This document shows positions 1 through 49,567 of a DNA stretch of 49,567 nt, piece by piece. Position numbers and translations under genes: made by a program. This stretch comes from Escherichia phage CJ19: the sequence record MT176427.1; one strand, written 5' to 3'. Every line of letters begins with the position of its first letter. Positions within the stretch are counted from its first letter, which is position 1. The notes below the pieces were generated by a model that had not been told where the DNA came from, did no database searches, and was given only the letters and a program-made list of their open reading frames with translations.

Positions 1-252
1 AGTCCAGGTAAGTTCATTTATATCTTCTATCTTCTCGCTGCGTCTTTCGTTGCTTGAATGCAGGCCTTGTAGTCAATTTTCACCGGATTTGCCGGAACCC
101 TGATCAGCTTACGTGGCATTTCGTGTATATACGTCATCTTTCCGTTGAAAATGACGCATATATCTTTGATGTCAAAATACTTGGATATAAGCGCAATATC
201 TTCACTTATCCCTGCCTCTTTGCAGTGAGTCCACACTGCCTGTCGTCCAACC

Positions 253-486
253 TCAACAGTTACCATAAATGTCAAAGCTCCCCGACATAGCCTGATAGTC
301 AGCAACTGGCAAGTGACCATAAGCGCCCTTGAGATAAGTCACCGCAATAACCTCGTCCAGACCGCCGTCCTTACCAAGTGCGATCGCGTCCTTTGCGCTA
401 TCGTTAGCCAGGCGAAGCAGGTGCGGAAATAAAACCTTGTTACGGTATGCTGCGTGTTTGTGAGTAACAAAAGGTTGCTTTTTCAT
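253..486 (-). CDS. hypothetical early protein (77 aa)
   Basis: ORF with start 30-40 nt downstream of promoter cassette 517-562 and leader CGCCAACGAAACGAGGAA; no recognisable motif. Confidence 0.4.
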   Translation of the reverse strand: MKKQPFVTHKHAAYRNKVLFPHLLRLANDSAKDAIALGKDGGLDEVIAVTYLKGAYGHLPVADYQAMSGSFDIYGNC

Positions 487-516
487 GTTGATTCCTCGTT
501 TCGTTGGCGTGAAAGA

Positions 517-562
517 AGTATACCCGCACAGCGGCGGGTATGTTTAGCAATTCGTGCTATTC
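517..562 (-). promoter_or_regulatory. early promoter cassette (ATAGCAC box + hairpin + -10 TATACT)
   Basis: Box 543-562; hairpin ACCCGC/GCGGGT; 22-bp spacer; start of 253-486 downstream. Confidence 0.5.
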
Positions 563-796
563 GTGAAAATCCTCAGGGCAATCGCGCTTATAGTCTGCGA
601 GATCTTTTGCTATTGATCTTGACCATGATTCAAATGGAGTGCCTTGGACCTCTTCAAATGACATGTCAAGATTTGAGAATTCCCAAGCATCACCCTTGAA
701 CCCAGCCATTGTAAGAGCCTTGCAAACAAGACCGCGAAATAAAAGGAACTGATCCTGCTCAGTTAAATCAAATTGCAACTTTTCCATCTTAAACAC
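557..796 (-). CDS. hypothetical protein (79 aa)
   Basis: ORF immediately downstream of the methyltransferase gene (8-bp overlap); no motif recognised. Confidence 0.35.
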   Translation of the reverse strand: MFKMEKLQFDLTEQDQFLLFRGLVCKALTMAGFKGDAWEFSNLDMSFEEVQGTPFESWSRSIAKDLADYKRDCPEDFHE

Positions 797-1517
797 TCCG
801 CTTACGTGGTTTCTTTCGGCTTACGCCAGGGCAAATCTCAGAGACGCTAACATACGTCGTTTTCTGTTCCTCACCTTCTTTCAGCTTTCGCATGACGAAG
901 ATGACAGATCCTTTATTGTTTCCATCCACAGGCTTTCCGGTCAGTCCAGCTATGAAAGCTAGTCGTCCTGTTCGGCAGTATTCCTGCTGGTCAATTTCTG
1001 TTATCTCTGCCTCAATCCAGATGATCTCAGCCGCATTGCGTCTCGCCTCAGCGAACCACGCCGTCGAGTTATCGCCAGGCAAGAGCATGTCAATCTGGTT
1101 CCCGTGCTCCATCTGCTCAATCGCTTTCTTAACGAAAGGATCTGGATGTGAGTAAGGAGGGTTAAGCCATATGTGCTTATTTCTGCCCCACCAGATCTTA
1201 AGGCAGTTCAATTGCTCGCTATAGAACTTTTCGCAAACCGCATTGTTAGCGCTGGCGGCGGCGTCGATGTCATACTTTCCATAACGCGACTCCATCCATG
1301 AGATCAGCTCCATGTCGGTGGCCCAAAGATCTCTTACTGCGTCAGGTGTCTTACTTCCGGCGTATCGTTTTCCAGTTACATGATAAAATGTGTCAGGCTT
1401 AACTGCTTGGTAGTGCCCGTTACCAGGAACGAGGGCATTTGCCACGAAGTTTTCACGCTCGATCTGCTCAAAGCTAACGAATGCGTCATGAGTATCCTTG
1501 TCGTTTGAGTCGATCAT
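789..1517 (-). CDS. dam: DNA N6-adenine methyltransferase (Dam-like)
   Basis: 242-aa ORF carrying the N6-MTase catalytic tetrapeptide NPPY (WLNPPYSHP); expected in T1-like early region. Confidence 0.75.
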   Translation of the reverse strand: MIDSNDKDTHDAFVSFEQIERENFVANALVPGNGHYQAVKPDTFYHVTGKRYAGSKTPDAVRDLWATDMELISWMESRYGKYDIDAAASANNAVCEKFYSEQLNCLKIWWGRNKHIWLNPPYSHPDPFVKKAIEQMEHGNQIDMLLPGDNSTAWFAEARRNAAEIIWIEAEITEIDQQEYCRTGRLAFIAGLTGKPVDGNNKGSVIFVMRKLKEGEEQKTTYVSVSEICPGVSRKKPRKRSV

Positions 1518-1518
1518 C

Positions 1519-1791
1519 TTATTTAACCTCGGTAACTTTGCAGTTATTAACAGCGACGAACCCGCCGACGCTAACTTTGACCTGACTTTCAGTCACGTTG
1601 TAAACTGCCTTCCCTAAGAAAGTTTGCAGTTCGTAGTGATCGCCTTCACGCTCAATAACAACGCCCTTGTCTGAAACAATCTGCGACTTGGTTACTGTGA
1701 AGGATTCCTTACCGCAATCGTAAAACTTGGTATCTTCTGCACAACCTGCCATTGCCACAACTGCCAGTAGAGCTATGATTGACTTTTTCAT
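1519..1791 (-). CDS. small lipoprotein (90 aa)
   Basis: N-terminal signal peptide with lipobox (VAMAGC); own promoter cassette 1831-1876 and conserved leader. Confidence 0.6.
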   Translation of the reverse strand: MKKSIIALLAVVAMAGCAEDTKFYDCGKESFTVTKSQIVSDKGVVIEREGDHYELQTFLGKAVYNVTESQVKVSVGGFVAVNNCKVTEVK

Positions 1792-1830
1792 TTTGATTTC
1801 CTTGGTTGGTTACTTCGTTTCGATGAGGTG

Positions 1831-1876
1831 ATAATACACCACCTCACCGCTTCGTCTTTAGCAATTCGTGCTATTC
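1831..1876 (-). promoter_or_regulatory. early promoter cassette (ATAGCAC box + -10 TATTAT)
   Basis: Box 1857-1876; hairpin GAGGTG/CACCTC with -10 in loop; 22-bp spacer; leader TCATCGAAACGAAG. Confidence 0.5.
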
Positions 1877-2286
1877 AGCATATCAGCAACTGCTTTCTTG
1901 TATTCCTCCTGACCGTATGCCACCGCCGCGAACCCGCCACGCTCACGCACGCGCCGGAGGAAATCTTTCTGCTCCTTACTGACTGGTGATGCCTTGCCTT
2001 TCCCGCTCTTATTGACGCGCTTCAATTCTATGGCCCCGAACGGATATTTACCGAACGGGCCTAGAAGGAATACAAAANCACTAACCCCTTTCAATAACCC
2101 GCTCTGAGCATCCTTTAGCGCCGTGTGGATGTGCTTCTTGTTCTCATTAACGGCGTGCCAGAACAGCAAATCAACATGCCTAACCTTAGTCCAAGTCACG
2201 CAGTCTACCTGGTGCTTGCTTTCCGTCCATGTGTCAGATTTGTCTGGAGTGTAATATTCCAGGTAGTCGCCTTTGTCTGTGATCAT
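1858..2286 (-). CDS. VRR-NUC / PD-(D/E)XK-like nuclease (putative)
   Basis: 142-aa ORF with a candidate (D)-x(n)-ELK nuclease motif (GAIELKRV); sits directly upstream of and overlapping the helicase gene; one codon contains an N at 2078. Confidence 0.4.
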   Translation of the reverse strand: MITDKGDYLEYYTPDKSDTWTESKHQVDCVTWTKVRHVDLLFWHAVNENKKHIHTALKDAQSGLLKGVSXFVFLLGPFGKYPFGAIELKRVNKSGKGKASPVSKEQKDFLRRVRERGGFAAVAYGQEEYKKAVADMLNSTNC

Positions 2287-4385
2287 AAGTTACCGTCCAA
2301 TCCAAAATCCTTACGTGAGATAATATCCTCACCCTTTGCATTCTTGCGGTGAGTTACCCGCACCGGATGCGCTATGTGGTGAGCATTGTTTAAAATCATT
2401 TTCGCACTTCTGTAAGCTGCCATTAATTTTGCGATCTTACTGTCATGAACGTGAGGTAATACCCCTTTCTGCTTCCATATCGTGTGGCATACCTGTGCCG
2501 TTGACTGAGGGAAGAACTTCTCATACGCGATGAAGTTAACTCCAACTGAGTCTGTCAGGTCGTACCGATAAAGAATGCCAGTATGATTACGTGTCAGCGT
2601 GACTTCGAAACTGTTAACTGTGCACCAGTCGTTTTTGGTGTAAGCCTTACCAGTCAGGTTATCATTGGGATCTTTCAGGCTCACGTCACAGCAACGGCAT
2701 ATTCTCGCCACTACGTCATTTTCAGCGCCACATCCCTTAACAATCACCTCGCCAGTGCGATCATCAATCTGGTCTTCACATATGCGAGACTTCCAGAAAT
2801 ACTCGCAACGATTTCCGTTTTCATCTCTGTGAATGCAGCGGCGAGCGTAAAAACTGTTCTCAGTTCCGCACAGTTCACATTTTTTCGGCTCTTTCTTACC
2901 ATCAAAGCGGCGCTGGTACTGAGCCTCTTCAAGAATCGGATCAAAGTAAAGCTGACCCAGCTCGTCCATGCAACCCGCAAAATCCCATACCAGGTGATCT
3001 TCCTTCACCATTCCCATCTCTTTTTGCCACGGCTTAAGCAATCTCATACCTCGACCAAGCAACTGGATCAGCAGAGTAAGTGAACCGATTTTGCGAAGGA
3101 TTACCGAAAAATCCCAAAACGGAACGTTAACTCCAGTGGTTAGCGCCATAACCTGAAATATGTATTTTATCTCGCCACGGTTAGCCGCCTCAAGTATTGC
3201 TTGTCGCTTTTTGGTGTTAGTCTTTTCCGTAATGATCTCATAGGTGGAGCCATGTGGAAGATAGCTCGCTGCCTCCTTGCAGTGTCGCTGACCTGCGCAC
3301 GTAATCAGTACGCCATTTCGCTTTTTCGCTTCCTCTACGACCATCCCCATGATTCGCTTTGTCATGCTGGCGTTGTCATGGATTTTATTTTCCATCGCCT
3401 TCATTTCTTTCTGGCTAAAATCCGCAGTTCCGTCCTGGCTTGATGCCTTGAACTCACCAAGATCATAGCCAGCGTCACCAACACTTCCGAATATTGTTGG
3501 AACAACTGAACCGAACTCAATAAGGTAATTAGTGTCGATGTTAGTAACCTGCTCACGCCAGAACCCAGGTAACTTAGGGTTATCGACAACAATCGGAGTT
3601 GTGCCTCTGAACTCAGAACCAGTCATGCCGAAGATGCGTAATTCTTTCCCGTTCTTCTCTTTGCAGCGGCGCATCAATTCAGTGATAATGATCGTGTACT
3701 GGCTTCGCTTGGTGCCGAGAACAGGCTTGCCAGTCTTCCGTCTGATTAGCAATTGCTTATCCATCACCTGAACGCCAACTTCTACGCCGTCAAGGTATCC
3801 ATTGACATAACCTTCGCTGTTTTTCGGGTAGTCAACGAATACACGCTCACCTTTTTCAGTGAGCATCATTTCAATCGTCTCTTCGTTGTCGATGGCGGCG
3901 GCAAGGTCTTCCCAATCCACCTGGTGACATTCATCAATACCCAGCACCATAGGTGTAAAATCACCAAGCGCCTTAAACAGACCGTTTGCAACCGTTCCTT
4001 CCGAACCGACAACGATTGGGAAGTAAGCTGATTTTGTGTTCAAGCCAGCACAGTAAACTGAGTTAGGAACGCCAAAGTTTGAGATCTCCTCACTATCCTG
4101 AGCGACAATATCGCCCTGACGCGCCAGTATCATCATCGACAAGCCCATTTCTTTNACGCGCGATGCGATCATGGCAAAGCCGATCGTCTTACCTGCCGAC
4201 ACTGACGCCTTAACGATGAATGGATGCTTATAGCGAGCAATGCGCTTGCCGATCTCGTCATACATTACGCACTGATACTCATAAGGAACCATGTCGCCAA
4301 ATGTGAATTTATCCTGAATCTCTTTAATCCTCTGCGGCCCGAGGTCTTCTATCTGTTTTTTAATGGATTTAATGCGCATAGCCAT
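2283..4385 (-). CDS. SF2 DNA helicase with C-terminal Cys-rich zinc-finger region
   Basis: Walker A (SAGKTIGFA), DExH box (GIDECHQ), C-terminal CxxC clusters; promoter cassette 4423-4467 upstream; N at 4155. Confidence 0.8.
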   Translation of the reverse strand: MAMRIKSIKKQIEDLGPQRIKEIQDKFTFGDMVPYEYQCVMYDEIGKRIARYKHPFIVKASVSAGKTIGFAMIASRXKEMGLSMMILARQGDIVAQDSEEISNFGVPNSVYCAGLNTKSAYFPIVVGSEGTVANGLFKALGDFTPMVLGIDECHQVDWEDLAAAIDNEETIEMMLTEKGERVFVDYPKNSEGYVNGYLDGVEVGVQVMDKQLLIRRKTGKPVLGTKRSQYTIIITELMRRCKEKNGKELRIFGMTGSEFRGTTPIVVDNPKLPGFWREQVTNIDTNYLIEFGSVVPTIFGSVGDAGYDLGEFKASSQDGTADFSQKEMKAMENKIHDNASMTKRIMGMVVEEAKKRNGVLITCAGQRHCKEAASYLPHGSTYEIITEKTNTKKRQAILEAANRGEIKYIFQVMALTTGVNVPFWDFSVILRKIGSLTLLIQLLGRGMRLLKPWQKEMGMVKEDHLVWDFAGCMDELGQLYFDPILEEAQYQRRFDGKKEPKKCELCGTENSFYARRCIHRDENGNRCEYFWKSRICEDQIDDRTGEVIVKGCGAENDVVARICRCCDVSLKDPNDNLTGKAYTKNDWCTVNSFEVTLTRNHTGILYRYDLTDSVGVNFIAYEKFFPQSTAQVCHTIWKQKGVLPHVHDSKIAKLMAAYRSAKMILNNAHHIAHPVRVTHRKNAKGEDIISRKDFGLDGNL

Positions 4386-4422
4386 AGTATTAAATGCCTT
4401 TCATGTTCGTTCGATTGACGTT

Positions 4423-4467
4423 ATAATAACAGCCATCGAAACCAATGTTTAACAAAAAGTGCTATTG
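4423..4467 (-). promoter_or_regulatory. promoter cassette for helicase operon
   Basis: Box variant ATAGCAC-N3-TTGTTAAA at 4448-4467; -10 TGtTATTAT; leader CAATCGAACGAACATGAAAGG. Confidence 0.45.
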
Positions 4468-4477
4468 AGGTGATGAG

Positions 4478-4951
4478 ATGAATGCAGTCGACAAGCGAAC
4501 CATTAACGGCAACAACGGAACAGTCCGAACTGAAGACAAAAAGCAACGAAAACGACCTTCAGGTTACTACGTTTTAAAAGATGAAGTAAAGGCCGGGCTT
4601 CGGGCGCGACTGGAGATGGTTCTCGACTTCTACGGAACGAAGGCCAATATCGCAAAGCAACTGAAGGTTAGTCGCCAGGCGGTTGAGGAATGGTTCAAGA
4701 GGGGCATGATGTCGGCCCGAGGCGCTCAACTGGCGCACAACCGATACAAGCGAACTGGAGAGGGTTTTCGCGCGACTTTTTGCCGACCGGATCTGCAATT
4801 CGATGGCAACGGAAAGCCGCTGACACTCCGGTGCAAAAAACGTCACATGCTGCGCGTTGTTACTGAGGCTGAATTAGCTACGAAGCCAGAATGTCGATCG
4901 TGGCGCAAGATTAAGGCCGCTAACGAAGCAGCACGAAAAGCTAAAGAGTAA
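4478..4951 (+). CDS. putative HTH DNA-binding protein (Cro/YdaS-like)
   Basis: Segment IAKQLKVSRQAVEEWFKRG resembles a Cro/YdaS-type helix-turn-helix; strong RBS GAGGTGATGAG before ATG; basic protein; terminator 4956-4990 follows. Confidence 0.4.
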   Translation: MNAVDKRTINGNNGTVRTEDKKQRKRPSGYYVLKDEVKAGLRARLEMVLDFYGTKANIAKQLKVSRQAVEEWFKRGMMSARGAQLAHNRYKRTGEGFRATFCRPDLQFDGNGKPLTLRCKKRHMLRVVTEAELATKPECRSWRKIKAANEAARKAKE

Positions 4952-4955
4952 AATT

Positions 4956-4990
4956 AAGGTTGTGCCATAATCGGTGCAACCTTTTTTATT
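4956..4990 (+). terminator. intrinsic terminator
   Basis: Hairpin AAGGTTGTGCC-ATAATC-GGTGCAACCTT followed by TTTTTT. Confidence 0.6.
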
Positions 4991-5008
4991 TGTTAAGAGA
5001 TTATTTAT

Positions 5009-5932
5009 ATGCACTACGATAAGAGAGAGGTTTTACCAAGAATGCGCGGCCTATGGGATAAGGCGCTTATCAATATATGTGGCGCAGATCCTAAGTTTTT
5101 CCAGACCAAAAAACACCAGCCATGCATTTATTGCGGAGGAAGCGATCGCGCGAGATGGACCAACAAAGTTAGCGAAGATGGTGATGGTGGAATTATCTGC
5201 AACCAATGCGGTTCAGGAGATGGTATTATTTGGGTCCAGAAGCTGCGAGGTGAGTCATTTAGTGAATGTATCGATGTTCTCGGTGAGTGGTTAAACCTTA
5301 TCCCTGTAGAAGTGGTTAATAAGGCAAATAAGCAAGCATCAAGGACTCAGCATTACAAAATGGGCGCTCAAGTAGATCATGAAAAAGTTCTTGAAGTCAT
5401 GGAGCGGACTGTAAGAGTTGAATCAAGCCAACTCACAACATATGAGGGTATTTATCTTGATGATGGATTCGATGTTGGTATAGCTAAGGATGGATCAATG
5501 ATTCATGCCGTACCTTGCTCGATGGTTTACGAGGATGGGATTGGTAATGAGTTCTGCAACTTAATGTTTATTGATGGAGATTCAAATGTTAAATTCCTTG
5601 CTGGTGATTACACTCGTGATTCTGTTGCTGTCATTGGTTCTTGGCAGGTTGATGGTTACACTTATGTTGTTGATAATTTTATTGATGGCGTACGTGTTCA
5701 TATTGCTACTGGGGGGCGTGAGGTGTTTGTTGCTTTCTCCTGTTATAACATGGAAATGGTTATTCACCGAGACAAGTCCCGCAGCTTCAGGATTGCTTGT
5801 CGTGATCATGATTTTGATATACTCTCTATTGCTGATGACAGGTCTGTTGGTGTAGTCATCCCAAATGATGGCAAGTCATTTAAAACAGGCATTAGAAAGA
5901 AAGTTTACAAAGCAAACGACTTGCTAAAATAA
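5009..5932 (+). CDS. DNA primase (zinc-binding N-terminus, Toprim-like core)
   Basis: N-terminal CxxC...CxxC (CIYCGG...CNQCG) zinc-binding element followed by acidic D-rich core; location next to helicase; followed by terminator 5933-5955. Confidence 0.55.
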   Translation: MHYDKREVLPRMRGLWDKALINICGADPKFFQTKKHQPCIYCGGSDRARWTNKVSEDGDGGIICNQCGSGDGIIWVQKLRGESFSECIDVLGEWLNLIPVEVVNKANKQASRTQHYKMGAQVDHEKVLEVMERTVRVESSQLTTYEGIYLDDGFDVGIAKDGSMIHAVPCSMVYEDGIGNEFCNLMFIDGDSNVKFLAGDYTRDSVAVIGSWQVDGYTYVVDNFIDGVRVHIATGGREVFVAFSCYNMEMVIHRDKSRSFRIACRDHDFDILSIADDRSVGVVIPNDGKSFKTGIRKKVYKANDLLK

Positions 5933-5955
5933 CCTCCTTCTGGAGGTTTTTTTAT
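5933..5955 (+). terminator. intrinsic terminator after primase
   Basis: Hairpin AACCTCC-TTCT-GGAGGTT followed by TTTTTTT. Confidence 0.6.
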
Positions 5956-5961
5956 GCCTAA

Positions 5962-5998
5962 AGCAATGCTATACTGCACTTTAGCAATTCGTGCTAAA
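5962..5998 (+). promoter_or_regulatory. extended -10 promoter (TGCTATACT) with the palindromic box downstream at operator position
   Basis: TGCTATACT at 5967-5975; perfect palindrome TTTAGCA-ATTCG-TGCTAAA at 5980-5998, 23 nt before tail fibre ATG. Confidence 0.4.
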
Positions 5999-6021
5999 CA
6001 ACAATATAGGAGTTGATTATT

Positions 6022-7941
6022 ATGGCAATTTATGACTTAGGAACAGCATCGCTAGCCGCAAATGGCGAGGTTACTGGCGTCGGGACGACATGGAAAGCAC
6101 CGCTTACACTGATTCGCGTTGGTGCTACCATTGTTTTCAAAACTGAACCAGTACAGATTTACACTATCTCAGAAATTATCAGCGATACGCAGATTAATGT
6201 TTATAACCCTAATTCTGAAACTGTTCCTGCCGGAACTGGTTACGCGATTCTTGCTCACGATGGGATTACCGTTCAGGGCTTAGCTCAGGATGTTGCTGAG
6301 ACGCTTCGTTACTATCAGTCACGTGAAACTGAGGTTGCAGATGCAGTTGATGCATTTAATAACTTTGATGCTAATGACTTTAGCGCGAAGGTTGCGCAGG
6401 TTAACACGCAACACGGAGATATTGTATCAATTGGATTACAAGTATCTACTGACGCCTCCAAAGTATCAGCTGATAAGGATGCGGCTTCGGCCAGCGCACT
6501 AGCAGCCGAAAGCAGCAAGAATTCAGCAGCCACTTCGGCTCAGGAGGCAGAGGATTACGCGGCATCTCTCGATACATCAAGACTTTTAAGAAAAGACATG
6601 GCTTTGTCTGATCTAACTGATAAGCCACTAGCAAGGTTGAACCTTAATGTATACTCTAAGATTGAAACATTAAACTTTAAAAACATATATCCAACTATGA
6701 CTAATCAGGAGATAAGGGCTATCCTTTTATCTGGTGGGGATATTTTTGTTAATAGTGGTCAGTATTATGTTGCATCAGCAACTCAGACATGGGCGCTCGC
6801 TCAAAACACTAGATTGTATTGGTCTGCTGGTGCACTTCTCTCTGCTTCATCAAATAACGTTACTTTACTTAGAATGTCATCGGAAGATGTATCATCTGCA
6901 TTCATTAGGAANTGCAAGGTTTACAATCCTAGACTTTCTACCGTTGGTTTTAACAATTGCATTGGACTTCACGCTTTTAACGCAAGGAATAACTCTGGGG
7001 TTGATGGTTTGTGGCTTGATCTGGGTCTTGGTTCCTCTAATAATGGGGTTATAATTGAAAAGTTTAGCTATGGTTTTAGGTTTAATGACTCTGAGATTTT
7101 AAATGGCGGGGTAGGCTCCATTAGGGTGCTTTTAAGGAATGGCCCAAACTCTGTTCTTATAAACAATCACATAGGTTATAGTGGTGATCATTCAGGTGCG
7201 CTCCCAGATTATGGAATTGTAATATTTAACGGAAGTGATGGTTCATTTAATTTCCCTGAAGACTCCGATCTTTGGCCTACCGCTGCTACAGTAATCAACG
7301 GTGGTTACTCTCAAAATACATCAAAGTACGGCATACTAGATTCTGGTGTTAGCACTTTGGTTAATGGTACTTACCTTGAAAGGAATGGAGTGTCAGATGT
7401 TGCTTTGTCAAGTGGAAGTTATTATTTTACAAGCAACGCCACACATCACAGTCTTAATGTTGGTGAGTCATGTTTCAAAGGTTCTGGCGCAAACCACGCA
7501 ACTATAGGAGCTTTCAATCCAGCAGATAGATCTATTGGCTTGTACAACTTCGCTTCTGGAGTAAACTGTAGGGCAGATGGCTCTAAGATCTGGGGTGGGT
7601 TCCTTAATAAAATTGGCGTTGTTGGAGGATTAATCCTTGATCTTGGAAATAACTCTTTAAAACAATACTCANCATCATCATTGCCAATAAATACAAGAGA
7701 AGGTTATTCATCTTACAGAATTAACGTTACTTCAGGGCTTGATGTTACGACAACAACACCAAGGGATGGTGAGTGTATTAATTTAATTTTAAGGGGGGCA
7801 AACATTCAAAGTCTGTCATTTAATGGAATTGCCCTTGATGTTACTGGGGCTAACACATCCACTACAAAAACTTGCTTAATTACAGCGATTTATTGGTCTG
7901 AAATATCAACTTATATAATAAATCAAAGCACTTGGCGTTGA
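6022..7941 (+). CDS. tail fibre protein (conserved N-terminal anchor, variable beta-helix-like C-terminal part)
   Basis: 640-aa ORF, Ala/Ser-rich coiled region then Asn/Gly/Ser-rich repeats typical of fibre or beta-helix receptor-binding proteins; position between primase and ssb as in T1-like genomes; start moved to ATG 6022 (RBS AGGAG 6008-6012); N at 6912 and 7672. Confidence 0.65.
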   Translation: MAIYDLGTASLAANGEVTGVGTTWKAPLTLIRVGATIVFKTEPVQIYTISEIISDTQINVYNPNSETVPAGTGYAILAHDGITVQGLAQDVAETLRYYQSRETEVADAVDAFNNFDANDFSAKVAQVNTQHGDIVSIGLQVSTDASKVSADKDAASASALAAESSKNSAATSAQEAEDYAASLDTSRLLRKDMALSDLTDKPLARLNLNVYSKIETLNFKNIYPTMTNQEIRAILLSGGDIFVNSGQYYVASATQTWALAQNTRLYWSAGALLSASSNNVTLLRMSSEDVSSAFIRXCKVYNPRLSTVGFNNCIGLHAFNARNNSGVDGLWLDLGLGSSNNGVIIEKFSYGFRFNDSEILNGGVGSIRVLLRNGPNSVLINNHIGYSGDHSGALPDYGIVIFNGSDGSFNFPEDSDLWPTAATVINGGYSQNTSKYGILDSGVSTLVNGTYLERNGVSDVALSSGSYYFTSNATHHSLNVGESCFKGSGANHATIGAFNPADRSIGLYNFASGVNCRADGSKIWGGFLNKIGVVGGLILDLGNNSLKQYSXSSLPINTREGYSSYRINVTSGLDVTTTTPRDGECINLILRGANIQSLSFNGIALDVTGANTSTTKTCLITAIYWSEISTYIINQSTWR

Positions 7942-7948
7942 TGTAAAN

Positions 7949-7977
7949 AATAAAAGCCCCGAAAGGGGCTTTATCTT
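7949..7977. terminator. bidirectional terminator between tail fibre and ssb
   Basis: Hairpin AAAGCCCC-GAAA-GGGGCTTT flanked by A-run and T-run; convergent genes. Confidence 0.6.
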
Positions 7978-8438
7978 TAGAATGGAATGTCGTCGTCGAA
8001 TTGCATTGACTGATTTGGTTGCTGCTGCTGGCGTTGTTGATGCTGTTGCTGAGGCTGATGTTGCTGCTGCCGTTGTTGACCTTGATTCTGCTGCTGCGCT
8101 GGTTCTCGCTGGCTGAATTGCAGTTGAGGTCGGATCATTTCAGCGGTGACGTAAACAGTCCCGTCATTACCCTGTCTAGACGATAAGTGAAGAGTGTCAG
8201 CAGAAATTGAAACAACCTTGCCCTCCTGGAACGCTTCATCATACCACTGCATAACATTTTCTTTTGCGAAGAATGTAGCTCTGTAGTTGCTGTAAACCGT
8301 CTCATCCTCGCCATTATGATTTCGAATCTTCATTCGTTCAGAAAGTTCTACGGCATACATTTTCCATCGCCCGTTATTGTTGCTACCTTCTTTTGTGAAT
8401 GGTTCTTTACGGATCTGACCAGTGATTACGTGTGGCAT
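7977..8438 (-). CDS. ssb: single-stranded DNA-binding protein
   Basis: C-terminus is Q-rich linker followed by the canonical acidic SSB tip DDDIPF. Confidence 0.7.
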   Translation of the reverse strand: MPHVITGQIRKEPFTKEGSNNNGRWKMYAVELSERMKIRNHNGEDETVYSNYRATFFAKENVMQWYDEAFQEGKVVSISADTLHLSSRQGNDGTVYVTAEMIRPQLQFSQREPAQQQNQGQQRQQQHQPQQQHQQRQQQQPNQSMQFDDDIPF

Positions 8439-8476
8439 TTTATTTTCCTTGTTTGATGGGGCCGAAGCCCCGTTAA

Positions 8477-9133
8477 TTAGAATTGTTCGATGGATTCAGA
8501 TTGTACAGGCTCGGAAGGTGCATTGGCAATCTTATCATCAACCTTTTGCGTATCTGCCTTTTTCGCTGGCTGGAAACCGCGAGCGCTACCGATGCTCAAT
8601 TCAGCCTTGCGCTTCTGCAAGTGGTCTTCTGCAATCTTCCATTCCGCCGCGCCGAGTGAACCTTTCGCGCTCTTATAGATCACCTGGAGGTCTTCAAGTT
8701 TTTCGCAGTTGGTGATCAGTTTTTTGTAGTCCGCTGCCGTGCGCTTTGCAATTTCTGCATCGTCATCGCTCTGAGTGATTCCAAGCGCTGCGCACAATGC
8801 GTAACGGCGACCGTATGAAGTTGTTGAGCCGTAAGCCTGGGCGCTAATCTTCTCGATCGGCATATTGTACTGAAAAGCAAGCCACTCGCCGGAACTGTGA
8901 AGGATGAGCGTCTCAATGTGCATTACCTTTTCGGTTGACGTATCCAGATTTGACTGGATAACCATAAGGTCATGCTCTTTTAGTGCTGGCTCTACGGCCT
9001 CCAAAACGTCCGTCAGGTTTGAGTAATTGTTTTTCAGGTGACCGTTAAAGCCTGATTTTCTTGCTATGGCAAACTGCTTTTTAGCTGCAATTAGAGCGGC
9101 TGAAACATTCGAAAACTTATCTGATGTACGCAT
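8477..9133 (-). CDS. Erf-like single-strand annealing protein (putative)
   Basis: 218-aa ORF between ssb and exonuclease; N-terminal region resembles Erf-family pattern; own promoter cassette 9171-9213 with consensus TGCTATAAT. Confidence 0.5.
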   Translation of the reverse strand: MRTSDKFSNVSAALIAAKKQFAIARKSGFNGHLKNNYSNLTDVLEAVEPALKEHDLMVIQSNLDTSTEKVMHIETLILHSSGEWLAFQYNMPIEKISAQAYGSTTSYGRRYALCAALGITQSDDDAEIAKRTAADYKKLITNCEKLEDLQVIYKSAKGSLGAAEWKIAEDHLQKRKAELSIGSARGFQPAKKADTQKVDDKIANAPSEPVQSESIEQF

Positions 9134-9170
9134 TATATATACCTTTATTTACTTCGTTTGATTTACGGTG

Positions 9171-9213
9171 ATTATAGCAAATCACCGCGTTCGTGTTTAG
9201 CAAAAAGTGCTAC
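9171..9213 (-). promoter_or_regulatory. early promoter cassette (ATAGCAC box + TGCTATAAT)
   Basis: Box 9196-9213; hairpin CGGTGAT/ATCACCG; consensus extended -10. Confidence 0.5.
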
Positions 9214-10250
9214 GCTTCCAGGATGTGCTTGAACTGTTTCATTACCCAATCAGGTGTATCCAGTTCGACTTCCGGCTCGCCGTTGTTGTATGAAGGCCAC
9301 ACGTCATTGGCTTCGCACATTGAAAAGGTGTGAATCACGCTCATGTACTGCGCTCGACCAATCTTAAGCTGATCGCTACTCATCCGGTACGCCATCGGCA
9401 AGTAAGGCTCCTTCTTCTCCTGGGCCAGCAATCGCACAACCACAGGTCGCGTTTCCTCAAAGCACTTGACGAACAGGTCACGCTGCAATGCCATCTTGAG
9501 GTAATATCCAAGGTTGAACGCCATGCGCGGGAACTCAGTCGGGTTTGCGCTCATTGTCGTTTTGTAATCAGTGATGACGACAATTTCAGGATGAATCTCA
9601 GGATCGTAACCCATGCGCCGGATGGATTCTGGATCATTAATGATGTCAACATGGTCAAGCCGAACCTTGACTTTAACGCCACAAATTACGCCGAACAACG
9701 AATACTCACGGAATGCCGTCTCGCTATTCATACAGGCGTTATGCTCAGGAATCATTTCAAGAACCTGGCGCATACTTACGCAAGCGTCGTAGTCTTCCGC
9801 CTTAACCAGCTCAACGCCATCGGCCCACGCCTGACACTGTGCGATCATATCAATCAGCCACATGACGTTGAGGTCTTCGCCGCAATCAACCATCATCTTG
9901 ATCAGTTCTGGATATTGCTTACCGCTTGTACCAGTCAGGCCAAATGATTTTAATTTCGTTGCCAATGCTGCCTGGCTAGTGATCACGTTTTCAATCTCGC
10001 TTTCTTTCGGTGCGCGGCGATACTGGCGCTCAAACAGTGCCTTACTCTCGAAATTGGTATGCGACTGCGTACCGAAGACCAGTGCCTTAGTCGTCGAGTT
10101 CATTTCAAACTTCCACGCCGCAGGGCAAGTACTGTGAATCTTGCTGAGTGACGAGCCTGATACATAATCGGCGGTCCACTCATCTTTGCTGTGGTAAAAG
10201 TCGTTACTCATTTCTTCTGACGTGAAGTATTGAAACAGTGGCTTGGTCAT
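9210..10250 (-). CDS. recombination exonuclease (RecE/YqaJ-like, PD-(D/E)XK)
   Basis: 346-aa ORF upstream of annealase gene, acidic nuclease-like core (VVITDYKTT); canonical sigma70-like promoter 10284-10312 upstream. Confidence 0.45.
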   Translation of the reverse strand: MTKPLFQYFTSEEMSNDFYHSKDEWTADYVSGSSLSKIHSTCPAAWKFEMNSTTKALVFGTQSHTNFESKALFERQYRRAPKESEIENVITSQAALATKLKSFGLTGTSGKQYPELIKMMVDCGEDLNVMWLIDMIAQCQAWADGVELVKAEDYDACVSMRQVLEMIPEHNACMNSETAFREYSLFGVICGVKVKVRLDHVDIINDPESIRRMGYDPEIHPEIVVITDYKTTMSANPTEFPRMAFNLGYYLKMALQRDLFVKCFEETRPVVVRLLAQEKKEPYLPMAYRMSSDQLKIGRAQYMSVIHTFSMCEANDVWPSYNNGEPEVELDTPDWVMKQFKHILEA

Positions 10251-10283
10251 CTCTTTAATCCTCGTTCGTTGTTGATGTGGCTA

Positions 10284-10312
10284 ACTATACTCGCTTAGTC
10301 GCATTAGTCAAG
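10284..10312 (-). promoter_or_regulatory. canonical sigma70-like promoter TTGACT-N17-TATAGT
   Basis: -35 at 10307-10312 and -10 at 10284-10289 on the minus strand; leader CATCAACAACGAACGAGGA before exonuclease ATG. Confidence 0.5.
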
Positions 10313-10386
10313 TGGTTACACGTATATAGCTGTAATTCGATGTATACATTGGTGTTAGTTACATAAAAAGGCTATCCGGACCAGCC

Positions 10387-10625
10387 ATAGCTCAATGTAA
10401 ATAGCTTGTATATCGTGTATATCATTTTCAACAGATGGTGCATTGGTGTGCGTGTGACTAAACACTGTATAAATGTACATATTAGAAATTTATAAGCGGA
10501 ACACTCTATAGAAGTAGTTACATGATATACACAGTAATATATATATAATAATAATAAGAGTAAAAGGTTGATATATATAGATATTTTAATGTAACTAATG
10601 CGTAAATTGGCGTAACAGCGCGTAT
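10387..10625. repeat. AT-rich control-region element, copy A
   Basis: Contains ATAGCTCAATGTAA (10387-10400), (AT)5(AAT)3 at 10537-10557, TAAAAGGTTGATATA...GATATTTTAATGTAAC and GCGTAA/GGCGTA repeats; about 80 percent identical over ~90 bp to 41186-41280. Confidence 0.7.
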
Positions 10626-10680
10626 ATCATTTTCCGCGGACGAGATTGCATACACCGAGTTACATCGGTTACGCGTATAC

Positions 10681-10726
10681 AATAGCACGAATAGCTAAAT
10701 ACTCCGTAATCATCCTTTGCTATAGT
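10681..10726 (+). promoter_or_regulatory. promoter cassette (ATAGCAC box + TGCTATAGT)
   Basis: Box 10681-10700; -10 at 10721-10726; leader CCATCGAAACGAAACAC; drives lipoprotein gene. Confidence 0.5.
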
Positions 10727-10766
10727 TACTCCATCGAAACGAAACACACTCACTAAGGAATACAAA

Positions 10767-10997
10767 ATGACTAAATTCATCAAATCGGCAATAATCGCAG
10801 CAGCAGTAATCATGACTGTAGGTTGTTCTTCCGGACCCCGACCTGACGGTTGGTGCGCGACTGAAGTTAACGGCTCATGTGTTGCTAAATGGAAAGGAGG
10901 TGTAGTTGTAGCTTCAGGTGAAACAGATATCCGCTGGGATGGTATCAAAAACCTCTCTGGATCAGTTAAAGATTATGGCACCAAGGAGTGGAAATAA
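10767..10997 (+). CDS. small outer-membrane lipoprotein (Cor-like superinfection-exclusion candidate)
   Basis: 76-aa ORF, signal peptide plus lipobox (MTVGC); promoter cassette 10681-10726 and conserved leader; adjacent to tail-tip gene region. Confidence 0.5.
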
Positions 10998-11959
10998 TGC
11001 CTCAGGGTATCTTGATAGACTTGAATGACGGAAGACCGAGAATGGAGATAACTGCAGGTTTAAGAGCGCCCGCAGTAACAGGAAGCCTTAGCAGTAACTC
11101 CACGTTTGATTCCGCCAATGGCACTAGAGACTTCGGACTAACAATGACTCAAGGATCTGCGGCCTTCATATTGCCGACAAAGGCTATTGACGTTTATGAC
11201 TTCGACTTCATACCTGAGGTTTATTTCATGAATGGATTTTCCAGGGTCAATAACTCAACTGGAAGGATAAGTATAGGGAACTTTAACGGCTCATCAGGAC
11301 ATTTGATTGGATTTGGCGCGCAAGGCTTTGAGGTTCTTGGTGCATCACCAGGCAGCGAGGGGATATTTGTCAGTGATTCGACTAACTTCACTGCAATAAC
11401 ATCAAACAGTAGACTCCTGACTGCTCAGTATGTCGGAACTGTGACTGTGAATGGAAGCTACACACTCCCGGTGACTGGAATACCGTTTGGAAGGTGGAAT
11501 AACCCAAACGTCACCCTTGAGTTTGACGGGGCAAGAATACTATGTAGAAACAATACCTACACAGGAATTGATAATGTCTCAGCATCAGTAACTATCGATC
11601 TTGTTATATTCAACAATACAGCACCAACCGCCGGGCCTGGTTTAACAATGTCAAACGCCTCTGGCCAGATAGTGTTTTCCAGCGTCAAGCGACCTTTTGT
11701 ACTAAGTGGATTCCTCCAGCTTTCCAACTCATACCAATCAATAGGTAATGGGTTTTTCCCAATACTAAGGTGCGGCGCGATGGTTGAGGTTACTGGCGGA
11801 TACAACAACCTTAGATACAAGGGCGTTGCGATGTCAAATGGTCAGGTTAGGGCGCATAAAGGAAGTGTTTATGGTAACTACTCAACGCAGTCTGGCGCGC
11901 AGTTCCCATTCAACACCAACATATCAATGCGGTTACCGTACATACCAAACATGTACTAA
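10988..11959 (+). CDS. hypothetical Asn/Gly/Ser/Thr-rich protein (323 aa), possibly fibre- or receptor-related
   Basis: Translationally coupled to the lipoprotein gene (ATAATG overlap); composition resembles beta-rich fibre domains; followed by hairpin 11962-11986. Confidence 0.4.
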
Positions 11960-11961
11960 AA

Positions 11962-11986
11962 AAGCCCCCAGAAGGGGGCTATATGT
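11962..11986. terminator. hairpin between convergent 323-aa ORF and J
   Basis: Hairpin AGCCCCC-AGAA-GGGGGCT with A-run upstream; weak T-run. Confidence 0.45.
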
Positions 11987-14900
11987 TAACTCCATACTCC
12001 AACTACAACCCTTCCTCCACCTGGCAGGTTAACAGTGATTCCGTTACCGTTAATCTGAACAGTGTTGCTTGTTCCGTTAAACGCGAAGTTACCATTGTTA
12101 GCGTAAAGGCTTCCTCTAACGGTGGCATTACTTAGTTCAGCAAAACCAGATTTATCAATAGCCCACCCATGACTTCCTTGAACGTAGTTGTTAGATTGGA
12201 TCCTGTTACCAATCTTAGCGTTCGTGATTGAACCGTCCTTGATTACGGCGCTCTGTATGAACACCTGGTTGCTCTCAACAACAAAAGGCAATGCCCACTG
12301 ACCGGAACCAGAACCAACCCCATTACTGATCGCGAATCTGTTAGCGTCAAATATGAACTGACTCTTAACACCAGCACCGCTGCCAACAAGTTCCATGCTC
12401 ATCCCTGCGCTATATTCAACCCCATTGTATTTGAGGCCCAATTTAACGCCGTACTGAGCGCCAGCTGATTCAGCATCTACCCATGAGTCAAGTTTTTCAT
12501 TCAGTGCGGCCTGCGTGTCGCCAAGCTGAGCGCTTAAAGCAGTGTCGGCAGTAGTCCTAGCTTCCGTTTCGGTTGCTAGTGCCGTCTGAACTTCAGTTAT
12601 GGAGGCTACGACCTCATCATCAATCTGCGCTTTAAGCTGCGTGAGAGCCTCTACACGAGCCTGAGTTTCATCTGCAATAAGATTCACTGCCTGAACATAT
12701 TCAGCCTTCCTCCTGCCGTTTTCCTTAGTCATTCGACGCACATCCGTGTCGTTTGCAATGGCGTTCTCAAGAATTGATTCCGCTTGCGCCTGAATAGCTC
12801 CGTTTGACTCAATGGCGTTCTGCTGTAGATACTTAAACCCCTCGGAATTCTCGATATCAACCTTAATTTCACCAATGATCGATTCCACGTCATCACTAGC
12901 CATTCCTCGAACAATGTCAGACCAGTCAGATACGTTCCCAATTCTGTCCACTAATCTCGCTCTGTACCAGTTCACATATCCTGCTGGCAGTGTCGAGTGC
13001 CAGTACTCGTACTGTGGGTATGGAATCATTGTTAATAGACTCGCATTCTCCTCACCAGCGTGACCTCCAGCACCATTATCTGGTATCTGCTGCAACTCCG
13101 TGTATGCAGTATCACCAGAGCCTTCAGGGAATCCCCATTTAACCCTAATCCCAAACACCTGATCGTCAGATGCTATTACTACTGTTGGTTTATCTGGTTT
13201 CCCAATCTTACCCGTCAATCCGACGCTGACAACTTCAGACCATGGAGACGTATTTCCACCGCTTGAGATGCTCCTTACGCGTACGTGATAATTGCCTGCG
13301 TAAATCCCTTCAACCTCGACTTCTTTGTTTGCTGTGCGCGGTACGTTCATCCAGTTGCCATTGTCCTTGCGCCACTGCACATCGTACTTGCTCGCGTACT
13401 GCACTTTATCCCATGAGATGACCATAGTTTCTACGCTCATTCCCTGGACAATTCTTGAATATGAAGACACCTTGATATTTTTAGGTGGCTGCATGTTGTC
13501 AGGATCTACAATGCTGGTTGGTCGGTCATCAATATTTACGCCGTAGTCAATCTCGTCGTATTTGTTCGGATCGTATTCAACTGCCGTAATGCTGTACGTG
13601 AACTCATCGTCGCCGTCGCCCTTCGTGATTCCGGTTACAACGTATTGCTGCAAGGCAACATCAGTGCGGTCGATTGCGAATACTGTGTTTGGTTGAACAT
13701 CAAAGCCAAACCCAACGTTAAGCTCAATCGTTTTCCCGTCCGCAGACACTTTTGAAATAGTCCGGCGCACCGGATTACCATCAGCCTTGTTCACGATAAT
13801 GAAATCACCAGCGCGTGCATCTACCTTAAAGTGTGTGAACACTTGCAGGCCAGACACCTCCATCACGCGACCTGATAACGAAAGCGTCAGGTTGCTTGAC
13901 CAGAAGTTATCAGCGATTGCCACCACGTCGCCAATCATCGGAATCATACCCTCAAGGCCAGTTGCAAAACTCACCGTCGTGCTGCGAAGGTTTGTTTTGA
14001 GAACCCAGCGGCCCCGTCGATTCGCTTCACTGCGTCGAGTACATCCGATTGCTGTGATGCTTGTCGGGTTATGACCGAAGCGTAACGAGGCGTTAAGGTC
14101 GAACACACCCTCAATGTCCTGGCTGTACATGTTCTGCTCGTCGTCGAACGTGACGTTGCAGGTTGTGTACATGCTTTTTTCACTTGCGAACGTATAGGCA
14201 AATGAGCCATCAACGACGTTATCGTTAGTGAAAATATAAGACGCCTCTCTCGGTCGGTCGATGACAATTGAAAGGCTCTCTCCGTTCCAGAAACTCATTC
14301 CTCGGAATATTGAGCAAATGTCTCGCACCAGATTGTACGCTTCAACCTGAGACTGAATCACAACATCGCAAAGATAGCGAGGCTCTGTTCCGCCGTGACC
14401 GTCTGGTACTTTCTGATCGCAGTATTGACCAGCGTCATAGAGTGACCACTTATCTACCGCGATCCCTAGTTCTCTTTGGTCGAGTCCGTATCTCTGATTG
14501 GTGATCAAATCATAAAGCACCCACGCCGGATTATTTGACCATGCTTTTTTAAAACTACCATCCCATGTGCCGCTATATTCTCTCAGTACTGGATCGTAGT
14601 TACTAGGAACGTTGATGATCTTCCATTTCTTTTTCGTGCTAATACTTGGGATCTGCGGGAACAACTCGCTGTTAAACTCAACGTAAACAAGACCGGTCAG
14701 AGGGTAACGGAATTTAGCATCAATCACTTCCGCATATGACTGAACGTTTATCGCGTCAACTACACGCGCATCAGTTGAATCAGCCGTAACTCGGCGCACA
14801 CGCAATAGAACCTGACTATTGAACGCTGGGATGTCGATTCGCTTTGTTTTGTCATATCCGCTAATGGTCTTTCCGTCGATGACGTCTGATAAAACTTCCT

Positions 14901-15369
14901 GGTAGTTCCCGCCATCAACCGCCATATCTACGGCCCACTTCACGACCACGCCGACCATATCGCCGTTTTCTTTCGTTGTAACGCCGCGAGGCATCAGGAT
15001 TTTTACGCGGACGGCTGATAGCTGTTTATTCGTTACCGAGATCACGTAAGGCGTCGTTGTTTTCAATTCACGGCCTACAGTGAACTCAGCCGCCGTGTCG
15101 TTGAAGCCTTTGATGTAATCCTGAGTCTGCGTTCCAGGGCGAAACTCAGCCGTTACGCCTTCATAGTTAACCTCGCCGGATGGTGCAATTACAGGAACGT
15201 CATTAAGATATAAGTCCTTTAATGAGAAATTCGCGTCAACCTCGCCATCACTAACAGCGAGCAAAACCTTAATCTTGTTGATTGAGATCAGGTTATCTTC
15301 CATCTCCTGTGGGGTATGCGGCTTGCTGCTGCCACCCTTTCGGCCCGTCACTACACTATTTTTAATCAT
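11986..15369 (-). CDS. tail tip / central tail fibre protein (lambda gpJ-like)
   Basis: 1127-aa ORF at the distal end of a lambda-like M-L-K-I-J gene order. Confidence 0.8.
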   Translation of the reverse strand: MIKNSVVTGRKGGSSKPHTPQEMEDNLISINKIKVLLAVSDGEVDANFSLKDLYLNDVPVIAPSGEVNYEGVTAEFRPGTQTQDYIKGFNDTAAEFTVGRELKTTTPYVISVTNKQLSAVRVKILMPRGVTTKENGDMVGVVVKWAVDMAVDGGNYQEVLSDVIDGKTISGYDKTKRIDIPAFNSQVLLRVRRVTADSTDARVVDAINVQSYAEVIDAKFRYPLTGLVYVEFNSELFPQIPSISTKKKWKIINVPSNYDPVLREYSGTWDGSFKKAWSNNPAWVLYDLITNQRYGLDQRELGIAVDKWSLYDAGQYCDQKVPDGHGGTEPRYLCDVVIQSQVEAYNLVRDICSIFRGMSFWNGESLSIVIDRPREASYIFTNDNVVDGSFAYTFASEKSMYTTCNVTFDDEQNMYSQDIEGVFDLNASLRFGHNPTSITAIGCTRRSEANRRGRWVLKTNLRSTTVSFATGLEGMIPMIGDVVAIADNFWSSNLTLSLSGRVMEVSGLQVFTHFKVDARAGDFIIVNKADGNPVRRTISKVSADGKTIELNVGFGFDVQPNTVFAIDRTDVALQQYVVTGITKGDGDDEFTYSITAVEYDPNKYDEIDYGVNIDDRPTSIVDPDNMQPPKNIKVSSYSRIVQGMSVETMVISWDKVQYASKYDVQWRKDNGNWMNVPRTANKEVEVEGIYAGNYHVRVRSISSGGNTSPWSEVVSVGLTGKIGKPDKPTVVIASDDQVFGIRVKWGFPEGSGDTAYTELQQIPDNGAGGHAGEENASLLTMIPYPQYEYWHSTLPAGYVNWYRARLVDRIGNVSDWSDIVRGMASDDVESIIGEIKVDIENSEGFKYLQQNAIESNGAIQAQAESILENAIANDTDVRRMTKENGRRKAEYVQAVNLIADETQARVEALTQLKAQIDDEVVASITEVQTALATETEARTTADTALSAQLGDTQAALNEKLDSWVDAESAGAQYGVKLGLKYNGVEYSAGMSMELVGSGAGVKSQFIFDANRFAISNGVGSGSGQWALPFVVESNQVFIQSAVIKDGSITNAKIGNRIQSNNYVQGSHGWAIDKSGFAELSNATVRGSLYANNGNFAFNGTSNTVQINGNGITVNLPGGGRVVVGVWS

Positions 15370-15414
15370 GATGTTTAGCCTTTCGTGCGATTTATCGAAG
15401 TTTCATTATACAGG

Positions 15415-15444
15415 CACAAAAAAACCCGCGCAAGGCGGGTTTTA
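15415..15444 (-). terminator. intrinsic terminator between gpI-like and gpJ-like genes
   Basis: On minus strand hairpin AACCCGCC-TTGC-GCGGGTT followed by TTTTTTGTG. Confidence 0.55.
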
Positions 15445-15445
15445 C

Positions 15446-16039
15446 TTATGCCATATCTTCCGCAACGCTGTAGGCTGAGAACGTTGCTCCGCCTACCGTT
15501 CGATACCCGTATGGCACGGGGATCGGGTTTCCTGCTGCTGTCGTGTTTACTGCGCCGCCGAAGGCGTATGATGGTTTGTTCTTGCTGCTTTGAACCTCCA
15601 TCTTTGAGCCGCCTTGCTGTGGTGAAATCATCTGCATTACCCCACCTAGCACCATTGCGCCGCCCATCATAAATGCTGACGTTGCGAACGTACCCATTAG
15701 CGCCAGTGATGCGCCGCCAGTGTAGAATGCTGCGACCATCATCACAGCACCAACAACAATCTGGAACATCCCGCCGTTTTTTGATCCAGTAGGGATCGGA
15801 ATAATGCGGACCTCTTTAGCACAAACGAATGCCGCCTCGTCATGCTGGCCTACATTCTTTCCGTCAACGAATACTGCGAAGTGCATACGTGAGCCGATCT
15901 CACTCTGCATGAACTCCTTAAACCCTTCCACCTGGGATGATAACGCCCGAATCGCTTCCGGGTATGAGTCAACATCATATTTGTGGAAAACGCCGAACCT
16001 GCGCCCCAGCGATCCTGATAGCTTGATTGTCTTTAACAT
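15446..16039 (-). CDS. tail assembly protein (gpI-like)
   Basis: 197-aa ORF with Gly/Ala/Met-rich C-terminal half, positioned between gpK-like and gpJ-like genes. Confidence 0.65.
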   Translation of the reverse strand: MLKTIKLSGSLGRRFGVFHKYDVDSYPEAIRALSSQVEGFKEFMQSEIGSRMHFAVFVDGKNVGQHDEAAFVCAKEVRIIPIPTGSKNGGMFQIVVGAVMMVAAFYTGGASLALMGTFATSAFMMGGAMVLGGVMQMISPQQGGSKMEVQSSKNKPSYAFGGAVNTTAAGNPIPVPYGYRTVGGATFSAYSVAEDMA

Positions 16040-16758
16040 TTTTCTAACTCCTTATGTTTGCAAACCATTACCGTATGTTCCTGGAACCATCCTGAATAGA
16101 CGTCTGTCTTTGACAGTTTGCCAAATGCGTGATGTAGAAGTTGATTATTGCCAAGGTAAATCCCAGCATGATTCCACACCTCAGCTTGTAATTTCATGAT
16201 GATCATATCACCAGGCTCAGGATCTTTTCCGGTTTCAACAAAACCCTCCTTGATGTAGTTGTCCTGGTATAGATTTTCACCATACTCAGGTTTCCACCAC
16301 TCGTAAGGCTTTCTGAAGTCATTCAGTATTACGCCGTGCTCCTTGTGCCATGCCATAACCAGACCCCAGCAATCAAAAGAGCCAAGCGACCAAGGGCGAC
16401 CAATCAGAGGCATGGCTTCAGGATGAACAATTCTCATGTCACCTTCCGGCAGGCTTACAATCACCCAGGGTAACTCCATCTCGTTCAATACGCACAGGTC
16501 GTGAGCGCTTGGTAATGTAGTCGCTCCGTCTCCGGTATGGCTATGAACAATGGCGATCGTGGTTAGGTCGGCGTTATCCTCAATGCAGGCGTATTGCACA
16601 GAGTCAAGCTGGAATCCTTTTTCCGGTTCAGAGTGAACGTTGTCAATTGGCCAGTATTTTTGAACCCGCCCCTTTTGAGTTACCACTCCGCAACATTCAT
16701 TTGGGTATACTGATTTCGCATGTTCGAAGATTGCCATCTTGATTTTACCGTTAATCAT
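16033..16758 (-). CDS. tail assembly protein gpK-like (JAB/MPN + NlpC/P60)
   Basis: JAMM-type motif HSHTGDGATTLPSAHD and downstream Cys/His peptidase signature (DCWGLV). Confidence 0.75.
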   Translation of the reverse strand: MINGKIKMAIFEHAKSVYPNECCGVVTQKGRVQKYWPIDNVHSEPEKGFQLDSVQYACIEDNADLTTIAIVHSHTGDGATTLPSAHDLCVLNEMELPWVIVSLPEGDMRIVHPEAMPLIGRPWSLGSFDCWGLVMAWHKEHGVILNDFRKPYEWWKPEYGENLYQDNYIKEGFVETGKDPEPGDMIIMKLQAEVWNHAGIYLGNNQLLHHAFGKLSKTDVYSGWFQEHTVMVCKHKELEKC

Positions 16759-17501
16759 TGGTTTTTCCTGTCAAGTGATGCGACCGCACAGCCGCCGAAA
16801 TCTAATTCGTTTTCAGCTCCGAATCTCAGTTTGCAGGCCGTTACAGTTCCCGCACAGACGTCCTGAGATGGATCTGATACTGGATTATTGTCTTTATCAA
16901 ACATCCTGCTTCCGTTGTAACCGCAACCGTTGCCGCTTCTGTACCATCCACGCTGCGCCCAAAAGCAAACACTCTGAGTTACTCGCGGCGGGATCATAAT
17001 GCCATCCATATCGTATGGTGATGTCAGGTCGAATCGCGCAAGGTTCTGATCCACAAAGTTCGGTCGCTCAACGTAGTAAACGTATTTTCGGAAGTCGCCA
17101 GCCGCAACGTTGCCTGTACTGCCTAGCATTTCGCGTGAGGTTATCCAGATAGTCACCTTGGCCTGCATCATGCCGTTGTAGGACCGGATAAGCGCCGACA
17201 CGCGGCTATCAAGGTTTGACAAAGATAGCTGAGGCTTTCCGGCCTTGCCGTTACCATTTAGGTCAATGCCAGAGATGCCGAAAGGGCGTGCGCCATATTC
17301 ATTTCCCTGAAAGGTGATTGTTTTTGGCTGAAGGCTCCCGCCTGGCTGTGTAGCTGCTAGTATCTCCTCCGGCGTAAACTGGATGTTCTCATTGTGGAAC
17401 CGGTATACGTCTGCTCCGAACTTCGTGCCGTCAACGTCAATCAGCGTTATAATCTCGCCAGGGAAAAGCCCCTGCAAGACGTTCTCAAACTTAGGTGTCA
17501 T
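16755..17501 (-). CDS. minor tail protein (gpL-like)
   Basis: 248-aa ORF in the L position of lambda-like tail-tip cluster, Cys-containing C-terminus; RBS GGAGG upstream. Confidence 0.65.
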   Translation of the reverse strand: MTPKFENVLQGLFPGEIITLIDVDGTKFGADVYRFHNENIQFTPEEILAATQPGGSLQPKTITFQGNEYGARPFGISGIDLNGNGKAGKPQLSLSNLDSRVSALIRSYNGMMQAKVTIWITSREMLGSTGNVAAGDFRKYVYYVERPNFVDQNLARFDLTSPYDMDGIMIPPRVTQSVCFWAQRGWYRSGNGCGYNGSRMFDKDNNPVSDPSQDVCAGTVTACKLRFGAENELDFGGCAVASLDRKNQ

Positions 17502-17505
17502 GGGA

Positions 17506-17540
17506 TTACCTCCAATAAAAAAGCCCCCGTTAGGAGGCTT
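17506..17540 (-). terminator. terminator-like hairpin between gpM-like and gpL-like genes
   Basis: On minus strand imperfect hairpin AAGCCTCC-TAAC-GGGGGCTT followed by TTTTTTATT, then RBS and L start. Confidence 0.4.
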
Positions 17541-17544
17541 TATT

Positions 17545-17892
17545 CTACACCGCTGTGAAGGCTTCTACAATGGTGCATTTTACGACAAGAAGTCCTCGAC
17601 CGATTGGCTGAGTATTCAGCGTGTCAGGCTTCAATAGGAAGACGCCGATCTTGTCCTCCGGTGGGGTAAAGGCAAAGGCTTTCAGTCTGTGCGATCGCAA
17701 AAATTCGCGCACTTCTTTCCAGTCCTTTCCAACGTAGCTTATTGCGTACTCTCGTCGCTCAGTGTTATAGCCAGAAGATGCAACCTGGCGGAATCCGTTG
17801 CCAAACTGCACCTGCCTGTCATTGTTGGTGACGGTCATTACACCGCCACCATCCTGAACCTGTACGCACCACTTGAAAACGTCTAGGGCCAT
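17545..17892 (-). CDS. minor tail protein (gpM-like)
   Basis: 115-aa ORF immediately downstream of tape measure gene. Confidence 0.6.
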   Translation of the reverse strand: MALDVFKWCVQVQDGGGVMTVTNNDRQVQFGNGFRQVASSGYNTERREYAISYVGKDWKEVREFLRSHRLKAFAFTPPEDKIGVFLLKPDTLNTQPIGRGLLVVKCTIVEAFTAV

Positions 17893-17895
17893 TTA

Positions 17896-20800
17896 TTACG
17901 CTCCTGCTTTTCCTTTGATGTAATTGTAAACTTCGCCACCCTGTGAGCATGATTCCTGAATCATTTGCTTGAAAATCATTTTCACGCCTTGCTCCATACC
18001 CTTCGGATCGCTACCGTTATTGATGCTAACAGGGATGCTACCAATTGTCACGCCGCCAGCCATGATTGCGCCNCCAACGCCACCGCTTGACGTTCCGCCA
18101 ACCATCCCTCCATTCGCATAACCTCGCATCATTCGATAAAGGTTATCTACGCCAATTCGCTTTGTCGCTTCCTTGGTCATGACGAACTCACCCTTGTGTA
18201 CTGTTCCAGCAGGCTCATATTTCCCACCGTCTCCGGTGTACCCGCCAGTAGCGAACCATCCTGAGTTAGCGAAGGAGAATCCCTTACCACCAGCCGAGCC
18301 GCCCATCATGCCGGAGATTGAGTTGAAGATTACCATCTGCGTGATCATCTTAATGATCTGGCTGATAATGCTCTTTGCGAAGTCAGCGAAGTTGGCCTGC
18401 CCCGTCATCAAAAACTCAGTCATCATGTCAGACATTCCGTTTAATGCGCTCGTTGCGATACTGCCAACGTTGGTATACATATCCGTTGCCGCTGCGCCGT
18501 AGTTTTCAAAAGCGTTTTCAGCCCCAGCCAACCAGTCAGCACGCTTCGCATCTTCCGCCGCGTAGTACTTATCTTGCTCATCAAGCATTCTTTTTAGTGC
18601 CGGATCAGCATCTTTCCCGCCCCTGTTCGCCCAATCGGCTTTCATAGCCTCTCTTTCAGCGTAGCGTTTTGCCTCCCTGTCGCCCATCGCTTTGGTATCG
18701 TTGAGCGATCTTGTTGCCGCCAGCGTCTTATTCACGAACTTCTCTGAATCGTCCTGCAACTTATTCAAACGCTCTTGGACAACAATCTGATCCCCCAACA
18801 CCGCTTTCTGTTCCGCAAGGTCTAGAATCTTGGCCTTGTTTAAAAGGATTGATTTCTCTTCCTGCGTCAGCGCTCTCCCTTTCTGATCCGCCGCGATACC
18901 CTCCAGAATCAGTATCCGAGCTTGCTCGTTCCATTGCGTTTTGCGCTGCTGGCTGATGCTGTCGTTGATGGTCTTATGCTCCTGCAGTACTTTTAGCTGA
19001 GACTGCAAGGCGACAATATCCATTTCGTACTGATCGGTGATTTTAATACCCTGTTCGACTGAGTATTTCTTTTCCTTGTTTAATTTTTTTAGAGCCTCTG
19101 CCTCTTTGTCTACAGCTTCTTTTGTTTTTGATGAATAACCGTCTCCTACCTTATCATTCTTTCCCGCTTCAAGGTATCCAGTTTCCCCTTTTCTGATCCT
19201 GGCATCGCGCTCTGCGATGGATTTTAACAACTCCTCGTTTTGTTTTTTGGCTGCGTCAACAATTTTCTGCTGCTCGTCGATCACCGATTGACCGAAAGTG
19301 CCCATGCCAGGAATCCCTTGCATCGCCTTTGTAGCTGAAATGACGAACTCACCAATGTACTGATCTCCATAGTTGAGGATCACCTTGACCTGCTCAACCG
19401 TGCCAGCAACTACATCGGTGATCAGATTTAGCGCCCCTAGCGTCCTGTCGGAAACGGAACCCCACGCGTCGCTAGACCATTTCTTGATATTCCACCACAT
19501 TTTCTCTAGTGGGTTTGCTGATTCCGCAAGCTTTGCAATTCGATCATCCATTACATCGGCGAAAATTTTCGTCGCAGCAGTAACCGCCGCAGTTTGACCT
19601 TCCGTTTTCTTAAGCTTGTTGATGTATGTTAACTGGCCTTTCTCTAGGAAGTTATATGTCTTGTTTAACTCTATCAGTCCGCTAACCGGATCTTTTGCAA
19701 TCTTATCGAACTCCGCAAGGATCTTATCTGCGCTTGTGCTTGTTACTGTCGCCCAATCTGCCGTGGATGCGGTGATGATTTTGATTTGATCGGATGTGTA
19801 CTTGCCAGACTTAGCCATAGATGCAGCGATGTCCTTAACCGCCCCTCCGCTTGCCTTGCTGTTTTCGGTGATCGCATCGGTCAATGTATCCATTTCGGCC
19901 GCTGATTGAACAGCATATCCACCGCTCAGAACGATAGCGCTTTGAAGCTCACTCAGCTCAGAGTATGAGGAGTAAGCCGCATAACCAATAGCAGCAACCG
20001 CCGTGACAATGCCGCCGCCGAAAATCGTTGTCGCACGTCCGAATCTGGTAATCGCATCTTGACCCAAGGTTCTTACATCTGCGAATGCTGATTTAAGCTC
20101 TGTAATGGATGATATATAATCAATCACGCCATCCTTCGCTAACTGCATCGCGTTACCAATTCCGCCGAATGAATCGCTGATCTGTCCGCCCTGCTGGATG
20201 GCAACCATCCATATCGGCATCCCAGTCGCCATTGATGTTACAACATCAGTAATCTGCGCAGGTAGCATCTTCATTGCGTTTCGGTATTGACCCGCTGAGA
20301 TTCCGCTGAGTTTGAATGCTTCCGTTTGCTGATTTAACTTAGAAATCAAAGGAGACGCTTTGTCCGATACGCCCAACTCAGCCGCCCTAAGCTCAAGCAT
20401 TTCTTGCTTCGTCATCGTAGCCGCTTGAGCTTGACGCTCAAGGCTTCGAATGAAGCTATCGGCATCAGCTTTGGCTCTGGCTTTCTGCTTGGAATTTTCC
20501 GCCGCAGCACGCCCCTCTGCTGTCAATATAGAGCGTGACTTGATTAGCGCGTTATTCTGCGCCTCAAGCATTTCACCTAATTCGAAAAACTTTTTATCAG
20601 GTACAACTCCCTTTTGCCACGCCGCATCAAGTTGCTCACTAGCAGTTTTAAGTCGTGCCNTTTTGCTAGCTGTCGGGTCAATGACTCCCTCAAGCTTCTG
20701 GAACTCGGCACGCTGGCGTGCCAATTCAGCCGCAAGCTCTTTTGCCTTCGTCCTTGCCACCTGTTCATTATCGACAAAATCAGAGAGAGAGCCAGTCGCC

Positions 20801-20898
20801 TTATTGTTAGCCTTGGAGAAGTTCTCCAGTGATTTCACCGCCTTATCAACCTGGGAAACGTCAACACCAAGGGATAGCCCTGCAAATTTATCTGTCAT
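17896..20898 (-). CDS. tail tape measure protein
   Basis: ~1000-aa ORF, long coiled-coil-like Ala/Lys/Glu-rich regions, Gly/Met-rich C-terminus; start moved to ATG 20898 with RBS GGGGG; N at 18063 and 20660. Confidence 0.85.
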
Positions 20899-20904
20899 AA
20901 AACC

Positions 20905-20935
20905 CCCAAACAAAAAAAGCGCCCGTAGGCGCTTA
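20905..20935 (-). terminator. terminator-like hairpin between GT and tape measure gene
   Basis: On minus strand hairpin AAGCGCC-TACG-GGCGCTT followed by TTTTTTT directly before tape measure RBS. Confidence 0.5.
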
Positions 20936-21256
20936 TTACTTTTTGTGCATGAGTTGTAGGGATAAGCCCTCCATTACTCGCACATCATTGAGTGCCATTT
21001 CCTCATCGTCTATTTTATAGATTCTGAACAACATCGGCAACACATTATAATCAAGACCGTAAGGGACGCCTCCGGATGATCTCCACTGAGTATTCATTGC
21101 GTTGAATATCTCCCATGACTGATACATTGACTCATCAAAGATTAATATCTCAGGCTCTTCATCCTCNTAATCTTCACGGGTCAATCCGTACGCTTCAAGC
21201 TCTGCATCAGTCGGTGATTTTTGGAACATCAACCGGATCGCCCTTTTTAGTTTTTT
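20936..21256 (-). CDS. tail assembly chaperone T-frame (GT fusion extension via -1 frameshift)
   Basis: ORF in -1 frame relative to G, open from the slippery heptamer; acidic (DEEPEILIFDES); N at 21168. Confidence 0.6.
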   Translation of the reverse strand, partial: KKLKRAIRLMFQKSPTDAELEAYGLTREDXEDEEPEILIFDESMYQSWEIFNAMNTQWRSSGGVPYGLDYNVLPMLFRIYKIDDEEMALNDVRVMEGLSLQLMHKK

Positions 21257-21561
21257 ACTCGCTGACCAACGAGGGCGCCCATGTAGGCTTGAGCCAGCGC
21301 CAGTGCAATGGATGGGAAGAGATCAACAATCGCCTGTGCGTTTTCGGAATTAAACTCATCCTCCAGATCCCAGCCAGTGCAAACCTCGTTGATAAAGGTA
21401 TAATCCTTCGCCTCGCCGTCATATAGCGCTTTGATTTCGCTTGCTTTCTTGTGGCGAACCTTGAATTTAATCTCAGCCTCATCTCCGTTTGGCATGACGA
21501 AAGAAACCGGAAGAATGAAATCAGGCAGTGCGCCCAAAGTTACTTTAAATTTTGCAGCCAT
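21247..21561 (-). CDS. tail assembly chaperone G
   Basis: Small ORF between major tail and tape measure genes ending in slippery sequence; start moved to ATG 21561 (MAAKFKV). Confidence 0.6.
   Translation of the reverse strand: MAAKFKVTLGALPDFILPVSFVMPNGDEAEIKFKVRHKKASEIKALYDGEAKDYTFINEVCTGWDLEDEFNSENAQAIVDLFPSIALALAQAYMGALVGQRVKN
21250..21256 (-). other. -1 programmed ribosomal frameshift slippery heptamer A_AAA_AAC
   Basis: On the coding strand GTA AAA AAC TAA ends the G frame; the -1 frame continues into the T ORF. Confidence 0.6.
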
Positions 21562-21603
21562 TTGAAATGCCCTCTCGTTAATTGAGTATCTATTAAACCA
21601 CAA

Positions 21604-21633
21604 ATAAAAAGAGGGGGCAATAGCCCCCTCGAT
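21604..21633 (-). terminator. intrinsic terminator after major tail protein gene
   Basis: On minus strand hairpin GAGGGGGC-TATT-GCCCCCTC followed by TTTTTATTT. Confidence 0.6.
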
Positions 21634-22308
21634 TTACACCACAAACTCTTTCATGTGAGTATATTTACCATCAAGTGAGATGGTCAGGATGGTCGTTTCA
21701 TCTTCGTTCATCACCGTGTTAGGGATGTCATCGAAAGATGGAGTACCAGAGAAGGTGCGGATCGGATAGCTTGCCTTCGGTACGAACATTCGCATAGCTC
21801 GCGTCTTGCCGTCTTCGTCGTAACCAATCAGAAGCTGAGTGATTGGGTTGGAGTAGTCGAAGTCGAACGTATACGCGATGGACGTCGCAGATTTAAAGGT
21901 CGGGATCTGCTTCTCTCGGTCATCTGAAAGACACTGCTTGGTATAGAACTGCTGCTCTCCGCCAGATTTTGCAATGTCGCTCACGCATGGAATCTCAATC
22001 CAGCTTTCGATCTTAACGAAGGTGGAAGCGCCGCCAGCGGGGAACTTGTTAAGGTCAGCCGTGGAAGTGTTCTTGTCGCCTTCAAGCGTGATTGATGCGT
22101 CCAGGGTTACTTCTTTCACTCGCATTACGCGATTTTTAAATGCAGCCCATACGCTTTCCAGCACCAGGACGTAATCGCCTTTCACAATGCCAGTGGTTGA
22201 CGCAACAGTCGCCACCGGATTTTCCGCGTTACTCACTGCGGTTGCTTCGATTTCGATGGCTGCTCTGGTCTGCTCAATAAAGATTTGGGAACCGTTAGGA
22301 AGTGCCAT
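21634..22308 (-). CDS. major tail protein
   Basis: 224-aa ORF immediately upstream of G/GT, followed by a strong intrinsic terminator (21604-21633). Confidence 0.6.
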   Translation of the reverse strand: MALPNGSQIFIEQTRAAIEIEATAVSNAENPVATVASTTGIVKGDYVLVLESVWAAFKNRVMRVKEVTLDASITLEGDKNTSTADLNKFPAGGASTFVKIESWIEIPCVSDIAKSGGEQQFYTKQCLSDDREKQIPTFKSATSIAYTFDFDYSNPITQLLIGYDEDGKTRAMRMFVPKASYPIRTFSGTPSFDDIPNTVMNEDETTILTISLDGKYTHMKEFVV

Positions 22309-22321
22309 AGTTAATGCTCCT

Positions 22322-22723
22322 TTATTCGTCGTGTTGTACTGTGAAGCGGATTGGAATTAACCAGCCTCGTTGTGATTTCTGCACGGGCTTTTGGCTCGCG
22401 CCTTCAAAAATAAAACCTACAGAAAGGATTTTACCATCTTCGAAGAAATTAGCAATTTCTTTTGCTAGTTTGCGCGCGTCATCCATGCCAGTATCAGGCG
22501 AGAAAACAATGCCAATTTGGACAAGGCCACGAATCCTGATACACTTACGGCTCAATGATTTGTAAGTTTTCTCAGCAGGAATGTAATCGAACTTTAGCCA
22601 CGTTGAGCCATCGTCAGGCTCTTTGAATGGCACGTTCTCAAACATGATCGGAAACCGACCGCCGAACTCAGATGATAGCGCCTTACGCGCCGCGACCGCC
22701 AGGTCGTAATCGTCATAAACCAT
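22322..22723 (-). CDS. tail terminator / tail completion protein (putative)
   Basis: Position directly upstream of major tail protein gene; start moved to Met7. Confidence 0.4.
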   Translation of the reverse strand: MVYDDYDLAVAARKALSSEFGGRFPIMFENVPFKEPDDGSTWLKFDYIPAEKTYKSLSRKCIRIRGLVQIGIVFSPDTGMDDARKLAKEIANFFEDGKILSVGFIFEGASQKPVQKSQRGWLIPIRFTVQHDE

Positions 22724-23156
22724 TTTTGCTCCTTGATTCAATAATTGCTTCAGCCATGTAAGTTCTCAACCGAACAGCCACCAGGCCAAGTACGCCAGCT
22801 GGCGCTTGTTGTGAATGACCATACTCAAGAGCGTTGGCGTATATCAGCATGTTGGAAAAGTATATGGTAGTCACCGCGCCGCCACGGCCTAACGGTAATG
22901 CGTTAGCCGTCCTTATACCTGACGCAATGGTTTTACTACCTGATTTATCGTACTCATTCAGTGCGTACATCGGTATGTGGTTGTAGGTTATCTGCCAGTT
23001 AGCTCTGAAACGACCAGTATCAACTGGTGATCCTTTAACTAAATCAGCGTGAACAGCCTTGACGAACTCACGAATTACGTCATCAAGGCCGGATTTAACC
23101 TGCTTAATCCACTTCTCTATATCGCCCTGGAACTTCCTGACGATGTAGTTAGCCAT
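22713..23156 (-). CDS. head-tail joining / tail completion protein (putative)
   Basis: Position in connector cluster; start moved to internal Met (MANYIV) giving an 8-bp overlap with upstream gene. Confidence 0.4.
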   Translation of the reverse strand: MANYIVRKFQGDIEKWIKQVKSGLDDVIREFVKAVHADLVKGSPVDTGRFRANWQITYNHIPMYALNEYDKSGSKTIASGIRTANALPLGRGGAVTTIYFSNMLIYANALEYGHSQQAPAGVLGLVAVRLRTYMAEAIIESRSKNGL

Positions 23157-23529
23157 GCGTCGCCACCTTGCGAAGTATCGGACGATAAGCGATAACGTGA
23201 GATTGAGTTGGGTTAACTGGTCGACTATCCACGACGCGCCAGTGCTGGCCATCAAGGATGATAACCATCCCGTTTTCAATTGGTGTAACGTTAGAGAAGA
23301 AAGCGCGCTTATCACCCAGCTTGATAGATTCACCATCAATCATGTGGTAACTGATAGCACGAACAGCGCCGAAAACTTTCCCGCGAACTTCAGGAGCCTT
23401 AACTTCCTCGCCATCAATCATCTGAACGCCTCCGCCAGTGATGATGATGTCGAAGCCGATCTCATCGTTTCCAGAGAAGGCATTAATCCCCTGATCGGTA
23501 AGCCTTTGGACTTCGTTATAATCAATCAT
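23149..23529 (-). CDS. head closure / head-tail connector protein (putative)
   Basis: Position in connector cluster; start moved to internal Met (MIDYNEV) overlapping upstream stop. Confidence 0.4.
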   Translation of the reverse strand: MIDYNEVQRLTDQGINAFSGNDEIGFDIIITGGGVQMIDGEEVKAPEVRGKVFGAVRAISYHMIDGESIKLGDKRAFFSNVTPIENGMVIILDGQHWRVVDSRPVNPTQSHVIAYRPILRKVATHG

Positions 23530-23939
23530 CGCACACACCCCCGCGCCCGAATACCAGAGATCATGCCGAAGCCGCCGCCTTTCTTCTTGTTGATAACGTC
23601 GTACATTTTGCCCCATGGGGTTTGTGTAATCTGACGCCCATCAGTGTTCTGAGTTACAGATCCGTAGCCAGTCGAAAATTCACCGCTCAGGGAGAATGAC
23701 GTTACTCGACGTGAGTAGTTCTCAAGACTTTCATTCTCGCCCTTCATTGCACCATCCAAAAACATCAAGTGCATGGTGTACAGGGCCAGTGCTTTGTAAT
23801 AGTCAGCACCGAATTTATTCTTGCACACGAACGATTCAGCCAGCACCATCCAAGCCAGAAAGGTGACGCTATCAACCTTTCGTAATGCTGGTGCCAACTG
23901 GCACATAAACTCGAACGCCTTAATCTGATCTTCATTCAT
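23526..23939 (-). CDS. head-tail adaptor protein (putative)
   Basis: 137-aa ORF first in the connector cluster after the capsid genes. Confidence 0.4.
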   Translation of the reverse strand: MNEDQIKAFEFMCQLAPALRKVDSVTFLAWMVLAESFVCKNKFGADYYKALALYTMHLMFLDGAMKGENESLENYSRRVTSFSLSGEFSTGYGSVTQNTDGRQITQTPWGKMYDVINKKKGGGFGMISGIRARGCVR

Positions 23940-23949
23940 AGTAGCTTCC

Positions 23950-23985
23950 TCATGTTAAAAAAAAGGGACGCATCAGCGCCCCTAT
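23950..23985 (-). terminator. weak terminator-like hairpin
   Basis: On minus strand imperfect hairpin GGGGCGC-TGAT-GCGTCCC followed by T8. Confidence 0.35.
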
Positions 23986-23988
23986 AGG

Positions 23989-24261
23989 TTATTTGTATTC
24001 CTTGCCAGTTTCAAGATCTTCAATATCTTTCACTTCTTTTTCCGGCTTAACCTTCGCGGACTTTTTGATTTCGGCGATGTACTCACGCGTGCGCTTCGGA
24101 TCATCGTCAAATTCAATGTCTTTGCGTAAGAAAAGATATTTAAACGCCTGAGATTTGATTTGTTCTTCCGTCACCTCCAGAGTGTCGTCAGGTTTCAGGT
24201 CTTGCTTTTCGATACGAACCAGACAAGCGCCGATGTTCTTAATGACGTTTTTCTTAGCCAT
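23989..24261 (-). CDS. hypothetical Lys/Glu-rich structural-module protein (90 aa)
   Basis: ORF between capsid terminator and connector genes. Confidence 0.35.
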   Translation of the reverse strand: MAKKNVIKNIGACLVRIEKQDLKPDDTLEVTEEQIKSQAFKYLFLRKDIEFDDDPKRTREYIAEIKKSAKVKPEKEVKDIEDLETGKEYK

Positions 24262-24338
24262 GTTTATTTCCTTTTGATTAGTTTAACGAGTGTATTGCCT
24301 AGACGTTCAATGTAATTGTTTTAATGTTGCATGTCAAT

Positions 24339-24369
24339 AAAAAAAGCCCCTGACGTTAATCAGGGGCTT
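24339..24369 (-). terminator. intrinsic terminator after major capsid gene
   Basis: On minus strand hairpin AGCCCCTGA-TTAA-CGTCAGGGGCT followed by TTTTTTT. Confidence 0.65.
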
Positions 24370-24373
24370 AGTG

Positions 24374-25333
24374 TTAAGCGGTAGCTTTCAGGCCAACAAG
24401 CATGATAATCGTCAGCGGACGATATACGATCAGACCAGTGGTCTTGGAGGTGCACGGAACCTTAAAGTGCAAATCCTTCGCCTGCATCGGGAGCATGTTG
24501 AAAGATTCTGGAATCTCGATGCTCATGTTCATTGGGTCTTTCTCATACGCCAGAACAGCTTTAGTGCCTGCGCCGTCGATGTCTTCCAGTTCAGAGATGG
24601 AAGAGATGGTGATGCCACCGTTCTGAGACTTGAACCAGTCCAGATAACTCATCGTGGTTTCCGGCATACGCTTAGCGAGCAATTTACGCTGTGACGGCGG
24701 GATAACGATGTCGGTGATCTTGTGCTGACCATTGGTCAGGGTTTCCATCTTCTCGATCAGGTCGGTCAGTTCTTCGCTTGCTTTCTCTGCATCGCCCCAC
24801 GCACCAGCAACAGAAGTCACACGGGTGATGTTCGGATGGTCGAAAACAGAGATGATCTTGTGAGGCTTGGACCCTTTGAAGACCAACTGGTTAACCAGAG
24901 TTTCGTGACCTTCGCGTGCCAGAGTCGCTTTACGATCTGACAGGCTTGAACCAAGTGCCGCACCAGTTTTAATCTCGTCGATAGAGATCAGCCACGCGTT
25001 ACCGAGGCGGTGAACTCGACCAGATTCCAGACTGTGAGTAGCGTCAACAGTTGGCAGGTCGTCGGTGTAGTCAGCGATAATCTTCGCCATGGTCACGCCG
25101 TCAAACTTGAGATATTCGAACAGGTTAGCGGTCGGGCTAATCTCAGTAGTGACAGGGAACAGAGCCAGCGCGTAGGTTTCAGGGTAAGCCGCTTCATACT
25201 GGCGCTTAAGCAACTGAGTCATCTGTTTGACAGTCCAGATGCCAAGCTGGTCGGCTTTGTTGCCGCTTACGCCAAGCTGGCGCATACCGTTAGTAATCAT
25301 GTTCTGCTCGAAAGCGTCGAGTTTCATAGTCAT
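24374..25333 (-). CDS. major capsid protein
   Basis: 319-aa ORF downstream of protease/scaffold and decoration genes, followed by strong intrinsic terminator 24339-24369. Confidence 0.6.
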   Translation of the reverse strand: MTMKLDAFEQNMITNGMRQLGVSGNKADQLGIWTVKQMTQLLKRQYEAAYPETYALALFPVTTEISPTANLFEYLKFDGVTMAKIIADYTDDLPTVDATHSLESGRVHRLGNAWLISIDEIKTGAALGSSLSDRKATLAREGHETLVNQLVFKGSKPHKIISVFDHPNITRVTSVAGAWGDAEKASEELTDLIEKMETLTNGQHKITDIVIPPSQRKLLAKRMPETTMSYLDWFKSQNGGITISSISELEDIDGAGTKAVLAYEKDPMNMSIEIPESFNMLPMQAKDLHFKVPCTSKTTGLIVYRPLTIIMLVGLKATA

Positions 25334-25451
25334 AATTTGTTTTCCTTTGTTTGTTAGAAAGCCGTGATTAAGTTCACGGCTCTATAATAGCATTTTTTGT
25401 TAAACGGTCAACAGCTTTTTATGTTAAGCGATTATGTCGCTCTCTGGCAAT

Positions 25452-25473
25452 AAAAAAGGAGCCTTTCGGCTCC
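25452..25473 (-). terminator. intrinsic terminator after decoration-like gene
   Basis: On minus strand hairpin GGAGCC-GAAA-GGCTCC followed by TTTTTT. Confidence 0.6.
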
Positions 25474-25490
25474 CTATTATGGTTCAGATA

Positions 25491-26003
25491 TTAAGCTGCC
25501 GGACTTGCCGGAAGCTGGAATTGAGCTTGAGTAACCTGGATTTTGATAATGTCGAAGTTCTCATCATCAGTCTTTAGCCACTCGCCGGTGGTGGTGTAAA
25601 CAGTGCCAATGCCAGTTGCCGCCACAGTACCCGAAGTGGTCAAGAATACCTGCTTATTGAACTCTTTGTTCACTTCTGGCAGGTCTTTAGCACACAGCAC
25701 CCATGCTCGACCATTTGTCAGTACGTTGATTGCAGAACCTTCGTCATAAGCACCATCCGGAGAGTATGCGTGAGACATGATGGCTACGCCCACCAGGTTC
25801 GGAGTTTCTGCCGAGATGGTGTCAGTTACGACTTTGTGACCATCAACAACCTTTCCGGTAGGGTCGAGGGCGACTACCACGCCAACCTTAATTTCTTTAG
25901 CCGCTGCACAAGCGCCATCAACGTTGTAGAGAGAAGTGTCAGCCAGCAGGCCTGCATATGCTTTTGAACGGTTAACCGTATAAGATGCTTTGATTAGTGC
26001 CAT
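25491..26003 (-). CDS. head decoration / abundant structural protein (putative)
   Basis: 170-aa Gly/Ala/Thr/Val-rich ORF with its own downstream terminator (25452-25473), suggesting high expression. Confidence 0.4.
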   Translation of the reverse strand: MALIKASYTVNRSKAYAGLLADTSLYNVDGACAAAKEIKVGVVVALDPTGKVVDGHKVVTDTISAETPNLVGVAIMSHAYSPDGAYDEGSAINVLTNGRAWVLCAKDLPEVNKEFNKQVFLTTSGTVAATGIGTVYTTTGEWLKTDDENFDIIKIQVTQAQFQLPASPAA

Positions 26004-26056
26004 GATATTTTTCCTTTTTCACTTAGAGATTAAGCGTCCTTTAGACCGCCATTTTA

Positions 26057-27187
26057 TTACTTACGGAAGCGAGCCTGTGGATCAGGAATCGCGTCATTAT
26101 CTTTGTCGCCCTGAGCGCCGTCGGCTTTGTCGCCGTGCACTTTGATGCGTTGAGCCGCCATTTTATCAGAATCGCGAGCGATTTCATAAGACTGATTGAT
26201 GTATGCGTCGGATTTTTCTTTTGCGTCAATGCCGAGAACTTCGTCAATGACTGCCAGCTTAATAGCTTTCTCGTCCAGGCCATCACACTTGATGCCGAGG
26301 CCGGAAGCGAAAGTGAGAACAGCGCCCAGCGCGTCAGCTTTCTCTTTTGCATCTGCCAGAGCGGCTTCAATCTGTGCCGGAATGCCGTCAACCTTTGCTT
26401 GCAGCGCGTCGCGCTCAGCTTGCAGGCCGTCAACTTTAGCACCAGCTTGTTCTGCTGCGTTTTGCAGTTTGCCGATGTGGTCAGCTACGTCTTTGGACAC
26501 TTCCACTTCTGCTGAATCAATTTTGATTTTTACGGTCATGTTACTTTCCTCATTGGTTAATTGAACATGCTCATCATATTTAATTTCTTCTGAGCCGTCA
26601 AGGTTTAATCTGGCAATACCTGCGCGCCCGTGCTTTACCTTGGCAACGTGGTTAGGCACGATGTTCGTTTGCAGTACGTCGAACTCTTCCCATTCGTCAG
26701 TCATGACAGTTCCGTTAGGGAATTGTGCCTCCATCCCTTCCGCGTCATCCTTGAAAACATACTCGCCAGTATTGACGTTTCCCCAACCTTCGCGATGAAT
26801 GTCATTAGTCTTGTAACCAACCGACAATTCTGCGGCGTCGCCACGCTTGGCGGATTCAATGGATTCCTTGTCGTGGATTACGATCGGACACTTTAAGCCG
26901 ATGCCGTCACGGCGACCAGCGCCAGATAGTGAGCCAACAACAATCTTTCGCGCGTTGTCTGTGCTTACTTCCTGGTGGCCCTCTACGATAGGCATACCGC
27001 GAAACAGTTCCATCGCCTCGGCCTTGAACACTTCGTTGGCTGGTCGGAACTCACGCTGCATTGTTCCATCGGCACGCATATATTCCTGAATGCCGATTCG
27101 TGCAATGATTGGCTCATCGTGCATGAATCCGTTTGAGTCAAAGCGCGCTTTCAGTTGCACGCTATCGTATCTTTGCTTGGTTGTCAT
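26057..27187 (-). CDS. prohead protease / scaffolding protein (putative fusion)
   Basis: 376-aa ORF between head morphogenesis and capsid genes; C-terminal half Ala/Lys/Glu/Asp-rich coiled-coil-like. Confidence 0.45.
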   Translation of the reverse strand: MTTKQRYDSVQLKARFDSNGFMHDEPIIARIGIQEYMRADGTMQREFRPANEVFKAEAMELFRGMPIVEGHQEVSTDNARKIVVGSLSGAGRRDGIGLKCPIVIHDKESIESAKRGDAAELSVGYKTNDIHREGWGNVNTGEYVFKDDAEGMEAQFPNGTVMTDEWEEFDVLQTNIVPNHVAKVKHGRAGIARLNLDGSEEIKYDEHVQLTNEESNMTVKIKIDSAEVEVSKDVADHIGKLQNAAEQAGAKVDGLQAERDALQAKVDGIPAQIEAALADAKEKADALGAVLTFASGLGIKCDGLDEKAIKLAVIDEVLGIDAKEKSDAYINQSYEIARDSDKMAAQRIKVHGDKADGAQGDKDNDAIPDPQARFRK

Positions 27188-27666
27188 TTTTTACTCCCGT
27201 GATTTTTATGAAATTCATATACAGACTCTGCAGCCTTTCTTGCAGATATTGCGTCATCTTTTCTATCGTATCTACCAAGGAATTTCTCCTTTTTGTTCAC
27301 CCTTATTGAAGCAAACCATTTCCCCGTTCTCTTACACCAGCTAACCCCGAAAACTCCGCTCTTGTTTGACTTGCTTATGGATACGTTTTTGCAATTCTCT
27401 TGCCTGGTTACGAGTCTTAGGTTCTCTATCCTGTTATCATCTCTGATATGATTTATATGGTCAATTTCAATTCCTTTGGGTATTTCACCGTTATGCATCT
27501 CCCATATTACCCTATGTGCCGGAGTTAGCCTCCCCATGATCCTAACGTAAATATATCCATCTTCATCCATCCAACCAGCAACGTCGCCAGCCTTAACCCT
27601 TCTCGATGTCGGATTTTTCCAGATGAGATCTTTCTCTATATGATAAAAATAATCATTGAAATTCAT
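27184..27666 (-). CDS. HNH homing endonuclease with AP2-like DNA-binding domain
   Basis: HNH core (IDHINHIRDDNRIENLRLV...QEN) followed by AP2-like segment (SGVFGVSW...WFASI...FLGRY); 4-bp overlaps with both neighbours. Confidence 0.7.
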   Translation of the reverse strand: MNFNDYFYHIEKDLIWKNPTSRRVKAGDVAGWMDEDGYIYVRIMGRLTPAHRVIWEMHNGEIPKGIEIDHINHIRDDNRIENLRLVTRQENCKNVSISKSNKSGVFGVSWCKRTGKWFASIRVNKKEKFLGRYDRKDDAISARKAAESVYEFHKNHGSKK

Positions 27667-28433
27667 AGTTGATTCCCACTGCTATCAAATGATGGCACGG
27701 CCCAGCATCGGCAGCCGTAAGGCTCACCAGGGAACGGATGGTCACTTGAGATCTCAATACGTTTACCTTCCCATTTTACGTGCTGCAATCGCTCGCGTTC
27801 GTCCAGTTTACCATGCCAGAAATAGTGAGTTACTCCAGCATCATCAAGTCGCTGGCGCATCAGTACGCTGTTCCATGTGGACACGATTCCACGTGAGCGA
27901 TTAACGGTCCAGCCAGTATACACCTTGTAACGCTGCTTTAAAACTTCATCAATCTGCTGACTGGTTTTATTGCGCACGTTTTCTACGCGTAGGTTTTGCG
28001 ACCAGTCAGAGATAATGTCGTTCGATAGCTTTAGAATACTCGCCTCAGCAGAGCCGCGCCATTGCGATGATTTCTCGCGATACCATGACTCATTACCATT
28101 AGCACCAAGCGCGCCAAGCAAGATCACAGACTGATTCTTTCCGCCACCAGCTTTCTTTGCCACGTTGAGGAATTGCCTTGAGTTGAACTTGTAGATGGTC
28201 AAGGCCAGCGCCGGAAGTGTGGCAACAATTGCTGCGATCAGTCCGGCAGCGTATTCCTCTAGCTCATCCTCTGCATCATTGATTTCTTCGTCCGAAGCGT
28301 CGAATCTCATCCCGCCAGTAAGCGATCTGGCTTTCTTTGCCATCTCGCCTGCGAAGGTTGACAATGAGCGGCTAAGCTGCCGCTCGCTTGCTTCGGGGTA
28401 ACTCCATTGATTTACAATGCCGTTAACCTTCAT
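27663..28433 (-). CDS. head morphogenesis protein (minor head protein, putative)
   Basis: 256-aa ORF directly downstream of portal gene. Confidence 0.45.
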   Translation of the reverse strand: MKVNGIVNQWSYPEASERQLSRSLSTFAGEMAKKARSLTGGMRFDASDEEINDAEDELEEYAAGLIAAIVATLPALALTIYKFNSRQFLNVAKKAGGGKNQSVILLGALGANGNESWYREKSSQWRGSAEASILKLSNDIISDWSQNLRVENVRNKTSQQIDEVLKQRYKVYTGWTVNRSRGIVSTWNSVLMRQRLDDAGVTHYFWHGKLDERERLQHVKWEGKRIEISSDHPFPGEPYGCRCWAVPSFDSSGNQL

Positions 28434-28435
28434 GA

Positions 28436-29713
28436 TTATTCCTCGTTGTTCACCTGCGGGTTAGTTGGTTCGATTTCTTCAAGCTCCGGCGCTGGGCCTT
28501 GGATCTTGATAAAGTCTGCGATTGCCTCAAGTGTATCACGCGCTTCGTCACGGTCAATAACCTGCTCAGCCAACAGCTTTGAAAGCGATTCAACGTTATT
28601 CTTCAACGTCTCGGATTGCTCTTTCTCGCTTGGCATTGATAGCGGCTCAAAGCGGATTGACCATTCCTCCTCCTGAATAAGCATAGGAAGCAACCACTCC
28701 AGAAAATGTCTGTAATACTCGTTACGCTTGCGGTCAATCATCTTATAGAAAGTCTCAAGCGCTGTATTCTGACTCGCTGACACGCCGCCTACGTTCTTAT
28801 TCTTGAGGATAATCTCATGAATGCCAGAGTAGTTCACGATGCGGTCCATTTTCTTATCCAAGAAAGCATCAACGCCGCCAATGTCAGAGTTAAGAACGTC
28901 GTATTCTTCGTCGGTGGCATCAATGCCAATAGTCCTTCCTACGCCGCTGTTATCATCAACCTGCGCAAGTCGAAGCCGTGCTGCGTAACGACCTTCGTCA
29001 TCGTCGCACAAATCCGCCAACCCTTTAGCTTTCCATACGCCCTGCTGCTTACGGCGCAATAGCTGTGTGGCAAGTTCTTCGCAGTAGTTGTAGTCCAAAA
29101 TGGCATCAATCAATCCCTTGCTCAACACCGATGCGCCCCATTCGTTATTTTGCGCACGAATTGAGTTAGGCAATCGCTCGCCGCCGTTAACATAGATTCG
29201 CGTGTAGTGGACGTCGTATTCCGGTATGCTGCCGCCAGGGTTAATGGTGTAAATCTTCGGCATACCATAGCGAGGATTACGTGCGTTCTTCTCGCGGTCC
29301 TTGATGCGGATCTGCTCTTTCTCGTAGACGCGGATTGATTCAAGCTGCGCACCTTCCTTGATTGGTGATGTCAGGAGTCGGTTGTCACGGACGACGGCAA
29401 CGATAGCGGAACCACCATAAAGCCTCTCCCATGAGAACGCCTCGACAATCTGCTTGTTCAGCTTCATGCCATCCCACAAAGATTTGAACGCCTTCTCATC
29501 CTTCACCCCGTCCAGGCCGAACCCAGGGAAAACCATTTCCTCTGGAATAACATCGACAATTTTCTTAGCCATAGGATCATCAATGTAAAACTGCGTCACA
29601 TACATCTGATCGTATAGCGATGCAAGCGCGCCGCCTGCCGTACCTTCACCCTTAAACGTCTTGTTGTAAGAGTCGGTCTTAACGCTTTTTTTACTCATCT
29701 GTTTTTCTCCCAA
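28436..29713 (-). CDS. portal protein
   Basis: 425-aa ORF following terminase large subunit (after an inserted HNH gene). Confidence 0.65.
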   Translation of the reverse strand: MGEKQMSKKSVKTDSYNKTFKGEGTAGGALASLYDQMYVTQFYIDDPMAKKIVDVIPEEMVFPGFGLDGVKDEKAFKSLWDGMKLNKQIVEAFSWERLYGGSAIVAVVRDNRLLTSPIKEGAQLESIRVYEKEQIRIKDREKNARNPRYGMPKIYTINPGGSIPEYDVHYTRIYVNGGERLPNSIRAQNNEWGASVLSKGLIDAILDYNYCEELATQLLRRKQQGVWKAKGLADLCDDDEGRYAARLRLAQVDDNSGVGRTIGIDATDEEYDVLNSDIGGVDAFLDKKMDRIVNYSGIHEIILKNKNVGGVSASQNTALETFYKMIDRKRNEYYRHFLEWLLPMLIQEEEWSIRFEPLSMPSEKEQSETLKNNVESLSKLLAEQVIDRDEARDTLEAIADFIKIQGPAPELEEIEPTNPQVNNEE

Positions 29714-29749
29714 TAAAAAAGGCTANGTTGTTAGCCTAGCCATTATACA

Positions 29750-30274
29750 TTATTTGACTTCCGACTTACCATGATTTTCATGATAGCCCAAAGCGAACTC
29801 CGCAGACTTCCTTGCGCAAACTGCATCGAACCAATCATAGTAGTATCCCAATGACTTCCTCTCTCCTTTCCCTGAGTTACCTATGAAAGCCCACCACTTG
29901 GATCTTGAATCATACCAGTAAACACCTACACACCCGCTTTTATTCCTTACTGACTTCTTTGTGTTTCTACCGTTATCCTTATGGGTAACAACCCTTAAAT
30001 TCTCCCTCCTATTGTCGTTCCTTATGTGATTTTTGTGATCTATCTGCATCCCATCAGGGATATCTCCATTATCGAATTCCCATGCGAATCTGTGAGCAAG
30101 AAGCGATACGCCACCTATCGTTATCCTCACATAACCATCAGCATCAAGTGTTCCCGCTATGTCACCAGGGTAGAATTTACTCTTTTTAATCTTGATCATC
30201 CACCTAACATAAACTCCATCATACGTTAGATAATTCTTGGCTATGTCATAAATATCGCTTCTTGCATTCTGCAT
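29750..30274 (-). CDS. HNH homing endonuclease with AP2-like domain (paralog of 27184-27666)
   Basis: HNH core (IDHKNHIRNDNRRENLRVV...KDN) plus AP2-like segment (SGCVGVYW...WWAFI...SLGYY); wedged between terL and portal. Confidence 0.7.
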   Translation of the reverse strand: MQNARSDIYDIAKNYLTYDGVYVRWMIKIKKSKFYPGDIAGTLDADGYVRITIGGVSLLAHRFAWEFDNGDIPDGMQIDHKNHIRNDNRRENLRVVTHKDNGRNTKKSVRNKSGCVGVYWYDSRSKWWAFIGNSGKGERKSLGYYYDWFDAVCARKSAEFALGYHENHGKSEVK

Positions 30275-31863
30275 TACATCCCCCTACTTAATCCGGCTAA
30301 ACGTTTCATTCTAGACACTGGATCATCCAGCATGTTCATCTCAAAGTTTACAGCATCAAATACGTTATCGCAAATGTCATCATGAGGAGATGAATCATCA
30401 AACGTAAATGACACCAATTCAATCTCCATGTCAGAAAGCATCTCATGAGATTCAGGGAATACACAACGCCCCGCCTTCATGATTGGTGCTGCGTCCATTG
30501 CGCGAGTTACCTTATCCGTATTTCGCTGAACTGGCGTAATGTCAATCGGTAGTTTCTTGTTGATTGACTGGATCAGGCCAGTGCCGCTCGCCTTGTCTTC
30601 AATGTAAACCTTGCGCAGTGAAGTCTTGTTCTCCTTCGCCCACTTGAAGCAGTTGCTGTAAAAATTAAGAGCCATCTTTTCAAGTTCCGGCGCTTCCCAC
30701 TTACCGCGAATGCCGTCTATGAAATATACTCGATCCTTATACTTGCCCCACAAAACAAATACGCTGTAGTCGTGTATTTCCTCTGCTTTCTGCGCTGTAT
30801 CCGCAGTGGTGAACAGGTATTCGAAGCGATCCGGTTTTGGCATATTGGCTTTTTCGCCGTCTCCGTAATACTGGAACCAGTCCGACTTAAACGCGTTACC
30901 GCCAAGCGCGATGGGCTTCTGCTGATACTGAGACTCAAAGGTGTAAAGGTCAGCCTCTCGTAGAGCTAGTAAACTTTGAGCACTTTCCTTTGCTGGCCAG
31001 AATGAATAGTGCTTAATACCATCAATCTCAACAGGCTCGGACGATAAAACATCTCGGTCAAACTCTTCTTTCAACCAGTCAGGAAGCGTGTCTCTGTATT
31101 CCTCGGTTACCAGCGCCGGAATGATTACCTGCTCAAACTTCATGCCACCCATGCCGCCATTCATCAGGAACCATGTGGCATCATTCACATGGAGTCGCTG
31201 CTGCACAACAACGCACGGCGTCTTGTCGTTCATCCTTCGAGATCGAACGGTATTCTTTAATAGCGTGTGACCAGCCTTCCTTTTTACTGCTGAGTATAAA
31301 TCTTTCGGTTTCTCAGGGTCATCAAGCGTCAACATGCCAGTGAATCCATCGTCCATATACCCGCCACGCTTACCAGTTACCTGACCACCTATGGCTCGAG
31401 ATGTTAACGTCAGCCACGCCTTGTCATTACTGTTTAGCGCTGTAATGTCTCCTCCTGAAGCCTTTGCCATCTTACAAGGCCATAATTCCTGGAACTCATC
31501 AGATCCCAATATCTCGCGCGTCCTAATCCCGTTATCCTTAACCAAACTGTCAGAGAATGAAAGGTTTAGATTTCTTATCTTGCCACTGTGAAACATTCCG
31601 TAAACTGGCATGTGTATAGAAAATATCTCAGTTTTACCGGAACCTGGAGTGATATTGAATATGATGTTCTGTATCTCACCCTTAATGATCTGCTCAACCT
31701 TCCAGCAAAGGTAAGTGAAGTGCCAGTTAGATCTAAACTTCTGAGCCTGTATCAGCGCGAACCATATGCGCATAAAGTCACTAAACGACCTTTCGCTCAT
31801 CACCTTTATTACCGCCTTTTCCTTTGGTGTCAGATCTTCCCAAATCAATATCTTGTTAGACAT
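30274..31863 (-). CDS. terminase large subunit
   Basis: 529-aa ORF with Walker A-like PGSGKT and acidic nuclease-like C-terminal half; first large gene of structural block. Confidence 0.8.
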   Translation of the reverse strand: MSNKILIWEDLTPKEKAVIKVMSERSFSDFMRIWFALIQAQKFRSNWHFTYLCWKVEQIIKGEIQNIIFNITPGSGKTEIFSIHMPVYGMFHSGKIRNLNLSFSDSLVKDNGIRTREILGSDEFQELWPCKMAKASGGDITALNSNDKAWLTLTSRAIGGQVTGKRGGYMDDGFTGMLTLDDPEKPKDLYSAVKRKAGHTLLKNTVRSRRMNDKTPCVVVQQRLHVNDATWFLMNGGMGGMKFEQVIIPALVTEEYRDTLPDWLKEEFDRDVLSSEPVEIDGIKHYSFWPAKESAQSLLALREADLYTFESQYQQKPIALGGNAFKSDWFQYYGDGEKANMPKPDRFEYLFTTADTAQKAEEIHDYSVFVLWGKYKDRVYFIDGIRGKWEAPELEKMALNFYSNCFKWAKENKTSLRKVYIEDKASGTGLIQSINKKLPIDITPVQRNTDKVTRAMDAAPIMKAGRCVFPESHEMLSDMEIELVSFTFDDSSPHDDICDNVFDAVNFEMNMLDDPVSRMKRLAGLSRGM

Positions 31864-31865
31864 AG

Positions 31866-31897
31866 CAAAAACCCCTAAACATTAATTGTTAGGGGTT
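31866..31897 (-). terminator. hairpin between terS and terL
   Basis: On minus strand hairpin AACCCCTAACA-ATTAA-TGTTTAGGGGTT followed by TTTTT then terL ATG. Confidence 0.4.
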
Positions 31898-31922
31898 ATT
31901 TTATCCACATAGTCAGATTTTA

Positions 31923-32441
31923 TCAAATCTTATCCAGTACGCTTTTCACGGCATCCTCTATGGTTTGCGTGTCATTCACAACATTACTCACATTGACTTC
32001 TGCCGCCTTGTCGATGCCAATGTCTTTGCCTACAAATCCGGCATTGATGAGGTTGGACGCGGCAAGCTGATATTTCTGTTCGATGATTACTGAGTCTATG
32101 AACTCCATTACCTCAGAGAATCCAGGTGACGCGCGCCAGCTTTGGATCGCACCGGAGGTAACGCCGCAATAAAGCTGGAAACCGTTGAGCGTGAACACTC
32201 GCGGCTTGTGCACTAGGTTCTCAGTGACAACACCATGGAAGCTCGCCGTTTCGATTGCCTTAATTGCCTGGTCCTCGGCCCATGAGAAATATTTAACCGC
32301 AAGGTTGAATACAGTCTCAGGCGTCATTGGGTGACGATGGTTCAGGTTGGCAATGTCGCCATACTTTTTATTGTATAGCTCTTTGAAGTTACCGATTCTA
32401 ACCTTCTCGTTCGCGTGACTGGTGAAATTTTCGTCTTTCAT
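31923..32441 (-). CDS. terminase small subunit (putative)
   Basis: 172-aa ORF immediately upstream of terL, preceded by terminator and extended -10 promoter. Confidence 0.5.
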   Translation of the reverse strand: MKDENFTSHANEKVRIGNFKELYNKKYGDIANLNHRHPMTPETVFNLAVKYFSWAEDQAIKAIETASFHGVVTENLVHKPRVFTLNGFQLYCGVTSGAIQSWRASPGFSEVMEFIDSVIIEQKYQLAASNLINAGFVGKDIGIDKAAEVNVSNVVNDTQTIEDAVKSVLDKI

Positions 32442-32470
32442 AGTTGTTTCCCCTTGTTGAATAGGAATGA

Positions 32471-32479
32471 ATTATACCA
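32471..32479 (-). promoter_or_regulatory. extended -10 element TGGTATAAT upstream of terS (candidate late promoter)
   Basis: Immediately downstream of terminator 32492-32515 and about 30 nt before the terS ATG. Confidence 0.35.
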
Positions 32480-32491
32480 GATTGCAGGCAT

Positions 32492-32515
32492 AAAAAAAGC
32501 ACCCCGAAGGATGCT
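32492..32515 (-). terminator. intrinsic terminator ending the small-gene early operon
   Basis: On minus strand hairpin AGCATCC-TTCG-GGGTGCT followed by TTTTTTT. Confidence 0.6.
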
Positions 32516-32523
32516 TAAATGAA

Positions 32524-32745
32524 TCAGTCAACGTATTTGATGGCCCCAGGCTTCCGCCCCGATCGAATATCGTTAATCTCGTTAAACACTGAGATGAACT
32601 TACCGGATACTCGCCACTGCTTTTTCTTCTCATCGTATCGCGCTTGTGCGAATTGTCCGCGCTTGATTATCTTAGCTACCCAGGCGCAAGATAACGAAAT
32701 GATCAGGACGGAAGCGAAAATAAAACCATAAATAAACGTCAGCAT
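32524..32745 (-). CDS. small membrane protein (73 aa)
   Basis: Single N-terminal transmembrane helix; last gene of early operon before terminator 32492-32515. Confidence 0.35.
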   Translation of the reverse strand: MLTFIYGFIFASVLIISLSCAWVAKIIKRGQFAQARYDEKKKQWRVSGKFISVFNEINDIRSGRKPGAIKYVD

Positions 32746-32936
32746 GAAATACCCCTTACATAATTAACTAAAAATTTATGAGTCGTTGTATCGACTCCGC
32801 TCATTTCCTTCACCTTTGAAACGGCTTCTTCGGCGCTACTGGCCTCAACCTTTGCTTCAAAGTTTTGCTTACAATATGCGCATGCGCGCCCCATTAGCAA
32901 AATAGTTAGCTTGACCTCAAACATATCAAACCTCAT
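32739..32936 (-). CDS. hypothetical protein (65 aa)
   Basis: ORF preceded by long leader from sigma70-like promoter 33086-33114. Confidence 0.3.
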   Translation of the reverse strand: MRFDMFEVKLTILLMGRACAYCKQNFEAKVEASSAEEAVSKVKEMSGVDTTTHKFLVNYVRGISC

Positions 32937-33085
32937 TGTTAGGTCCGGTTACGGAGTCCGGCGGGCTTTCACAATGCCCCGATTTTTTTTGCGACTTACA
33001 CTTTGCTTTTGGCGATGCGCTATTTCAATTTGCGGCTTACGAACCGCTCGTTGCCACTTGGTGGCCTAGTCTGTTTACGAGATTA

Positions 33086-33114
33086 AAGATACCAGTCAGT
33101 GAGATGTCTGTCAA
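33086..33114 (-). promoter_or_regulatory. sigma70-like promoter TTGACA-N17-TATCTT
   Basis: Consensus -35 at 33109-33114, 17-bp spacer, -10 at 33086-33091; followed by ~140-nt untranslated leader. Confidence 0.4.
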
Positions 33115-33305
33115 TCAACTTTTTTAAAAGTTCCATACGTCGGGCAAACAGGGTAGTCGATCGCTACCTTGTTCCCCTCGTCACTGTAGACGTAAACGAA
33201 TCCCTGGGAATCAACTTTTTCCACTGTGTACTCGCAGCCAGTAAAGAACTCATAACCGCGCGCGCCGATGCACTTGATCACGTCACCTTTCTTGATCTTA
33301 CTCAT
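33111..33305 (-). CDS. hypothetical protein
   Basis: ORF-track frame 33111-33377; start moved to internal Met (MSKIKKG) overlapping upstream stop. Confidence 0.3.
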   Translation of the reverse strand: MSKIKKGDVIKCIGARGYEFFTGCEYTVEKVDSQGFVYVYSDEGNKVAIDYPVCPTYGTFKKVD

Positions 33306-33537
33306 AGATACTTTCTCCGTTTTCACGTTTGCCAACCAGACCCTTAAGATAACCAGCAATCCACACAAATTTGTCACGCGATATAATGGTCGCTACTGCC
33401 TCATGGTGCTTGGTAATAATTGAGGCAACCAGCTTATCATCTTTGCGATCTTTCTTGCTTAGGGTGGCATACGCTGCGTTTAATTGCTTGGCCTTGGCCT
33501 TTACTGCGTTCATCTGCGGATCGGTTAATCCAAACAT
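33298..33537 (-). CDS. hypothetical basic protein (79 aa)
   Basis: ORF in early operon; no motif recognised. Confidence 0.35.
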   Translation of the reverse strand: MFGLTDPQMNAVKAKAKQLNAAYATLSKKDRKDDKLVASIITKHHEAVATIISRDKFVWIAGYLKGLVGKRENGESIYE

Positions 33538-33863
33538 TATTCGTAAACCTCATCAATGATTTCGCTGATCTTGTTCATTGTGTCAACCTTGGCGCAATCC
33601 CATTCCGGTGAGCCTGGTTCTTCCCATGGTCCGCCAGGGTCGTGACATGTCATGTTGTCGATAAGTTCTGACACCTCACTTTCCAGAACGTTACGCATGT
33701 GCTCAACCTGCCAGCATTCAACCGAGTCCTCCGATTCGCGGTAAGCCTTGAACTCACCGCCGAGAACTTTCTGTGCCGCTTCGGCTGATTCCTTCGTTTC
33801 GTGAACGGTCCGGTGAATCTCTTTACCGAACTTGCCGACCCCGTATGTGTTAATGTAAATCAT
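33537..33863 (-). CDS. hypothetical acidic protein (108 aa)
   Basis: ORF in early operon with 1-bp overlap to downstream gene. Confidence 0.35.
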   Translation of the reverse strand: MIYINTYGVGKFGKEIHRTVHETKESAEAAQKVLGGEFKAYRESEDSVECWQVEHMRNVLESEVSELIDNMTCHDPGGPWEEPGSPEWDCAKVDTMNKISEIIDEVYE

Positions 33864-34072
33864 TTCTCGATCACCTTATATTCATTTTCGCTAATGCTGA
33901 TTTCGTTGCCAACATGCACGAACTCTGTTTCACGGATAGCTTGGATTGAAAGGTCGCCGTCCTTGTATTTACCTGACACTTCGATTACGTCGCCGACTTT
34001 AAATCCGCAATCTTCCAGGGTAAGGGCGTCGTCATCTGTCACATAGTTAACGTCGATAATTTCAATTTTCAT
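33860..34072 (-). CDS. hypothetical acidic protein (70 aa)
   Basis: First ORF after promoter cassette 34103-34148 with leader CCATCGAAACGAACGAGGAAG. Confidence 0.4.
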   Translation of the reverse strand: MKIEIIDVNYVTDDDALTLEDCGFKVGDVIEVSGKYKDGDLSIQAIRETEFVHVGNEISISENEYKVIEK

Positions 34073-34102
34073 TTCTGCTTCCTCGTTCGTTTCGATGGGG
34101 TA

Positions 34103-34148
34103 ACTATACAGCTACCCCGATTATGAGTTTTAACAAAAAGTGCTATCG
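34103..34148 (-). promoter_or_regulatory. early promoter cassette (ATAGCAC box + TATAGT)
   Basis: Box 34128-34148; -10 at 34103-34108 in hairpin loop; 22-bp spacer. Confidence 0.5.
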
Positions 34149-34541
34149 CTGGTGATTTCGTGCGTTCTTTTTCATTGCCGCGAAGGCGATAAAGCAGAAC
34201 ATCCCAGGCTCAGTAAATCGAAGCTTACCGTACTGGCGGCACATGCGGCGAAATTTACGCTTGTCGTTTAACACGTTAGTTACACGTTTTTCAGTCACTA
34301 CTAAGCGGCGCGGACCTTTTACAAGCACGAAAGTGACGGCTGGGCCACTTGCGAGATTCAGGTTGTACTTGCTTCCTTTCTGGACGGCGTACCATGAAAG
34401 ACCGTTATAACCATCAATGACATCAGCCACGTTCAGGTGACGGTTAGGTCGGCGCTTGGCCTCGTATACTTGACCAACCTGAAAGTAATCATTAAACAGC
34501 ATCGCTAACCCTGGATGTATTTTAACACAACGTAATTTCAT
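34143..34541 (-). CDS. hypothetical basic protein (132 aa)
   Basis: ORF in early operon; Arg/Lys-rich; no motif recognised. Confidence 0.4.
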   Translation of the reverse strand: MKLRCVKIHPGLAMLFNDYFQVGQVYEAKRRPNRHLNVADVIDGYNGLSWYAVQKGSKYNLNLASGPAVTFVLVKGPRRLVVTEKRVTNVLNDKRKFRRMCRQYGKLRFTEPGMFCFIAFAAMKKNARNHQR

Positions 34542-34543
34542 GG

Positions 34544-34702
34544 TTATTCCCCTTCGTTTTCGTCAAATTGTTGATTGTTGATCTGAGTGCGAACCTCTTT
34601 AACCATCTCTGAGAACTCATCGGCTGAGCACTGCATAGTCTGAGTCGCCAGTAGTTGCTTAAGGATTACGGCTTGCTTATCTGACAGGTTGATAGTAATC
34701 AT
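34544..34702 (-). CDS. small hypothetical protein (52 aa)
   Basis: Manually translated ORF (MITINLSDKQAVILKQLL...) with RBS GAGAGGGAAG, directly after promoter cassette 34732-34776; below ORF-track size cutoff. Confidence 0.3.
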   Translation of the reverse strand: MITINLSDKQAVILKQLLATQTMQCSADEFSEMVKEVRTQINNQQFDENEGE

Positions 34703-34731
34703 TTTGCTTCCCTCTCGTTTGGTGTGAAATA

Positions 34732-34776
34732 ACTATAACAAAACCCGCCGGAGCGGGTTTAGCAATTAGTGCTATT
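34732..34776 (-). promoter_or_regulatory. early promoter cassette (ATAGCAC box + TGTTATAGT)
   Basis: Box 34757-34776; hairpin AACCCGC/GCGGGTT in spacer; 22-bp spacer. Confidence 0.5.
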
Positions 34777-35408
34777 TACCAGGGTAATCCATCTTCCCAC
34801 TCGTAAACATCAACCTCTGTAACTGGTGAGCTAATACCGCAAGCCTCAGCCACTGCCATTACACCGCCTTCAATATCACCATTGACCAGATGCACATCAT
34901 GCTCGTTATATTTCTTGTAATCAGGAAAATGCGATTCCTTGATGCGAATGTAATCACGGCTATCGCCAGCGAAAGTCTTGCCATCCATGAACAGGCGGAC
35001 CAGGGTAACATCGTGACCATCTTCAACGAGTCGGATCACTTCGTCGGGGAAGCCGCCATCAGTGCAAACAAAGCAGAAGCCTTCATCACACAGCTGGATA
35101 TGTTCGCTCATCAATTTGCCGAACTGCTGATTGCCAAAAAGCGGCTTGACCACTGTTTCGCTAATCCAGATCATGAACTCACGGCAGGTCTTGCCACCGA
35201 GAAATTTCTGAGGCTGCTCTTTCTGATCGCGGTAGTCGTATGCGGTGATGAACTTTGAGAAAGCTCTGGCACCAAGGATGGATGCCGCAATCTCAAACAT
35301 CGGACGCTTGAAGCTGGTAGGGATGCAGTTGTAATCCGCTGCGAGCGCGTTGCCGATCGTGTCTTTACCAACCGAAGCTGGACCGTTGAGAATGATAATC
35401 TTTGACAT
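34776..35408 (-). CDS. P-loop nucleotide/polynucleotide kinase-like protein
   Basis: N-terminal P-loop GPASVGKDT resembling NMP-kinase Walker A; 210 aa. Confidence 0.5.
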   Translation of the reverse strand: MSKIIILNGPASVGKDTIGNALAADYNCIPTSFKRPMFEIAASILGARAFSKFITAYDYRDQKEQPQKFLGGKTCREFMIWISETVVKPLFGNQQFGKLMSEHIQLCDEGFCFVCTDGGFPDEVIRLVEDGHDVTLVRLFMDGKTFAGDSRDYIRIKESHFPDYKKYNEHDVHLVNGDIEGGVMAVAEACGISSPVTEVDVYEWEDGLPW

Positions 35409-35451
35409 TTTGATATTCCTGAGTAGTGGGCGCGATGTGCGCCCGTTATGG

Positions 35452-35997
35452 TTAGTTTGCTTTCTTGTCTACGCCGTGAGACTTAAGGCCGGAGTGCACG
35501 TTGTCGCCATAGTCACACACCTGATAGGTAGTGATGCCGAGGCTTCGGAAGTGCGCGATAACGCTAGGACTATCATCAAAGGCCGCAGTGATGCGGTGCA
35601 ATCCAATGTAGCGTAAAAATTCTTCCTTTATGATCGTGTCCTTGCGGTTATCATCAGCCTGGCGCATGACCAGAACGTTGTAATTAGCACCAGCATCATG
35701 CAGCCACTGCGTTGATTCCTCGACCACTGCGTCAGATCGACCAGTGAGAACGATAATGAAAGCACCGGAAGCGAACAGGCTATTCATTACGTCAATCGTT
35801 TCCTGGAATGGCTGATCGAACTTGCTCAATGAGTTAAATTCAAGCCATGACTCAGTGAGGTGCAAGTCATTTGTCGGTAGCTTGTGAAGGCGGTGCGAAC
35901 CGTCCGACAGAGTACCATCGAAATCAAATATGTAAACTTTCTTGTTTACTGCTTCCGTTTGAAGGTGATGCTTAATCATTGTGTAAAGCTGGTTCAT
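35452..35997 (-). CDS. HAD-superfamily phosphatase (putative 3-prime phosphatase)
   Basis: HAD motif I DFDGTL near N-terminus, further motifs VLTGRSD and FDDSPS; promoter cassette 36030-36075. Confidence 0.55.
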   Translation of the reverse strand: MNQLYTMIKHHLQTEAVNKKVYIFDFDGTLSDGSHRLHKLPTNDLHLTESWLEFNSLSKFDQPFQETIDVMNSLFASGAFIIVLTGRSDAVVEESTQWLHDAGANYNVLVMRQADDNRKDTIIKEEFLRYIGLHRITAAFDDSPSVIAHFRSLGITTYQVCDYGDNVHSGLKSHGVDKKAN

Positions 35998-36029
35998 TTT
36001 TAACTTCCTTTCGTGTGGTTGATGTGGGG

Positions 36030-36075
36030 ATTATACCAGTCAGGATGAATCCCCCTTTAACAAAACGTGCTATTT
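36030..36075 (-). promoter_or_regulatory. early promoter cassette (ATAGCAC box + TGGTATAAT)
   Basis: Box 36056-36075; 22-bp spacer; leader CATCAACCACACGAAAGGAAG before phosphatase ATG. Confidence 0.5.
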
Positions 36076-36876
36076 GATATAGAACTGAGCCACTACGCCA
36101 CCATCAGGATTTACTATTGCGTATGCGTCACCGAGCGTTGCATTGGCATTCATAACCTTACCAATTCTCTTTGCTTTCCATCGGTAATCGCCTTTTAAAT
36201 CAGAGATGAATGCATCTTGTGCGATATGGATAAGGCGAGGCTCGCAACCTGGCTCGCACTCATCAACTTCATAATCGTACTGGCAACCATTGATAAACGC
36301 ATTGCCGTTAACATGGTAGCAAACTGCCACCTTGCGATCGCGTGCAGATTCGCATTCACCCACCGCCCATACGTTACGATTGACATAACCGTAACCGCCG
36401 CTGCGTGGTTCCATTTTCGCGGTTGACATGGTAAGCGCCTTGCCTTCACCGAAATTGCTACCGAAAGTGAACTTGCCGTTCTTCGTCAATTCATCTGCGA
36501 CGCTGTAGGTGTCATTCTTGACGGTCTTACCTGGGCCAGTCGCAAGCTCATTCACGAACGCATCGACAGTGCTGTGACACGGATCGCCATTGTACTTAGG
36601 CAAATCCTTGAGTAATTGTTCACAGGCTTCGTGCACCAGCTTACCTACAGCTTCTTTGATTGCCTGCTCAACATGGTCAGCGATAATCGAATATGCAGAA
36701 ATTTGATGTTTTTGAGTCGATTCTAACGCCTTTAAACGCGCCTGTAACGACTCAATTTCTTGCTTATGCATATCGTAGGATACCCACCGACCATCGTCGC
36801 AGGCTTGCATTCTGACGCCGTGAATGTTAACGCTGGTTGCTACTGCTACAGGATTAAAACGGTTGATGCTGTTCAT
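36070..36876 (-). CDS. hypothetical Cys-rich protein (268 aa)
   Basis: ORF with C-terminal Cys cluster (CQYDYEVDECEPGCEP); promoter cassette 36918-36963. Confidence 0.4.
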   Translation of the reverse strand: MNSINRFNPVAVATSVNIHGVRMQACDDGRWVSYDMHKQEIESLQARLKALESTQKHQISAYSIIADHVEQAIKEAVGKLVHEACEQLLKDLPKYNGDPCHSTVDAFVNELATGPGKTVKNDTYSVADELTKNGKFTFGSNFGEGKALTMSTAKMEPRSGGYGYVNRNVWAVGECESARDRKVAVCYHVNGNAFINGCQYDYEVDECEPGCEPRLIHIAQDAFISDLKGDYRWKAKRIGKVMNANATLGDAYAIVNPDGGVVAQFYIK

Positions 36877-36917
36877 GTGTGATTCCTCAGTTGATTTGTG
36901 TTCACTTGACAGGAGAC

Positions 36918-36963
36918 ACTATATCTAATGTCTCCGAGCAAGTTTTAACAAAAAGTGCTATTC
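36918..36963 (-). promoter_or_regulatory. early promoter cassette (ATAGCAC box + TATAGT)
   Basis: Box 36943-36963; hairpin GGAGACA/TGTCTCC with -10 in loop. Confidence 0.5.
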
Positions 36964-37176
36964 AATGACTCCGGCGCTAATTGCCGTCTCAAGTGTGACG
37001 TACTGCTTAGCCGTCAGCGATGAGTTATAGGTAAAGATGCCAGCCTGGATGCCCTTTACCAACTGATCCTGCGTGATGCCTGAGATGTTAATAATCCCGT
37101 ATCCGCCACCAGTACGCAGGACGACACCTCCGACCGCGCAAAATTCAATGCCTTTACTGTTAGTGTAGACTTGCAT
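36958..37176 (-). CDS. hypothetical Gly-rich protein (72 aa)
   Basis: ORF in early operon. Confidence 0.3.
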   Translation of the reverse strand: MQVYTNSKGIEFCAVGGVVLRTGGGYGIINISGITQDQLVKGIQAGIFTYNSSLTAKQYVTLETAISAGVIE

Positions 37177-37178
37177 GA

Positions 37179-37358
37179 TTATTGCTCCTTCAACTTTTTG
37201 TAGGCGCCTTTAACCACTCCTAACGCAATGGCAATGGGCCAGATAGCGGCAACGATCACCATGTCGTACCAGTTGTTATCACTATTGCTAACGTCTTTTG
37301 CAATTGCGTAAACAGGAAGTGCGCCCAGGATGTAAAGCACGATGCATAAAATAATCAT
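37179..37358 (-). CDS. small membrane protein
   Basis: Two hydrophobic helices; start moved to internal Met (MIILCIV) overlapping upstream stop. Confidence 0.3.
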   Translation of the reverse strand: MIILCIVLYILGALPVYAIAKDVSNSDNNWYDMVIVAAIWPIAIALGVVKGAYKKLKEQ

Positions 37359-37718
37359 AAGTAACTCTTCCCTACAGTTTCGCCAACTTCTCGTGATGCC
37401 TTTAATTTGTTCCAGTAGTCGAACGGGCCGACTGGCTCCCATGAGTTAGGCTTGCCTGGATCGTTCCACCAACCAAGAACTGCTTCGCTACCGTAACATG
37501 AGTTCATTGGCTTTCCGCTACTGAAATAGCTTTTGAATACTCGATCAAGCTCGTCACCACCAACCTTGATTGAACTATTATTAAATTCAGTGCCATCAAA
37601 GAACCCCCCCCACAACGATCGGATATGATCCGGGATCTCGTGGGTTTGTCTCTTTCTCGTGGAGCTTGGTATAATCAAGGTCTGCGTAAATTGATGGGTT
37701 AAGTAAACGTACTTTCAT
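37355..37718 (-). CDS. hypothetical protein interrupted by frameshift in C8 homopolymer
   Basis: ATG at 37718 with RBS and promoter cassette 37762-37807 opens a frame that stops at about 37596; the ORF-track frame (37355-37678) continues from the poly-C run at 37604-37611; both frames encode Gly-Gly across the run. Confidence 0.35.
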
Positions 37719-37761
37719 TTGTGAATCCTCTGTTATTGGTTGTATCTGCTTCAATAAGGCC

Positions 37762-37807
37762 ACTATATCAAATGGCCTTGCGGAAGGTTTAACGATTAGT
37801 GCTATTT
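37762..37807 (-). promoter_or_regulatory. early promoter cassette (ATAGCAC box + TGATATAGT)
   Basis: Box 37788-37807; hairpin AAGGCCA/TGGCCTT with -10 in loop. Confidence 0.5.
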
Positions 37808-37896
37808 AACCACCACCAGGATAATCATCACCAGGAACAGAAGCACCCAGGATAACCCGAAAAGAAGCAATTGCAGCACGTCAACTAATTTGAACT

Positions 37897-38115
37897 TCAT
37901 AGCACTTCAACCTCATCCTCTGCAAATGGCCAGTCGCCCGGTGCCATTCCTTTTTTGCTGAGCGCCGGAAGGAAGTCAGCGTCAACCATGTAAAATGGTT
38001 CAAGCCCTTCTTCCTGGTATTTCCAGGCCATCGCTACCACTGGCAGCTTGCTTTTATCCACTCCGCTATATGGTGACTTGATAATGCGGATCTTAACCAT
38101 TTCTTCATTGTTCAT
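37897..38115 (-). CDS. hypothetical acidic protein
   Basis: ORF-track frame 37897-38157; start uncertain (Met15 or Met20). Confidence 0.3.
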   Translation of the reverse strand: MNNEEMVKIRIIKSPYSGVDKSKLPVVAMAWKYQEEGLEPFYMVDADFLPALSKKGMAPGDWPFAEDEVEVL

Positions 38116-38329
38116 TGTGGCGCTCCATGTAGTCAGCCATTTTGATAAGGTGTTCACCCATTGCGCGGACTGTTGTCGACTCCCTCATGGGGAACGCTCC
38201 TGATTCGTGTTCAATCACCATCTCGACGGTTACAACTCCCAGCGTCTTTCTCGTGTAAATGCAGCAAGAATCACCATCTGAATCGTTAAATATCTTGCTT
38301 TCTTTCTTAATTTCATAATCGTTAATCAT
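38105..38329 (-). CDS. hypothetical protein (74 aa), possible distant member of the small-paralog family
   Basis: ATGA overlap with upstream paralog; C-terminal helix VRAMGEHLIKMADYME loosely resembles family helix. Confidence 0.35.
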   Translation of the reverse strand: MINDYEIKKESKIFNDSDGDSCCIYTRKTLGVVTVEMVIEHESGAFPMRESTTVRAMGEHLIKMADYMERHNEQ

Positions 38330-38553
38330 ACAATACCCTTATCAGCTCTGTGTGCAGCTTCAATCAGATACGCAGCTAACTGGCGAGCCTGGTCTGGCGT
38401 GTACAGCATGTAACTACTTGGGTATGATTCTTCGTGAGGGTTGAAGTCAAGGCGCACCTTGAAAGTCACCTTGTCATTGCTATGAATCTTCACAGCCTCA
38501 ATTTCGGCCTGCTCGTTGTAGTCGTCTGCGATGCGTACGGCGGTTGTGCTCAT
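38326..38553 (-). CDS. small paralog family member P1 (75 aa)
   Basis: C-terminal motif YTPDQARQLAAYLIEAA shared with 39113-39334 and 39331-39537; promoter cassette 38593-38638. Confidence 0.5.
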   Translation of the reverse strand: MSTTAVRIADDYNEQAEIEAVKIHSNDKVTFKVRLDFNPHEESYPSSYMLYTPDQARQLAAYLIEAAHRADKGIV

Positions 38554-38592
38554 AAATTACCCCTTAGTTGATTGTTTCACTTCAATGAGTGC

Positions 38593-38638
38593 ACTATAGC
38601 AAATGCACTCACGGCAGTTTTAACAAAAAGTGCTATCG
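38593..38638 (-). promoter_or_regulatory. early promoter cassette (ATAGCAC box + TGCTATAGT)
   Basis: Box 38618-38638; hairpin TGAGTGCA/TGCACTCA with -10 in loop; drives paralog P1. Confidence 0.5.
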
Positions 38639-38923
38639 TTCATCTTCTCTGGAGCATCCCTTGCCGCAACCATGGCGACCAACTTCCACGATCCCGACAC
38701 CGCTTAAGCCGATGTATTCCTGACCAGTGTCCTTATCGGTGATGACGTATATCGCTCTGACGTTCTCATATGCCAGTTCATCCCTGAACTCCTGAATCTT
38801 CACAACCTGGACGCGATCGTTGACATTCACTTGCATCTTCTGCCGAGCCTCTGAATCTACACGGGTGCTTCCGAAATCACATCCAGCCAGTGCTAGGGCT
38901 GCAATTAAGATTAACTTTTTCAT
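38633..38923 (-). CDS. small lipoprotein (96 aa)
   Basis: Signal peptide with lipobox (LALAGC); C-terminal Cys pair. Confidence 0.55.
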   Translation of the reverse strand: MKKLILIAALALAGCDFGSTRVDSEARQKMQVNVNDRVQVVKIQEFRDELAYENVRAIYVITDKDTGQEYIGLSGVGIVEVGRHGCGKGCSREDER

Positions 38924-39120
38924 TCTACCACCTTCAATACTTTCTCTTTGCGATGCGGTGCGCCGGACTTATGCAGCCAGTAGCGAGCCTGGGATAACTG
39001 GCTGGTGTGCCCAACCGTAACCAACCAGAACAGGGCTACCCTTTTCTGGATTGCATACCACTTGACCGGATGACAGAAGGCCGTAGTCGTGTCAATCAAT
39101 GCGATCCTGAATTTACTCAT
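38920..39120 (-). CDS. hypothetical protein
   Basis: ORF-track frame 38920-39177; start moved to Met20 (MSKFRIA) just after upstream stop. Confidence 0.3.
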   Translation of the reverse strand: MSKFRIALIDTTTAFCHPVKWYAIQKRVALFWLVTVGHTSQLSQARYWLHKSGAPHRKEKVLKVVE

Positions 39121-39334
39121 CACCTTCTTCTTCCTCCACTTCCTCAGCCGCTTTGATGAGTGCCGCCGCCAGTTCACGAGCCTGCTCTGCTGTGTAGGTC
39201 ATGCCAGCGCCGTCTGCCTGCGAATCTGGCGCGAGGTCCAGGTGCACGCGCTTGCGCATCTTGCCAAATGGAACCTTGATTACTGAGATTTCCGTTTCCT
39301 GATTCCATGATGAATTGACTCGAATATCTCTCAT
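39113..39334 (-). CDS. small paralog family member P2 (73 aa)
   Basis: C-terminal motif YTAEQARELAAALIKAAEE plus poly-acidic tail; ATGA overlap with P3. Confidence 0.5.
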   Translation of the reverse strand: MRDIRVNSSWNQETEISVIKVPFGKMRKRVHLDLAPDSQADGAGMTYTAEQARELAAALIKAAEEVEEEEGDE

Positions 39335-39537
39335 TGCTTTTCAGCCTCTTCTGCTGCCAGGATAAGCGCCGCCGCCAGCTTGCGTGCTTGCTCTGGTGTG
39401 TAGTGCATCATGGTAACGCCCTGATCGTCAGTATCGAAGTCAATGGAGACTACGGCCTTGACTACTCCAGTCCGATTGAGCAGAACGCTAACCTCGGCAT
39501 CATCACCAACCACATCCTCAATGCGTAAAATTTCCAT
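39331..39537 (-). CDS. small paralog family member P3 (68 aa)
   Basis: C-terminal motif YTPEQARKLAAALILAAEEAE. Confidence 0.5.
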   Translation of the reverse strand: MEILRIEDVVGDDAEVSVLLNRTGVVKAVVSIDFDTDDQGVTMMHYTPEQARKLAAALILAAEEAEKQ

Positions 39538-39539
39538 AA

Positions 39540-39754
39540 TTATTTCCCCTCCGCTTCGTCTGCTGCAAGGATTAATGCCGCCGCTAACTTGCGGGCCGCG
39601 TCAGGTGAGTATTGCATCAGCGTTTGACAGTCGGAGTAACCGTCAGGATCGAATTCAAGGTTGACAACATGCCCGCGAACGGTTCCCATCGTGACGCTGA
39701 CCCCTCTGCTTGTTCAAAGTGAACATCGTCAATGCGTACAGTTTACATAATCAT
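39540..39754 (-). pseudogene. decayed fourth copy of the small paralog family (P4)
   Basis: Manual translation: ATG ATT ATG TAA (stop at codon 4), then TVRIDDVHFEQAEG in one frame and VSVTMGTVRGHVVNLEFDPDGYSDCQTLMQYSPDAARKLAAALILAADEAEGK in another; intact promoter cassette 39779-39824 and RBS. Confidence 0.45.
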
Positions 39755-39778
39755 TTCCTCTTCGTTGTTGATAGGGTA

Positions 39779-39824
39779 ATCATAGCTGACTACCCGATTT
39801 GTTGTTTAGCAATTCGTGCTATTC
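39779..39824 (-). promoter_or_regulatory. early promoter cassette (ATAGCAC box + TATGAT)
   Basis: Box 39805-39824; 22-bp spacer; drives decayed P4 and P3-P2 operon. Confidence 0.45.
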
Positions 39825-40373
39825 ACCGTTCAGGAGAGTTTTCGCTTTCCGGTAGAACTGGATGGCCTTCTCCACCTCATCGGCATCATAGCCATGGATG
39901 GTTGGCGGCTTAATCGGCTCAACGTAGTGAGAGCGTGGCGCATCAGATCGGTACTGACTGCACCAGCTGTACACGTCTCGCTCATGCATTCCCGCCAGGG
40001 CTGGATGCACAAATATCTTGTCGCCAATCCGGCAGATGATTCCGGCGTCCTGGAGTGACGGCAGGATGTTATTGCTCAGGTCATTGTATATGCCATCACG
40101 TCCGACGAATGGTATGACCTCTCTGATTTGTCTGTATAGCTGGCTCACACAAACCATTCCGGTATTGCCGCATAAGCGCTTAATCTTATGCACCACGACG
40201 CCGTATTTGTAACTCAGCTTGACGCACGACATCTCTTCGGAGCTTGACCAATATTTGAAGGTGTCGCGATAGCCATTTGCACTGATCGCAACCTTAAGCG
40301 GTGACATGCCGCTTTCACTGGCTTCATTGAATATCTGCTCGCCTGTCATTCTTTCGCTCCCGAAGTAACTCAT
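39819..40373 (-). CDS. hypothetical protein sharing N- and C-terminal modules with the 527-aa ATPase
   Basis: SPLKVAISANGYR and ICRIGDKIFVHPALAG match PPLRVAINANGYR and TCLIGDKIYINPRLLG of 44541-46124. Confidence 0.5.
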   Translation of the reverse strand: MSYFGSERMTGEQIFNEASESGMSPLKVAISANGYRDTFKYWSSSEEMSCVKLSYKYGVVVHKIKRLCGNTGMVCVSQLYRQIREVIPFVGRDGIYNDLSNNILPSLQDAGIICRIGDKIFVHPALAGMHERDVYSWCSQYRSDAPRSHYVEPIKPPTIHGYDADEVEKAIQFYRKAKTLLNGE

Positions 40374-40894
40374 TATTTGGTTTCCTTAATCATTTCATGG
40401 TAGCGAGCCAGGGCAATGAGCGCACCTTCTTTCTGCTCACCTTGCAGGTCGATAACGTTCGGTGTGATCTTGAGCAGCCGAGACTTGAACCTTTCAACGA
40501 TTACCGCCTCCTTTTCCTCGTCACCCTTGCGTCGTGTTCCGGCCTGGATAGCACCATCAACCAGGGTGATGTAAGCACATCGAACATCGACATCATCCCC
40601 GAAGTCGCCATCCTTGATTGACAGCTTGGCCCGAACGTTCGCCGCCTGAATCTCTGGCATCCTGGCAACCGTGTTAGAGACGTACGAGGCTTTCAGCTTT
40701 GCAACGCTGTACTTACCGCCAGCCTCAAGGTCGTCGGCATTGATTCTGCCCATATCATCAGCCGTGAGTCCGTACATCTGGCGAGCTATCAGGTGGATTG
40801 GAACGTGGTAACTTCGGTTCTCGGACTTGAGCGCTTGCTCCGCCATGTAGCGGACGACATCTCCCAGGCTTACGGATTGATTATGATTTGACAT
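40373..40894 (-). CDS. hypothetical protein (173 aa)
   Basis: First leftward gene after the 40895-41612 control region. Confidence 0.4.
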   Translation of the reverse strand: MSNHNQSVSLGDVVRYMAEQALKSENRSYHVPIHLIARQMYGLTADDMGRINADDLEAGGKYSVAKLKASYVSNTVARMPEIQAANVRAKLSIKDGDFGDDVDVRCAYITLVDGAIQAGTRRKGDEEKEAVIVERFKSRLLKITPNVIDLQGEQKEGALIALARYHEMIKETK

Positions 40895-41031
40895 AGATAT
40901 TACTCCTGATTGGTGGTCTTCGTTAAGATGGGTGCAATATTACCAGCATGGTTACATGTTATCAAGTGTTATTGATGCAAATATTCGACTTAGTTACGTT
41001 TTACGACCTCTTGAGCCAGATATAGCTCAAT

Positions 41032-41280
41032 GTAACCACTATGTACAGCTTGTACATCAAATTTCGCGGAGGATTGCCCCATATATGCCTTTTTATTCCT
41101 ACAATGTCATCCCATTCTTACAAGTGTCAGAATATATCATAGAAAGCTATCGCAATATCCAATACCTCTTATCTACATTATCTACATATATATATAATAA
41201 TAATAATAATATAGATAAAAGGTTGTTATATAAGGATATTTTATTGTAACCATAGCGTAACTAGGCGTTATAGGCGTACC
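41032..41280. repeat. AT-rich control-region element, copy B
   Basis: Contains ATAGCTCAATGTAA (41032-41045), (AT)5(AAT)5 at 41186-41210, TAAAAGGTTGTTATA...GATATTTTATTGTAAC and GCGTAA/GGCGTT/GGCGTA repeats. Confidence 0.7.
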
Positions 41281-41527
41281 TGATTCCACGCCGGATGGAT
41301 TTGTCTACAGAGTATAACATGCATAACGCGTATGCGGTGGAAACGTGTGGCGGAAAAATCCTACCAGGCGATCATGGGATCAGATCTCACCCCATCATTC
41401 CCCCCACCAATGAATCATCGCTCAATTCGCAACAATCAAAAACATCATTGCATCGGAAGCAATATTGCTGTATGTGCAATAGTCATGATAATCATTGCAA
41501 TATCTGCAACAATCCATAAATCCAACG

Positions 41528-41574
41528 AATAGCACTTTTTGCTAATGACCGATCAGGTGTGATTCGCTATTATT
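41528..41574 (+). promoter_or_regulatory. promoter cassette (ATAGCAC box + TATTAT)
   Basis: Box 41528-41546; -10 at 41569-41574; leader CCATCGAAACGAG. Confidence 0.5.
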
Positions 41575-41612
41575 ACTCCATCGAAACGAGTGAAGAGAAC
41601 TGGAGAAAATAA

Positions 41613-41816
41613 ATGAGCACTGTAAAAATGTATTGCTACATCGTGATGTCTGAGCCGTGTGATCCGAATTACGATACGACAGTTCACTGCGTATGCCTCA
41701 GTGAACAGATGGCTAAGCAGGTTTGCGAGAAGATGAACATGCGCGATGGTTTCAACAACTATGAATACTACGAAGCGGAGTTGCAGAAATGGAGTTACGC
41801 CAAGAATGTGCACTGA
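41613..41816 (+). CDS. hypothetical Cys-containing small protein (67 aa)
   Basis: Promoter cassette 41528-41574 and leader CCATCGAAACGAG upstream. Confidence 0.4.
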   Translation: MSTVKMYCYIVMSEPCDPNYDTTVHCVCLSEQMAKQVCEKMNMRDGFNNYEYYEAELQKWSYAKNVH

Positions 41817-42015
41817 TTGGCAGCGGTAACGAGTATCTAATCCGTTGCGACAACTAAAGTCCTGAAGTGTTCCGCCTGGTGGGTGAGATGCCAGTACAGG
41901 CAACCGCTATGAATGCTAAGACTATTGAGTGGGCGCTACTTTACGGTGGTGTGGCACGGGTAATCGGCCAGGCCAAAATCACTGTTGATATTTCACTAAT
42001 TTAAGGAATTGACAA

Positions 42016-42447
42016 ATGAGCATTGTTCACGGTGTTATCTATAAGGGAAAAACTGACGGAAAGGTAAGGTTTGTTACGCCATCCGGCAGGGTTTATATGT
42101 GGGCCTACGGAGCCTGGCGCTTCCAGCACCAATTCAATGAGTCGATCTACAATAGCTTGCGATCCTGTATCGGGAATGGCGTTAGCAATATATACCTGGC
42201 ATCAAGTCGCAAGGTGTTCATGGAAAAGCGTGTAGCGCTCGATCCGATTGACTACTTTGCCGTTGAGTTCATGGGGCATCGGTTTAGTAAAAGACGATTG
42301 TTCCGCAAAGGTGAGATTGCAATGGAACAACAAAATGCGGCTGCTGCTTTCGGCAAAGCGGCACGTCAACGCCTGACTGGTTATCATCCATGCTTTCCGC
42401 CAACGCCGTTTTATGCTCACTGTAAACGACCACCAAAAAATCGTTAA
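42016..42447 (+). CDS. hypothetical protein (143 aa)
   Basis: ORF with RBS; no motif recognised. Confidence 0.4.
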   Translation: MSIVHGVIYKGKTDGKVRFVTPSGRVYMWAYGAWRFQHQFNESIYNSLRSCIGNGVSNIYLASSRKVFMEKRVALDPIDYFAVEFMGHRFSKRRLFRKGEIAMEQQNAAAAFGKAARQRLTGYHPCFPPTPFYAHCKRPPKNR

Positions 42448-42491
42448 ATAGCACGAATTGCTAAACTAAGCCTCACGGATTGAGGCATAAT
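42447..42491 (+). promoter_or_regulatory. promoter cassette (ATAGCAC box + CATAAT)
   Basis: Box 42447-42465; hairpin GCCTCA/TGAGGC; leader TCATCGAAACGAAG. Confidence 0.5.
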
Positions 42492-42529
42492 CATTTCATC
42501 GAAACGAAGTACACAAAGAGGAAGTAAAA

Positions 42530-42754
42530 ATGTCAGTTAAAGCTCAGAACGTAGTAGCACACATCGAAGCAAAAGGCCGTGCGATCGTCAAGCTGGACCG
42601 CGCCGCAGGCGTAAGCCAAATCACCATCACGCGCCGTGAGTTCGACCGCTACGTTGTTGGCACACATCCAGGCTCAATCATCCGTAGCCTTACCCGTACT
42701 GAGATGATCAACCTGTTAAATGATAACTCACTTTACATCAATTCCTGGAGCTAA
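42530..42754 (+). CDS. hypothetical protein (74 aa)
   Basis: Promoter cassette 42447-42491 and leader TCATCGAAACGAAG upstream. Confidence 0.4.
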   Translation: MSVKAQNVVAHIEAKGRAIVKLDRAAGVSQITITRREFDRYVVGTHPGSIIRSLTRTEMINLLNDNSLYINSWS

Positions 42755-42756
42755 CA

Positions 42757-42972
42757 GTGCATCAAGATAATTTCTGGAGCCGCCACCGCGCGGCACTTGA
42801 AGCCGGACTCAATGAAGAGTGGGCGCTCAAGGTTGCTTACGGATGCATCGAACTCGATGACGTATTGGGCGTTATGGATATGGATCTGGAAAGCGAAAGC
42901 AACCAGTCAGTAGACGGAATCGGGGATGACTTCGACTACCGCTTAAAATTTGATGACGGAATCCCGTTCTAA
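42757..42972 (+). CDS. small acidic protein ending in SSB-like tail DDGIPF
   Basis: 71-aa ORF, acidic C-terminal third, last residues KFDDGIPF versus phage SSB QFDDDIPF; too short for an OB fold. Confidence 0.45.
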   Translation: MHQDNFWSRHRAALEAGLNEEWALKVAYGCIELDDVLGVMDMDLESESNQSVDGIGDDFDYRLKFDDGIPF

Positions 42973-42981
42973 GGTGAGATC

Positions 42982-43221
42982 ATGAAGGTAAAGTGCACTA
43001 ACGTAATCGCCAGCACAGACAAGAAGGTTTTGACACCATTCGTAAAAGGCTCTGTATACGACGCTGAGCCGCTAATCATTAACGGTAAGACAATCCCGAA
43101 CGAATGGGTTATTAATGGCGCTGAGCGACCGCACAAGCACGATTCTGGCTGGATTGCTATCGCAGGCTGGAAGGTCGGAATGTTTATCCTTGGTATCGCA
43201 ACGTTTGATGAGGTGAAATAA
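42982..43221 (+). CDS. hypothetical protein (79 aa)
   Basis: ORF with RBS AGGTGAGATC; hydrophobic C-terminal segment. Confidence 0.35.
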   Translation: MKVKCTNVIASTDKKVLTPFVKGSVYDAEPLIINGKTIPNEWVINGAERPHKHDSGWIAIAGWKVGMFILGIATFDEVK

Positions 43222-43379
43222 TGCTCAAGCCATCCGATTTGAACTACTACGACAACGACACGATCGCGAAGCTCTCAGGTCAAGGATGGTATCCATGGAG
43301 CACCATCGCTCAGGTTGAAGACTTGCAAAGCAGTTACGAAATCACACAGAAAGCAATTGAGAAGGCTAAGAAGAAATGA
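43221..43379 (+). CDS. small hypothetical protein (52 aa)
   Basis: Manually translated ORF (MLKPSDLNYYDNDTIAKLSGQGWYPW...) with TAATG and ATGA overlaps to neighbours; below ORF-track cutoff. Confidence 0.3.
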   Translation: MLKPSDLNYYDNDTIAKLSGQGWYPWSTIAQVEDLQSSYEITQKAIEKAKKK

Positions 43380-44044
43380 AAAAGGTAATTTACTGCTTGT
43401 TCGACGGTTCTGGTATCGCTGGCCTCCCATGGGCGGAAGATGGTCACACCGTCTACTGCTTCAATGCGGACTCCGGCAATCATGGCGAATACCATATCAA
43501 GATGAAGCATGAGAACATCCACTACGTCAACATGTGGATTGACAAGGATTTCATCACTAAGTGTGAATTGCTCGGCCTGCCTCCGGCGCAAATGGTTATC
43601 GGCTTTCCTGATTGCACGCTGTTCTCTCAGTCTGGATCACAGCATGAGCGCGGGGAAGATGAGCTGGCATACGCCCTGGCTAACGCGAAGCTCGTCGAAG
43701 AAGTCGGCAATCACTTCCAGGCACCATGGATGGTTGAGAATCCGGTAGGCAAGCTGTCAAGCCTGTGGCGTAAGCCTGACTTCTATTTCAATCCTTGCGA
43801 TTATGGCGGTTACGTTGATCACGATGATGTTTATCACCCAAGAATGCCCCCTCGTAATGCTTACAATAAAAAGACTTGCATTTGGTGTGGCAATGGATTT
43901 GTTGAACCTATTAAAAAGCCAGTTGAGAGCATTGGATTCTTCTGGGCCTGGAAATACTGCGGCGGAAAGTCTGCAAAGACAAAGGTACTCCGCTCATTAA
44001 CACCGGAAGGCTTTGCTCGCGCACTATATGAAAGCAACAAATAG
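43376..44044 (+). CDS. DNA methyltransferase-like protein (C5-cytosine-type motif order)
   Basis: Motif I-like FDGSG, motif IV-like GFPDC with Cys, motif VI-like ENPVG in the right order and spacing; short (222 aa). Confidence 0.4.
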   Translation: MKKVIYCLFDGSGIAGLPWAEDGHTVYCFNADSGNHGEYHIKMKHENIHYVNMWIDKDFITKCELLGLPPAQMVIGFPDCTLFSQSGSQHERGEDELAYALANAKLVEEVGNHFQAPWMVENPVGKLSSLWRKPDFYFNPCDYGGYVDHDDVYHPRMPPRNAYNKKTCIWCGNGFVEPIKKPVESIGFFWAWKYCGGKSAKTKVLRSLTPEGFARALYESNK

Positions 44045-44084
44045 CACTAATTGCTAAAGCCCTTCGGGGCTTTTCCTGTATATT
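44040..44084 (+). promoter_or_regulatory. promoter cassette (ATAGCAC box + TGTATATT)
   Basis: Box 44040-44058; hairpin AGCCC/GGGCT; leader TCATCGAAACGAAACAC. Confidence 0.5.
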
Positions 44085-44120
44085 CATCTCATCGAAACGA
44101 AACACGCAAAGGAAATCAAA

Positions 44121-44471
44121 ATGACAGCAACAACTAAAAACTTCATTAGCAACGAAAACGTATTATACAAAGCTCGTGTTAAAGACGGTGTAGAGCAAAT
44201 CAAGAAAGATGGTAAATGGGTTAACCTGGAAGAACGCGGTAAGTACATCAAGACAAAAACTCTTTACTGCACGAAGGTTAATCACAGGTCAGCAGTTAAA
44301 AAAGACTTCAAAGAAGGTAAGCGCTATCAGGTAAATATTCATGCTGGCCTTGGCCAATCTGCCGGTTACATTTACGATGAGGATGGTAATGCTTGGCAGC
44401 TTTACCGAAACGAAGAGGTTGGCTTCATGAGCCTCTGCGGTACGTACAAGTGGCAGGCGGCGTACAAATAA
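44121..44471 (+). CDS. hypothetical Lys-rich protein (116 aa)
   Basis: Promoter cassette 44040-44084 and leader TCATCGAAACGAAACACGCAAAGGAAA upstream. Confidence 0.4.
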   Translation: MTATTKNFISNENVLYKARVKDGVEQIKKDGKWVNLEERGKYIKTKTLYCTKVNHRSAVKKDFKEGKRYQVNIHAGLGQSAGYIYDEDGNAWQLYRNEEVGFMSLCGTYKWQAAYK

Positions 44472-44540
44472 GTAGCATTTTCTGGCAAGCGGATTTACCA
44501 TAGGTGCGTTAACATTAGCGCACCACTAAGGAGTTTTTTA

Positions 44541-46124
44541 ATGTTTGATTTCAACGAAGATAAATTGTCAATCGATCAGGTCATGGCTGTAGCCGCTGCC
44601 GATAACCTGCCACCTTTGCGCGTTGCCATCAATGCGAACGGATACAGGCAGAGCCAATCATTCTGGAAAGCCCCAACAGAAATTGACTCAGGCGGTGACA
44701 AATATCCGGTTATCTCACTTGGTAACGATTATGATGTCGTTGGTAAGCTGTCAAGCAATGCCGCTCGTTCAGTTCAATTCCCCGAGTCGTCCGCTTACAT
44801 GCATTTCCTCGGATGCATATCAGCCGCCATGCTGGGCCGATTTACGGTTGAGTATCACGGAACACAACAGCCGACCGCTCTTTACGTCGTAACCAGTCAG
44901 CCACCATCGACAGGTAAATCAGCCATCAACTCACTTTCGCTGGCCCCGATGATCGCAGAGACTGAGCGACTCAACGAGATCCGAAAGCGCGACCGCAAGA
45001 AGATTATGGCTAAACTATCTGCTCTATCCAAGGAGATGAAGCAGGAAAAATCACCGTCCGACATGGCGGCACTGTTTGAGGAAAAAGAAGAACTGGAAGA
45101 AAAACTGGAACGCCTTTGTGACATCGTATTCCCCGTATCCGACACCACGCCGGAAGGTCTGGCGCGAATCAACAACCGCCAGGGTAACTTCTCTGTGATC
45201 TCGGATGAAGCGACGAGCGTAAACTCACTGTTAGGCATGACCTATGGTGATGGCTCAAAGAAAACGAACAGCGAACTTGTGCTTAAGGCATGGGATGCTG
45301 GTAACGTATCTATCGCCCGTGCGAACGCAGACAACAACATGAGCTTTATTGCGATGGGCTGCATATCTGTAATTGCGCAGGATGAAACAATCAACGCGAT
45401 CATGAATGCTGGCGCGCGTGGTATCGGTGTATCCGAGCGATTCTTGCTTGTGCGTGAGAAGTCATTCCTTGGCGAGCGTGTATTCGTTGACGAAAAAGGC
45501 GAATCAACATACGAGCCGATTGATGGCGGACTCAAGGCGGACTACTTCCGTCTGGTCCATGAGATCATGAGCGAACACGAAGTCAACCTGACAGTGAGCA
45601 CGTCGGCGATGAAATATCTCAACCGTGCGCGTCAGGATATGGAACCTCACCTTGCGGACGGCGGGAAGTATTCACACACAATGCTTCGCGGCGCGCTGGG
45701 TAAGTTCGATAAGCAGGCTATCAGGATCGCGGCTGTTCTTCACACTGTGCGTAACTGGTTTAATCCCAATGGCGGGAGTCCGAAGAAGTCCAGAGAGATT
45801 GAGCTTGACACAATGCAGGAAGCGGTAATTATGTTCCAGGAGCTGAGTAAGACTTATCTGTCATCTGCAAACGCTGCTGGTCATGCTGGCGACCATGCTG
45901 AGATGAATAAGCTGATCGATATTCTGATCAAGCAAGGTAAGAACGGGAAAGGCGTTGTAGGTGTCAGATCCCTATATGAAGCGGCTCGTAAGGTTAAGCC
46001 ATTCGAGGGCCAGGCTGGCGTAATGACTCGAATCAAAGACCATCTGATCCCTATGCTTGATGAGAAAAACTATACGTGCCTGATTGGTGATAAAATTTAC
46101 ATTAATCCGCGACTGCTGGGGTAA
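44541..46124 (+). CDS. P-loop NTPase (putative replication/recombination ATPase)
   Basis: 527-aa ORF with P-loop-like SQPPSTGKSA; N- and C-terminal modules shared with 39819-40373. Confidence 0.5.
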   Translation: MFDFNEDKLSIDQVMAVAAADNLPPLRVAINANGYRQSQSFWKAPTEIDSGGDKYPVISLGNDYDVVGKLSSNAARSVQFPESSAYMHFLGCISAAMLGRFTVEYHGTQQPTALYVVTSQPPSTGKSAINSLSLAPMIAETERLNEIRKRDRKKIMAKLSALSKEMKQEKSPSDMAALFEEKEELEEKLERLCDIVFPVSDTTPEGLARINNRQGNFSVISDEATSVNSLLGMTYGDGSKKTNSELVLKAWDAGNVSIARANADNNMSFIAMGCISVIAQDETINAIMNAGARGIGVSERFLLVREKSFLGERVFVDEKGESTYEPIDGGLKADYFRLVHEIMSEHEVNLTVSTSAMKYLNRARQDMEPHLADGGKYSHTMLRGALGKFDKQAIRIAAVLHTVRNWFNPNGGSPKKSREIELDTMQEAVIMFQELSKTYLSSANAAGHAGDHAEMNKLIDILIKQGKNGKGVVGVRSLYEAARKVKPFEGQAGVMTRIKDHLIPMLDEKNYTCLIGDKIYINPRLLG

Positions 46125-46127
46125 ATT

Positions 46128-46502
46128 ATGTTTCTTCTGGATCTGTACCGTTTTTGCGAAGGCTATGAAAAATTCAACCGTCAGCACATGGCGGTATTCA
46201 TATACAAGCATAGGGAGTGCGAGCGACTGGCGAAGGCTGCCGGAGTTACGCCTCGCTACTTCGCATCATCAGCATCAAAGGAGTTCATCGCAAGATGCAT
46301 GGGCGAAGGATACCTTGACGGCGTGAACAACTGGTACTGGTCCAAAGGGGCGCAAAAAAGGCCATTTGAATTTCATTTCAGGTGCTATTGCGGCGAGAAC
46401 GATCGCTATACATGGGAGATGATGAACATAGAGAAGATGAGCGATGAAGAGTTATTCGGAAAGCCAGGTCGTAATCGACGCGATAATCAGATGCAGTTCT
46501 GA
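46128..46502 (+). CDS. hypothetical Cys/Trp-rich protein (124 aa)
   Basis: ORF 4 bp after ATPase stop. Confidence 0.35.
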   Translation: MFLLDLYRFCEGYEKFNRQHMAVFIYKHRECERLAKAAGVTPRYFASSASKEFIARCMGEGYLDGVNNWYWSKGAQKRPFEFHFRCYCGENDRYTWEMMNIEKMSDEELFGKPGRNRRDNQMQF

Positions 46503-46640
46503 GAATGGCATTAGTGAGGACGGGATTAACCAAGCCCTTATCTCAATGCTTAACTCATCCATGCGCGCCGGACGACGTGATGAGCATACGTTGTGCAATA
46601 ATGAAGGTGAATTGTTGCTACTGGTGCAAAGATTTGGATA

Positions 46641-46676
46641 AAAAAAGGGAGCCTTTCGGCTCCTTTTATTTTTTGC
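46641..46676. terminator. bidirectional terminator between rightward early genes and lysis cassette
   Basis: Hairpin GGAGCC-TTTC-GGCTCC flanked by A7 and T-rich run. Confidence 0.6.
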
Positions 46677-47079
46677 GTCGTTCCAGCCAAATTGAAAGAG
46701 CAATCATCAGGATGCCAATGAACAGGAATACCAGTCCGGCAATCAGATTACCTTTCGAGTCATCGTTCCTGATCTCAATCTTATCAGCGATGATGGTGTC
46801 AGCCTTGATGCTTGAGGTGCTGACAGACTTCCCGTTTGACGTATCAACCTTTCCTACCTTTGAATCTTTGATAGTAGTGTCGTTGTCGTTTGACTTATCC
46901 ACCTTTCCGGTAACGCCTACCGTTTGCTTCACGTTCTCAGCCCCAGCCTGCGCACTGATTTCTGGCTTGCTGCCAATTAAACCAGTCAGCGCAGATGTTG
47001 CCGAACAACCTGATAACACGAACAAGGCCCACACTACGAAGCCGATAACCAAAGCACGCTGTAAATTTAGACAACTCAT
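46666..47079 (-). CDS. unimolecular spanin (u-spanin)
   Basis: N-terminal lipoprotein signal (LSGC) plus C-terminal transmembrane helix ([17 protein letters not shown]); last gene of lysis cassette. Confidence 0.6.
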
Positions 47080-47573
47080 TTCTGTAGCTCCTTAACACAA
47101 TATTGATACTCGAACGCCCGTCGATTCTTAAGCCCCTTTGACCGTTCTTTCTTTCCAGTCTTCGGATTCTTAAAGTAAGTCCAGGCCCATAGCTGATTGC
47201 AAGCCTCAAGTAGTTTACCCTGGTTAGTAAGTCTCAGCATAGTGGAATTACGGTAAGCACCAGTGCCAACGTTGAAAGTGAAGCTGTACATTGCCGCACG
47301 GAAGTTATCCGGAACGTCAACCTTAATCCGCTTATCAACCTCACGCTTGGCGATGTCGATATGCTTATATAGCAATGCGTCGCATTCTCTTTTGGTGTAG
47401 GTCTTGCCGAGAATAACGTCAGGTCCAGTGATGCCAGCGCACACTGTCCAAACTCCGGCAATATCCTTATATGGCTTGTACTCAACGCCTTCAATCTTCT
47501 CAACAAGTGAAGGCGTTAGCGATAAAGCTACACCAAAAGAAATACTAGCAAGCGTCCTGTTTACGCTCATCAT
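47076..47573 (-). CDS. endolysin, lysozyme-like with N-terminal SAR (signal-anchor-release) domain
   Basis: Glu-x8-Asp-x5-Thr-like lysozyme catalytic region ([23 protein letters not shown]) after weakly hydrophobic N-terminus. Confidence 0.7.
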
Positions 47574-47800
47574 TATTTACCCCTTAGTTTAAGAGCCGTC
47601 CGCAAGTCTCCTGAGTCAAGCGCCTGACGAATGGCTTTGCTATCCTGATATTTCCAGTAAGCACCCCAAATGCCAAAACAAACGAACAGGATGAACGTCG
47701 CCCCTGCGATCGCCAGCTGGCCCGTTGCAGCGCCAGCGAAAGATGCCCCGCCAGTACCAGCCGTTACAGTGTTTAATACCTCTTTCATGTGATCCACCAT
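47573..47800 (-). CDS. holin / pinholin
   Basis: 75-aa ORF with Gly/Ala-rich transmembrane segments and charged C-terminus, 1-bp overlap with endolysin. Confidence 0.55.
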
Positions 47801-47865
47801 TTATGTAATTGTCAATATCTCAGTTAGTAAAAAACATAATACATTATCACGGTACAGAAAAGAAT

Positions 47866-47895
47866 CACAAAAAAGGGGAGCCTAAAGGCTCCCCG
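47866..47895 (-). terminator. intrinsic terminator upstream of lysis cassette
   Basis: On minus strand hairpin GGGGAGCC-TTTA-GGCTCCCC followed by TTTTTTGTG. Confidence 0.6.
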
Positions 47896-47920
47896 TTCGT
47901 AACGTTATGTTTTTAATGCG

Positions 47921-48094
47921 CTAGTCAGCAATAATAAATTCAACCAGCGCACCATCAATCGGCGCAAAAATCCACGTCATATCGTCGCCGTAAATCTTGT
48001 AGTTACCGTCACCTTGATACTCGGCGCTGTACGGATTGTTAACAGTGAAAGGCAGGGTTTTAGATGTGTTCTTAACGCAAAATAATTTAACCAT
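47921..48094 (-). CDS. small hypothetical protein (57 aa)
   Basis: Manually translated ORF (MVKLFCVKNTSKTLPFTVNNPYSAEYQGDGNYKIYGDD...) downstream of promoter cassette 48121-48166 with RBS GAGGA; followed by terminator 47866-47895. Confidence 0.3.
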   Translation of the reverse strand: MVKLFCVKNTSKTLPFTVNNPYSAEYQGDGNYKIYGDDMTWIFAPIDGALVEFIIAD

Positions 48095-48120
48095 GATTGA
48101 ATCCTCTGTGAGTGAGACAT

Positions 48121-48166
48121 GAATATAGCGCCTTCCGGAGCTATAGTGTTAGGCAATTCGTGCTAT
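48121..48166 (-). promoter_or_regulatory. promoter cassette (ATAGCAC box variant + TATATT)
   Basis: Box 48148-48166 (TTGCCTAA variant); precedes small ORF 47921-48094. Confidence 0.4.
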
Positions 48167-49308
48167 CAGATGTCGCTCATTTCAGGACGGTAAACAAAGC
48201 GACCGACTTCGCCGAACTCCTTGGAGTAGACAATTACCGCCGCCTGGCGATATGAGCGCCAACCGCCGCGCGCTGCATAGGCATCTTTCGCGCCAAGCTG
48301 ACCGTGAATCTCATCAATACCCAGCGTGCCTTCTGTGATCGTCTGGTGATGCCAGTGTCCTGAGTGAGTGTAGATATATTTGCTCGTACCGAACTCTTCG
48401 CGGAAGTCAGTCGCCATTGCCGCCAGTCGAGTATCAGCTTTCTTCATGGTGTGACCATGAGTGTATCCAAGCAATGTTTTGCCCCACTTTGTACGGTGAA
48501 GAATCATAGGAGACGTATCAACCGTTACGCGCGCCTCATCTTCAAAGTATGCCGCCATTGCAGCGCGGAGCCAAATCATACCCGCCTGATCATGGTTCCC
48601 TTCAATGATCTGGATTTCGACCTCTTCGTGCTTATCCAGCATTAGCGCCACCGCGCGGCGTACGGAACGGATTGCAACGTGAACTATCTTGGCGTATCGA
48701 CTATCCTGATCCAGTACGTGACCGCTTGCAGGCGTTACTGCGTCCAGGCCATCAGAGTGAAGGAAGTCACCGCCGATTAACAGGACTGCTTTCTTAGCCT
48801 TCGGTGATACGCCGACAGAATAATCAAAGAAGTTTTTCAGCACTTTCTCTGAGATGTCGGTGCTGTAGTTCTCACCGCATTCATGCTTGTGGGCCATCGC
48901 GCCAATATGAAGATCGAATACCGGATAGAGCGCCAGGAGATTTTCATCGTAGTGAGGTTCGCCAAGGATAGGCTGAGCCGCCGCGCGTGGTAGTTCATCA
49001 CAGAATGCTTCAATTGCAGCATCCATCATGGCGGCTAACTTTTCCTTGTCCTGATCGGTCTTAACCCAGCGCACAACCTCAGAACCGTCAGCGCGAATCA
49101 TAGTTGATGTACCTTTAACCTGAAAACCCTCTGGTACGTGTACTCTTACGTGTTTATTTCCGTGGAACTCACCGCGCTTTGCCAGGCGGCTTGAGCGCTG
49201 CTCAACAGTTCTAATGTTCATCCCGTATTCCTGGGCGATTTGGCGCAGCGTTTTACCAGCTTCGCGTTCAGCAATGAATTGTTCGTCAGTGATTTTTTGA
49301 ATAGCCAT
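48166..49308 (-). CDS. metallophosphoesterase (calcineurin-like) with N-terminal HTH
   Basis: N-terminal HTH-like TLRQIAQEYGMNIRTV; phosphoesterase motifs FDLHIG, GDFLHSD, GNHD, GHTM, GHWHH. Confidence 0.6.
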   Translation of the reverse strand: MAIQKITDEQFIAEREAGKTLRQIAQEYGMNIRTVEQRSSRLAKRGEFHGNKHVRVHVPEGFQVKGTSTMIRADGSEVVRWVKTDQDKEKLAAMMDAAIEAFCDELPRAAAQPILGEPHYDENLLALYPVFDLHIGAMAHKHECGENYSTDISEKVLKNFFDYSVGVSPKAKKAVLLIGGDFLHSDGLDAVTPASGHVLDQDSRYAKIVHVAIRSVRRAVALMLDKHEEVEIQIIEGNHDQAGMIWLRAAMAAYFEDEARVTVDTSPMILHRTKWGKTLLGYTHGHTMKKADTRLAAMATDFREEFGTSKYIYTHSGHWHHQTITEGTLGIDEIHGQLGAKDAYAARGGWRSYRQAAVIVYSKEFGEVGRFVYRPEMSDI

Positions 49309-49567
49309 TTTTGTAAACCCTTATCGTGTTAGTAAGTAGATGATAATAAAACCAATTAGCGGCGGTAATAATACAGGAATTAAGCAGCGCATCAAATCTT
49401 TTTCAACCATGTTGTTAAAGTATCTGGCTCAATCGCTTCACCTGCACTCTCTGATTCGCTGGGAACCATCATACCAGTTGAAGGGCTAAAATACATCAGG
49501 CGATATCCGCCACCGCGCGAACATGGCACATCTTCGAAGTCAGAAGGCAACCAGTCAGCGAAAGGGA

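Follow-up and report, generated by a model that had tools for sequence, protein, structure and literature searches.

Do the adjacent genes for a P-loop kinase-like protein and a HAD phosphatase in Escherichia phage CJ19, a T1-like coliphage of the Drexlerviridae, form a split version of the T4 polynucleotide kinase/3'-phosphatase (Pnkp), or do they act together on mononucleotides? We addressed this question in a stretch of 49,567 nucleotides of the phage DNA (record MT176427.1), which is referred to as the window in its whole length. A first-pass annotation of the locus had proposed that the two genes mirror the two catalytic domains of T4 Pnkp and could heal nucleic acid ends cut by host nucleases.

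Locus and gene organization

According to the ORF listing, two neighbouring minus-strand ORFs exactly span positions 34776-35997 of the window (Table 1). The adjacent kinase-like (GPASVGKDT) and HAD (DFDGTL) genes that had been reported here were recovered, and both motifs were verified in the DNA. They are real genes and not chance ORFs, as shown by their PHROG and Pfam matches, the conservation of the HAD-kinase region (80-95% nucleotide identity across 96 phage records) and the terminator-like hairpin that follows the kinase gene. This hairpin is probably the end of the transcription unit. A pattern scan for promoters and terminators gave site counts not above shuffle expectation, and only the terminator after the kinase gene was positionally sensible. 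In the spacer between the two genes, the coding strand has no T-run and the scan flagged a hairpin on the plus strand only.

Table 1 Coordinates of the features discussed in the text
Feature	Position	Strand	Remarks
HAD phosphatase gene	35452..35997	-	181 aa; Pfam, PHROG and PDB sequence matches, AF2 fold
HAD motif I DFDGTL	35908..35925	-	residues 25-30; predicted Asp25 nucleophile and Asp27 acid-base; verified in DNA
Predicted dNMP kinase (DNK) gene	34776..35408	-	210 aa; T4 gp1 / Rao1 R1DNK family
Kinase P-loop GPASVGKDT	35358..35384	-	residues 9-17; verified in DNA
Spacer between HAD and kinase genes	35409..35451		43 nt; G+C-rich inverted repeat 35423-35449 and kinase ribosome-binding site
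Intrinsic-terminator-like hairpin and T-run	34741..34760	-	directly 3' of the kinase stop; consensus match only
'DNA repair exonuclease' homologue	48166..49308	-	phrog_704, E 5e-152; 12 kb from the pair

About 2.3 kb separate the pair from the small terminase gene, which lies downstream. An ORF at 36070-36876, upstream of the pair, matches no Pfam or PHROG family and is present in only 16 phage records; on these grounds it was rejected as a candidate for a hidden ligase.

Family assignment of the phosphatase

The HAD protein scored 69.7 bits against the Pfam family PF25109 HAD_PNKP (cut-off 27.6, E 3.8e-19) and matched phrog_415 with an E value of 2e-63. Its sequence matches in the PDB were Pnkp1 (4xrp) and T4 Pnkp (1ltq/5uj0), and the same structures (1LTQ, 4XRP, 5UJ0) were the top Foldseek matches of its AF2 model (pLDDT 82.5). 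An hhalign comparison with the C-terminal domain of T4 Pnkp gave a probability of 97.5%. When full T4 Pnkp was searched against all window ORFs with phmmer, the single match was the HAD protein, via T4 residues 197-297, and no Pnk-type kinase domain was found in any window ORF.

Motif I aligns to D165/D167/T169 of T4 Pnkp. Residues D25, D27, T85, R87, K124, D120, D141 and D142 correspond to T4 catalytic positions in the alignment and do not vary among 20 homologues, and R36 aligns with R176 of the T4 enzyme (alignment A5). Arg176, Arg213, Asp254 and Asp277 of T4 Pnkp are residues that we take to be catalytic in the phosphatase in addition to the published set. That set comprises the nucleophile Asp165, the acid-base Asp167 and the likewise catalytic Ser211, Lys258 and Asp278, and the T4 phosphatase hydrolyzes 3'-dTMP at 24 per second (PMC3592404). 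The subfamily to which the window protein belongs is marked by an insertion past motif I, HRLxxLP...HLTESWxEFN (residues 35-55), which extends about 12-16 residues beyond T4 Pnkp and in which HLTESW..FN is near-invariant. The Pfam score, the catalytic residues and the predicted fold all assign the window HAD to the T4 Pnkp phosphatase family, as a stand-alone phosphatase of the DxDxT type.

Family assignment of the kinase

The kinase matched phrog_139 (E 5e-42, profile positions 82-259) over the span that it shares with T4 gp1 (E 1.8e-65, positions 83-261). T4 Pnkp has no match to phrog_139, and the window kinase has none to phrog_505 or phrog_2071. Identity to the window kinase is 44% for R1DNK of phage Rao1 (E 2e-51) and 45% for the DNK of phage KarlJaspers (QXV82329.1). 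The top PDB match of the AF2 model (pLDDT 85) found by Foldseek was 1DEK, the structure of T4 gp1 (TMq 0.65), and no Pnkp chain is among the top 50 PDB structural matches. The top 50 viral structural neighbours likewise include none labelled Pnkp; most of those with names carry the label dNMP kinase, one neighbour being a fusion with a nucleoside 2-deoxyribosyltransferase. In the model, helices at residues 35-106 lie between strands 28-31 and 112-115, as would be expected of the helical NMP-binding insert between beta-2 and beta-3.

With alignment A3 of the kinase, hhalign aligned 73-178 collinear columns with T4 gp1, with GKDT, Y.DR and L.G.SP in common, whereas the alignment with the T4 Pnk kinase was limited to the 23-residue P-loop. 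An earlier run with the shallow alignment A1, uninformative and now superseded by A3, had recovered no more than the P-loop from T4 gp1 and T4 Pnk alike, with Pnk scoring slightly higher. Sequence searches of the PDB with the kinase, as a single sequence and as profiles A1 and A3, returned P-loop-level NTPase matches only, with neither 1DEK nor Pnkp among them. The P-loop itself has the GKD[T] form that characterizes gp1-type dNMP kinases (GKDT in T4 gp1 versus GKST in T4 Pnk); G14, K15 and D16 are invariant across 38 diverse members of the family, and Lys15 matches the catalytic Lys15 of R1DNK. After strand beta-2, at the place of the general base Asp35 and of Arg38 in T4 Pnk, Lys34 is invariant in the family alignment and acidic residues are lacking.

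Profile and structure thus place the window kinase in the gp1/R1DNK-type dNMP kinase family and not with Pnk-type 5'-OH polynucleotide kinases. The first-pass annotation had likened it to the kinase domain of T4 Pnkp, a view that has to be given up; grouping with dNMP kinases is the very outcome that the annotation itself had named as refuting the kinase half of its proposal. Of the proposed likeness to the two domains of T4 Pnkp, the phosphatase half stands (PF25109, residues, fold) and the kinase half does not (phrog_139, 1DEK, similarity to Pnk in the P-loop only). The T1-like phage gene usually labelled "polynucleotide kinase" has no kinase domain, and its neighbour is a predicted mononucleotide kinase. 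The HAD-DNK pair as such is already known in T1-like phages and is annotated "PNK" plus "dNMP kinase" in relatives.

The characterized orthologues agree with this assignment. Purified R1DNK of phage Rao1 phosphorylates dAMP, dGMP, dCMP and dTMP in vitro, and it raises dADP in vivo. Its K15A variant no longer triggers the toxicity of the Kongming defence, from which the authors inferred that catalysis is needed. The KarlJaspers DNK triggers Kongming, a dNMP-kinase-dependent system, which implies dNMP to dNDP activity. As the kinase is the trigger sensed by Kongming, we expect the window phage to be sensitive to this defence.

Coupling of the two genes and genomic context

Among 80 related loci, 66 have both genes on one strand with the HAD gene upstream; the pair is absent or disrupted in some relatives, such as L011/DTL (14/80 loci). 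We found two HAD-DNK fusion proteins, both with the HAD in front of the DNK and one of them seen in three contigs. The pair is also present in the Autographiviridae phage CF7, and the order of HAD then DNK recurs in several phage families (Drexlerviridae, Autographiviridae and others). This conserved synteny, together with the occasional fusion, shows that HAD and kinase are linked functionally and coupled in evolution.

No ligase family was found by PHROGs among the 20 non-structural window ORFs, and none is annotated in the whole genomes of KarlJaspers and Rao1 or in the ETEP102 stretch. The phmmer search with T4 Pnkp gave only the HAD. The earlier remark that no ligase lies nearby is confirmed, although a ligase of the host might serve in its place. 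A tRNA scan found no tRNA genes, which leaves the pair without a tRNA-repair or replacement context. The window phage does not encode DNA polymerase, ribonucleotide reductase or thymidylate synthase.

In Rao1, gp56 directly precedes gp57 (HAD) and gp58 (DNK) and is 63% identical to the window exonuclease of phrog_704. A 'DNA repair exonuclease' adjoining the HAD-DNK pair has been reported for many Drexlerviridae (PMC13164509), and the phrog_704 exonuclease is possibly a third partner of the pair. CF7 and PM16 have Metallophos-like ORFs beside the pair, with weak scores of 20.5-20.9 bits that fall just below the cut-off of 21.5. That these ORFs are kin of the window exonuclease was considered and rejected, as BLASTP found no similarity. 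In PTXU04 the HAD is two genes away from an Rv2179c-like 3'-exonuclease, and in L006 the gene of such an enzyme lies about 2 kb upstream of the fusion gene on the opposite strand. In the rV5-like phage HMD-6, the DNK adjoins an NT5C-type HAD deoxynucleotidase, ThyX, ThyA and RNR. In a Krischvirus that has PseT and RnlA, an additional HAD of the window subfamily directly follows nrdA-nrdB.

Proposed function of the pair

We suggest, at even chances, that the pair is an early-gene nucleotide-supply module of the T1-like phage and not a split end-healing enzyme. With ATP and its P-loop Lys15, the kinase would turn 5'-dNMPs into dNDPs, a reaction shown for its orthologues. The dNMPs would come from the host chromosome degraded by the phage, and the host Ndk would convert the dNDPs into dNTPs for phage replication. 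T1 and TLS are known to break down host DNA and then recycle its nucleotides, and the enzymes of this recycling in T1-like phages are unidentified according to the TLS authors (PMC11447400). The KanT1 authors likewise interpret the pair as boosting nucleotide supply (PMC13164509).

The HAD would be a Mg2+-dependent phosphatase with the full 3'-phosphatase catalytic set of T4 Pnkp (Asp25, Asp27, Thr85, Lys124, Asp141/142). It may act in the pathway of the kinase by stripping 3'-phosphates from DNA breakdown products, the candidate substrates being 3'-phosphorylated oligonucleotides, deoxynucleoside 3',5'-bisphosphates and 3'-dNMPs. The dephosphorylated products might then be trimmed to, or might directly be, the 5'-dNMP substrates of the DNK. 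With 3'-dNMPs as its sole substrates, the HAD would produce deoxynucleosides, which are of no use to the DNK, and the coupling would therefore need 3',5'-bisphosphates or 3'-phosphorylated oligonucleotides. Because deletion of dnk in Rao1 has no measurable fitness cost, the supply role would not be essential in laboratory conditions. More tentatively, and rather unlikely in our view, the stand-alone HAD subfamily (HR..LP..TESW..FN) may carry out an undescribed step of deoxynucleotide salvage, in which 3'-phosphate removal from deoxynucleoside 3',5'-bisphosphates or 3'-phosphorylated oligonucleotides of the degraded host chromosome hands 5'-dNMPs directly to the DNK. If true, the two enzymes would form a channel that is common to several phage families.

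For nucleotide supply we counted the gp1/R1DNK family membership of the kinase, its coupling to the HAD by gene order and fusion, the nucleotide-metabolism neighbours of the DNK and HAD in HMD-6 and Krischvirus, the hydrolysis of 3'-dTMP by T4 Pnkp, the reuse of host DNA by T1 and TLS, the view of the KanT1 authors, and a window that has neither a ligase nor a Pnk-type kinase. Counted against it were the closest characterized relatives of the HAD, T4 Pnkp and Pnkp1, which are nucleic-acid end-healing enzymes, the useless deoxynucleosides expected from 3'-dNMPs, the dispensability of dnk in Rao1, and the relatives in which the pair is absent or broken.

Three other explanations were weighed. 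In a split enzyme like T4 Pnkp, the kinase would act on 5'-OH ends and the HAD on 2',3'-cyclic or 3'-phosphates, and a host ligase would reseal the cut tRNA or DNA. Such an arrangement could draw on a phosphatase of the Pnkp family whose catalytic residues are complete, on fusion and synteny that show joint action of kinase and phosphatase, and on mammalian PNKP, whose domain order of phosphatase then kinase is that of the HAD-DNK fusions. We nevertheless hold it to be very improbable: the kinase falls in the gp1/R1DNK family with 44% identity to a proven mononucleotide kinase, resembles T4 Pnk in the P-loop only, finds no Pnkp chain in its top 50 PDB matches and no Pnkp label in its top 50 viral structural matches, and has the invariant Lys34 and no acidic residue in place of Asp35/Arg38. 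The window also encodes no ligase, and Krischvirus has the HAD subfamily besides a complete PseT and RnlA; as it carries both, the subfamily and PseT/RnlA are not redundant. The HAD-DNK pair should not be taken as an RNA-repair or anti-anticodon-nuclease system.

The HAD alone might heal the 3' ends of nucleic acids, as a 3'-phosphatase/2',3'-cyclic phosphodiesterase that serves host LigA or polymerases, and its link to the DNK would then reflect shared early expression and not chemistry. Its task would be to unblock ends of phage DNA or RNA after damage by host nucleases, in keeping with its closest characterized homologues, the end-healing phosphatases, and with the genes found near it: that of the Mre11/SbcD-like 'DNA repair exonuclease' of Rao1 and of many Drexlerviridae, the Metallophos-like ORF of CF7 (weak, just below the cut-off), and that of the Rv2179c-like 3'-exonuclease near the HAD of PTXU04 and the fusion gene of L006. 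Co-regulation alone, however, hardly explains why two lineages have the HAD fused to a dNMP kinase and why the order is fixed across several families. Mononucleotide metabolism is suggested by the nrdAB genes beside the HAD in Krischvirus and by the NT5C neighbour in HMD-6, and the subfamily insertion beside the active site is missing from T4 Pnkp; we consider this explanation unlikely. Somewhat less likely still is a 5'-deoxynucleotidase like Dmp of phage T5, which would level out or drain the dNMP pools and in this way prevent the DNK of the phage itself from setting off Kongming-type immunity. The N-terminus of T5 Dmp is similar (DxDGT then HR), with a collinear but weak alignment (BLASTP match of 37 N-terminal residues, E 0.003; hhalign over 82 columns); Dmp homologues often co-occur with DNKs and counter Kongming according to the literature, and the rV5-like DNK neighbours an NT5C-type nucleotidase. 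Yet Rao1 is Kongming-sensitive despite a 72%-identical HAD beside its DNK, dAMP, dADP and dATP rise 2-3-fold in Rao1 infection, T5 Dmp is required in trans for protection, and the hhalign probability is 69% for T5 Dmp against 97.5% for T4 Pnkp.

Comparison with known systems

The closest counterparts of the pair predicted here to supply nucleotides are gp57-gp58 of Rao1 and bas06_0071/bas06_0076 of KarlJaspers, which have the two families of the window in the same order and on a common strand. The HAD of Rao1 gp57 is 72% identical to the window protein and that of KarlJaspers 57%. In Rao1 the pair stands after the 'DNA repair exonuclease' and before the lysis genes, whereas the window pair stands elsewhere with the exonuclease 12 kb off; in KarlJaspers, four small ORFs separate the HAD and kinase genes.

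The window HAD is 23-30% identical to the C-terminal phosphatase domain of T4 PseT (1LTQ, 5UJ0) and Pnkp1 (4XRP), with a TMt of 0.77 for 5UJ0. D165, D167, T169, S211 (Thr in the window HAD), R213, D254, K258, D277 and D278 of T4 Pnkp are all kept. Unlike T4 PseT and Pnkp1, the window HAD has no fused or adjacent Pnk-type kinase domain and no ligase partner; its subfamily also differs from T4 PseT in the extra insertion and co-exists with a genuine PseT in Krischvirus. With T5 Dmp it shares membership of the HAD phosphatases, the DxDGT-HR start, the genomic pairing with a DNK and a putative role in control of the phage dNMP pool. T5 Dmp, however, is a 5'-phosphatase with only remote similarity to the window HAD (hhalign 69%), and it shields from Kongming, whereas Rao1 with its T1-type HAD is unprotected.

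T4 gp1 (1DEK) resembles the window kinase in its PHROG and profile span, as the top structural match, and in GKDT, Y.DR and L.G.SP, although the window kinase is only about 13-18% identical to it. T4 gp1 exceeds the window kinase by about 30 residues, and its helical NMP-binding domain contains insertions, roughly 50 residues in all, that have no match in the window kinase. The T4 annotation excludes dAMP and dCMP as substrates of gp1, whereas R1DNK accepts all four dNMPs.

Kinase of the gene pair

The first-pass annotation had read two adjacent genes as a split enzyme of the T4 Pnkp (PseT) type, with a kinase and a HAD phosphatase healing nucleic acid ends. Two minus-strand ORFs in the ORF listing fill 34776-35997 exactly, and the gene pair itself is confirmed because both ORFs match their families very strongly. 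The window is an essentially complete T1-like siphovirus genome (Drexlerviridae). The 3-kb region round the pair exhibits ~90% identity to Escherichia phages TH30, BUCT-XGG-1 and ESCO41 and is matched by 96 phage records. Next upstream of the HAD gene is a 268-aa ORF that matched no Pfam or PHROG family and whose homologues come from 16 phage records only, all close kin of the window phage.

In Pfam, the kinase has no match above threshold and only a sub-threshold P-loop match. It matches phrog_139, "deoxynucleoside monophosphate kinase" (E 5e-42, profile positions 82-259), as does the experimentally characterised T4 dNMP kinase gp1 (positions 83-261, E 1.8e-65). T4 Pnkp matches phrog_505, phrog_415 and phrog_2071, and phrog_139 is not among them. 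The best PDB match of the AF2 model (pLDDT 85) is T4 deoxynucleotide kinase 1DEK (TMq 0.65), followed by kinases of small molecules, adenylate kinases among them; its top 50 PDB fold matches include no Pnkp chain. The named ones among the nearest predicted viral structures are mostly labelled dNMP kinase, and one structural neighbour is a fusion with a nucleoside 2-deoxyribosyltransferase. When a profile of 38 sequences was compared with the T4 enzymes by hhalign, gp1 aligned over 73 columns locally and 178 collinearly, with GKDT, Y.DR and L.G.SP in both, and the T4 Pnk kinase domain aligned over a 23-residue P-loop and nothing beyond. The family comprises 3636 cluster representatives at E <= 1e-3 in a full-library search and is present in 1425 phage records.

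In the work of Zeng et al., Kongming is a defence system set off by phage dNMP kinases, and R1DNK, gp58 of phage Rao1, is the model enzyme (bioRxiv 10.1101/2024.12.20.629578). Purified R1DNK phosphorylates dAMP, dGMP and dCMP efficiently, and dTMP too; its K15A variant no longer triggers Kongming toxicity, and these authors therefore inferred that catalysis is required (bioRxiv 10.1101/2024.12.20.629578). We found that R1DNK (supplement sequence) exhibits 44% identity to the window kinase over the full length (E 2e-51). The KarlJaspers DNK QXV82329.1 (bas06_0076), also tested by Zeng et al., exhibits 45% identity and is the sole match to the kinase profile in its genome. Because of this 44-45% identity, the window kinase is a predicted dNMP kinase, and its clade is already biochemically characterised. 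Profile and fold comparison place it among dNMP kinases and not as the Pnk-like half of an end-healing enzyme. Such clustering was what the first-pass annotation had itself set as evidence against the end-healing mechanism, which is largely refuted.

Among the window ORFs scanned, there was no Pnk-type kinase, DNA polymerase, RNR or thymidylate synthase, and no ligase either, as had been remarked earlier. The tRNA scan of the window was negative; in the relatives ETEP102 and JulesPiccard, by contrast, a tRNA-Arg lies close to the HAD-kinase region.

Phosphatase of the gene pair

The family assigned to the phosphatase in the earlier reading is supported. The HAD passes Pfam PF25109, "Polynucleotide kinase PNKP phosphatase domain", with 69.7 bits (cut-off 27.6 bits), and matches phrog_415 (E 2e-63); in the PDB its sequence matches Pnkp1 (4xrp) and T4 Pnkp (1ltq, 5uj0). 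T4 Pnkp and Pnkp1 are also the top Foldseek matches of its AF2 model (pLDDT 82.5), and AphA-type acid phosphatases rank next after the Pnkp chains; TMt is 0.77 against 5UJ0, which is the T4 phosphatase domain on its own. The catalytic residues agree. T4 Pnkp D165, D167, T169, S211, R213, D254, K258, D277 and D278 align to HAD D25, D27, T29, T85, R87, D120, K124, D141 and D142, and R176 aligns to R36 in the HAD alignment. All of the aligned HAD residues are invariant across 20 homologues. For D165, D167, S211, K258 and D278 the roles are set out in PMC3592404, which also gives 24 per second as the rate at which T4 Pnkp hydrolyses a mononucleotide, 3'-dTMP.

Compared with T4 Pnkp, the HAD has an extra ~12-16 residues after motif I, with the near-invariant motif HRL..LP..HLTESW.EFN. 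Common to the stand-alone HADs of CF7 (Autographiviridae), PTXU04 (Xuquatrovirus) and JK32 (Krischvirus), this insertion appears from sequence to mark a distinct stand-alone subfamily. It is also present in two HAD-kinase fusion proteins, P0261 and P0267.

Linkage of the two genes

That kinase and phosphatase belong together is supported by synteny and by the fusions. A HAD_PNKP-type ORF lies upstream on the same strand in 66/80 viral-contig loci encoding kinase relatives, always in the order HAD to kinase, with spacing from abutting to ~2.7 kb. The pair also occurs in CF7, KarlJaspers and Rao1 (gp57-gp58), where gp57 exhibits 72% identity to the window HAD. P0261 (403 aa, on three contigs) and P0267 (461 aa), from a metagenomic library, join an N-terminal HAD_PNKP to a C-terminal window-type kinase. 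A conserved linker, ..AAG.xMxKxGxFxGPELHG.., lies between the two parts. One P0261 contig, from a phage and 60.8 kb long, also encodes Prim-Pol, RdgC, PAPS-reductase and Dam.

In an IMG/VR contig of 45,814 bp (phage DTL, P0095), the kinase is split into two ORFs, with an annotated fragment of 127 aa, and there is no HAD up to 4 kb away. Evidently the module can be dispensed with. In T1-like phages the pair is already annotated as "PNK" and "dNMP kinase", and as a gene pair it is ordinary.

Features of the window and of loci in related phages (L, locus)
Feature	Location	Strand	Remarks
P-loop kinase ORF	34776..35408	-	210 aa; GPASVGKDT = residues 9-17
HAD phosphatase ORF	35452..35997	-	181 aa; DFDGTL = residues 25-30
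HAD-kinase spacer	between the two ORFs		43 nt; G+C-rich inverted repeat and ribosome-binding site
Terminator-like hairpin and T-run	3' of kinase gene		pattern match
ORF upstream of HAD gene	36070-36876	-	
Two DNA methyltransferases	789-1517; 43376-44044	-; +	phrog_111, Dam-like, and phrog_757
"DNA repair exonuclease" homologue	48166-49308	-	12 kb from HAD-DNK pair
Rao1 exonuclease-HAD-DNK	L099 36693-39056		gp56-gp57-gp58
HMD-6 (Escherichia phage, rV5-like) DNK and HAD	L090 3995-5196		DNK, then NT5C-type HAD, ThyX, ThyA, RNR
PM16 (Proteus phage, T7-like) DNK region	L091 2280-4543		
CF7 (Aeromonas phage, T7-like) DNK region	L092 2482-4645		
JK32 (Shigella phage, Krischvirus) HAD	L093 4046-4522		nrdA-nrdB-HAD; overlaps nrdB end
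PTXU04 Rv2179c-like (PF16473) 3'-5' exonuclease	L094 4725-5354		two genes downstream of stand-alone HAD
Rv2179c-like 3'-5' exonuclease	L006 6519-7070		~2 kb upstream of fusion gene, opposite strand
P0261 fusion	L006 9143-10354; also L007		
P0267 fusion	L008		
Split kinase	L011 3938-4615		

Possible function of the pair

Phages T1 and TLS recycle nucleotides from the host chromosome, which they break down (PMC11447400). The HAD-DNK pair is most likely a nucleotide-supply module. The DNK would convert 5'-dNMPs to dNDPs, as its orthologues do. The Pnkp-type HAD might strip 3'-phosphates from DNA breakdown products, which would then become, or could be trimmed to, DNK substrates. The contexts in HMD-6, in JK32 and in the deoxyribosyltransferase fusion point to mononucleotide metabolism.

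Alternatively, the HAD would be a 5'-dNMP phosphatase that, like T5 Dmp, shields the phage against Kongming. This proposal is weakened, as Rao1 has the HAD yet is Kongming-sensitive, dAMP rises during Rao1 infection, protection needs T5 Dmp supplied in trans, and the homology of the HAD to T5 Dmp is remote. It is possible that the HAD is a stand-alone DNA or RNA end-healing enzyme, for its neighbour in Rao1 and many Drexlerviridae is an Mre11-like exonuclease, and a 3'-exonuclease gene lies nearby in PTXU04 and on the P0261 contig (L006). Possibly this Rv2179c-like exonuclease recurs as a partner and depends on 3'-OH ends.

In Rao1, the exonuclease is directly upstream of the pair, and in the window it is 12 kb off: the module has changed place within the genome layout of T1-like phages. 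PM16 and CF7 have a ~325-aa ORF ahead of the DNK with a weak Metallophos (calcineurin-like) match just below cut-off, and BLASTP shows no similarity of these ORFs to the window exonuclease. In PM16, the DNK also follows a small ORF whose match to a poly(A)-polymerase head is below threshold, and a HAD is lacking.

The JK32 HAD belongs to the same insertion-bearing subfamily as that of the window, and a complete PseT, together with RnlA, is encoded within a few kb of it in the same genome. The kinase-HAD pairing of HMD-6 is analogous to the window pair, but its phosphatase, of the NT5C 5'(3')-deoxynucleotidase family (27 bits), differs from the window HAD and is non-orthologous.

Follow-up and report, generated by a model that had tools for sequence, protein, structure and literature searches.

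Near the left end of its genome, Escherichia phage CJ19 (Drexlerviridae; a T1-like coliphage) carries an array of small, similar genes, which raises the question of what such a set of duplicated genes does for the phage. The original prediction, made from the DNA alone, was a host-interaction or counter-defence family under diversifying selection. We analyzed the complete CJ19 genome (49,567 nucleotides, to which all coordinates refer) with respect to the descent of these genes, the selection acting on them, their distribution, their predicted structure, and their possible function.

Organization of the array

The array belongs to a leftward operon that also includes the genes for terminase, polynucleotide kinase, and dNMP kinase, and consists of three intact paralogues (P1, P2, and P3), a broken one (P4), and a very distant one (P5), all on the minus strand, with a Shine-Dalgarno sequence before every gene and start/stop overlaps of the ATGA type. 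In the direction of transcription, the decayed P4 (39540..39754) is followed by P3 (CJ19_059; 39331..39537; 68 aa, pI 4.3), the stop codon of which overlaps the start of P2 in an ATGA, and by P2 itself (39113..39334; 73 aa, pI 4.6, with an acidic tail), which is the best-conserved copy and also the one nearest to gp4.5 of phage T7. Further downstream are P1 (38326..38553; 75 aa, pI 5.2) and, overlapping its stop codon, the start of P5 (38105..38329; 74 aa, pI 5.0), which comes after P1 in all examined relatives that have P1. The array had been described as interrupted by a lipoprotein gene. This gene is indeed present (38633..38923, minus strand; 96 aa, lipobox LAGC; phrog_16585, E 3e-11; weak match to the Cor superinfection-exclusion family phrog_1119, E 3e-4), but a second interrupting gene had been missed, namely that for a basic 66-aa protein (38920..39120, minus strand; pI 10.3; phrog_2010, E 1.4e-12), which overlaps both the stop codon of P2 and the start of the lipoprotein gene and has an annotated orthologue in phage 50EP. 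Both are unrelated to the family. The gap additionally holds a conserved 79-nt putative regulatory spacer.

The family genes are distributed over two cassettes, with a putative promoter/stem-loop element bounding each. Cassette 1 starts directly upstream of P4 with a degenerate copy of the element (39779..39825, minus strand), which includes a box match with four mismatches (39805-39822), a promoter-like TAAACA-18-TATGAT (39808-39779), and a 9-bp hairpin overlapping the -10-like hexamer; its final gene is the lipoprotein gene. Between the two cassettes is a second copy (38576..38636, minus strand; repeat family D2/D3), with an exact box ATAGCACTTTTTGTTAAA and a hairpin, GAGTGCA/TGCACTC, around TATAGT; this copy is nearly invariant across five related genomes, and P1 opens cassette 2 behind it. 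The genome contains 11 box matches against 0.08 expected, and the hairpins associated with them have copy-specific stems overlapping a TATAGT-like hexamer. Of 11 related Drexlerviridae loci, 10 have such boxes flanking the family genes, with differing contents (the TH27 sequence ends short). This organization resembles the promoter-early stem-loop (PeSL) cassettes of T4-type phages (PMC2839356, PMC4122927), in that a repeated intergenic motif combining promoter-like and stem-loop features flanks small variable ORFs and stays put while the cassette contents vary between close relatives. In contrast to PeSLs, the CJ19 elements belong to another phage family and have another motif (ATAGCACTTTTTGTTAAA ... 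TATAGT ... ATCGAAACGA), and their roles as early promoters and as sites of recombination are putative. The early expression assumed originally would be suggested by these promoter-like elements and by the location of the array close to the left genome end.

A family of small acidic proteins

P1 to P4 had been proposed to be paralogues that share a variable, beta-like N-terminal region and a strongly conserved C-terminal motif. Their coordinates proved right, the motif was found as quoted, and pairwise BLASTP comparisons gave E-values from 1e-6 to 1e-11 (scaled to a phage-sized database); as described, the helix is conserved and the strand region is the more variable of the two. In Smith-Waterman comparisons against 2000 shuffles, the helix scored z 10-16 and the part preceding it z 3.8-11.4. 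Because each of the two parts is homologous by itself, the match is not merely that of an Ala-rich, low-complexity helix. The family HMM recovered P3 (E 1.6e-28), P1 (E 7.6e-27), and the remnant of P4 (E 1e-20, HMM positions 16-70), and PHROG 13316, a family of unknown function, matched P3 over its full length (E 7.2e-18), P2 (2.2e-9), P4 (3.3e-7), and P1 (3.2e-4).

The decay of P4 is evident from the alignment with its intact 70-aa orthologue in phage 50EP (L001:5514-5726), relative to which the CJ19 copy carries a nonsense codon (GAA to TAA at 39745-39743) and a +2 frameshift caused by insertion of GG in a G-run (39704-39701). The ancestral start codons are located at 39754-39752 and 39748-39746; what remains is a 49-aa ORF from an internal ATG (39540-39689).

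The gene at 38105-38329, mentioned previously as a possible fifth member, is borne out as a distant one by profile comparison only. P5 showed no pairwise similarity to the other copies, either by BLASTP or by Smith-Waterman alignment against shuffles; it aligned with the family profile over 71 columns (hhalign probability 91%, E 1e-6), with a score of 35.8 against a mean of 9.6 and a maximum of 17.3 for column shuffles. It is also the sole further ORF in the CJ19 genome matched by the family HMM (E 0.07), and it belongs to phrog_16871 (E 4.8e-12). The 'DUF600' label carried by its 50EP orthologue was rejected, a Pfam scan of P5 being empty up to E 1. The array codes for a phage-restricted family of acidic proteins of ~70 residues that comprises PHROG 13316 and, distantly, PHROG 16871.

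Selection and the source of variation

Pairwise dN/dS values between orthologues ranged from 0.03 to 0.45 in both halves of every paralogue (0.03-0.24 for P2), with dS up to >1; being pairwise averages, these values could miss individual positively selected sites. Orthologues are under purifying selection and hence are real genes, and a chance-ORF reading is excluded by dN/dS together with the number of homologues. The same values give no support to the diversifying selection invoked originally, and gene-wide diversifying selection was rejected. With positive selection undetected, the reading of the array as the outcome of an arms race is weakened. The variation comes instead from old divergence of paralogues and alleles, from intragenic chimeras and recombination (ETEP102 carries an example of a chimeric copy), and from shifting cassette content.

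Distribution and accessory character

The family is rare, phage-confined, accessory, and variable in copy number. Any single paralogue was matched by just 6-18 of 50,697 phage records, against 585 records that share the CJ19 structural genes. Relatives of CJ19 carry one to four copies, plus P5 where present; there is no copy in phage T1, and the family is absent from most Drexlerviridae having the same core genes. A P3-like copy with 82% identity was found in 145-kb Vequintavirinae phages, which are unrelated myoviruses. Plasmids and complete E. coli genomes yielded no matches. In an exhaustive HMM search of 1.84 billion representatives, no more than 66 clusters scored E 1e-3 or better, and none carried an annotation. 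Homologues number 375 or more, and all are labelled 'hypothetical.' A search seeded with distant members reached Streptomyces and Kribbella, where the relatives, all hypothetical proteins as well, sit in prophage-like clusters of small genes; these neighbourhoods gave no functional clue. The original description of the genes as small, tandemly arranged duplicates holds: these are real, small, paralogous genes of an accessory kind.

Profile searches against Pfam, PHROG, PDB sequences, and NCBIfam (the last of these with nothing for any copy) placed the family in no well-characterized structural or housekeeping family, and with this lack of a match and the patchy distribution, a structural or housekeeping role was rejected. 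A related possibility is that these small proteins serve the phage itself, for example by regulating or chaperoning its replication, transcription, or packaging, with partly redundant paralogues. The shared operon with the terminase and kinase genes and the purifying selection are compatible with such a role, which nevertheless appears unlikely given the lack of the family in T1 and most Drexlerviridae with the same core genes, a copy number varying from one to four, the occurrence of the same gene in unrelated 145-kb myoviruses, the tolerated decay of one copy, and the acidic character of the proteins, which makes binding of nucleic acids improbable. The polynucleotide kinase gene in the operon can itself be counted toward an accessory or mobile character of the region. 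In phage T4, an enzyme of this kind mends tRNA that a defence nuclease of the host has cleaved.

Predicted structure and charge

The predicted fold of each family protein comprises four beta strands and, after them, an amphipathic helix rich in Ala. An AlphaFold2 monomer model of P3 based on a 46-sequence alignment (pLDDT 88.5, pTM 0.72) contains strands at residues 4-7, 13-20, 28-33, and 43-46 and a helix at 48-67; it was used in place of an earlier, unreliable AlphaFold model built from a shallow alignment (pLDDT 63). A Foldseek search of the PDB yielded nothing significant, all E-values being above 0.7, and a profile search of PDB sequences gave nothing below E 0.07. The best structural matches were dimerizing nucleic-acid-binding folds of four strands plus a helix, with a TM-score of 0.70-0.74 to PURA repeats. 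Significant Foldseek matches in BFVD were the family's own members only. Separately, a BFVD entry of 89 aa, A0A385E6M1 (TM 0.72), could be a protein of the gp4.5 type.

The four-strand-plus-helix topology is common to the P3 model and the PUR/PC4/Whirly class, whereas sequence identity is ~10% and a relationship at the sequence level is absent. Proteins of this class bind single-stranded nucleic acid through a basic/aromatic face of the sheet, whereas the CJ19 family is acidic, as judged by overall charge rather than by surface: the CJ19 copies have a net charge of -4 to -8 on 68-75 residues (pI 4.3-5.2), and the median pI of the family is 4.4, with 6 of 46 members basic. The PUR repeat/PC4/COMM fold class normally forms homo- or heterodimers, and the CJ19 family is known from monomer models.

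Two functional readings follow from fold and charge. If the topology were taken at face value, the proteins might bind single-stranded DNA or RNA in the PUR/PC4 manner. We consider this very unlikely, considering the strongly negative net charge, the Foldseek E-values above 0.7, and the similar scores of two domains with no nucleic-acid-binding role, the COMM domain and the N-domain of KhtT. Conversely, the charge could turn the same fold into a mimic, with PUR/PC4-type dimers exposing a negative surface and serving as decoys that engage DNA-binding host proteins of defence or repair, for instance restriction enzymes and nucleases, much as Ocr, ArdA, or T7 gp5.9 do. The low pI of the copies, the poly-acidic tail on P2, the dimerizing folds among the best structural matches, and the location of the genes in an accessory cassette are all in line with mimicry, and Ocr, ArdA, and gp5.9 are likewise small, strongly acidic accessory phage proteins with genes near a genome end. 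However, no known DNA mimic, these three included, was matched in sequence or fold by PDB profile search or Foldseek, the basic members of the family do not fit, and gp4.5, the sole sequence lead, is a basic protein rather than a DNA mimic, so that we regard this explanation, too, as improbable.

Remote resemblance to T7 gp4.5

The only lead from sequence comparison is to gp4.5 of phage T7 (Pfam family PF17574, TA_inhibitor), of which the CJ19 family proteins are, by our inference, remote relatives. Residues 9-67 of P2 align with HMM positions 16-71 of PF17574 (15.3 bits, E 0.021, below the gathering cutoff of 27 bits); P1, P3, P4, and P5 showed no match to this HMM at E up to 1. Across the family, 6 of 25 members matched it at E <1, the best with E 1.2e-4. 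The family profile aligned with the T7 gp4.5 sequence over 62 columns (hhalign 89.5%, E 2e-6) and with a 29-sequence gp4.5 profile over 59 columns (67.7%, E 4.9e-5); the score of the latter alignment, 29.3, compares with a mean of 9.5-9.8 (sd 2.1) and a maximum of 18.9 in 400 column shuffles. HMM-to-sequence scores were just 12-18 bits, the P2 subfamily alone aligned with gp4.5 over 26 columns, mostly strand 4 and the helix, and P5 showed no similarity to gp4.5. Weak Pfam matches to DUF6907, BssS, EutQ, and DUF7739 were rejected, being confined to the helix and far under the cutoffs.

The two families would share the order of their elements: strand 1 carries I-R-[IL]-x-D, hydrophobic residues alternate through strands 2 and 3, and strand 4 plus the helix come last, as M-T-x-T-x-E-Q-A-x-x-L-x-x-A-L-x-x-A-A; a motif common to both reads H-T-x-R-M-T-x-T-x-E-Q-A-x-x-L-x-x-A-L-x-K-A-A. 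Like the CJ19 copies, gp4.5 is a small phage protein, and it is non-essential. The differences are nevertheless substantial: the gp4.5 family is basic (median pI 9.9, range 9.5-11.3), and its members span 87-105 aa with an extra C-terminal segment and are encoded by single-copy genes in T7-like podoviruses, whereas CJ19 copies are acidic, end at the helix after 68-75 aa, and belong to a multi-copy family of T1-like siphoviruses. A solved structural relative of gp4.5 was not found. gp4.5 is reported to inhibit Lon and so to defeat toxin-antitoxin defence (PMC10286901), and possibly also to act against CcdAB and RADAR (PMC11482910). Such a function has been demonstrated for gp4.5; for the CJ19 family it would be a prediction.

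Proposed function

The host-interaction or counter-defence role proposed originally is upheld insofar as the remote gp4.5 resemblance, the sole functional lead, points to counter-defence; the diversifying selection that was part of the same proposal is not. We put at roughly even the chances that the family consists of accessory proteins that bind and inhibit host proteins, which makes the CJ19 copies reasonable candidates for host interference. Like gp4.5, they would interfere non-essentially with the host by binding and blocking one of its proteins, the most concrete candidates being ATPases, Lon protease or another one, by which toxin-antitoxin or abortive-infection defence is set off; inhibition of Lon specifically is fairly unlikely. 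The conserved helix may form the core or a dimer interface, and the more variable face of the beta-sheet may determine the target specificity of each paralogue.

An extension of this proposal, which we rate as quite unlikely, is that the paralogues form a combinatorial set, in which translationally coupled neighbours would pair via the Ala-rich helix to give PUR-like homo- and heterodimers, and their acidic, variable sheets would mimic nucleic acids or another ligand. One cassette would then provide several inhibitors against different host defence proteins, and gp4.5-like proteins would form a broad, unrecognized superfamily of modular anti-defence decoys ranging from T7-like, T1-like, and rV5-like phages to actinobacterial prophages.

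If the gp4.5 link were false, the array would be an ordinary accessory gene family, as found in the small-gene regions of most phages. If the link and the inhibitor role are both true, gp4.5 would turn from a one-family curiosity of T7-like phages into a member of a wider superfamily, and T1-like phages, common tools in phage therapy and in screens of defence systems, would gain in the CJ19 proteins their first candidates for inhibiting Lon or toxin-antitoxin defence. With its multiple and chimeric copies carried in cassettes, the family offers a convenient natural experiment on the diversification of specificity in very small proteins.

Composition and genomic setting of the array

P1 (38326-38553; 75 residues), P2 (39113-39334; 73 residues) and P3 (39331-39537; 68 residues, identical to "hypothetical protein CJ19_059") are intact open reading frames (ORFs) on the minus strand, and their predicted paralogy held. 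BLASTP in a phage-sized search space connects P1-P4 pairwise at E = 1e-6 to 1e-11. When the proteins were cut where the helix begins and compared half by half (Smith-Waterman against 2000 shuffles), z-scores were 3.8-11.4 for the strand-rich part and 10-16 for the helix; hence, the paralogy does not rest on the alanine-rich helix alone. All copies are preceded by a Shine-Dalgarno sequence, and start codons mostly overlap the stop of the preceding gene.

P4 is decayed, as proposed. Relative to the intact 70-residue orthologue from phage 50EP, it carries a GAA to TAA nonsense change at 39745-39743 and two additional Gs in the run at 39704-39701, and the residual minus-strand ORF (39540-39689, 49 residues) starts from an internal ATG. 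The dN/dS of this remnant against its orthologues (0.14-0.30) is not above that of intact copies, so that P4 either decayed recently or still has a use in its truncated form; the lesions may also be sequencing errors.

P5 (38105-38329, minus strand), tentatively suggested as a distant fifth member, was recovered by profile. Neither BLASTP nor Smith-Waterman comparison against shuffles found pairwise similarity to P1-P4; the profile of P5 orthologues aligned with the family profile end to end (hhalign 91%, E = 1e-6, 71 columns), scoring 35.8 against a mean of 9.6 and a maximum of 17.3 in column-shuffled controls. In a scan of all CJ19 ORFs with the family HMM, P5 was the only one besides the known copies to give any hit. 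The GenBank label "DUF600" on the 50EP orthologue of P5 (L001 4288-4512) appears unwarranted, the near-identical CJ19 protein having no Pfam match at E ≤1.

The array had been described as interrupted by a lipoprotein gene. That gene is present (38633-38923, minus strand; 96 aa, lipobox LAGC, phrog_16585), and the P1-P2 gap also holds a conserved spacer and a second gene, orf66 (38920-39120, minus strand), which lies between P2 and the lipoprotein gene, overlaps both and encodes a 66-aa basic protein (pI 10.3; phrog_2010, unknown function). Overall, the analysis bears out the array as described and adds slightly to it.

The nearest relatives of CJ19 are T1-like Drexlerviridae siphoviruses, chiefly of the genus Nouzillyvirus. 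The array is part of a long leftward operon of the minus strand. This operon originates in an AT-rich, divergent control region (near 40,900-42,000) and comprises about 25 small genes followed by polynucleotide kinase (35452-35997, minus strand), dNMP kinase (34776-35408, minus strand), and then terminase and virion genes. In the T1 record, and in those relatives whose deposited sequence begins at the physical left end, the counterparts of these genes fall within the first 1.5-2.5 kb; in T1 this stretch carries the annotation of a 2.8-kb terminal repeat. At the head of the operon, two genes (39819-40373 and 40373-40894, both minus strand) encode a DUF7174 protein (E = 5e-52) and a 184-aa protein of phrog_7327, given here in no particular order. 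Residues 60-127 of the latter resemble the extreme C-terminus of the PHROG helicase family phrog_2373 (E = 4e-15). T4 polynucleotide kinase mends tRNA cut by the host anticodon nuclease, and by this analogy, the part of the operon with the kinase genes may encode other counter-defence functions.

Selection and recombination among the paralogues

Nei-Gojobori comparison of orthologues, drawn from one Vequintavirinae and eleven related Drexlerviridae genomes, gave dN/dS values of 0.03-0.45 for every paralogue, often with dS >0.5. The strand-rich half is usually slightly less constrained than the helix, and dN/dS never comes near 1 in either half. These ratios indicate that the proteins are functional and constrained by purifying selection. 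At this resolution, they lend no support to diversifying selection, which was part of the original prediction.

The diversity instead comprises old, distinct paralogue types (P1, P2, P3, P4-type, "X" type, a short type and P5), with two N-terminal alleles in P1, and the paralogues evidently recombine with one another. The ETEP102 copy (L007 3271-3474) is a chimera with strands 1-2 of P4-type and the remainder of P3-type, and further database members join a P2 N-terminus to a P1 helix or a P1 N-terminus to a P3/P4 helix; the database proteins P0022, P0025 and P0096 are such intragenic chimeras between paralogue types. Relatives carry from one copy (SU57, CEB_EC3a) to four (TH30), plus P5 where present. 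The short divergent type (about 52 aa; …FMTPEQALELAAALVSAANEANNQ), absent from CJ19, adjoins full-length members in some relatives (JulesPiccard, L010 4325-4480; PH1062, L008 3531-3692).

Distribution of the family

The family is accessory, mobile and phage-only. When 1.84 billion representative proteins were scanned exhaustively with the family HMM, only 66 clusters matched at E ≤1e-3, and single paralogues match 6-18 of 50,697 phage records, compared with 585 records of the same set that share the CJ19 structural region. No member was found in T1 or in the plasmids and complete E. coli genomes searched. A P3-type gene (82% protein identity) is present among small hypothetical genes in the Vequintavirinae phages A5-4 (L012 5001-5204), A7_1 and LTH01, 141-145-kb myoviruses not related to the T1-like phages; its low dS to the TH30 copy (0.22) indicates a fairly recent horizontal transfer between unrelated phage groups. 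The family's remotest relatives, small proteins without annotation, are encoded in prophage-like clusters of Streptomyces (L018/L019 6001-6186) and Kribbella (L020 6001-6363). They share the helix motif TP-x-QAR-x-LAAAL-x-x-AA and lie in prophage-type chains of small overlapping genes, near genes for HNH, sigma-70-like, D5-type primase, dNMP kinase and DNA methylase proteins.

A repeated promoter-like element and gene cassettes

A repeated intergenic element came to light in the spacer that separates the lipoprotein gene from P1. It consists, in order, of the box ATAGCACTTTTTGTTAAA, a TATAGT/TATAAT hexamer, a conserved ATCGAAACGA box and a ribosome-binding site. The hexamer lies in or beside a 7-10-bp inverted repeat (hairpin) whose stem differs from copy to copy. 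The box ATAGCACTTTTTGTTAAA has 11 genome matches at ≤3 mismatches (0.08 expected), always points with the local genes and often starts at the upstream stop codon. Matches are located on the minus strand at 4448-4465, 9196-9213, 34129-34146, 34758-34775, 36056-36073, 36944-36961, 37788-37805 and 38619-38636, and on the plus strand at 25387-25404, 41529-41546 and 44041-44058; a degenerate minus-strand copy (39805-39822) lies just upstream of P4. Between TTGTTA of the box and the -10-like hexamer lie 21-22 nt, more than a standard sigma-70 -35 element allows, so we consider the element only promoter-like and the proposed early expression of the array conjectural.

In five genomes whose flanking genes show dS of 0.4-0.9, the element at 38576-38636 hardly varies. 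Together with the degenerate copy before P4, it divides the array into two cassettes, P4-P3-P2-orf66-lipoprotein and P1-P5 with two more small ORFs. The lipoprotein weakly matches the Cor superinfection-exclusion family (phrog_1119, E = 3e-4) and might be an exclusion protein sharing a cassette with P2 and P3. Family genes lie between boxes in 10 of the 11 related Drexlerviridae loci compared, with variable cassette contents; in the exception, TH27, the sequence stops ahead of any downstream box. Across Drexlerviridae the box is conserved; T1, too, has it, without a family member. The arrangement resembles the PeSL (promoter-early stem-loop) cassettes known from T4-type phages, where they shuffle small genes (PMC2839356, PMC4122927).

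Fold and possible relationship to T7 gp4.5

Pfam, NCBIfam and PDB sequence searches assigned the copies to no family above threshold, and PHROGs places them in phrog_13316 (unknown function). Among sub-threshold Pfam matches, only PF17574 (TA_inhibitor), the family of the T7 anti-defence protein gp4.5, recurs and spans nearly the whole protein: P2 matched it (residues 9-67 to HMM positions 16-71, E = 0.021), and in a scan of 25 family members, 6 did so (best E = 1.2e-4). The family profile aligned with the gp4.5 sequence over 62 columns (hhalign probability 89.5%, E = 2e-6), and comparison of the family (46 sequences) and gp4.5 (29 sequences) profiles gave 67.7%, E = 4.9e-5 and a score of 29.3, against a mean of 9.5-9.8 (sd 2.1, maximum 18.9) in 400 column-shuffled controls and 12.6 for the reversed profile. 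The aligned segments match element by element, and some P2 variants have H-T-x-R-(x)-M-T-x-T-x-E-Q-A in common with gp4.5. Counting against the link, HMM-to-sequence scores reach only 12-18 bits, the P2 subfamily alone aligned over just 26 columns, and P5 gave no alignment in the gp4.5 profile comparison. Weighing these profile comparisons, we lean modestly towards true homology.

AlphaFold2 was unreliable with a shallow alignment (pLDDT 63); with 46 diverse sequences, it produced a model (pLDDT 88.5, pTM 0.72) in which four strands (4-7, 13-20, 28-33, 43-46) precede a helix (48-67). Foldseek returned no significant match to this model; PURA repeats, below significance, reached TM 0.70-0.74. 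PUR repeats, PC4 and COMM domains function as intertwined dimers, which makes homo- or heterodimers of the CJ19 paralogues plausible by analogy. Unlike PUR and PC4, the CJ19 copies are markedly acidic, with pI 4.3-5.2 and a net charge of -4 to -8, which counts against nucleic-acid binding. A further point against the gp4.5 link is that the gp4.5 proteins are basic (median pI 9.9) and longer. One main rival reading, in which the proteins are acidic decoys or DNA mimics, fits this charge; the resemblance to gp4.5 points to inhibitors that bind host proteins.

Implications for function

gp4.5 has been reported to bind Lon, blocking protease-dependent activation of toxin-antitoxin defence (PMC10286901), and the results of a knockout screen suggest that it also acts against CcdAB and RADAR (PMC11482910). 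The sole functional relative of the CJ19 family, a remote one, would therefore be an anti-defence protein. This and the accessory, mobile, phage-only distribution favour the proposed host-interaction or counter-defence family, whereas the absence of any sign of diversifying selection does not; a role internal to the phage is the other main rival. We put the candidate role that we favour in general terms, inhibition by binding host proteins in the manner of gp4.5, at even odds, and specific inhibition of Lon appears improbable. Relative to known systems, the CJ19 array is best described as a new gp4.5-like variant, acidic and multi-copy.

Follow-up and report, generated by a model that had tools for sequence, protein, structure and literature searches.

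A Four-Copy Early-Gene Family in Phage CJ19

The window analyzed here is the whole 49,567-nt stretch of DNA from Escherichia phage CJ19 (sequence record MT176427.1). It is of the T1-like siphovirus type (Drexlerviridae, Nouzillyvirus type) and is ~87–92% identical to the phages TH21, 50EP, p111, P817, and XT34. Our analysis concerns a broken gene that sits in an early-gene cluster on the minus strand. We searched the six-frame translation of the window with a 69-member profile of the family, built without the broken copy, and this search identified exactly four family members. The same four copies were recovered by a repeat search through their helix-coding segment (family D1). An initial annotation of the sequence had counted four paralogs, and both searches return this number and no more. 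The features of the locus are the following (positions in the window):

39779..39824, minus strand: early promoter cassette, with ATAGCAC at 39822-39816, a -35-like element (TTGCTA/TAAACA) at 39812-39803 and a -10 element (TATGAT) at 39784-39779
39756..39760, minus strand: Shine-Dalgarno-like GAGGA; the spacing from its GAGG is 8 nt to the second ATG and 2 nt to the first
39743..39754, minus strand: ATG ATT ATG TAA, with the likely start at 39748-39746 and a premature TAA at 39745-39743
39701..39742, minus strand: N-terminal remnant in the frame of the start codon (codons 3-16, TVRIDDVHFEQAEG), including D12E (A at 39713)
39701..39704, minus strand: GGGG run holding a 2-nt GG duplication; seven of seven other aligned sequences lack the two G
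39540..39701, minus strand: C-terminal part in a second frame (VSVTMG...ADEAEGK*), with the natural stop TAA at 39542-39540
39540..39689, minus strand: predicted 49-aa open reading frame (ORF) from internal Met20 (ATG 39689-39687), a mechanical gene call
39331..39537, minus strand: intact paralog 2, 68 aa (ORF list; phrog_13316, E = 7e-18; profile search)
39113..39334, minus strand: intact paralog 3, 73 aa (ORF list, PHROGs, profile search)
39177-38920, minus strand: intact ORF of 85 aa (or 66 aa) (ORF list)
38923-38633, minus strand: intact lipoprotein-like ORF (ORF list)
38326..38553, minus strand: intact paralog 4, 75 aa, behind the next promoter cassette (~38638-38576) (ORF list, PHROGs, repeats, profile search)

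The genes of this array are tightly packed: paralog 2 starts 2 nt after the stop of the broken copy, and its ribosome-binding site (GGAGGGG) lies inside the last codons of the broken copy. The array region is highly mosaic and composed of accessory genes.

All four copies were assigned to the PHROGs family phrog_13316, whose function is unknown. When the broken copy was repaired in silico, it matched this family over its full length (residues 1-66; E = 6.5e-9) and the three intact paralogs matched it as well. The repaired copy is 88–94% identical to intact 68-aa proteins of related phages, which occupy the same position directly behind the same promoter cassette. The window copy differs from these in that it cannot encode the protein, since its codon 2 is a stop and its frame shifts by +2 at codon 16.

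We modeled the closest intact ortholog with AlphaFold2 from a 69-sequence alignment (pLDDT 88, pTM 0.72). The predicted fold consists of three strands (residues 4-7, 13-22, and 25-31) followed by a helix (residues 48-66). Foldseek yielded no significant match in the PDB (best E = 0.66) and only uncharacterized phage proteins in BFVD, and the sequence search of the PDB returned no relative at E < 0.7. In Pfam, the only matches were below threshold: DUF6907 and TA_inhibitor (T7 Gp4.5) showed a weak likeness around the C-terminal helix (E = 0.02–0.17), with 12.9–15.5 bits against curated cut-offs of 26–27. These scores are far below the cut-offs and thus give no evidence of membership in either family. 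Paralog 3 matched PF17574, the T7 Gp4.5 toxin-antitoxin inhibitor, at E = 0.021 (15.3 bits, with the cut-off at 27); this similarity is probably noise, though it is the sole functional hint for the family. Our literature search on phage CJ19 and phrog_13316 found nothing useful.

An Intact Promoter and Ribosome-Binding Site

The broken copy had initially been described as retaining an intact promoter and ribosome-binding site, with the promoter cassette directly upstream. Our comparison agrees with this description: the cassette is present, a promoter consensus scan matched it as TAAACA-18-TATGAT, and it is nearly identical to the cassette of the intact orthologous loci. The Shine-Dalgarno-like GAGGA is invariant in all six aligned loci.

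The next promoter cassette downstream is found only at ~38638-38576. The promoter that precedes the broken copy is therefore predicted to transcribe four intact downstream genes as well, namely paralogs 2 and 3, the 85-aa (or 66-aa) ORF, and the lipoprotein-like ORF. We attribute the unchanged state of the promoter and ribosome-binding site to this continued service of four intact genes and to a recent inactivation of the first one.

The core of this cassette (ATAGCACnnnTTGnTAAA ... TATGAT; families D3 and D4) is repeated in at least seven minus-strand copies between 34 and 40 kb (~34126-39827). The copies are located at 39827-39804, 38638-38616, 37810-37787, 36966-36941, 36075-36053, 34780-34757, and 34148-34126. 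Three of them lie within a longer 61-nt repeat with an inverted repeat (families D2-D4), possibly a terminator-promoter unit.

Two Lesions Disrupt the Reading Frame

From 39760 downward, the minus strand reads GAGGAA ATG ATT ATG TAA ACT GTA CGC, so that positions 39754-39743 are ATG ATT ATG TAA, exactly as first read. The premature TAA is indeed present, but it had been placed at codon 4, counting from the first ATG, whereas from the likely start at the second ATG it replaces codon 2 (Glu). We count it as codon 2 because GAGG precedes the second ATG by 8 nt and because most gene calls for the orthologs, which are 67–68 aa long, begin METVRIDD.

The locus was aligned with its counterparts in XT34, GaoY1-9D, ETEP102, and one IMG/VR contig, all of which encode intact proteins of 67–70 aa. 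A comparison with related phages had been proposed as a check, and it revealed intact single frames in the relatives against two lesions in the window copy. Only two changes are disabling relative to the intact orthologs. The first is a nonsense substitution, GAA>TAA, in which T at 39745 replaces the G of the Glu2 codon (ATGGAA in the intact orthologs). The second is a 2-nt insertion, a GG duplication at 39704-39701 (GAGGTC>GAGGGGTC) that causes a +2 frameshift at codon 16. The frameshift reported in the initial annotation can thus be specified as a 2-nt duplication relative to every ortholog aligned. As a consequence of the TAA at codon 2 and the +2 shift at codon 16, the broken locus offers no uninterrupted ORF for the whole domain.

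The remnants of the protein are distributed over two frames. The frame of the ATG translates as MIM*TVRIDDVHFEQAEGSASRWEPFAG..., with family similarity ending after EQAEG, and the frame from 39701 translates as VSVTMGTVRGHVVNLEFDPDGYSDCQTLMQYSPDAARKLAAALILAADEAEGK*. The family profile matched the C-terminal frame (39543-39713) with E = 2e-29 over profile positions 16-67 and the N-terminal frame (39620-39742) with E = 7.6e-4 over positions 3-19; given these two values, the similarity in both frames is far beyond chance. Searches by tblastn with the orthologs of 50EP, TH21, and XT34 split across the same two frames. The conserved C-terminal half had been reported in a different frame, and the peptides and coordinates given for it are reproduced here.

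When the two G are removed and the stop is ignored, the translation becomes M*TVRIDDVHFEQAEVSVTMGTVRGH..., which shares 94% identity with P0001, the intact protein closest to it. A codon-by-codon comparison with nine full-length orthologous alleles identified four changes unique to the CJ19 copy: E2*, D12E, the GG insertion, and D31E. In the 69-sequence family alignment, conservation is at least 90% at both D12 and D31.

The Nonsense Allele Is Shared with Another Phage

It had been left undecided whether the locus is a gene in decay or a product of base errors in the assembly. We found the same ATG TAA ACT in an ENA metagenome contig (L012; ERZ25038531), which does not carry the GG insertion. 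This contig differs from the window at only 9 of 555 positions (1.6%) in the upstream 184-aa gene and at 0 of 70 positions in the intergenic region that contains the promoter and the ribosome-binding site. Codons 1–19 contain two substitutions in addition to the GG, and from codon 20 to the stop the difference rises to 25 of 150 positions (16.7%). This step in divergence points to a recombination breakpoint inside the gene, such that the 5' segment, including the TAA, is common to both phages by descent. On this evidence, the nonsense allele is natural and older than the split of the CJ19 and L012 phages. The coverage of this contig is low (cov 0.28 in the record name), and an identical error at the same base is very unlikely. 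Exact-pattern scans of IMG/VR and of JGI metagenomes did not detect the stop allele; they returned a single intact locus, in IMG/VR.

Along the comparison of the two sequences (window 40430-39540), the small gene contains a sharp mosaic boundary. The paralog array appears to be a recombination hot spot.

We then assessed the window as a whole by screening it with the annotated coding sequences (CDSs) of 50EP and XT34, since tblastn with all ORFs proved too noisy owing to antisense ORFs. Clean full-length matches were obtained for 137 of these 159 CDSs and frame breaks were present in only two genes; the remaining CDSs were absent, diverged, or cut by the window ends. Besides the broken copy, only one of the ~70 genes shared with relatives thus has a frame break, which suggests that the assembly is generally sound. 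The window also contains 37 runs of A or T of 6–8 nt, and the CDS screen revealed no frame breaks apart from those in the two genes.

Judging from these sequences, the TAA stop does not appear to be an assembly error. Of the two initial options, decay is favored by the recurrence of the TAA in an independent contig, by the exact definition of two lesions, and by the clean gene set of the window. We consider it likely that the locus is a genuine and evolutionarily young pseudogene, the first of four paralogous small early genes (phrog_13316, 67–75 aa).

The dN/dS of the repaired CJ19 copy relative to its orthologs is ~0.1–0.5 and cannot be distinguished from that of intact pairs, the sequence being short and the event recent. 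This similarity to intact pairs indicates that most of the divergence is older than the inactivation. The order of events can be tentatively proposed. A G>T substitution would first have turned Glu2 (GAA) into TAA in an ancestor common to at least one other sampled phage. With the constraint gone, two Asp>Glu replacements at conserved positions and, at codon 16, the GG duplication would subsequently have arisen in the CJ19 lineage. A ribosome that begins at the native start would stop after Met (after Met-Ile-Met from the first ATG), presumably with no full-length protein produced. The gene is presumably dispensable. In itself, such a recent pseudogene among the arrayed accessory genes of a lytic phage carries little weight: the kind is well known, and this instance is new but ordinary.

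Other Broken Alleles and the Possible Role of Selection

Intact orthologs were found in XT34, GaoY1-9D, 50EP, TH21, the IMG/VR contig, and ~115 protein clusters. The 119 homolog clusters are nearly all 66–90 aa long and few are shorter. In 22 NCBI isolate genomes, the ortholog appears as one unbroken match over residues 1-48 or 4-48, with the C-terminal helix masked by the low-complexity filter. An intact 67-aa member also lies behind an upstream gene 89% identical to that of the window (contig L020).

Three short homologs were traced to DNA, one of which is the L012 contig described above. The second (L010; Logan SRR14202220, a 28-kb contig whose upstream gene is 94% identical to that of the window) contains one extra A at codon 2/3 (GGAAAC>GGAAAAC). 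The third (L011; Logan SRR31021175, a 48.5-kb contig in which the upstream gene is a different one) contains a 1-nt deletion near codon 31. In all three contigs, the genes on either side are intact. The inactivating events therefore comprise the TAA (CJ19 and L012), the extra A (L010), the GG insertion (CJ19), and the 1-nt deletion (L011). These broken alleles were found through callable ORFs of 49 or 42 aa, which biases their detection toward 5' lesions.

We rejected the possibility that a CJ19-type upstream gene (184 aa) invariably comes with a broken copy, since the family member is intact in L020 and absent from another scaffold with this type of gene (L018; ENA ERZ28579282 scaffold_246). 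In the latter (positions 3058-5000), the upstream gene of 185 aa is 96% identical and is followed by a similar promoter cassette. The genes behind this cassette encode 75, 52, 47, 159, and 276 aa, which illustrates module replacement at this position, and no phrog_13316 member was identified among the genes that follow the upstream gene within the 5.6-kb locus.

Across these data sets, the gene thus appears to be intact in most cases and missing in some, and to have been inactivated on at least three separate occasions, with at least two other assemblies carrying independent lesions. Such a distribution is consistent with an accessory gene that T1-like phages can do without and have lost repeatedly from a mosaic region. 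That related phages have lost this gene independently is of modest interest as a small population-level hint, and this recurrence may reflect counter-selection.

The breakage could have been adaptive if the protein were sensed by a host defense or were costly in some hosts, so that its loss was selected. This scenario is about the cause of the pseudogene and does not conflict with its being a young one. In line with a role of selection, a single 207-nt gene was inactivated at least three times independently in four data sets with intact flanking genes, and a further relative, whose upstream gene is of the same type, lacks it altogether. A precedent is offered by Gp54 of phage Bas11, a 66-aa non-essential early protein of Drexlerviridae that triggers CapRelSJ46 and is lost in escape mutants by premature stop, promoter mutations, or deletions (PMC11578894). 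Both cases involve a small early non-essential protein of Drexlerviridae, and Gp54 shows that such genes can be inactivated recurrently. However, no defense system is known to sense phrog_13316, phrog_13316 is not Gp54, and the neutral loss of a redundant paralog fits the data equally well. We view an adaptive origin of the breakage as rather unlikely.

We also asked whether phrog_13316 corresponds to the CapRel trigger itself, and this was rejected. Gp54 is an all-beta barrel with the key residues W43 and W53 (PMC11578894), whereas three strands and a C-terminal helix are predicted for phrog_13316. No homology was found between the two: there was no sequence match in the PDB and no Foldseek match in the PDB with E < 0.6.

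A more specific version of the adaptive scenario would be that inactivation at the 5' end was repeatedly selected: a defense would sense the full-length protein, and phages would escape it, possibly while keeping a partly functional C-terminal fragment of 49 aa. We regard this proposal as doubtful. If true, phrog_13316 would be a candidate family of defense triggers, of counter-defense proteins, or of both in Drexlerviridae. The pattern of loss does match that of non-essential proteins that interact with defenses (triggers or inhibitors), and the intact orthologs are reasonable candidates for screens on defense-carrying hosts.

Alternative Explanations of the Broken Frame

A different possibility is that the nonsense codon is real and that the GG insertion alone is a base-calling error, in which case the true CJ19 allele would resemble that of L012 with the stop as its sole lesion. 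Indeed, L012 carries the TAA without the GG, and the other frame break of the window also results from an extra G, in an 8-G run. Against this, a lesion located past a stop at codon 2 is selectively neutral, such that a real insertion is equally expected, and replication slippage producing a tandem duplication would readily explain the change from GG to GGGG. Nothing counters an error directly, and we judge it unlikely that the insertion is one. Such an error would leave the pseudogene conclusion unchanged, since the gene is disabled by the stop at codon 2 in any case.

The lesions might also have converted the gene instead of killing it, if a functional truncated protein of 49 aa were translated from Met20, either from the Shine-Dalgarno-like GAGGGG located 11 nt upstream of its ATG or by re-initiation. 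An internal-Met product had been proposed initially; the ORF is present, but the ORF list gives 49 aa rather than 50. Given the GAGGGG at 11 nt, some initiation at Met20 is conceivable, and re-initiation at this codon after the mini-ORF may be possible, with weak support. It is notable for this scenario that the lesions of CJ19, L010, and L012 are all upstream of Met20 and that the 49-aa ORF is intact in all three, that gene callers report this ORF, and that the GG insertion extends the Shine-Dalgarno-like GAGG to GAGGGG. However, the position of the lesions is subject to ascertainment bias, since these alleles were found because the 49-aa ORF is callable, and the lesion of L011 destroys the C-terminal part instead. 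Met20 is not conserved (GaoY1-9D, P0003, and P0004 lack it) and a spacing of 11–13 nt is poor for initiation. Of the three predicted strands, the fragment would be missing the first entirely and the second for the most part, along with the nearly invariant N-terminal residues D8, D12, E15, and V16. The product had been described as containing only the conserved helix, which does not hold, as the predicted fold would keep strand 3 in addition to the helix. Overall, a functional product from Met20 seems improbable.

The 49-aa ORF is 100% identical to a database protein (P0054), the hypothetical protein CJ19_060 of Escherichia phage CJ19. On our preferred reading of the locus as a young pseudogene, this entry represents part of a broken gene, and its annotation should identify it as a pseudogene remnant.

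It is very unlikely that both lesions are sequencing or assembly errors and that the phage truly carries an intact 68-aa gene. Both frame breaks of the window consist of extra G's in G runs (GG>GGGG in the broken copy and 8 G at 37604-37611), which would also fit homopolymer errors of the kind that some platforms produce, and the remainder of the gene is well conserved. However, the TAA is a substitution and not a homopolymer error, and it recurs in the independent L012 contig (9/555 differences from the window in the upstream gene and 0/70 in the intergenic region). The growth of a G run from two to four is untypical of a homopolymer miscall, 137 of 159 genes of the relatives are clean in a window with 37 A or T runs of 6–8 nt, and a relaxed constraint would be in keeping with D12E and D31E, which are unique to the CJ19 copy.

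Finally, programmed recoding (stop read-through or ribosomal frameshifting) that would restore the full-length protein has nothing in its favor other than the G run at the frame junction and is effectively refuted. The orthologs are read in a single frame and carry neither the stop nor the GG. Translation of the window copy would have to be recoded on two separate occasions, once past a UAA that is the second codon. The window yielded neither a phage tRNA gene nor a suppressor, the local RNA fold at the locus is unremarkable (z = 0.33), and no Rfam match in the whole window reached any threshold.

A Second Split Early Gene

The other frame break of the window affects a second early gene, which is split over two frames (37355-37763, minus strand). 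This gene is a homolog of proteins of 126–129 aa in 50EP (CDS 40134-40523), TH21, and XT34. It could be either a second pseudogene or the result of a homopolymer sequencing error: the break falls in the 8-G run (C8 on the plus strand, 37604-37611), which is the longest G/C homopolymer of the window, and a run of seven G would bring the two frames together (…PIVVGGFFDGTEF…). Immediately downstream, the alignment with 50EP and TH21 contains a gap of 26 columns, which we read as an in-frame loss of ~24 nt.

Follow-up and report, generated by a model that had tools for sequence, protein, structure and literature searches.

Winged-helix domains and replicative helicases

Terminal winged-helix (WH) domains mediate origin or loader contacts in MCM, ORC, Cdc6, and gp-alpha of phage P4, and many WH domains bind proteins rather than DNA. 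In phage P4, the WH origin-binding domain of gp-alpha is reportedly regulated by Cnr, a related WH protein (Yeo et al. 2002, Mol Microbiol 43:855, cited in PMC4889955). The repressor forms of papillomavirus E2 and the short pi forms of plasmid R6K consist of the DNA-binding domain only and act as dominant modulators. Kazlauskas et al. (2016, PMC4889955) place DUF3987 proteins in SF6, as putative replicative helicases that are related to MCM and carry a wHTH at the C-terminus, and the PriCT-DUF3987 protein AgaPH has been demonstrated to be a 5'-3' helicase (PMC11724360).

The window analyzed in this study comprises 49,567 nucleotides of Escherichia phage CJ19 (sequence record MT176427.1), a T1-like coliphage genome (Drexlerviridae). 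It encodes a putative DUF3987 helicase and, on the other strand, a small protein that resembles the two ends of this helicase.

The putative replicative helicase of CJ19

The gene at 44541..46124 (+) encodes a 527-aa protein that matched Pfam PF13148 over residues 81-430 (E 6.7e-39; 134.5 bits against a cutoff of 27) and the phrog_2373 profile, annotated as 'DNA helicase' (E 3.8e-255). Its Walker A/P-loop, SQPPSTGKSA, lies at 44895..44924 (+; residues 119-128), and Q120, P121, P122, G125, K126, and S127 were invariant across 45 helicase homologues, including the complete GKS at residues 125-127. Residues 218-223 comprise a hydrophobic strand and SDE, with S221 and E223 invariant in the 45 homologues. 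The AF2 model of the protein had a pLDDT of 89.7 and a pTM of 0.87, and the top 50 Foldseek matches of this model were all MCM subunits (E 6e-6 to 4e-3), at TM-scores of only about 0.35. By its PF13148 match, the 527-aa protein belongs to DUF3987/SF6 and is a putative replicative helicase; unwinding has been shown for the distant member AgaPH only.

Two terminal modules of the helicase are relevant here. The N module (44541..44690, +; residues 1-50) is followed by a linker of lower confidence to about residue 65. The C-terminal WH (45891..46121, +; residues 451-527), which is the part matched by hhalign to the WH of the small protein, has helices at residues 451-468, 475-482, and 494-508 and strands at residues 472-474, 512-515, and 518-521 in the AF2 model. 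In addition, CJ19 codes for a DnaG-type primase (5009-5932), an SF2 helicase (2283-4385), SSB (7977-8438), Erf, and an ExoVIII-like exonuclease; no DNA polymerase gene was found among the CJ19 genes.

A core-less paralogue of the helicase

The small gene at 39819..40373 (-) encodes 184 aa plus the stop codon. A previous sequence-only reading had described its product as the N- and C-terminal modules of the 527-aa ATPase without the ATPase core. Both open reading frames and the peptides quoted from them were found as described, the genes lie on opposite strands at a measured distance of 4.2 kb (about 4 kb in that reading), and the P-loop, absent from the small protein, occurs in the ATPase between the shared modules. 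The description held for residues 1-128, whereas residues 129-184 form an extra tail.

Sequence statistics, phylogeny, and the agreement of the predicted secondary structures all bore out the module relationship. By BLASTP, residues 1-48 of the small protein aligned with helicase residues 1-48 (33% identity, E 1e-8), and residues 64-128 aligned collinearly with helicase residues 463-527 (37% identity, E 1e-12). The comparison of family alignments by hhalign paired residues 56-128 with helicase residues 454-527 (99.3% probability, E 1.2e-20) and also recovered the N module (98.4%, E 5.3e-15), with the meaningful alignment confined to residues 1 to about 50. Both the pairwise and the profile alignments that the reading had proposed were thus significant. 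The HMM of the small family matched all tested helicases in two segments (HMM positions 1-52 and 41-129), at about E 1e-45, and the PHROG profiles of the two proteins matched each other in both directions. PF13148 had no match in the 184-aa protein, and hhalign paired only helicase residues 1-50 and 454-527. As it lacks the ATPase core and PF13148, the small protein is a paralogue by descent and not a functional member of the DUF3987 family. Judged from these alignments, its residues 1-128 are the helicase, end to end, minus residues about 50-440.

The small protein matched phrog_7327 over its full length (E 1.9e-66; residues 3-184 on profile positions 3-179 of 179), a family of unknown function whose members are named hypothetical in database records. 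Its homologues formed at least 91 clusters, nearly all of 175-190 aa. When 1.84 billion representative proteins were searched exhaustively with the small-family profile (HMMER), only 51 matches were returned, comprising about ten clusters of stand-alone proteins of 164-185 aa, fragments, T1-like DUF3987 helicases (515-530 aa), and three CHAT-TPR proteins aligned to the tail helix alone. BFVD gave nothing beyond small-family members and helicase fragments. At the sequence level the motifs did not turn out to be a common domain of many unrelated proteins, as the earlier reading had allowed they might; on these searches, the N and WH modules are lineage-specific in sequence. A PDB sequence search with the small protein gave nothing below E 0.4, and the NCBIfam and PADLOC models gave no match to a known defence or anti-defence protein.

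Modules and conserved surfaces of the small protein

The N module (40224..40373, -; residues 1-50) is homologous to helicase residues 1-50 and contains helices at residues 11-21, 25-33, and 45-49, with the conserved motif PLKVAISANGYR..W. It was modeled by AF2 at a pLDDT of about 90, within a small-protein model of pLDDT 84.4 and pTM 0.70, and the helices at 11-21 and 25-33 were common to the small-protein and helicase models. The second module (39990..40211, -; residues 55-128) is homologous to helicase residues 454-527 and consists of helices at residues 55-68, 76-83, and 95-109, a strand at 73-75, and a hairpin at 113-116/119-122. A helix-strand-helix-helix-beta-hairpin unit was present in both models (residues 55-122 of the small protein and 451-521 of the helicase), and the 184-aa protein showed both the H1-strand-H2-H3-beta-hairpin topology and a structural match to known WH domains. 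As modeled, these units are winged helices. The alignments with ORC and Cdc6 exceed the length of a bare WH, which points to packing of the N helices onto the WH in the small protein; a similar N module-WH contact may exist within the helicase itself.

The tail (39822..39989, -; residues 129-184) is specific to the small family and has no helicase counterpart. It consists of a disordered linker at about residues 140-160 and a conserved amphipathic helix at residues 164-181 (YDADEVEKAIQFYRKAKTLLNGE), whose motif EV.KA[IL]..YR..K was retained in the most divergent members, even in those at E 1e-6. We considered an origin of the tail from the helicase, from the gene downstream of the helicase, or from another part of the window and found no match. 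The tail helix resembles a single TPR helix, and the profile matches to the CHAT-TPR proteins reflect a TPR-like helix only.

In the comparison over the 129 shared positions, the two families conserve the same residue at 37, among them those of the PPLRVAINANGYR..W core, of the basic patch KGVVG.RS.YEA.RKV.PF.G, and of the wing C.IGDK.Y..P. Another 24 positions were conserved in the helicase only and 18 in the small family only; a further six, conserved in both families with different residues, fall mostly in WH helix H3. The net charge of the WH was about +5 in both families, and that of H3 plus the wing was -1.7 in the small family, with few basic residues, against -0.2 in the helicase. The altered, net acidic H3 of the small family argues against identical ligand specificity and against classical reading of the DNA major groove.

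Genomic context and the two-gene unit

The 8.5-kb region around the small gene shared 94.7% identity with Escherichia phage vB_EcoM_50EP (Nouzillyvirus), and 139 phage records in all matched this region. Upstream of the small gene lies a DUF7174 gene (40373..40894, -; 173 aa, phrog_4841; Pfam PF23796, E 5e-52), whose stop codon overlaps the small-gene start as UAAUG, with an AAGGA Shine-Dalgarno sequence upstream. In all intact loci examined, from Rogunavirinae, Braunvirinae, and Nouzillyvirus, the DUF7174 gene came immediately before the small gene, with a stop/start overlap of 1 or 4 nt (UAAUG or ATGA), and the pair stood first in one of the two arms of a divergent early region, the other arm being that of the helicase. 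The small gene stands at the start of an early accessory region rich in small unknown genes. A further helicase fragment in DUF7174 was ruled out by hhalign (probability 0.9%). No description of DUF7174, or of the paralogy between the small protein and the helicase, was found in the searchable literature.

A candidate sigma-70 promoter for the DUF7174/small-gene unit (TTGATA, 17 nt, TG-TAATAT) is located at 40937..40965 (-) in the AT-rich divergent region (40895-41530); the consensus scan gave 7 sites against 5.3 expected, which is weak evidence for this candidate. At the other end, a T1-type promoter at 39779..39822 (-) extends from the ATAGCACGAATTGCTAA upstream/-35 element to the TATGAT -10 element and begins at the small-gene stop codon. 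The 17-nt motif ATAGCAC-N-AATTGCTAA occurred in 18 copies in the window (0.47 expected). It belongs to the conserved T1-type promoter, with an upstream element, a TTGCTA -35, a TATAGT-like -10, and an CATCGAAACGA leader, and the copies were co-oriented with genes. One such promoter at the small-gene stop and none inside the pair indicate that the pair is a discrete two-gene unit. We also considered the palindromic 17-mer at the 3' end of the small gene as an operator for the WH protein. This was rejected, since the motif is a general T1-type promoter and is equally common in loci without the small gene. It is well supported that the small gene is a working protein-coding gene of a predicted early two-gene unit, translationally coupled to DUF7174.

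Distribution and origin

The helicase was carried by about 640 of 50,697 phage records, and only 106 records had the full-length small gene of the window type. When the Sf12-type variant with a different tail is counted, roughly 140 records have the small gene, in agreement with the 138 records carrying full-length DUF7174. The majority of T1-like records with the helicase lacked the small gene, which was present in about 20%; Tls is one of the T1-like phages without it.

A neighbour-joining tree was built on the 129 shared positions from the 26 small proteins and 72 helicases that remained after redundancy was removed at 80% identity. The small family was monophyletic in 75 of 100 bootstraps, the helicases alone in none of 100, and the small family was nested, on long branches, beside the cluster of E. 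coli T1-like helicases. The N-module signature was also found in a 34%-identical helicase on a 78-kb contig. The nested tree and this distant signature together indicate that the direction was from helicase to small protein. It is well supported that the small family arose a single time, within the lineage of E. coli T1-like helicases, when a duplicated gene lost about 400 codons in frame. The same holds for the extent of the loss, which took the entire AAA+ core and lid and left a three-helix N module fused to the WH. Taken alone, the evolutionary identity of the small protein as a helicase paralogue is very probable.

Identity between the small protein and the helicase termini ranged from 32% in the window clade, the most diverged, to 65% in the Sf12-type. 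In 10 paired genomes, small/helicase identity within genomes was not above that between genomes, so ongoing gene conversion was rejected, with limited power given the close similarity among all of these helicase termini. The small gene and the helicase gene were not linked by any inverted repeat at the DNA level, and no core-less paralogue was present within 10 kb on either side of distant DUF3987 helicases in two lineages.

Selection, cassette exchange, and disrupted alleles

The small gene is under purifying selection, with an omega of about 0.2-0.3 (0.13-0.5 across all modules and 0.17-0.28 in unsaturated pairs). Compared over the same pairs of genomes, its rate exceeds that of the corresponding helicase modules by a factor of 4-10, with a median dN of 0.37 against 0.09 for the N module and 0.48 against 0.05 for the WH. 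Between CJ19 and 50EP, the helicase termini were identical and DUF7174 was 97% identical, and DNA identity fell from 93-100% in the backbone to 50-75% exactly over the body of the small gene (39850-40389), returning to 95-97% at its 3' end. A drop limited to the small-gene body points to cassette exchange of this gene, for which the conserved DUF7174 C-terminus on one side and the conserved tail and promoter on the other could serve as homology arms. Internal mosaicism was also found, as the N module of e4/1c was shared with BECP10 and its WH and tail with CJ19.

The small gene was intact in 21 of 26 sampled independent lineages. The five disrupted alleles are those of the vB_EcoS-12210I clone (43 near-identical isolates; TGA after codon 140), DTL (TAG after codon 141), CY1 (stop at codon 12), CEB_EC3a (stop at about codon 38), and IME542 (multiple lesions). 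Since these alleles occur in viable plaque-isolated phages, the small gene is not essential, and its absence from most relatives together with the five broken lineages indicates that replication does not need it.

The stops of 12210I and DTL fall in neighboring codons, right at the boundary between WH and tail, and the reading frame of the tail is preserved. They could represent tolerated loss of the tail or read-through. Programmed read-through is less parsimonious for these two stops than simple inactivation, because the lesions of the other alleles lie elsewhere (codon 12, about codon 38, or multiple sites).

Proposed function and alternative explanations

Terminal WH domains mediate origin or loader contacts in MCM, ORC, Cdc6, and P4 gp-alpha, and therefore the small protein would most likely bind the same ligand as the helicase modules. 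Without the ATPase core it would be unable to bind ATP or to join the helicase ring. It keeps the conserved terminal surfaces of the helicase, namely the wing, the PPLRVAINANGYR..W core, and the basic face KG..G.RS.YEA.RKV.PF.G. Its most likely ligand would be that of the helicase modules, either origin or fork DNA or a protein partner; alternatively, it may pair with the WH of the helicase itself. Either binding mode would modulate helicase recruitment or loading in trans, probably jointly with DUF7174. The changed H3 and the new tail may add a second, different contact, possibly with DUF7174 or a host factor. The small protein would thus be an accessory modulator and not a core component of replication. 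Identity and mechanism taken jointly, we put forward this modulator role tentatively, as a reading that falls somewhat short of probable.

The sequence-only reading had suggested a competitor, a regulator, or a second adaptor for the same partner, and our data fit these suggestions only partly. The 37 of 129 identical conserved positions favor a shared partner or a regulator, whereas the altered H3, the 4-10 times faster evolution, the exchange independent of the helicase, and the dispensability of the gene argue against a simple same-partner model. A regulator that shares a partner with the helicase is expected to track it, and cassette swaps beside an identical helicase count against the modulator role. 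In addition, a virulent phage has no obvious need for a Cnr-like copy-number brake. The fast evolution, cassette exchange, patchiness, and recurrent inactivation suit a role in conflict at least as well.

Such a role forms the next reading, in which the small protein would imitate the exposed ends of the helicase, thereby titrating away a helicase-directed sensor or inhibitor of host defence or a factor of a competitor phage; the diversity of the small gene would then reflect an arms race and not replication control. Its place at the head of an early region crowded with small uncharacterized genes is in line with this, as is a rate 4-10 times that of the parent modules, yet with purifying selection within alleles. 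The exact cassette swap on a 93-100% identical backbone, the mosaicism between the N module and the WH plus tail, the patchy presence in about 20% of T1-like records, and the recurrent nonsense alleles, a pattern of a non-essential gene that is costly or sensed in some hosts, point the same way. However, a decoy is expected to stay helicase-like, and the CJ19 allele is just 32% identical to the helicase. The protein had no PADLOC or NCBIfam defence or anti-defence match, no literature on its family was found, and high variability is general among early accessory genes of T1-like phages, so that it is weak evidence here. We regard the decoy reading as unlikely, though it is the main rival of the modulator role. 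Less likely again is its fuller form, a hypervariable self-derived mimic of the helicase docking modules in phage-host or phage-phage conflict, which could, for example, soak up a host immune sensor or inhibitor that recognizes the N and WH modules of the helicase.

As another alternative, the WH may have been recruited as an ordinary transcription factor or DNA-binding protein for early genes, with the link to the helicase gone. The WH fold and its net charge of about +5 would suit this, the changed H3 suggests a new specificity, and the early operon adjoins the AT-rich divergent control region. Nevertheless, H3 and the wing are net acidic in the small family, with few basic residues, and the sole over-represented palindromic motif is the general T1-type promoter, equally frequent without the small gene. 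The strict retention of a non-WH N module and of surface motifs identical to those of the helicase would also go unexplained, and we consider this regulator to be improbable, to a degree similar to that of the fuller mimic.

A decaying, non-functional remnant of a rearranged helicase duplicate would explain the dispensability, the five disrupted alleles, the absence from most relatives, and the fast evolution. This is very improbable, being largely refuted by dN/dS and conservation: omega was 0.13-0.5 in all modules (0.17-0.28 in unsaturated pairs), the full-length open reading frame was intact in 21 of 26 lineages across Rogunavirinae, Braunvirinae, and Nouzillyvirus, the translational coupling and Shine-Dalgarno sequence were conserved, the AF2 model was confident and compact, and the tail motif persisted in members as remote as E 1e-6. 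Resemblance by chance, or through a promiscuous domain of many unrelated proteins, is refuted, with next to no probability left to it, by two collinear modules at E 1e-20 and 5e-15, by matches limited to T1-like helicases and the small family among 1.84 billion representatives, and by the nested phylogeny.

These results give an evolutionary identity to the phrog_7327 'hypothetical protein' of about 140 sequenced T1-like coliphages, a clean natural case of a helicase cut down to its terminal recruitment modules. Intact and nonsense natural alleles on near-isogenic backgrounds, such as the intact copy of BEK1-1 and the TGA allele of 12210I, make the function of the small gene directly testable. 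If the small protein modulates the loading of an MCM-like helicase, it would reveal the role of the N-terminal and WH modules of DUF3987 proteins. If it is a decoy, it would represent a new counter-defence strategy, in which a phage derives a decoy from its own essential replication protein; to our knowledge this class is so far undescribed. If neither applies, the locus is a tidy domain-loss paralogy in a variable early region.

Comparison with known systems

The 527-aa parent is a full member of the SF6/DUF3987 helicases by its PF13148 core, Walker A motif, and C-terminal wHTH, and it may also have an MCM-like fold; the small protein shares the two terminal modules by descent. Unlike them, the small protein is without the whole ATPase region and hence is no helicase. 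Other DUF3987 proteins begin with a PriCT or primase domain instead of the short helical module. The WH domains of MCM, ORC, and Cdc6 share only about 9-15% sequence identity, so the likeness lies at the level of the fold, and they are parts of large ATPases rather than stand-alone paralogues.

As with the E2 repressor and R6K pi forms, a motor-less or activation-domain-less version exists beside a full-length form, with a shared binding module. Those forms come from the same gene through internal starts or splicing, whereas the small gene of CJ19 is a separate, diverged gene on the other strand that has a partner gene of its own and encodes a new tail.

Cnr and gp-alpha of phage P4 offer the same arrangement as CJ19, a replicative helicase with a C-terminal WH and a small stand-alone WH relative in one genome, and the small protein is indeed a stand-alone homologue of the WH of its own helicase (hhalign E 1.2e-20). 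The systems differ in that gp-alpha is an SF3 (D5-type) primase-helicase, whereas the CJ19 parent is of the SF6/DUF3987 type. In contrast to Cnr, the small protein also keeps the helicase N-terminal module, bears an extra tail, and clearly stems from the helicase gene by a recent internal deletion; CJ19, unlike P4, is virulent, so it has no obvious need for copy-number control. Cnr regulates its helicase/initiator through WH-WH or WH-DNA interactions, and a comparable action of the small protein is suggested by analogy. As a domain-only paralogue of a replication helicase, the small protein of CJ19 has its nearest precedent in P4 Cnr.

Exchange and domain structure of the small gene

The small gene (39819-40373, minus strand), which encodes the 184-aa paralogue of the DUF3987 helicase, was found to be exchanged between near-identical phages by an exact cassette replacement, as revealed by comparison of window positions 39850-40389 with the corresponding locus (L001) of phage 50EP. 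The flanks of this cassette shared 93-100% identity with L001. The conserved C-terminus of the upstream DUF7174 gene and the conserved tail of the small gene plus its promoter may act as recombination arms. Additionally, the small gene was internally mosaic, with different nearest relatives for its N module and for its WH module plus tail.

Two independent in-frame stops were identified in adjacent codons exactly at the WH/tail boundary, namely TGA at codon 141 in the Veterinaerplatzvirus 12210I-type gene and TAG at codon 142 in that of DTL (small-gene loci with in-frame stops: L030 9001-9540, L012, and L009 8671-9210). The tail 3' of both stops kept its frame and a conserved sequence. These stops could give rise to tail-less truncation or read-through isoforms. 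Within the tail of the window protein, a single TPR-like helix is formed by residues 157-184 (DADEVEKAIQFYRKAK, 39822-39905), which matched the TPR repeats (…ERAIQHYQLALEV…) in each of three large CHAT-TPR proteins five to eight times. This helix may be a protein-protein docking element.

Directly 3' of the small gene, tandem small paralogous genes were observed on the minus strand (39113-39334, 39331-39537, and 38326-38553), representing a locally amplified family that was also present in L030 (9763-10020). Two of the tandem paralogues matched phrog_13316, and the family had the common C-terminal motif Y(T/S)(P/A)(E/D)QAR.LAA.LI.AA.E.

Promoters and variable slots

The conserved 17-nt motif ATAGCAC-N-AATTGCTAA, found at 18 sites in the window against 0.47 expected by chance, is the upstream/-35 portion of a T1-type sigma-70 promoter. 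Examples were located at 544-560, 1858-1874, 34759-34775, and 39806-39822 on the minus strand, and at 42448-42464 and 44041-44057 on the plus strand; at every site, the motif followed the orientation of the local genes. In the promoter layout, a TTGCTA -35 and a TATAGT-like -10 preceded a CATCGAAACGA leader, which was followed by a Shine-Dalgarno sequence, and all related loci carried the motif at comparable density. In many of these promoters, a short hairpin of GC-rich sequence (GCCTCACGGATTGAGGC, GCCCTTCGGGGC, and CCCGCTCCGGCGGG are examples) lay in the spacer between -35 and -10, for instance at 42466-42486 and 44059-44072 and, on the minus strand, in the spacers that follow the motifs at 34775 and at 560. 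This hairpin resembles a terminator or an RNA-structure element set within the next promoter.

The stretches 41588-42438 and 44041-44469 are further variable slots of the rightward early arm between the window and L001. The former had no match in 50EP, the closest relative, and the ORF at 42016-42447, part of this stretch, had no PHROG match. An HNH endonuclease gene was present in 50EP (L001 8179-8676), and the counterpart position of the window contained only a 71%-identical stretch.

Helicase records and gene neighbourhood

Helicases highly similar to that of this T1-like coliphage were observed in about 21 records of a phage collection named 'Campylobacter phage', as well as in one 'Pseudomonas phage' and one 'Streptococcus phage' record. 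These records are probably mislabelled or contaminant genomes.

Among the distant DUF3987 lineages, the helicase gene was directly followed by a DnaG-type primase in L041 (10001-12319), and by genes for an SF2 helicase, a DUF3799 protein, an AAA_24 protein, and SSB in L040 (10001-17136). By contrast, about 39 kb separate the primase from the helicase in the T1-like window, whose replication module is thus dispersed.

Follow-up and report, generated by a model that had tools for sequence, protein, structure and literature searches.

What use could a T1-like phage have for a protein of 71 residues that ends like an SSB and is too short to be one? The question arises at positions 42757-42972 of the sequence of Escherichia phage CJ19 (MT176427.1; 49,567 nucleotides), which was analyzed over its whole length and is referred to here as the window. 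The window is a near-complete T1-like siphophage genome with ESCO41, TH30 and ETEP102 as best DNA matches; ESCO41 belongs to Nouzillyvirus (Drexlerviridae), and the window is Nouzillyvirus-like. An earlier note, made from the letters of the sequence, had pointed to a small acidic protein with an SSB-type C-terminal tip at this place, and the translation confirmed that such an ORF is real. The coding sequence (42757..42972, plus strand; ORF list and profile match) starts with GTG, reads MHQDNFWSRHRAALEAGLNEEWALKVAYGCIELDDVLGVMDMDLESESNQSVDGIGDDFDYRLKFDDGIPF and belongs to the T1 orf6 family (phrog_9085 / phrog_9323); its homologues use an ATG start. A GGAG ribosome-binding site read from the sequence (42747..42750, plus strand) lies 6 nt 5' of the GTG. 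Since the TAA of the upstream ORF (42752-42754) is situated between GGAG and GTG, the gene looks translationally coupled. With 17 acidic versus 5 basic residues, a pI of 4.05 and a mass of 8.1 kDa the product is indeed a small acidic protein; the last 32 residues contain 10 acidic versus 2 basic ones.

The similarity to SSB concerns the very end of the chain. The stop codon (42970-42972) directly adjoins the codon of Phe71, which places the tip at the extreme C-terminus with a free carboxylate. The C-terminal peptide is DYRLKFDDGIPF, its counterpart in T1 orf6 NEDVDDYIPW. The SSB-type tip KFDDGIPF, assigned from its likeness to E. coli SSB and from conservation, comprises residues 64-71 (42946..42969, plus strand); its distal residues D66, D67, G68, I69, P70 and F71 show the acidic stretch followed by Ile-Pro-Phe. 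In comparison to DFDDDIPF of E. coli SSB, six of the eight positions are identical, namely the IPF, two Asp and the equivalent of Phe172. Enterobacterial SSB tips are almost invariant, and the phage SSB tips considered here are near-invariant with FDDDIPF or FNEDIPF. The window encodes an SSB of its own with 153 aa (7977..8438, minus strand, from the minus-strand translation; phrog_44, E 2.7e-27) that ends with QFDDDIPF. This tail and its coordinates had been given correctly in the earlier note, but not the strand, as the plus frame is full of stops. The T1 orthologue, annotated as SSB, ends with FDDDIPF, the SSB of phage JulesPiccard with FNEDIPF.

For the octapeptide of E. coli SSB it was reported that IPF is indispensable and that the Asp residues and Phe172 add affinity; the distal DIPF segment is resolved in SSB-Ct co-crystal structures, while the proximal DFDD adds affinity, for example with ExoI and RecO (PMC10143822). 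Dissociation constants of SSB-Ct range from 98 nM for ExoI to 10.6 uM for Red-beta, whose binding is abolished by F177A. RecQ and Pol III bind the tip at micromolar affinity, and Red-beta stands for phage annealing proteins that bind it as well (PMC6393309). Enterobacterial SSB tips have to serve at least 17 partners (PMC10018359, PMC7145534).

The 71-aa protein is not an SSB, because the N-terminal ssDNA-binding core of about 110 residues, the OB fold, is missing. Two AF2 runs, based on 23 and 41 sequences, agree in three short helices at residues 6-15, 20-27 and 33-37/39 with pLDDT values of ~70-76, followed by coil without regular structure from residue ~40 to 71; with a mean pLDDT of 59-63 the model is of moderate confidence, and the linker reaches only ~45-60. 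No OB fold and no strands occur in the AF2 model. Searches with the protein returned no match in Pfam or NCBIfam, no PDB sequence-profile match and no match to a PHROG SSB. The earlier view that the chain is too short for an OB fold is thus borne out. Beta-clamp-binding motifs are penta- or hexapeptides of the QL[SD]LF or Gln-x-x-Leu-x-Phe type, and this pattern is absent from the C-terminal residues YRLKFDDGIPF.

AF2 model and conserved columns together delimit an N-terminal domain (residues 1-45; 42757..42891, plus strand). It is followed by an acidic linker (residues 46-63, SESNQSVDGIGDDFDYRL; 42892..42945, plus strand) that is predicted by AF2 to be flexible or disordered and is unalignable between clades. 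The protein is therefore modular, its phage-specific helical domain being joined through a variable linker to an SSB-type tip. Conservation within the family is highest over the N-terminal 45 residues. Their core motif is AGLNxEWAxKVAxGxxxLxxALGxMDMDxES, and G17, L18, V26, L33, A36, L37, G38, M40, D41 and E45 form invariant or near-invariant columns. This domain, with its LGDMDMDxES motif, may be the real business end of the protein. A Foldseek search of the AF2 model against PDB gave nothing better than E 4.5, and against BFVD only uncharacterised phage family members were found, including longer proteins of ViI-like phages. The fold of the N-domain therefore offers no functional lead.

The family was delimited by profile and translated searches. 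The protein matches phrog_9085 over residues 1-71 (E 6.8e-35) and phrog_9323 over residues 1-48 (E 6.5e-22). Homologues were found by tblastn in 95 GenBank phage records; T1 and ESCO41 list theirs as hypothetical proteins. The relatives fall into 51 clusters at 90% identity, and 38 representatives at the 50% level came from a profile search of 1.8 billion proteins. No relative was detected in 185,579 bacterial and archaeal GTDB species genomes with the patterns used, and a scan of IMG/VR returned only 3 loci. Within the reach of the GTDB scan and its patterns, only phages carry the family, and no sign of a prophage or bacterial origin emerged.

The small members of the family span Tunavirinae, Tempevirinae, Vilniusvirus and Kyungwonvirus, all groups of Drexlerviridae, in addition to metagenomes. 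A tip of the form [IFLMV]P[FW](W) is located at the end of 43 of the 49 small members, 41 of them exactly and two with one extra Trp; at least two of the six tipless ones look like truncated fragments. An Asp or Glu occupies position -4 in 32 of 41 tip-bearing sequences, and I69, P70 and F71 are invariant in alignment A1. The window clade ends with FDDGIPF, Tunavirus and Sertoctavirus including T1 orf6 with DDYIPW, Vilniusvirus and LF82 phages with NEIPF or DEIPF, Hanrivervirus and Tlsvirus with CPRCFPF or CKRCFPF, and Cronobacter phage CS01 with CECMPF. Metagenomic members carry IPF, IPW, LPF, VPF or IPFW, and NHLPF, EHVPF, MGIPF and AYIPF are further tips of the family. Between clades, the 20-30 residues that precede the tip defy alignment. 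In the window and T1 clades this stretch is an acidic coil, in the NBD2, Hanrivervirus and CS01 clades a four-cysteine CxC-x5-6-CxxC module, a probable zinc knuckle. The codons of the tip vary synonymously between lineages for Ile (ATC/ATT), Pro (CCG/CCC/CCA) and Phe (TTC/TTT). As the tip is kept beside an unalignable linker and with synonymous codon change, it is, judged from the sequences, under purifying selection as a peptide. The SSB-type tip proposed earlier is hence meaningful, with both the family-wide occurrence and the synonymous codons pointing to selection. Its conservation makes it very probable that it works as a mimic of the docking peptide with which bacterial SSB recruits enzymes of repair and replication. 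On the same kind of evidence, the features kept in the family correspond to the distal DIPF of SSB-Ct, whereas the proximal DFDD is not kept.

PHROG and Pfam scans found no DNA polymerase gene in the window. The same scans assigned an SF2 helicase (2283-4385, minus strand), a T7-type primase (5009-5932), an Erf-like annealing protein (8477-9133, minus strand), a RecE-like exonuclease (9210-10250, minus strand) and an SbcD-like exonuclease (48166-49308, minus strand), besides a dNMP kinase, a polynucleotide kinase and two DNA methyltransferases. Because a DNA polymerase is lacking, yet Erf, a RecE-like exonuclease, primase and helicases are present, SSB-tip-dependent partners are relevant to this phage. 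The gene of the 71-aa protein is located in a presumed early rightward operon (41172..46667, plus strand), whose bounds are consensus matches only, namely promoter-like sites at 41172-41210 and a bidirectional terminator-like hairpin at 46644-46667. The gene order of the operon is conserved in T1 and in metagenomic relatives. Comparison of the window with T1 and four distant metagenomic contigs revealed only four recurrent genes. These are the tip-protein gene, the gene of a 116-aa T1 orf7-like protein (44121..44471, plus strand; blastp across loci, phrog_2684), that of a 527-aa DUF3987 protein (44541..46124, plus strand; PF13148 E 6.7e-39, phrog_2373 E 3.8e-255) and that of a 124-aa protein directly 3' of it (46128..46502, plus strand; blastp across loci, phrog_2794). 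The tip-protein gene is found upstream of the DUF3987 gene in the window, T1, NBD2, Hanrivervirus and the four metagenomic contigs, and a cytosine methyltransferase gene often adjoins it.

The DUF3987 protein, whose gene is the anchor at the end of the operon, is a putative SF6/MCM-like replicative helicase. Its family was assigned to the SF6, MCM-like replicative helicases (PMC4889955), and 5'-3' helicase activity has been demonstrated for one member (PMC11724360). This neighborhood raises the possibility of a replisome adaptor, in which the N-domain would bind the DUF3987 helicase module while the tip would dock onto a host pocket such as that of Pol III chi, DnaG or PriA, coupling the phage helicase to the host polymerase. 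The recurrence of the tip protein among the four helicase-operon genes and the lack of a phage DNA polymerase gene would fit such a role, and the acidic C-tail of the T7 helicase might serve as a precedent (PMC8472574). The distribution of the genes speaks against it. Homologues of DUF3987 occur in 906 phage records, and the helicase of JulesPiccard (Bas03, Braunvirinae) shares 93% identity with that of the window; this phage also has its own tip-bearing SSB, but a six-frame HMM scan of its genome found no member of the tip-protein family, although the same HMM finds the window gene with E 5e-29. Upstream of the helicase gene, ACG-M12, Klebsiella phage Sweeny and C1 likewise have no family member. 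From these four phages it follows that the 71-aa protein is no obligatory coupling factor; JulesPiccard alone rules out an obligatory helicase cofactor and identifies the tip-protein gene as accessory. We consider the adaptor an unlikely explanation.

The best explanation, to which we assign about even chances, is that the 71-aa protein is a selective SSB-tip mimic that would fill the tip pocket of a single genome-maintenance protein, from either host or phage. It would correspond to the C-terminal half of an SSB mounted on a small, phage-specific domain of three helices where an SSB has its OB core. Early in infection, the free Ile-Pro-Phe carboxyl end would plug the hydrophobic, basic-rimmed pocket of an SSB-interacting protein. 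For this single partner the phage protein would thereby become a competitor of host and phage SSB, and/or it would tether the partner to whatever the N-domain binds. Candidate partners are ExoI, RecQ, PriA, Pol III chi, or the Erf protein or exonuclease of the phage. We infer each of these binding steps as well as the identity of the target. A selective accessory modulator is suggested by the relaxed sequence before the tip, by the strong conservation of the N-domain and by the scattered occurrence of the family in T1-like phages. Unlike the near-invariant SSB tips, the relaxed tip of the small protein would be suited to one or few pockets. The occurrence of DDYIPW, CPRCFPF, CECMPF, NHLPF and EHVPF beside the constant FDDDIPF/FNEDIPF of the SSBs likewise suggests a narrow target. 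A more far-reaching version regards the SSB tip as a portable 'address label', with which an 8-kDa protein would selectively hijack or block one host SSB-interacting enzyme, e.g. ExoI, RecQ, PriA or Pol III chi; the EWEDGLPW tail of the dNMP kinase would be a related case. This version is possible, but we hold it only tentatively. As a counterpoint, tips of the T1 clade end with Trp and not with Phe, some tips contain few acidic residues, and the fit to the pocket is assumed.

The diversity of the tips can also be read in another way. The hydrophobic-Pro-aromatic end could be unrelated to SSB-tip pockets and address a phage-specific site or act as a stability or degradation signal, so that the likeness to DDDIPF would be convergent or incidental. 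Many tips, among them MGIPF, AYIPF, EHVPF and CPRCFPF, indeed show little of the acidity of SSB, the T1 clade uses Trp, and longer relatives of 160-310 aa (P0068, P0073, P0081, P0082, P0086 and P0087) hold the N-domain internally and have no tip. On the other hand, the C-terminal position, the hydrophobic-Pro-aromatic order and the acidic residue at -4 are just the features that define the distal DIPF (PMC10143822). Such ends are also rare. The window has 878 stop-to-stop frames with 30 aa or more, and only four of them end with [IFLMV]P[FW], namely the SSB, the 71-aa ORF, the dNMP kinase and one non-genic frame of 31 aa. In T1 only the SSB and the orf6 homologue end in this way, in JulesPiccard the SSB, the dNMP kinase and two non-genic frames. 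Apart from the SSB, each of these three genomes thus has no more than one or two genic frames with such an end. An unrelated motif is for these reasons distinctly improbable.

The earlier note had suggested an SSB-tail decoy that could titrate or recruit host SSB-interacting proteins. Its interpretation is supported in part, namely as regards the small acidic protein without an OB fold and the selected SSB-type tip. In the general form of the decoy, excess protein would titrate all SSB-tip pockets of the host, uncouple SSB from at least 17 partners and halt host replication and repair. This would be in accordance with the tip of the window clade, FDDGIPF, being the most SSB-like of the family, and with the position of the gene in a presumed early operon. 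SSB-Ct peptides and mimetics inhibit interactions of ExoI, DnaG and PriA in vitro (PMC10143822, PMC5872125). A general titration of host partners is, however, weakened in several respects. It would also hit the SSB of the phage itself, which carries the canonical tip. Most family members lack the proximal DFDD or have Tyr, Gly, Cys or a zinc-knuckle-like CxxC in its place. The conservation of the N-domain is left unexplained, since a passive carrier would not need it. A monovalent peptide would moreover be a poor competitor against tetravalent SSB unless the N-domain oligomerises. The phage SSB tip, the relaxed DFDD and the conserved N-domain make the blanket decoy less likely than the selective mimic, and we regard it as quite improbable.

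In E. coli SSB the tail contacts its own OB fold, an interaction that is auto-inhibitory and condensate-forming. The acidic linker and tip of the 71-aa protein resemble the C-terminal region of SSB and could therefore attach to the OB core of the SSB of either host or phage, modulating ssDNA binding or dissolving condensates. Condensation of SSB and the contribution of its linker and tip to partner binding are subjects of present research (PMC12143593). The zinc-knuckle variants with their few acidic residues fit poorly to a DNA-mimic or OB-binding role, and we rate this reading as very unlikely. A chance likeness in a non-functional or mis-called ORF, for which nothing but the small size and the GTG start could be brought forward, is refuted by the ribosome-binding site, the ATG-started homologues, the full-length PHROG match, the relatives in 51 clusters and 38 representatives and the selection on the tip, and its probability is close to nil.

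The selective mimic can be set beside several known systems. One is T1 orf6 (AAP49993.1), a true homologue with 53% identity over the full length and the same architecture, encoded in the same slot between orf5-like and orf7-like genes; it differs in ending with DVDDYIPW instead of FDDGIPF. With SSB-Ct, which reads MDFDDDIPF in E. coli, the protein shares F-D-D-x-I-P-F-COOH at the extreme C-terminus behind an acidic, predicted-flexible segment. It differs by a helical N-domain of 45 residues in place of an OB fold, without any SSB match, and by a family that keeps only the distal [DE]-x-[hydrophobic]-P-[F/W] and tolerates Trp or a Cys knuckle. Small, very acidic early phage proteins that disable host DNA enzymes are known in Ugi, Ocr and Gam, which are folded DNA mimics. 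The 71-aa protein resembles them in size, acidity, early position and proposed molecular mimicry, whereas its mimicry would reside in a short linear motif at the end of a predicted disordered tail.

The T7 gp2.5 SSB carries a terminal Phe on an acidic tail. In T7, the acidic C-tails of the helicase contact basic patches on the polymerase, and removal of the tails lowers processivity; gp4 and gp2.5 may thus be taken as a precedent for an SSB-like acidic tail on a non-SSB replication protein and for a shared docking surface (PMC8472574). There, the helicase itself bears the tail, which binds electrostatically to the phage's own polymerase. Here, it is located on a separate 8-kDa protein of a phage without polymerase, and the motif is the host-type IPF tip. 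Free SSB tips without a DNA-binding core compete at the tip pockets of ExoI, RecO, DnaG and PriA (PMC10143822; PMC5872125). Synthetic SSB-Ct peptides and peptidomimetics share this lack of a core with the 71-aa protein but are laboratory-made, whereas the phage protein is natural, encoded and equipped with an additional conserved domain. By analogy, it would functionally most resemble a natural SSB-Ct competitor peptide or a trans-acting form of the T7-style tail-sharing.

In the literature covered, which leaves out most subscription journals, neither the T1 orf6 family nor any non-SSB protein of a phage with an SSB tip was found to be described; the only natural carriers of SSB tips found there were SSBs themselves. 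In the 71-aa protein, a docking motif that is known as such stands on a new carrier other than an SSB. Bacterial genome maintenance has the SSB tip as its hub peptide, which is also a drug target. If the selective mimic is correct, the 71-aa protein would be the first natural tip-only competitor or adaptor without a DNA-binding core, and it would reveal which SSB-partner contact a virulent phage must block or borrow. If the more tentative address-label version holds, it would, as a natural, trans-acting SSB-tip mimic, represent a new class of phage host-takeover or anti-defence factors and provide a ready-made genetic probe for such contacts during infection. The family would further offer a scaffold for selective encoded inhibitors, with the IPF, IPW, FPF and zinc-knuckle-IPF variants as a structure-activity series. 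One anonymous early gene of the T1 family, classic yet poorly understood phages, would thereby obtain a function.

Two relationships between the tips of the small proteins and those of the phage SSBs were considered. Covariation of both tips is rejected on account of T1, where FDDDIPF of the SSB stands against DDYIPW of orf6. For a recent copying of the tip from the SSB gene the support is not clear, as the last 27 nt are alike at 20 of 27 positions, which shared codons alone predict. As a side observation, the dNMP kinase of the window genome ends with the tail VYEWEDGLPW, and a related tail of the EWEDGLPW type is also carried by the dNMP kinase of JulesPiccard (Braunvirinae).

Many members of the tip-protein family, the small phage proteins that end in an SSB-like C-terminal tip, carry a four-cysteine module, CxC-x5-6-CxxC, instead of the acidic linker. 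The module directly precedes the IPF, FPF or MPF tip, and the second x of the CxxC half is nearly always acidic. Such members are encoded by phages NBD2 (locus L002, 1501-1734), haarsle (L033, 2486-2710) and CS01 (L014, 389-643), with further examples among the homologues P0039-P0077. In all probability these cysteines form a zinc knuckle on which the C-terminal tip is displayed.

The N-terminal core of the tip protein (GLNxEW...ALGDMDMDxES) was also found within uncharacterised proteins of 140-310 aa from ViI-like and other myophages, which are without the IPF tip. These longer proteins comprise the homologues P0068, P0073, P0081, P0082, P0086 and P0087 as well as the BFVD matches E1XTJ6 (Salmonella phage ViI) and G8GDS7 (PhiSH19). 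For P0081 a precomputed Pfam label, Phage_Mu_gp6, exists that was not recovered by a local Pfam scan.

The tip-protein gene is followed, after two small genes, by that of a DNA methyltransferase (43376-44044, plus strand). This enzyme matches phrog_757 and has homologues with a cytosine-methylase annotation. The two genes are likewise neighbours in NBD2, LF82-19, the Hanriverviruses and one metagenomic contig; in T1 the tip-protein homologue is present without this neighbour. A possible role of this neighbourhood is anti-restriction.

The genome encodes a second non-SSB protein with an acidic, hydrophobic-Pro-aromatic C-terminus, the 210-aa dNMP kinase (34776-35408, minus strand; phrog_139). 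It ends in ...VDVYEWEDGLPW, and its C-terminal tail occupies the last ~20 codons (34779-34838, minus strand). The dNMP kinase of JulesPiccard (Braunvirinae) retains this ~20-residue tail and likewise ends in ...VDVYEWEDGLPW; the dNMP kinases of T1, 011D2, K50_evo1 and damhaus lack it. The tail might tether nucleotide supply to an SSB-tip pocket or to the fork.

The coordinates that the earlier note gives for the SSB, 7977-8438, hold, but the gene lies on the minus strand; the plus-strand frame contains many stop codons. The 196-aa plus-strand ORF at 46505-47095 is probably not a gene: it reads across a bidirectional terminator-like hairpin (46644-46667), overlaps minus-strand ORFs that adjoin the endolysin gene (47076-47573) and has no match among the PHROG profiles.

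A 184-aa ORF at 39819-40373 (minus strand; phrog_7327) also matches positions 447-514 of phrog_2373, which belong to the C-terminal part of this DUF3987 helicase profile. Reciprocally, residues 439-526 of the DUF3987 helicase of the tip protein's early operon match phrog_7327. The ORF, which lies ~4 kb upstream of the helicase gene and on the opposite strand, appears to be a paralogue of the helicase's C-terminal domain that exists as a separate protein.
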